A stretch of DNA of 10,582 nt. It comes from Tolypothrix carrinoi HA7290-LM1. GTDB taxonomy: Bacteria; Cyanobacteriota; Cyanobacteriia; Cyanobacteriales; Nostocaceae. The stretch lies in assembly GCA_019358935.1 (NCBI GenBank), contig JAHHIK010000178.1, positions 1 through 10,582 of the forward strand. The letters are read 5' to 3'. A program made the position numbers and the translations under genes. The notes under the pieces were generated by a model. That model saw only the letters and a list, made by a program, of their open reading frames with translations. It made no database searches and was not told the origin of the DNA. Shown here one piece after another: positions 1 through 10,582 of this stretch; positions within the stretch are counted from its first letter, which is position 1; each line of letters begins with the position of its first letter.

Positions 1-108
1 GCTAAGGAAGTTGATTTAGCCGAGAAAGAGCTTTTCACTCCCATCCTCAATGAAGTTGAGGAAATGCAAAGTATATTAGTTGCGACTTTAAACAAGCTAA
101 AAGATTGA
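1..108 (+). CDS. 3' end of a probable four-helix-bundle protein (23S rRNA intervening-sequence-like), partial
   Basis: Frame 1 reads AKEVDLAEKELFTPILNEVEEMQSILVATLNKLKD*. This amphipathic helix resembles the C-terminus of the family, and heptamer repeats follow directly, as is common for these genes in filamentous cyanobacteria. Confidence 0.6.
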   Translation, partial: AKEVDLAEKELFTPILNEVEEMQSILVATLNKLKD

Positions 109-110
109 AA

Positions 111-164
111 TTCTACTTCTTCCTTCTTCCTTCTTCCTTCTCCCTCCTTCTGCCCTCTGCCTTC
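111..164 (+). repeat. Heptamer tandem repeat (STRR-like, CTTCCTT/CTGCCTT units)
   Basis: ttctacttcttccttcttccttcttccttctccctccttctgccctctgccttc, directly after the stop codon. Confidence 0.8.
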
Positions 165-492
165 AGCATAGCTGCCTTTACCCCAACCTAGATCACCAAA
201 AGTTGCCAAGACCCCATAATGCTGCCGAAAAAAATTGGAAGTATAAGCCTGCCCTTCGGCAATATTATGGGTTAACCGACATTCAGCAAGGATTTCGAGC
301 TTACCCCAGTTTACTGTTCCATTGCTACTCGCACGCCTACTTGGTGTGTTTCAACCGTGGACGCTGACTTCTCCAGTCCTGTTGCAGGAAGTAAGCACCA
401 CGACATTTTTCTCCTTGAGGGGTAAGGAGCGCTATGGTAGGTAGCATTTTTATCTGTGAGTCCGGCGTATGATTTTTCTAGGGTTTTAACAG

Positions 493-989
493 ACTGGAAT
501 TTAGACTAAGCAACAAGAAACGACCCAGCAGTGCTGAGTTGACAAGATACAGAGCTCAAGGATGAAAATCTTTGATATTAAGCAGATTGTAATTGCTCTT
601 TGCGGGGCTTTGTTGTATGTTTTTTGACTATTGGATAGCGAGTTCTACGTTGTCGTGGTTGTCCCGGTTTCCAGCCTGGAGACAATCCTTTGAGGTTTGG
701 GCGATCAAGCAGGAGTACTAATCACCGCTAAAATCCGGACCAAGCCTGGGCAACCCAACGAGCGCGTTAACTTGTCCATAGGCTTCTGCCTTTGGTATTG
801 GGTTGTCAGCAACGACCTGAGCGAGCTAACCACAATTCCCAAGTAATCATCGGCATCAAGTCACTCCAACGTTCACATTGCTTGGGAGTACTAAGCTTTG
901 GAAGAGTCCAGTGTAGGCGTTGCTTTAAAAAACGATACCAGTGGTCAACAGTAAAGCGACGCAAATAAAATCGCCAGACGTCTTCTAGT
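493..989 (-). mobile_element. 3' remnant of an IS4/IS701-like (NF041680-type) insertion sequence
   Basis: Transposase C-terminal fragment plus a putative terminal sequence ACTGGAATTTAGACTAAG at about 493-510. The 5' part is cut off at the transposon end at 990. Confidence 0.6.
578..989 (-). pseudogene. Transposase pseudogene (NF041680-like), C-terminal part, multiple frameshifts
   Basis: LEDVWRFYLRRFTVDHWYRFLKQRLHWTLPKLSTPKQCERWSDLMPMITWELWLAR, then in shifted frames VVADNPIP...ISTPA*SPKP...SPGWKPGQPRQRRTRYPIVKKHTTKPRKEQLQSA* (stop at 578-580). Confidence 0.8.
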
Positions 990-1155
990 TGTAGCAACCT
1001 GCAATACTAATCGCTCAAACCTGCACTTCCCGGGTTTTTCAAACCAGGATTATTTGCAACTATAATTACACTTCAACCAGGATTAATTGCAACGTTCCCC
1101 TTGATTAAATGCAACCAACCTGCAATCATCCGTTTGAACCAGGATTATTTGCAAC
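990..1155 (+). repeat. Left terminal inverted repeat, 166 bp
   Basis: Reverse complement of 4002-4167 with one mismatch (IR position 7). Contains AACCAGGATTA(T/A)TTGCAAC-type units at 1042, 1075, 1097 (degenerate) and 1137. Confidence 0.95.
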
Positions 1156-1170
1156 GCTCCCGAAAGTCCC

Positions 1171-1400
1171 GTAAAACATGAGTTTGGCAGTTTACTTAAA
1201 AAACGGCTTCAACTTTACAAAAATATATTTGAATTCCAACGCCTGATTAATTGCAACTATAAGGTAAAAAAACGACCGTTTTTTTTACTGCTATTACCAG
1301 CATCAATCAGAACCAGAAATTAAATCAAGTTTAGTAACGAAACTCGGTAATTATATCAAAGGCAACATATTCTGTTAGGTAACGAGTTACTTTACTTGTT
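1171..1400. promoter_or_regulatory. Candidate res site / resolvase promoter region
   Basis: AT-rich stretch directly upstream of the resolvase with imperfect palindromes: GTAAAA...TTTTAC at 1171-1196, GTAAAAAAACG-AC-CGTTTTTTTTAC at 1264-1288, GTAACGAGTTAC at 1379-1390. Confidence 0.45.
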
Positions 1401-1411
1401 GGGGTTCAAGT

Positions 1412-1969
1412 ATGTTGATCGGCTATGCGCGAGTTTCAACTTCAGACCAAAATTTGGATCTGCAAATGGATGCTTTGCGGCAAGCTGGTTGTGATAGAAT
1501 TTATACAGACCATATCAGCAGTGCAAAAGCCGCAAGACCTGGACTTTTATTAGCGTTTGAGGTAGCGCGTACTGGTGATGTCTTGGTGGTATGGCGGCTC
1601 GACCGCTTGGGAAGGTCGCTTAAAGACCTGATTGAAACGATGGAAACCCTAGATAAGCGAGGAATTGGGCTTTCTAGTTTGCAAGAATCCATCACCACCA
1701 CGAATAATAGTGGCAGGTTGATTTTCCATTTATTTGGCGCATTAGCAGAATTTGAACGCAACCTAATCTCGGAACGCACAACTGCTGGACTTGTAGCAGC
1801 GCGATCGCGCGGTCACAGGGGAGGAAGACCAAAAGCCCTTGACCCAGCTAAACGCCAATTAGCAGTAAAGCTTTATACCGAAGGACAACATACCATTATT
1901 GAAATATGTAAGTTAATGGGAATTTCCAAACCAACGCTCTACAACTACATTGCAGAGATAAACACCTAA
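1412..1969 (+). CDS. Serine recombinase (resolvase/invertase family), intact
   Basis: MLIGYARVST catalytic Ser motif, LVVWRLDRLGRSL, AEFERNLISERT, GGRP and a C-terminal HTH; 185 aa. Confidence 0.95.
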   Translation: MLIGYARVSTSDQNLDLQMDALRQAGCDRIYTDHISSAKAARPGLLLAFEVARTGDVLVVWRLDRLGRSLKDLIETMETLDKRGIGLSSLQESITTTNNSGRLIFHLFGALAEFERNLISERTTAGLVAARSRGHRGGRPKALDPAKRQLAVKLYTEGQHTIIEICKLMGISKPTLYNYIAEINT

Positions 1970-1970
1970 C

Positions 1971-3635
1971 ATGGCACATAAGCAAATCCCGACAGAGGCG
2001 CTCATTAATTTACGCCACCGCCTCAATGGGTTGCCGAGTCGTTGCCAGGAGCGTCGAATTCTCATTGAAGAAACAGCAGCATTGTATGGAGTGTCAACGG
2101 ATACTTTGTATCGGGCTTTGCGTAACTCATCACGTCTAAAATCTATAAACCGCTCAGATAGCGGGACAAGAGTGAAAACTTTCACTCTCTGAAATGGAAC
2201 GTTACTGCGAGGTCATCGCGGCGATGAAAATCCGTACCAGTAACAAAAAAGGGCGACATGTCTCTACAGTGCGGGCGATTGAACTGTTGGAAGAATTTGG
2301 AATGGAGACACCCAATGGTTTTGTCCAACCGCCCAAAGGCGCGTTAACTAGAAGCACTGTCAATTATTACTTGAAAACTTGGGGGTATGACACTGAACGT
2401 ATGACCAGGCAACCGCCTGCGGTGCGTTTTCAAGCAGAGTACAGTAACTCTTGTTGGCATTTCGACCTTAGTCCATCCGATCTCAAACACGTAAAACAGC
2501 CATCATGGGTGGAACCGGGTTTGGGGAATCCGTTGCTGATGCTGTACAGCATTGTTGATGACCGTAGTGGCGTATGTTATCAAGAATACCACTGTGTCTA
2601 TGGGGAGGATGTCGAAGCTGCATAATTCTTCTTATTTAATGCGATGACGGTGAAAACAACCGATGGATTTCCCTTTCATGGGATTCCAGAGATGATTTAC
2701 ACTGACAACGGACCAATTGCTAAAAGCCACGTATTTCAAAACGTGATGGATTGCCTGAGAATCAATCTTGTCACCCACATGCCCGCTCTTAAAGATGGTC
2801 GCAGGGTCACAGCCCGCTCTAAGGGCAAAGTTGAAAGACCGTTCCGGACGGTCAAAGAAGCCCACGAGACTCTGTATCACTTTCACGAACCGGAAAGCGA
2901 CGTTGAAGCGTGCTTTGTGGTTACGCCAATATTTATTGCATTACAACGACAAACCACACCGCATAGAACCGCATTCGCGGATAGAAGATTGGTTGCGAAA
3001 TATACCAAAATCTGGCTTACGGTCGATGTGCAGTTGGGAGCGATTCTGTACCTATGCCCGCGAGCCACAACGGAGGAAAGTGGGAACGGATGCTAGGGTA
3101 TCAGTAGAAGGTGTAGCTTATGAGGTAGAACCTGACCTGGCAGGGGAAACTGTCGTGCTGTGGTGGGGTCTTTTTGACAACGAACTGTACGTAGAGAAAG
3201 ATGACCAACGCTACGGACCATTTTACCCAGTTGATGGTCCCATCCCCCTACACCGCTACCGTAAATTCAAGAAAACCAAAACTGAAGAACGGGCAGATAA
3301 AATTGCTGATTTAGCTAAAAAGTTGGGCTTGCCACGGACAGCCTTAGACAAAAACGCGGATCTACAATTTCTGGTGGATAAGTACAAGGAACTTACGCCA
3401 ACCGTCACACCTTTTAACGACCCCGACCCATACCAAGAATTTACTTATCCCACTATATTGTTTGCTAAGAGGGCGATTTCCGAACAACTGGCCAAACCGT
3501 TGGCTAAATTGTCTACCGAACAGTTGGCATTCATTGATGCACTGTTAGCTGAGACTTTGAATAAAAAAGTCATTATTGAACGAGTGCGGCAATATTTCCA
3601 CTCAAACTCATGTGGGGAACAAAATGCTCACGCTC
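1971..3635 (+). pseudogene. DDE integrase-type (rve / Mu-like, often labelled IS481-family) transposase, disrupted
   Basis: HTH N-terminus, WHFDLSPSD, IYTDNGP, KGKVERPFRT. Lesions: frameshift at about 2170, in-frame TAA at 2623-2625, frameshift at about 2910, and apparent loss of the native stop at about 3633. Confidence 0.9.
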
Positions 3636-3964
3636 TGTCATGGAACACTTTCGTTTGCTTCGGGAGTTCCCCAAGGCTGGGTACTACGAGACAGAACACC
3701 AAAAACAAATGTTTAAGGATATTAAAGCCGCAATCCATTTTGGGGAAAAACTTGTTACCACGGCGATTATTGAGTCCGTTTTATCGCGCGCAAATTGACG
3801 ACTTAGAACCCACTTTAACCCGCCACGGTTATGACGTGAGGGGCTTGGCGGAACAGTTTAATGCCAAACCAGCTGAAATTAAATTACTCTTTCGCGGGCA
3901 ACTTGACCCAGCGCGTTCGCGTGAATTACACGAACAAATGCTGGCCGCGGGACTGCCGCTTTGA
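3624..3964 (+). pseudogene. ExeA/TniB-like AAA ATPase, internally deleted and frameshifted
   Basis: ATG at 3624 after GGGGA. N-terminal VMEHFRLLREFPKAGYYETEHQKQMFKDIKAAIH joins directly to C-terminal FGEKLVTTAIIESVLSR / QIDDLEPTLTRHGY...MLAAGLPL*. No Walker A or B motif remains. Confidence 0.75.
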
Positions 3965-4001
3965 GCAAATTGAAAACGCAATAAAAATCCAAGTATTTAT
4001 A

Positions 4002-4167
4002 GTTGCAAATAATCCTGGTTCAAACGGATGATTGCAGGTTGGTTGCATTTAATCAAGGGGAACGTTGCAATTAATCCTGGTTGAAGTGTAATTATAGTTG
4101 CAAATAATCCTGGTTTGAAAAACCCGGGAAGTGCAGGTTTGAGCGATTAGTATTGCAGGTCGCTACA
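4002..4167 (-). repeat. Right terminal inverted repeat, 166 bp
   Basis: 165 of 166 bases identical to 990-1155 in inverted orientation. Confidence 0.95.
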
Positions 4168-4342
4168 GGTAACTCTCTAATTTATCCTGTTTTGTTTGAG
4201 AGTTCCTTTTAGGAGCAGCTATTGATGCGTCTAACAGTGTCGTTTTCTTTGCGACTCTGGGAAATTCTAGTCCCAACCAAGCAGCCTGGCGTTTTACGGT
4301 GCCGCGATCAACCTGTAGTCTTTGCGCTATCTTTTGGACACT
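4168..4342 (-). pseudogene. tnsD: Internal fragment of a Tn7 TnsD/TniQ-family target selector
   Basis: SVQKIAQRLQVDRGTVKRQAAWLGLEFPR resembles the HTH segment of TnsD C-terminal regions. Same strand as, and downstream of, the tnsB remnant. Confidence 0.6.
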
Positions 4343-4913
4343 GCGGGTTTCGTCTTGGCACATATACCTAAGCCGCTTGCCTGACCCAAATTCCGGAATG
4401 TAAAAATTTGAGCGAAGCGCGGGAGTTTTTTTAAAGTGAGATAAGCTCTCTGGATGCTGTTTCCGACTTTTGGGACGAGGAACTTTGAGTTTGGCTCCTT
4501 TGAGAATAGCGAGGTGCGTTGATAAACTGTTTTATAGGCAATGTTGAGTCGCAGTTCATTTTTGAGCCATTGTTGAATCTGGTTATAGCTATTGAAACCT
4601 TGTGGTTCCTCCAATTTTTGCTTCAAGCGTTCTAAGCTCTCTCCACTGACTATAGGTTCTTTTCCTGGCGCCTGCTTCACCTCTAGTAACCCGCTCCGTC
4701 CACCGTCTTTATATTTCCAAGAACCTTCGAGTTATGGTTGCCTCCGGAGCGCCCTAAACGTTCTGCGATCGCGCGACGACTCGTTACCTGACCTGTTTTT
4801 AGCCAGTAGAGCATTTGTAATCGCTCCTTGCTACTCGTCTGGCAAGTGTATTTAACGGCTTTTTCTAATTCTTCTTGACTTTCTTTTATTTCGACTTGTA
4901 ATTTTAAACCCAT
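4343..4913 (-). pseudogene. IS630 transposase N-terminal part (HTH domains), frameshifted
   Basis: MGLKLQVEIKESQEELEK...KERLQMLYWLK; APGKEP...PQGFNSYNQIQQWL; A7 slippery site at 4426-4432; RYMCQDETR. Confidence 0.85.
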
Positions 4914-4973
4914 CGCGCTTAAACCAAATGCACCCTTATTTCTAATTTAGCGCAGCTTCATACAGAAATGGTA
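4343..4973 (-). mobile_element. IS630-family element #1, truncated (5' half only)
   Basis: Terminal sequence TACCATTTCTGTATGAAGCTGCG (minus strand) starts at 4973, with TAA flank at 4974-4976. The transposase breaks off after the first catalytic motif YMCQDETR. Confidence 0.85.
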
Positions 4974-4991
4974 TAAGGTTCTAATACCATT

Positions 4992-5872
4992 TCACGAAAA
5001 CCCTGATACAATTAAAGCGTCTAAAATAAAATCCCATCCGGCAAGAGATTTGATTTGAGAAGACGTAAATTTATCTAGCCTTTTCCATACAGCTTCTCTT
5101 AATTCATTCAAATCTTGGAAACATTCCCAACTTAAATGTTTCTTAATTTCTTCCCAAAATCTTTCAATTGGATTAACATAAGAGTGTATGCGGTGGTTGA
5201 AACAATAAAATTATGTTCTCTGGTACTTCCAGATATTGAGAGAAGTGAAATGCACCATTATCAACTTGAATGATATGTAAATCCTCAGGATGCTCTTCTA
5301 CAAACTTTTCTAAAAATATCGATGGCGCAAATCGTGTCTAAATGTGAAAATTCAAGTATGAAGTGTTCTCCCGTAGTCGGTTCAACTACGCCGTACAGAT
5401 AGAAATTATCCCGTTTCCACGATTTTAATCCAACTGGCTTTACTCCTGTTAATGTAATTACCTTTCCTGGTATAGTTTGAAGACCAAACCGACTTTCATC
5501 CCCACACCAATAACGAACTTTCCGATGTTTTTATCCTGGTGATATCAAATATTTATCAATCAACTTTAACCATGAAGGAAGTTTTTTTTAAACTCTTCTT
5601 CCATGCCTTTGTTCTGCTTGACACTACGCGGACGAGGTGCTTTTAATTTCGCCTTGAGCTTGTAACGAACCGTGTCATGCACGACTTTATATGACGCTTC
5701 GATACCAACGGAAGCCTTCAACCAGGTACGGATTTCCTCATAACTTTTAAATCCTTCGGGGTCTTTTAGTTCAAGATTGAAGTTGCGATCCGCCGCAAGG
5801 CGGCAGCGCTTCCGCTCTTCGGACGAGGGGCGCGAACGCTATCGCACTAATTGTGGGATGGTTGTTGGTCGT
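4992..5872 (-). pseudogene. IS630 #2 transposase, 3' portion (DDE domain), frameshifted
   Basis: RPTTIP...DPEGFKSYEEIRTWL...KLKAPRPRS; A8 slippery site at 5582-5589; YWCGDESRFG, QVDNGAFH, NPIERFWEEIK; stop at 4992-4994 lies inside the IR. Confidence 0.85.
5788..5840. repeat. 53-bp GC-rich hairpin insertion splitting a HIP1 site (SDR5-like small dispersed repeat)
   Basis: GCG (5785-5787) and ATCGC (5841-5845) rejoin to GCGATCGC. The insert contains CCGCC-GCAA-GGCGG and a C-TTCG-G loop. Confidence 0.65.
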
Positions 5873-6020
5873 GCAACTTTTAAGCTAATCAAAGCGATTA
5901 AGCTTGACTAACTATGACATCCGTCAATTCCGATGAGCGAGGAAAGCACGATAGAATCATGCGTCACGGTAAAGGCAGTTGCGCGGCATCGCACGTAACA
6001 TGATGTTGCGTGCGCCATTT
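5873..6020 (-). ncRNA. Predicted omegaRNA/reRNA scaffold of the IS607 TnpB (5' boundary uncertain)
   Basis: Lies over the tnpB 3' end and the element right end. Hairpins AAGCTAATC-AAAGC-GATTAAGCTT (5882-5905) and TGAC-ATCC-GTCA (5915-5926). Inferred from TnpB biology. Confidence 0.5.
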
Positions 6021-7234
6021 ACATCACGAGAAATTTTAATTCCGCAATGTGGGCATTTAAAGATTTTAGAGCCACCAAGCTTTTGATGAATATGACCGCA
6101 GTTGCCACAAGTTTTGGAGGTGTAAGATTCGTTGCAAAGAACAACTATTACACCTTTTTTTAATGCCGCTTGTGTGAGGTGCTGCTCAAACCGATAATGA
6201 GAAAGAGTTAGCATTTGACGTACAGATTTATTGTTAATCCTACGTTTCTTGTTTTTCTTGGTTTTGACTACCATTTGACTAGTATCAAAAGTTGGTAAAA
6301 AGATTACTTTGTAGGAATTAACTAGCAAGTTGACTGCTTTGTTGTGTAGCTCTTTAATCAAATTTTGAATTCTTTCTCTTACACGATTAGCGGCAATACG
6401 CATCTTTCGACGCTGACGACTTTTGACTTTGGTGGATTGACTTATTAGCTTGTCAAGGTGCTGACACAATCTTTGTATGCGTCCGATATCTCCCTTACCA
6501 ATCTCTAAGACATTCTCACCATCAAACCCAGTCAAAAAAGTGCGATTACCTGGGTCAAGTGCAATTACTCTATCACTACCAGTTGGAGTTATTTCTTGAT
6601 GTTGTGGAAAACAACCAAACCATTTACCACGACGATATACAAGTTCTGTTCCATACTCACAGTGTTCGGGTACAGTTTGACCAAAAGTAGTAAACTTCAA
6701 ACCCTTTGTTGTACTGCAATACCATGTACCATTTTTCTAATTCCCAACTTGAAACTGTATAGTTTGAGCAGTAGCTTTTGCGGTTTTGAACTTAGCGAAA
6801 CCACCATCTTTTTTAGCACGATTAAATGCATCATATGCTTCAAAACAGGCTTCTTGTCGTTGATGACCAGGTATTGATGTTACCCAGTCAGGGGTATTTT
6901 CTAATCGTTGTAAGTATTTATCCAAGGTTTCTGCGTTTAGTTTTTCAACACCGTCATAGCAACGAAGTAAGCTAATAGTTTCGTTGTAATAGTAACGATA
7001 TTGAGCAAGCCACCTTTTCCAGACTGCATACAACTCCTTACTAGGATATAGCCTGATTTTGAGTACACTGTTCGGTTGAGGCTTTGTCGATTTCGAGTGT
7101 CTCGCCTTCTTTTTGTAAGTCTTCTTTAAACTTTGATTTGTACTTTCTAAGCCCGTATAACCTACTAGAGAATTGTTGTACGATGGACAGCATATCTTGA
7201 ATGAGTTCGGCTTCTGGACTAAGTTTGCGGTCAT
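5957..7234 (-). pseudogene. tnpB: TnpB RNA-guided endonuclease (pro-Fanzor/Fanzor2-like), split by one in-frame TAG; start uncertain
   Basis: LKIRLYP wedge start at about 7060; TAG at 6737-6739 followed in frame by KNGTWYCSTTKGLKF; IALDPGNRTF; IFLPTF; NESYTSKTCGNC...CPHC; RDVNGARNI. The frame is open upstream to 7675. Confidence 0.9.
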
Positions 7235-7682
7235 TGAGAACCACGAGTTCGCACTCAAATTTTTCGCACAACCACTTAACCAATTCATATCCGAATCTAA
7301 CGAGTCGGTCAGGATGGGCAACGACAAGGCGTTTGATATCACCGTCGATGATTCGCTCCAAAATAGAGATGAATTTTTTCCTCCTAAAATTGAGTCCGCT
7401 TCCAGTTTCTGAAATGACTTCACCCTCTGGGTATCGTTCACGTAAAAACGCAAGTTGTCTTTGCAAATCGTCTTGCTGGGAATGAGTCGAAACCCTCCCA
7501 TAGCAAACAGTTCTAATTGCCCTGGCGATACCTGCGGTTTTCTCGACCTCTTCGAGGATAAACCTTCTCTGCCCTCCTGGTGTTCTAATTGCTTTGAGTT
7601 TGCCTTCGTTTTCCCATCTTCTAAGTGAGGAAACGTGGACACCAAGGATTTTAGCGGCTTCCTTGGGGGTGACATGTTGCAT
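7041..7682 (-). CDS. tnpA: IS607 serine recombinase/transposase TnpA, intact
   Basis: N-terminal MerR-like HTH (TPKEAAKILGVHVSSLRRWENEG...RTPGGQRRF), YGRVST, GSGLNFRRK, HPDRLVRFG, FSSRLYGLR. Confidence 0.95.
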   Translation of the reverse strand: MQHVTPKEAAKILGVHVSSLRRWENEGKLKAIRTPGGQRRFILEEVEKTAGIARAIRTVCYGRVSTHSQQDDLQRQLAFLRERYPEGEVISETGSGLNFRRKKFISILERIIDGDIKRLVVAHPDRLVRFGYELVKWLCEKFECELVVLNDRKLSPEAELIQDMLSIVQQFSSRLYGLRKYKSKFKEDLQKEGETLEIDKASTEQCTQNQAIS

Positions 7683-7689
7683 CAATACC

Positions 7690-7750
7690 TACTTAACTCA
7701 ACTATAAATAGTCTAACAAGAGTTAAGTAAGTTTGAGCGATTTAAGCAAA
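7690..7750. promoter_or_regulatory. IS607 left-end TnpA-binding/promoter region
   Basis: Inverted pair TACTTAACTC (7690-7699) and GAGTTAAGTA (7720-7729). TT(A/G)AG motifs about 10 bp apart at 7723, 7733 and 7742 also occur at the right end (5880, 5898). Confidence 0.5.
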
Positions 7751-7768
7751 AATATTTTGATTATTCAC

Positions 7769-8021
7769 TCGTCCTGGACTCTTATTAAGTTCAAGCAGAC
7801 TGCTTAATCCACCTTCTCTATAGAGCTTTAGCCACCTCTGCACCGTTATCCTTCCTCTCCCCAACACTACTGCCAGGTGTTGCACCGTTTGGACTTGCCG
7901 CGTTTTTAATAAATACAGCGCTTGAACACGCTATGAACCCAAACCCAGTTTTTTGTTGTTTCAACAATTCCTGAAGTTCAGACGCTGGTTCTTTTATTTC
8001 TAGCTTGAGAACCCTACACAT
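7769..8021 (-). pseudogene. IS630 #2 transposase, 5' portion, frameshifted
   Basis: MCRVLKLEIKEPASELQELLKQQKTG, then in a shifted frame RVQALYLLKTRQVQTVQHLAVVLGRGRITVQRWLKLYREGGLSSLLELNKSPGR. Confidence 0.85.
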
Positions 8022-8083
8022 TTTTGTTTTTTATGAGTGACGCCCCCTGAAACTATATGTATCATATTTTTAGTGAAATGGTA

Positions 8084-8750
8084 TAACTCATCTTGAATCA
8101 TGAATTGCTCTAGTGGGTATTTATCTAAACGCCTTTCATTGTTATGGTTAAGGATACAGAGAATCATTAAGGAGCGAAATTCATGTAAAGTTAAAACTCC
8201 ATCCAGCCTTTTATCCCTTTCACCTCGTGAGGGAAGGTTTTTTACAGCTCCTGGCAACCAGTGAATTCTTTAATTATTCAACTCGTTAAAACTCTGTTCA
8301 ACAATGCCTTTCATGTCGGCTCGATAAGGCGGTGTATTATCAACCTTGATATTGAGAGATTCCACCAAATTATTTGCATTGTATCCCTCAAATTCTCCTC
8401 TATCTGCCAGCACGGCGTGCGGGAGGTGATGGCTTGGCCATTCCGCTTCTGTAATTTCAATGCCAAATCCCCTGCAACAACCCTTCGCCTTATGGGGACA
8501 GCCAACATCTGTAAAATGTCGCTCTTGTATCGAGGATCTAGTAAACAAGGCTGTCCCCATAAGTCTTGGTCAGGTGTCGCCCTGGCAAAAAAAGACTTTG
8601 TCTGCTGTGGCGTTTTCTAAGGCTAACATTGCTCCCAACCATGAGGGAGGTTCGAGGGTGACAATAAACCCAACTATTAATCGGCTAAATACATCAATAA
8701 CTAAATAGAGTGTCGGTCTACCAATAATCCAACTTCGGTTAATGGCACTT
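8084..8750 (-). pseudogene. tnsB: Tn7 TnsB-family transposase, internal fragment
   Basis: IIGRPTLYLVIDVFSRLIVGF...EPPSWLGAMLALENA; EWPSHHLPHAVLADRGEF; NTPPYRADMKGIVEQSF; LDGVLTLHEF. All in one frame, with an in-frame TAA at 8270-8272 and a 111-bp insert. Confidence 0.9.
8471..8581. mobile_element. About 111-bp miniature inverted-repeat insertion in tnsB
   Basis: Perfect 15-bp IR CTTATGGGGACAGCC (8489-8503) / GGCTGTCCCCATAAG (8549-8563). Removing it restores FCQ-GFGIEITE. Confidence 0.75.
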
Positions 8751-8973
8751 GTGCCAGTACTTAAAAACTTTTGGAAGCTGGCTGCAACGAGACTTATATT
8801 ACCTTTGAAAATTCTCAAAAAAGGAGGGCGTAATTGGAGCGAGGGTCACTCTCTGCTGCAAGAGCTATTGCAGCAGGGGCAACAAAACGGATGGTAATAA
8901 GAGCGCGATCGTACTTTCTGTGGGGGGGGTGCGATCGCCTTGACAATTCAGACAGACGTATTTTATCACCACT

Positions 8974-9171
8974 ATGAAAATCGAAACTATCACTTATAAG
9001 CGAGTGAAAAACCTGGGTAATTACCAATCTGAGACTTTTGAAGCAACTGCGACTGTTGAAGAAGGAGAAGAAGCTCACATTGTAGCTGAGGTACTCAAAA
9101 ACTTTGTCTGCGGTCAACTTCATCGAAATGCGATCAAAGATGATTCTGATGAACTTCCAGAGGGATTTTAG
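8974..9171 (+). CDS. Small hypothetical protein (KRVKNLGNYQSE motif), plasmid/phage-like
   Basis: Clean 65-aa ORF with protein-like composition; first of three tightly spaced co-oriented ORFs. Confidence 0.75.
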   Translation: MKIETITYKRVKNLGNYQSETFEATATVEEGEEAHIVAEVLKNFVCGQLHRNAIKDDSDELPEGF

Positions 9172-9173
9172 CT

Positions 9174-9360
9174 ATGAGTGAAAAATCCATAACAGACTCA
9201 CCCTCCCCTCGATTTTTATCTTGTTTGGCACTCTTGTCAGCGGTCAAAAGCCATGATCGACAAAGCTCTGTCCATCATGGTTCTGCCTGATTTTCCAAGA
9301 GATGAACTTTACAAAGAAGCTAGAGAACTCCTCCTAGCCGCCGCCGTAATACTGCAATAA
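9174..9360 (+). pseudogene. Hypothetical protein, +1 frameshift at about 9246
   Basis: MSEKSITDSPSPRFLSCLALLSAVK / AMIDKALSIMVLPDFPRDELYKEARELLLAAAVILQ*. It fills the gap between its neighbours exactly. Confidence 0.5.
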
Positions 9361-9368
9361 AACGCACT

Positions 9369-9722
9369 ATGAAAATTAAAAGACTACACGCACCTAATCT
9401 GATTTCAACTGGTAATTACAACAATGAAAGAATTGGATTTTCTGTTGAATTAAACGAAGGGGAATCTATTGAATCCGTAGTAACTAGTTTGAGATAAAAA
9501 GTAATAAAGGTTGTCAGACCATCAGCAGAAAAGTATTACCAAGGTATAAAAGAGTATCAGAGTGAATGTGTTCAGATAGAACGAAAACTAAATAACTTAC
9601 GTAAGGAATGGGACGCGACAGCCGCATTTTTAAAAGCACAAGGACTAAACCCAGAAGCACCATCGATGCTAATGTTTCGCACCGCGAGGTTTTCAAAACC
9701 TTTGGTTTTGGGTTGCGCTTAG
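9369..9722 (+). pseudogene. Hypothetical coiled-coil protein with premature TAA at 9495-9497
   Basis: MKIKRLHAPNLISTGNYNNERIGFSVELNEGESIESVVTSLR*KVIKVV...IERKLNNLRKEWDATAAFLKAQGLNPEAPSM; the frame stays open past the stop. The 3' end is uncertain. Confidence 0.65.
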
Positions 9723-9931
9723 AGGCAATTATCCTCTCCCAAATTTACCCCCTAATCGAATTACTTCGGTGTCGACGGTAAACCAGAAGTTAGGATTCGC
9801 AAAGGTCGAAAATCAGGAAAGCCCACTAAACGCCATCTCTCACTACGTCGGTTTCAAAAATCTCGCGAAGGCTTGCACCGTCATTGTCAGCGTCCGGTGA
9901 AAAAGAAGGGTTTAGGGGGTGGCTGAGTGGG

Positions 9932-10045
9932 TGTCGGGGGGGGGACGGCGTTGTCCTCAGACAAGCGTTGATAGACCAACGCAACGAGAGTGAAAGGGAC
10001 GAGGCTTCTGACCAAGCGCGTTGTTGGGGCAGGTCTTGCGCCCCA
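9932..10045. other. GC-rich cluster of stem-loops, function unknown
   Basis: Stems at 9932-9963, GCGTTG-ATAGAC-CAACGC (9965-9982) and TGGGGC...GCCCCA (10025-10045). Confidence 0.4.
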
Positions 10046-10072
10046 CACCCTACACCCCACACCCCACACCCC
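10041..10072 (+). repeat. Heptamer tandem repeat CCC(C/T)ACA x4.5 (STRR-like)
   Basis: ccccaca ccctaca ccccaca ccccaca cccc. Confidence 0.9.
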
Positions 10073-10538
10073 GCGAGACTCGGGACTGGTGATAAAAGTA
10101 AAATCACGCATAGTGGGTGGTTCTGACTTATGCTGAATTGCTAGAGGCAAGTGGGTTTTTACCCGCATTTTGTGTTAAACGATAGCAGAAAAATAATGAG
10201 ATCGGGGTTCCAAAAAGTCAGACACTCCCTATCCAGCCTTGTTTTAAAGATCCTCAACACCCCACCAGTCACAAAGGATGAAGGCGCATCCTTTTTTGTC
10301 CAGTTTTAGCGTAGGGGAAACACTTGGCGCGATCGTTGGATGCCGAGAAAGCTGCCGGTCGAGGAGTGAGGTTGGTGCGACCTTTGTATATCAGCCAAAG
10401 CCGCGAAGTTACTATTTAAGGAGTTAGTCAAAACGATTTGCCTAGAGTGAAAATACTCCTAAGAAACACATTCGGTAGCAGTAGGTTGAGCAACAAGATC
10501 AAAGCCTAGAGCGCGGGCTTTTTTCTGGAGATATTTCA

Positions 10539-10554
10539 CAGTGCGATCGCACTG
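10539..10554. repeat. HIP1 octamer within a 16-bp perfect palindrome (other HIP1 sites at 1801, 4765, 8931)
   Basis: CAGTGCGATCGCACTG. Confidence 0.85.
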
Positions 10555-10582
10555 ATTGTCTTTCATAGGCATCAATACCAGG

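Follow-up and report, generated by a model that had tools for sequence, protein, structure and literature searches.

What does the nuclease gene of a broken cyanobacterial insertion sequence encode, and where does its reading frame begin? We addressed this question in a window of 10,582 nucleotides, the whole stretch of DNA analysed here, on whose minus strand a preliminary description had placed an IS607 TnpB with a Fanzor-type rearranged RuvC site, starting at position 7234. In the reading that we consider probable, the window carries a broken cyanobacterial IS607 pro-Fanzor whose nuclease frame opens 7 nt past the start of tnpA and runs stop-free through tnpA in the +1 frame. Intact copies would then likely make a 590-aa nuclease with its first 210 residues read from tnpA DNA. 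This reading includes the N-terminal arm, the clamp and the donor-site-cutting mechanism described below.

The element, its ends and its host

The IS607 element occupies positions 5871 to 7772 of the minus strand (1,902 bp, from left AC to right AC), where the alignment with its siblings C43 and C73 from the same genome stops; these ends are common to relatives. The left junction RG|AC (7771 to 7774, minus strand) is found by eye in 20 of the 21 copies displayed. The right ends close with GTTGCAC followed by a variable base (21 flanks), and AC is present at both junctions of the copies compared. The element splits a degenerate host transposon (4984 to 8084, minus strand, HTH_29) bounded by 27-nt inverted ends at 4984 to 5010 and 8058 to 8084, which we take from its motifs to be of IS630 type. 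No empty allele of this host was found in the own genome; removing the IS607 and one AC from the host frame restores its register, reading S-P-G-R-P by eye. Because of the RG|AC and GCAC ends and the host frame falling back into register, the crossover core is likely AC rather than GG, and RGAC is the predicted TAM. The RG|AC family thus differs from the GG crossover dinucleotide that the available text of PMC10711439 gives for IS607 and draws for ISXfa1.

The tnpA gene (7041 to 7682, minus strand) is intact and encodes an IS607 serine transposase of 213 aa from ATG 7682, with TTG 7685 as a possible start. It matches NF033518 with 193.5 bits against a cut-off of 110, and its product combines a MerR-type HTH with a resolvase (serine recombinase) domain.

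We predict a right-end RNA scaffold at 5871 to 6060 of the minus strand, ending in GTTGCAC, from which the guide would begin at 5870. The right end folds better than its shuffles (z = -2.8), and the consensus stems are shared by 16 copies, for the most part as invariant pairs, with two-sided change in 10 of 48 pairs; the sequence past the right end is variable. An Rfam search (E up to 1) returned two weak matches, both far under their cut-offs and neither inside the element, and the promoter and terminator scan returned numbers at chance level. In one related copy (L006) a 21-nt insertion lies within a loop of the predicted right-end RNA.

The nuclease gene has the residues of a pro-Fanzor

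Judged from its sequence, the nuclease gene is a pro-Fanzor with DPG and a shifted Glu, an already described and common class. The RuvC-I DPG lies at 6548 to 6556 (minus strand, as are all residues that follow) with the Asp GAC at 6554 to 6556. A Pro (CCA, 6293 to 6295) occupies the canonical RuvC-II site, and the alternative catalytic Glu (GAA, 6128 to 6130) follows 55 residues past this Pro and six before the first CxxC. A CxxC-x14-CxxC zinc finger (6044 to 6109, PF07282) and the RuvC-III Asp (GAT, 6023 to 6025) complete the site. All of these residues had been reported at the same coordinates, and we likewise confirm that the two listed open reading frames share one frame with a TAG at 6737 to 6739 between them. 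Translated through this TAG as X, the protein fits the published pro-Fanzor pattern DPG-x(120-160)-E-x6-CxxC-x(12-18)-CxxC-x(4-8)-D given in the methods of PMC10711439, with spacings of 139, 14 and 6.

The likeness extends to the pattern of that work as far as its available text goes, with an IS607 tnpA upstream and cyanobacterial host relatives: in the window the gene is prokaryotic, the IS607 TnpA is adjacent, the Glu stands in its shifted place with the canonical Glu absent, and the relatives are cyanobacterial. The bacterial genome and these relatives set it apart from Fanzor2, which has a eukaryotic or giant-virus host, while a canonical IS200/IS605 TnpB would carry a RuvC-II Glu and a Y1 transposase where this element has a Pro and a serine TnpA. 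In the available texts of PMC10530073 and PMC10691335, the rearranged TnpB2 and RIIr proteins share the Pro or Gly at RuvC-II and the compensating Glu; they form a broader group than the DPG pro-Fanzors of the window.

The best PDB match of the nuclease is the mimivirus Fanzor2 9b0l. A FastTree of the RuvC core groups the nuclease with Fanzor2-type proteins and sets 59 DPG rows apart from 15 non-DPG rows with a support of 99; the tree is midpoint-rooted, comprises neither Fanzor1 rows nor a named IS605 reference, and gives no order of events. Together with the NF033518 score, these results bear out the IS607 pro-Fanzor identity proposed earlier. The pattern fits 118 of 120 homologues among the matches listed, and 3,552 sequences were recovered by the two patterns of PMC10711439 combined, according to its available text.

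Two lesions in the window copy and intact siblings

The premature TAG (6737 to 6739, minus strand) is codon 313 of the long frame described below. At this site 11 of 30 relatives' contexts have Tyr and 18 of 30 have Phe, and the nearest relatives have TAT or TAC. The TAG would most simply derive from TAY; the earlier derivation from TAT or TAC agrees with the nearest relatives, but Phe codons are also common at the site. A sequencing error is not supported: a 1,240-bp contig of run X1 covers the TAG at a depth of 506 with no alternative letter, a check that is not independent in that X1 is perhaps the window's own source. The insertion site lies outside the pieces listed, and the small-share sequencing runs cover short pieces of the stretch only.

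The second lesion is one extra base near 5986 (5983 to 5992, minus strand), present relative to all 15 aligned relatives, by which the LQATAF tail is replaced. A small frameshift at about 5985 altering only the tail had been suspected; the frameshift is real, but the tail is conserved and not dispensable. Of 79 homologues with a script-readable tail, 62 have the lost LQATA; in an alignment of 19 homologues, L371 and F376 do not vary. With two lesions the copy is not one codon from an open frame, as had been thought. Long decay can be rejected: the window copy departs from 3 of 128 conserved columns compared with a median of 4 among 70 members. On these sequence grounds, the window tnpB belongs to a known class and is a pseudogene of recent origin.

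Intact copies do exist in the same genome. Siblings C43 and C73 are 80-82% identical in nucleotides and have an open tnpB, and a distant sibling (C80, 35% protein identity) is open as well; across genomes, some match was found in 21 of the 61 searched, own genome included. Two lesions and open siblings in the same genome make repair of the window copy pointless, and the reconstruction of a nuclease that had been suggested adds nothing to what C43 and C73 offer. With tnpA and both ends intact, the window copy would still transpose, and it would yield only a 312-aa nuclease fragment without RuvC. Because the last 21 nt are identical across the three ends, the siblings might serve the window copy's RNA in trans.

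The nuclease frame runs through tnpA

The nuclease frame is longer than its earlier placement. It covers 5957 to 7675 of the minus strand (572 codons, +1 to tnpA, broken by the TAG at codon 313); opening with ATG 7675, 7 nt past the tnpA ATG, it spans all of tnpA. The frames of C43 and C73 are likewise open, for 593 aa and 590 aa, and the remaining four frames over the window's tnpA contain 19, 7, 6 and 23 stops. The start at 7234 is too late, with the frame open from ATG 7675 and conserved motifs upstream of 7234. The "compact" nuclease envisaged from that start would lose the FW, LxLP, SWF and clamp motifs, all upstream in frame.

Loci were gathered in two ways, via the TnpB core and via the tnpA family alone, as a guard against the bias of a long query; at 90% identity, 67 of the 110 tnpA rows were kept. 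None of the 39 DPG representatives has a +1 stop after codon 30, a cut chosen after the data because a few lineages show stops between codons 14 and 28; the elements are kin. Synonymous recoding of these representatives gave a mean of 9.9 stops with no null run at zero; their TnpA identity is at least 32%, with a median of 50%. Four rows typed as other TnpB have 13-24 +1 stops, and the 24 untyped rows divide into 7 without +1 stops, one with 3 and 16 with 9-22. Among the 40 loci picked by tnpA alone, all six DPG loci are free of +1 stops and 31 of the 34 others have 9-24; the remaining three (0, 0 and 3 stops) carry the SW motif. Four IS607 loci (L134, L137, L152, L157) that by pattern have the shifted Glu as DLG or DIG show 15-17 +1 stops and no overlap; thus the overlap follows DPG and not the shifted Glu alone. 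Five plasmid loci comprise three with ordinary short or no overlap and two without a scorable tnpB.

The open-frame overlap amounts to 450-760 nt in the DPG clade compared with 0-34 nt in the ordinary IS607 loci compared here. The available text of PMC3673617 describes the canonical IS607 with the same order, a serine recombinase tnpA and then tnpB, as two overlapping ORFs. In 36 of 37 scorable elements an ATG follows the tnpA start by no more than 100 nt, 9 of 46 elements having been left out of this count for want of a clear tnpA ATG; offsets differ by sub-lineage. Such a head-of-frame ATG can be a by-product of His/Tyr-Val codons in tnpA.

We compared synonymous divergence in the two genes. 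Over 13 disjoint pairs, 25% of fourfold sites have diverged in tnpA (211/831) versus 47% in the tnpB core (664/1,398); the control pairs, only three in number, gave 59% (83/140) versus 60% (114/191). Within tnpA the divergence falls from 38% in codons 1-55 (97/254) to 25% in codons 56-110 (61/248), then 18% and 13%. The comparison omits pairs below 60% TnpA or 50% TnpB identity, short loci and L161. Such synonymous constraint, strongest in the second half, is what selection on the protein of the second frame would be expected to leave. To our knowledge, fully nested and selected gene pairs of about 200 codons are rare outside viruses.

Given that IS607 tnpA is widespread without the second frame, tnpA is likely the older gene of the pair. 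A quick TnpA tree came with long-branch warnings and did not resolve the DPG-linked TnpAs as one clade; it gives no order of events. In gene predictions the start of these TnpBs is often set about 200 residues too far downstream (369-408 aa, for example P0006 and P0010), with the overlapped domain omitted.

The overlapped region resembles the N-terminal domain of Fanzor2

What would the tnpA-derived residues form? Residues 1-64 or so make up an N-terminal arm (7484 to 7675, minus strand) that is predicted to be disordered and is overprinted on the TnpA HTH; in a model of the C43 protein, pLDDT is below 50 over these residues. Confidence is moderate over residues 65-175, and pLDDT mostly 50-80 in the N-terminal domain. 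Motifs FW, LxLP and SWF of the Fanzor2-type N-terminal domain lie in register over the TnpA catalytic domain (7235 to 7363, minus strand). Further on, a basic stretch (7097 to 7126, minus strand) would, by its position and charge, take the place of the Fanzor2 'thumb' as named in the available text of PMC11832414.

According to that text, the mimivirus Fanzor2 ApmFz2 (9B0L) has a disordered segment (1-53), an N-terminal domain (53-130) unseen in other TnpB structures, then WED, REC, RuvC and ZnF, with the same rearranged triad. The difference is that the counterpart of its N-terminal domain is here read from tnpA in +1. The profile built from 70 long forms matches ApmFz2 residues 78-509, SW motif included. 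Residues 102-570 of the C43 model align with 9b0l 53-518 (Z 22.1, rmsd 4.4, 416 aligned), whereas ISDra2 TnpB aligns with Z 21.1, rmsd 3.1 and 336 aligned, the top Z being only 1.0 higher. The alignments of ISDra2 and other TnpBs begin at model residues 201-203, and at least 46 of the residues aligned with 9b0l lie upstream of residue 201. A domain with RuvC-R and thumb before WED is found in the long frame only, at moderate model confidence. We infer from these models that residues ~100-200 form a Fanzor2-type N-terminal domain (RuvC-R and thumb).

A beta-clamp-type motif in the arm

The arm contains QLELF (residues 53-57; 7505 to 7519, minus strand), a beta-clamp-type motif. In the available text of PMC3971601, the beta-clamp consensus is Q-L-S-L-F/L, peptides of nine IS families bind, and cyanobacterial IS200/IS605 OrfB has a putative clamp motif at its C-terminus. 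Our motif shares Q-L-x-L-F/L in a flexible end; it differs by standing at the N-terminus of an IS607 pro-Fanzor, in the second frame of tnpA, rather than at the C-terminus of an IS605-type OrfB. Within the first 100 codons we found QLxL[FL] in 27 of the 46 open-frame elements versus 0 of 21 controls, and a looser pattern in 31 of 46 against 1.3 expected under stop-free recoding, counts to be read with the pattern having been chosen after the data were seen and the elements being kin. The TnpA residues beneath QLxLF vary widely, and three elements carry the motif about 25 codons earlier in another register, so TnpA does not force it. Its distribution is patchy. Among long proteins, 35 of 76 close homologues and 5 of 95 distant representatives have it; among viral loci, 1 of 79 does.

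When residues 40-70 were modelled in complex with the genome's own DnaN, the score was 0.64, and the best of three controls gave 0.00; of the solved pairs 116 of 157 reach the mark, and of the mismatched pairs 2 of 215. The docking runs share at least 86% of contacts with a partner pLDDT of at least 61, and the closest contacts are those of residues 52-57. On DnaN, these contacts fall on the alignment-invariant columns G185, R187, L188, P260, Y262, M382 and P383, which we take to be the ligand pocket. Since clamp-peptide complexes have been solved, the pass may come from likeness to them. We infer, with the models as the basis, a flexible arm (residues 1-64) whose QLxLF would bind the beta sliding clamp.

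The genome has three dnaN genes (C71, C173 and C9); the C173 copy itself contains QLSLF and adjoins a helicase-like ORF.

Nested loci in viruses

The nesting extends to viruses. A same-strand tnpA is present in 46 of 79 viral loci, of which 42 lack a +1 stop after codon 30; in a few, +1 stops occur later and several viral frames open later. The search was ranked with a long query and leans towards overlap. Among loci from giant-virus MAGs, 8 of the 9 with a same-strand tnpA lack a +1 stop after codon 30. The 29 giant-virus MAG loci comprise these 8 nested loci, 1 same-strand broken, 5 with tnpA on the opposite strand, 14 in which none was found and 1 without a scorable tnpB, so that nesting is kept in 8 of the 14 that have tnpA. 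It holds in AT-rich giant-virus loci of 23-34% GC.

In the giant-virus loci with an opposite-strand tnpA, the N-terminal profile scores only 1-17 bits, not above the +1 frames of ordinary tnpA (up to 22), although the motif order PFWN-FxP-WF is visible in several opposite-strand loci (L205, L216, L224, L225, L230, L231). No PCNA-type motif was found in 21 viral arms, and no clamp-type motif in giant-virus arms, which distinguishes the bacterial arm from that of giant-virus Fanzor2.

Alternative explanations

It is conceivable that the overlap is real and translation starts inside tnpA, at about codon 60-100, giving a Fanzor2-sized protein with the 5' frame and QLxLF unused. The weak synonymous constraint in codons 1-55, the predicted disorder of residues 1-64 and the later opening of several viral frames fit such a start, which we nevertheless judge unlikely: all 39 DPG representatives lack stops after codon 30, constraint is already strong in codons 56-110 (61/248), QLxLF is kept over changing TnpA residues, and an ATG follows closely behind the last stop in 36 of 37 elements. 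The same ATG at the head of the +1 frame argues against a programmed +1 frameshift from TnpA into the long frame that would produce an HTH-TnpB fusion. The frame downstream of any shift must be open, as it is, and four of 120 homologues (P0004, P0050, P0083, P0111) do start like a TnpA HTH and continue in the TnpB frame. These four, however, switch at different places, as deletions would, and a conserved slippery site was not seen by eye in the three own-genome copies, which makes such a fusion very improbable; a -1 frameshift is ruled out by tnpB lying in +1.

The long frame could also go untranslated, having arisen as a side effect of codon choice or because tnpA is constrained as DNA or RNA; the nuclease would then be an ordinary compact pro-Fanzor that begins near 7234 or at the annotated core. 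Many database entries are indeed short (369-408 aa), including NCBI's and two from the own genome, and a weak resemblance to the domain is already present in the +1 frames of ordinary tnpA. We give this very little credence, as +1 alone is stop-free where ordinary IS607 of the same phylum have 9-24 stops, nesting persists in giant-virus loci of 23-34% GC, and the overlapped part has its match in a domain that the Fanzor2 structure resolves. The arm leaves more room for doubt. QLxLF is patchy and short and its docking may reflect memory of solved complexes, so that a role with another partner or in folding deserves some weight. Its agreement with the published consensus at Q1, L2, L4 and F5 within a disordered arm, and the putative C-terminal motif reported for cyanobacterial IS200/IS605 OrfB in the available text of PMC3971601, make such a role rather unlikely.

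Proposed mechanism and origin

In intact copies, TnpA and nuclease would be translated from one mRNA with starts 7 nt apart. By analogy to other TnpBs, TnpA would excise the element and insert it at RG|AC; the nuclease with its right-end RNA would cut the empty donor site (predicted TAM RGAC), and repair would restore the element. Cutting of the empty donor site with restoration of the element is reported for other TnpBs (PMC10055086 and 10.1101/2023.11.20.567912). Clamp binding would put the nuclease behind the fork, with an intact sister copy close by.

We hypothesize that overprinting created the N-terminal domain of Fanzor2: read-through into +1 within an IS607 serine transposase gene would have given the pro-Fanzor/Fanzor2 ancestor a new domain and a free arm. 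The nested pair would have crossed intact between bacteria and giant viruses and later been unpicked in some viruses, and the cyanobacterial arm would have gained, more than once, a clamp-binding motif taking an RNA-guided nuclease to the replication fork. We regard this scenario as evenly balanced between being right and wrong. The overlap provides a concrete source for a domain that the Fanzor2 structure resolves, and it is a character able to order the transfer between bacteria and viruses that the available text of PMC10711439 leaves open. The clamp motif, if it works, ties an RNA-guided transposon nuclease to the replisome. Because the starts in many database entries lie about 200 residues too far downstream, work on pro-Fanzors as editing tools would begin from a truncated clone.

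Pro-Fanzors are already known; the new aspect is the N-terminal QLxLF clamp-type motif in a disordered arm. The main text of PMC10711439 makes no mention of overlap or N-terminal, and its supplement of none of overlap, reading frame, N-terminal or clamp, within the parts available. Neither the nesting nor an N-terminal clamp motif in the pro-Fanzor clade was found in the available texts of the literature searched, including PMC10711439 with supplement and preprint, PMC11832414, PMC10530073, PMC3971601, PMC13565253, PMC3673617 and PMC10691335; subscription papers, ISfinder and bioRxiv supplements were outside this scope and may bear on novelty.

Neighbouring mobile sequences

Within the host IS630-type frame lies a 67-bp repeat (5785-5851) with copies on C147, C67 and C12 and a high contig depth. 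A second degenerate IS630-type gene (4200-4960) adjoins the first and is cut off near a transposon end at 4167. That end belongs to a separate transposon (990-4167) with 166-nt inverted ends, 99% complementary, which have internal 28-29-nt repeats and TGT...ACA termini; it encodes a serine resolvase (1412-1969) and a frameshifted Mu-like transposase (weak PF22483) and is single-copy in the genome. On the other side, broken integrase-like transposase fragments (8000-8900), presumably of Mu/TnsB type from their motifs, give no Pfam match and are interrupted by the end of the host element. Several short segments between 8857 and 10461 recur on many other contigs of the genome.

Follow-up and report, generated by a model that had tools for sequence, protein, structure and literature searches.

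The window, meaning the whole 10,582-nt stretch of DNA analysed here, carries on its minus strand an IS607 element of the pro-Fanzor type at 5871..7770, delimited by an end alignment of 14 close elements and by blastn comparison with two paralogues in the same genome. As expected of IS607, it has a serine-recombinase TnpA with an N-terminal HTH and a tnpB gene downstream on the same strand; it also has a RuvC-I DPG motif, a RuvC-II Glu six residues from the zinc finger and a cyanobacterial host, and the nearest elements (79-93% TnpA identity) sit in cyanobacterial records. The serine transposase, the DPG motif and the RuvC-II Glu shifted beside the zinc finger are shared with the cyanobacterial IS607 TnpBs described as pro-Fanzors (PMC10711439; 10.1101/2023.08.09.552727), and to this extent the element is of a known type (PMC10711439). 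The tnpA gene (7041..7682, minus strand) is intact and encodes a 213-aa IS607 serine transposase with a MerR-type HTH and a resolvase domain (NF033518, PF00239, PF00376), scoring 193.5 bits to NF033518 against a cut-off of 110. It starts at ATG 7682, with a TTG at 7685 as an alternative, and ends at 7041.

The +1 frame of tnpA is itself open. An ORF at 7675..6737 (minus strand, 312 aa) opens at an ATG that lies 7 nt after that of tnpA, and from ATG 7675 on the +1 frame contains no stop; the +2 frame contains 19. Direct reading agrees here with the first-pass annotation, which had placed this ATG 7 nt inside tnpA in the +1 frame, had described the tnpB frame as open across the 635-nt overlap (7675-7041) and had counted about 211 dual-coding codons. 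TnpB residues 1-211 indeed overlap tnpA, the dual-coding region being 7041..7675 (minus strand; ORF reading, resampling and selection counts), and the translation of 7363-7235 is identical to the peptide that had been quoted for 7235-7363. Shuffled tnpA sequences are rarely open to this extent: a stop-free overlap was found in 0 of 10,000 versions in which the TnpA protein was kept and codons followed genome usage (mean 12.3 stops, minimum 3), and in 3 of 10,000 versions in which the gene's own synonymous codons were shuffled (mean 5.0 stops). Four segments can be distinguished within the overlap, all on the minus strand: a basic leader predicted to be disordered, TnpB residues 1-102, lying over the TnpA HTH (7370..7675; AF2 and TnpA-silent change rates); a match to the beta-sliding-clamp consensus in this leader, QLELF at residues 53-57 (7505..7519; motif counts and complex model); a core, FW..LP.LTD..NSWFS, at residues 105-147 (7235..7363; profile and structure alignment to ApmFz2, the Fanzor2 of Acanthamoeba polyphaga mimivirus); and the first WED strand, KIRLYP, still within tnpA (7043..7060; ISDra2 and ISFba1 TnpB alignments). 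The overlap peptide had no match in Pfam or the ESM Atlas, a blank that proves neither novelty nor absence.

What the first-pass annotation had missed is an in-frame TAG at 6739-6737 of the tnpB frame (minus strand), recognized as premature by comparison with homologues. At this position a Tyr or Phe codon stands in each of the 15 close homologues compared, and one sequencing run, which may be the source of this DNA, gives no alternative letter. The product of this copy is therefore a 312-aa protein without RuvC, predicted to be inactive as a nuclease, while tnpA remains intact. The remaining part of tnpB (5957..6736, minus strand; translation, Pfam and alignment) would encode the RuvC-I motif ALDPG (6556-6548), the shifted RuvC-II Glu (6130-6128, within E-SYTSKT-C at 6130-6107), a C4 zinc finger (6109-6044) and the RuvC-III RD (6028-6023), and small indels in the tail bring its stop earlier than in the paralogues. 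These two paralogues, C43 and C73 (80-82% DNA identity), have uninterrupted frames of 593 and 590 aa and are predicted, judging by their sequences, to be intact candidates for RNA-guided DNA cleavage. The same genome holds a third element, C80 (42% TnpA identity), with the +1 frame open over 171 of 198 codons, and a fourth, C50, with an ordinary TnpB and 25 stops in the +1 frame.

The open frame extends well beyond this copy. We collected 117 loci, nearly all by TnpA similarity, so that the open frame did not steer the selection; 104 had an intact tnpA and 75 were left after 90% clustering. The 38 DPG-type elements among them have 26 stops in the +1 frame of tnpA, against 450 expected by resampling and 197 by within-gene shuffling. 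The 37 other IS607 tnpAs have 589 stops against 540 (resampling) and 582 (shuffling), that is, no deficit. This second group still included five loci with 0-3 stops whose TnpB is frameshifted, cut off or not found (L009, L013, L045, L050 and L068); they were removed from later controls, leaving 32 tnpAs. Also dropped were the 13 of 117 loci with a partial or broken tnpA and, from the DPG set, L010, the start of which had been miscalled, leaving 37 elements. In these 37 every +1 stop lies before codon 40 and none beyond codon 39: 14 fall in codons 0-8, 12 in codons 8-50 (66 expected) and 0 in codons 50-100 (95 expected), with the later bins holding 0 against 176 and 76. A second set of 30 elements, which share less than 90% identity with the first and were in part ranked by whole-protein match, has 28 stops against 366 expected. 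Metagenome and viral loci were ranked by such a match, which favours open frames, and 57 of 110 and 93 of 157 loci were unusable and left out ahead of the second-set and viral counts.

The open +1 frame persists down to a TnpA identity of 42% and is a trait of the DPG-type clade, the 32 other IS607 tnpAs being closed, so that it is narrower in distribution than the tnpA frame; since the elements are related by descent, the counts are not independent. The TnpA tree requires 3 changes between the open and closed states, and as it is weakly supported and lacks a firm root, a single gain cannot be claimed. Nine tnpAs lying near the open group have a closed +1 frame (L021, L041, L048, L057, L058, L061, L066, L071 and L077) and precede divergent TnpB-like ORFs with VDLDLDG, GLDKGY, GVDRGY and GIDFNP motifs. 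Closed tnpAs nested among open ones, mostly with other TnpB types, would fit a loss of the frame after exchange of the nuclease.

The second frame is under purifying selection in the relatives, although only weakly over the first 50 codons, where amino-acid constraint is slight, and it is therefore probably the front half of the nuclease. The ratio of changes altering both proteins to those altering TnpA alone (NN/NS) was 0.61 in 19 independent pairs compared with 0.99 in 10 control pairs; these are pairwise counts, uncorrected for multiple hits, with transitions given an assumed weight of 3. TnpA-silent divergence falls from 0.355 (codons 1-52) to 0.184 (codons 100-155) in DPG pairs and is flat in controls (0.52-0.60); the control pairs are more diverged, so it is the shape of the profile and not its level that is compared. 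In 8 close pairs TnpA-silent changes reached 0.31 over the HTH, against 0.34 at silent sites of the non-overlapping part of tnpB, and 0.17-0.21 in the remainder of the overlap. High rates over the HTH and low rates elsewhere mean that the leader is loosely constrained yet kept open, and that the core is constrained. Within the core, W145 is present in 37 of 37 elements, over V, L or M in TnpA, and W106 in 34 of 37 compared with 4 of 32 controls. The core profile also scores closed +1 frames of control tnpAs, with up to 41.5 bits, so that likeness between +1 peptides partly mirrors TnpA and is no evidence alone. It suggests that the core motif may have been half-written in the shadow of TnpA before it came into use.

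The first-pass annotation had likened the overlap peptide to the N-terminus of Fanzor2, and this resemblance is upheld by the giant-virus elements and by structural comparison. Among 80 viral loci, 62 had a DPG TnpB together with a tnpA match, with TnpB in the +1 frame in 60 of the 62. The giant-virus records L170, L183, L187 and L195 have their first TnpB ATG at most 3 codons from the tnpA start and carry PFW..LWLPT.T..(N)SWF/LF. Five further loci (L163, L164, L168, L169 and L194) have a TnpB frame that stays open over 105-204 codons beside an old tnpA frame with 9-42 stops; at its N-terminus, L163 is still similar to the overprinted L187 leader (27% over 103 aa, E 1e-14). In searches with full-length profiles ApmFz2 (PDB 9b0l) was the best PDB match (E 1.6e-52 and 5.9e-71), the alignments beginning at its residue 78 or 71 and placing N143-S144-W145 on N82-S83-W84. 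By sequence, the alignment to the ApmFz2 N-terminal domain exists as an extension of full-length matches only. The direct profile search that the first-pass annotation had in mind came out negative: overlap-only profiles (A1, 37 sequences; A3, 47 sequences) found neither ApmFz2, the sole solved Fanzor2, nor any related PDB chain at E values up to 10. A phmmer search with the 312-aa product gave 9b0l at E 5.8 only, and in one with the tnpA-less L168 the alignment to 9b0l did not begin until residue 134.

An AF2 model of the paralogue C43 (locus L001) had a mean pLDDT of 64, with residues 1-102 under 50 and modest confidence in the core (blocks at 54-68; 123-144 and 165-191 under 50). Its residues 102-570 align with residues 53-518 of 9b0l (Z 22.4, rmsd 5.3, 427 residues), a range that gives the first and last aligned residue only. 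With the TnpB structures of ISDra2 and ISFba1 the alignment begins at model residue 201-203, and with Cas12f at about 201. By fold alignment and full-length profiles, the core at 105-147 is likely to be the counterpart of the ApmFz2 N-terminal domain with its RuvC-R subdomain. In ApmFz2, Asn82 and Ser83 of this subdomain are described as contacting the guide-RNA pseudoknot, and the N-terminal domain (53-130) as absent from every other TnpB structure (PMC11832414); it is called unique there, without its origin being traced (PMC11832414). Fanzor2 is further described as having a disordered, basic 64-aa N-terminus with an NLS (PMC10530073). The TnpB studied here resembles this mimivirus enzyme in that a basic N-terminus, predicted to be disordered, precedes a probable folded N-terminal domain with the NSW residues aligned, within an IS607 setting, but differs from it in that ApmFz2 is viral and has an NLS described as probably gained in eukaryotes (PMC11832414, PMC10530073). 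Strict Fanzor2 identity is ruled out, because the protein is encoded in a bacterial genome with DnaN and not in a eukaryote or eukaryotic virus. A placement in the Fanzor2-containing TnpB clade is suggested by ApmFz2 as the best PDB match, the TnpA tree being poorly resolved, and this type of TnpB is predicted to work like Fanzor2 without being one.

The leader contains a recurrent short motif. Of the three-letter patterns in +1 codons 30-80, QLxL is the most frequent, found in 28 of 37 elements (runner-up 11) and, at 70% clustering, in 11 of 18 (runner-up 4). In codons 40-75 it occurs in 25 of 37 elements, against 1.1 in resampled sequences and 1 of 32 controls, and in the second set in 16 of 30 against a resampled mean of 1.3 (maximum 4 of 40). 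It stands at codons 9-15, 30-32, 45-56 or 64, over unlike TnpA residues, and is followed by F in 18 of 31 occurrences; downstream of the overlap only 1 of 37 TnpBs has it. The motif is absent from 9 of 37 and 14 of 30 elements of the two sets and is not enriched in viral elements (2 of 39 against 1.4 resampled). The beta-clamp consensus is Q-L-S-L-F/L, with Q1 and L4 most conserved (PMC3971601), and QLELF in this copy has both of these residues in a flexible region (pLDDT under 30). A putative motif of this Q-L-x-L-F type, known from IS proteins, has been described in a cyanobacterial IS200/IS605 OrfB; it is C-terminal in that protein, whereas here it lies in an N-terminal leader read within tnpA, and IS607 is not among the nine IS families given in that study as shown to bind the clamp (PMC3971601).

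A complex model of residues 40-75 with DnaN gave 0.68, the best of 3 controls giving 0.00; the tightest contacts were at QLEL, the runs agreed in at least 59% of contacts and the partner pLDDT was at least 48. The mark set for such models is reached by 51 of 78 solved and by 2 of 108 mismatched pairs. Solved structures include many clamp-peptide complexes, so the model may owe its pass to these and indicates likeness rather than binding. Three DnaN-family genes of this genome score above the TIGR00663 cut-off (G000:C71:9238-10395, C173:3063-4274 and C9:51192-52304), only the best of which was used in the model. Taken together, we regard binding of the leader QLELF to the host beta sliding clamp as moderately probable.

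The position of the first ATG bears on how TnpB is made. In the +1 frame an ATG occurs within the first 8 codons in 31 of the 37 DPG elements, against a resampled mean of 20.3, with 0 of 2000 resamples reaching 31; the controls have one in 7 of 32 cases. TnpA's own Y/H-V start gives a +1 ATG in more than half of the resamples. The early ATGs of the 31 elements stand in several codon contexts and are followed by no stop in 29 and by a stop in 2, and in 33 of 37 elements an ATG lies at most 4 codons after the last 5' stop or the tnpA start. Upstream of ATGs 7682 and 7675 there is a weak Shine-Dalgarno-like TAGGT (7687..7691, minus strand), with a best anti-SD duplex of -4.6 kcal/mol and spacings of 4 and 11 to the two ATGs, which may serve both starts in the close clade. 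Such a site is lacking in many relatives, and the Shine-Dalgarno analysis gave mixed results and carries no weight here.

On these data we consider it likely that TnpB is a protein of ~590 aa translated from its own ATG near the tnpA start, with an overprinted front half that includes a Fanzor2-type domain and the clamp motif. An overprinted domain could also be real with TnpB starting at about codon 80-95, where some phage elements have their first ATG, the leader and its QLxLF being untranslated or functionless, which we judge unlikely. Codons 2-52 are weakly constrained in amino acids, the leader is predicted to be disordered and TnpA segments like A-I-R-T readily give Q-L-E in the +1 frame, all of which would suit a late start, as would the viral elements L130, L131, L137, L148, L151 and L176, which have stops up to codon 45-76 and their first ATG at 79-88. 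However, codons 8-50 and 50-100 are short of stops (12 and 0 against 66 and 95), residues 1-88 of this copy are stop-free in just 21 of 5000 resamples, the motif exceeds resampling about 12-fold in the second set and stands at several positions, and the leader is retained in the tnpA-less L163.

The first-pass annotation had weighed a long overprinted N-terminus against a frameshifted TnpA-TnpB fusion; the former stands as the best reading, whereas the latter is disfavoured by the conserved early ATG and the frame that stays open after it in 29 of 31 elements. We hold a fusion by +1 ribosomal frameshifting early in tnpA, alone or beside separate starts, to be very unlikely. Programmed frameshifting is common in other IS families, the two genes lie on the same strand in a constant +1 relation, and slippery-type heptamers occur in 35 of 37 DPG elements. 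Yet these heptamers are equally common in controls (30 of 32), such that the scan did not separate the groups, and they are scattered along the gene, with 17 in the fullest ten-codon bin. The ATG found at most 4 codons after the last 5' stop in 33 of 37 elements also speaks against a fusion, and a shift after the HTH would leave codons 8-50 free to close; separate initiation fits the early ATGs better and is favoured. Least credible is an open frame that is an untranslated by-product of TnpA sequence, codon bias or shared descent: the +1 core profile does score closed control frames and related elements are not independent, but TnpA-preserving resampling expects 450 stops where 26 are observed and the controls have no deficit, openness reaches down to 42% TnpA identity, and the TnpB frame survives tnpA decay.

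If TnpB is made from its own early start, the transposase and the first 211 residues of the nuclease would be encoded by the same DNA from two starts 7 nt apart, translation of TnpB presumably beginning at 7675. Residues 1-102 would form a disordered basic leader, constrained mainly to stay stop-free and to carry QLxLF, through which TnpB would likely dock on the host beta sliding clamp. The Fanzor2-type N-terminal domain is probably made up of residues ~103-165, presumably with a RuvC-R-like role; in the solved mimivirus enzyme the N-terminal domain is described as completing the RuvC fold and touching the guide-RNA pseudoknot (PMC11832414). Of the two frames, that of TnpA is probably the older. 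The TnpB extension would have arisen by overprinting and travelled with the element into giant viruses, in which it outlives the loss of tnpA. More speculatively, clamp binding might bring the nuclease to replication forks, close to a sister copy available for repair after cutting of an emptied site, and the leader might be the source of the Fanzor2 localisation signal. A joint reading, which we put forward only tentatively, is that the bacterial forerunners of Fanzor2 turned the whole of tnpA into a second coding frame with two nearby starts, and that the de novo N-terminus of TnpB gained an RNA-contacting fold and, repeatedly and at different positions, a clamp motif linking the nuclease to the replication fork; the leader would, in eukaryotic viruses, have lost the clamp motif and given the raw material for an NLS, so that both 'eukaryotic' additions of Fanzor2 would have begun as the +1 frame of tnpA.

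Ordinary IS607 and IS200/IS605 TnpBs (ISDra2, 8h1j; ISFba1, 8iaz; C50) share the WED-REC-RuvC-zinc finger core with the present protein. They differ in starting at the WED strand with a short overlap at most, the +1 frame of their tnpA having 10-26 stops. New proteins in an alternative frame of an older gene are also known from overprinted bacterial genes, described as recent orphans (PMC4683798, PMC5810103); unlike these, the present same-strand overlap is selected across many cyanobacterial genera, phages and giant viruses and is joined to an existing enzyme. The main text of PMC10711439 makes no mention of an overlap or of the N-terminus, and we found neither tnpA/tnpB dual coding nor a clamp motif in the passages covered of PMC10711439 and the preprint 10.1101/2023.08.09.552727. 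A literature search of openly accessible main texts returned no report of tnpA/tnpB overprinting or of a clamp motif in the overlap. What is added here is the full-length overlap, with a start beside that of tnpA, and the clamp motif in the leader. If correct, this would provide a traceable origin of a folded domain from an alternative frame, within a protein family employed in genome editing, and would account for the source of the 'unique' N-terminal domain of Fanzor2; the clamp motif would be the first direct link between the N-terminus of a TnpB-family nuclease and host replication.

There may be a practical side to this. On plasmid alpha of Nostoc PCC 7120 (NC_003276.1, L387, 1141-2802) the TnpB frame is open over 553 codons and tnpA has one stop. 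The CDS listed in this record starts at 1627, 162 codons into the 553-codon ORF, and omits the overprinted core. Gene callers can thus shorten these TnpBs, and pro-Fanzors cloned from annotation may therefore miss a needed domain.

At the ends of the element, the left end is preceded by a conserved (A/G)GAC at 7774-7771 and the right end reads ...AAAAGTTGCAC. AC is present at both junctions (14 aligned elements) and is likely the crossover dinucleotide. In this copy and 13 related elements the left flank is invariably (A/G)GAC and the right end GCAC, which suggests an AC crossover and a TAM differing from the GG/GGG of described IS607s. The conserved right-end region (5871..6030, minus strand; end alignment) is likely the omega/reRNA scaffold; Rfam had zero matches across the window, and a fold of this RNA from 3 poorly registered sequences was not relied on. 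L008 and L035 have a 21-nt insertion within this region and a lengthened TnpB tail. Promoter and terminator scans gave no signal above shuffle level.

The element lies among other mobile remnants. It is flanked on both sides by sequences looking like IS630-type remnants, the fragments at 4163-5560 and 7818-8021 resembling decayed transposases of this type (weak HTH_32 match at 4327-4680). Broken pieces of a DDE transposase are found at 8270-8818 on the minus strand, with a weak IS481 match at 8270-8560; these pieces may resemble Tn7-like TnsB. A 3.2-kb element at 990-4167 has 166-nt inverted repeats at its ends (99% complementary) and 28-29-nt repeats inside, and contains a resolvase (1412-1969) and a fragmented DDE transposase (1971-3964) with frameshifts, stops and weak IS481/Mu-type matches. 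At 806-997 there is a C-terminal piece of a putative transposase of the NF041680 family (E 1.2e-26).
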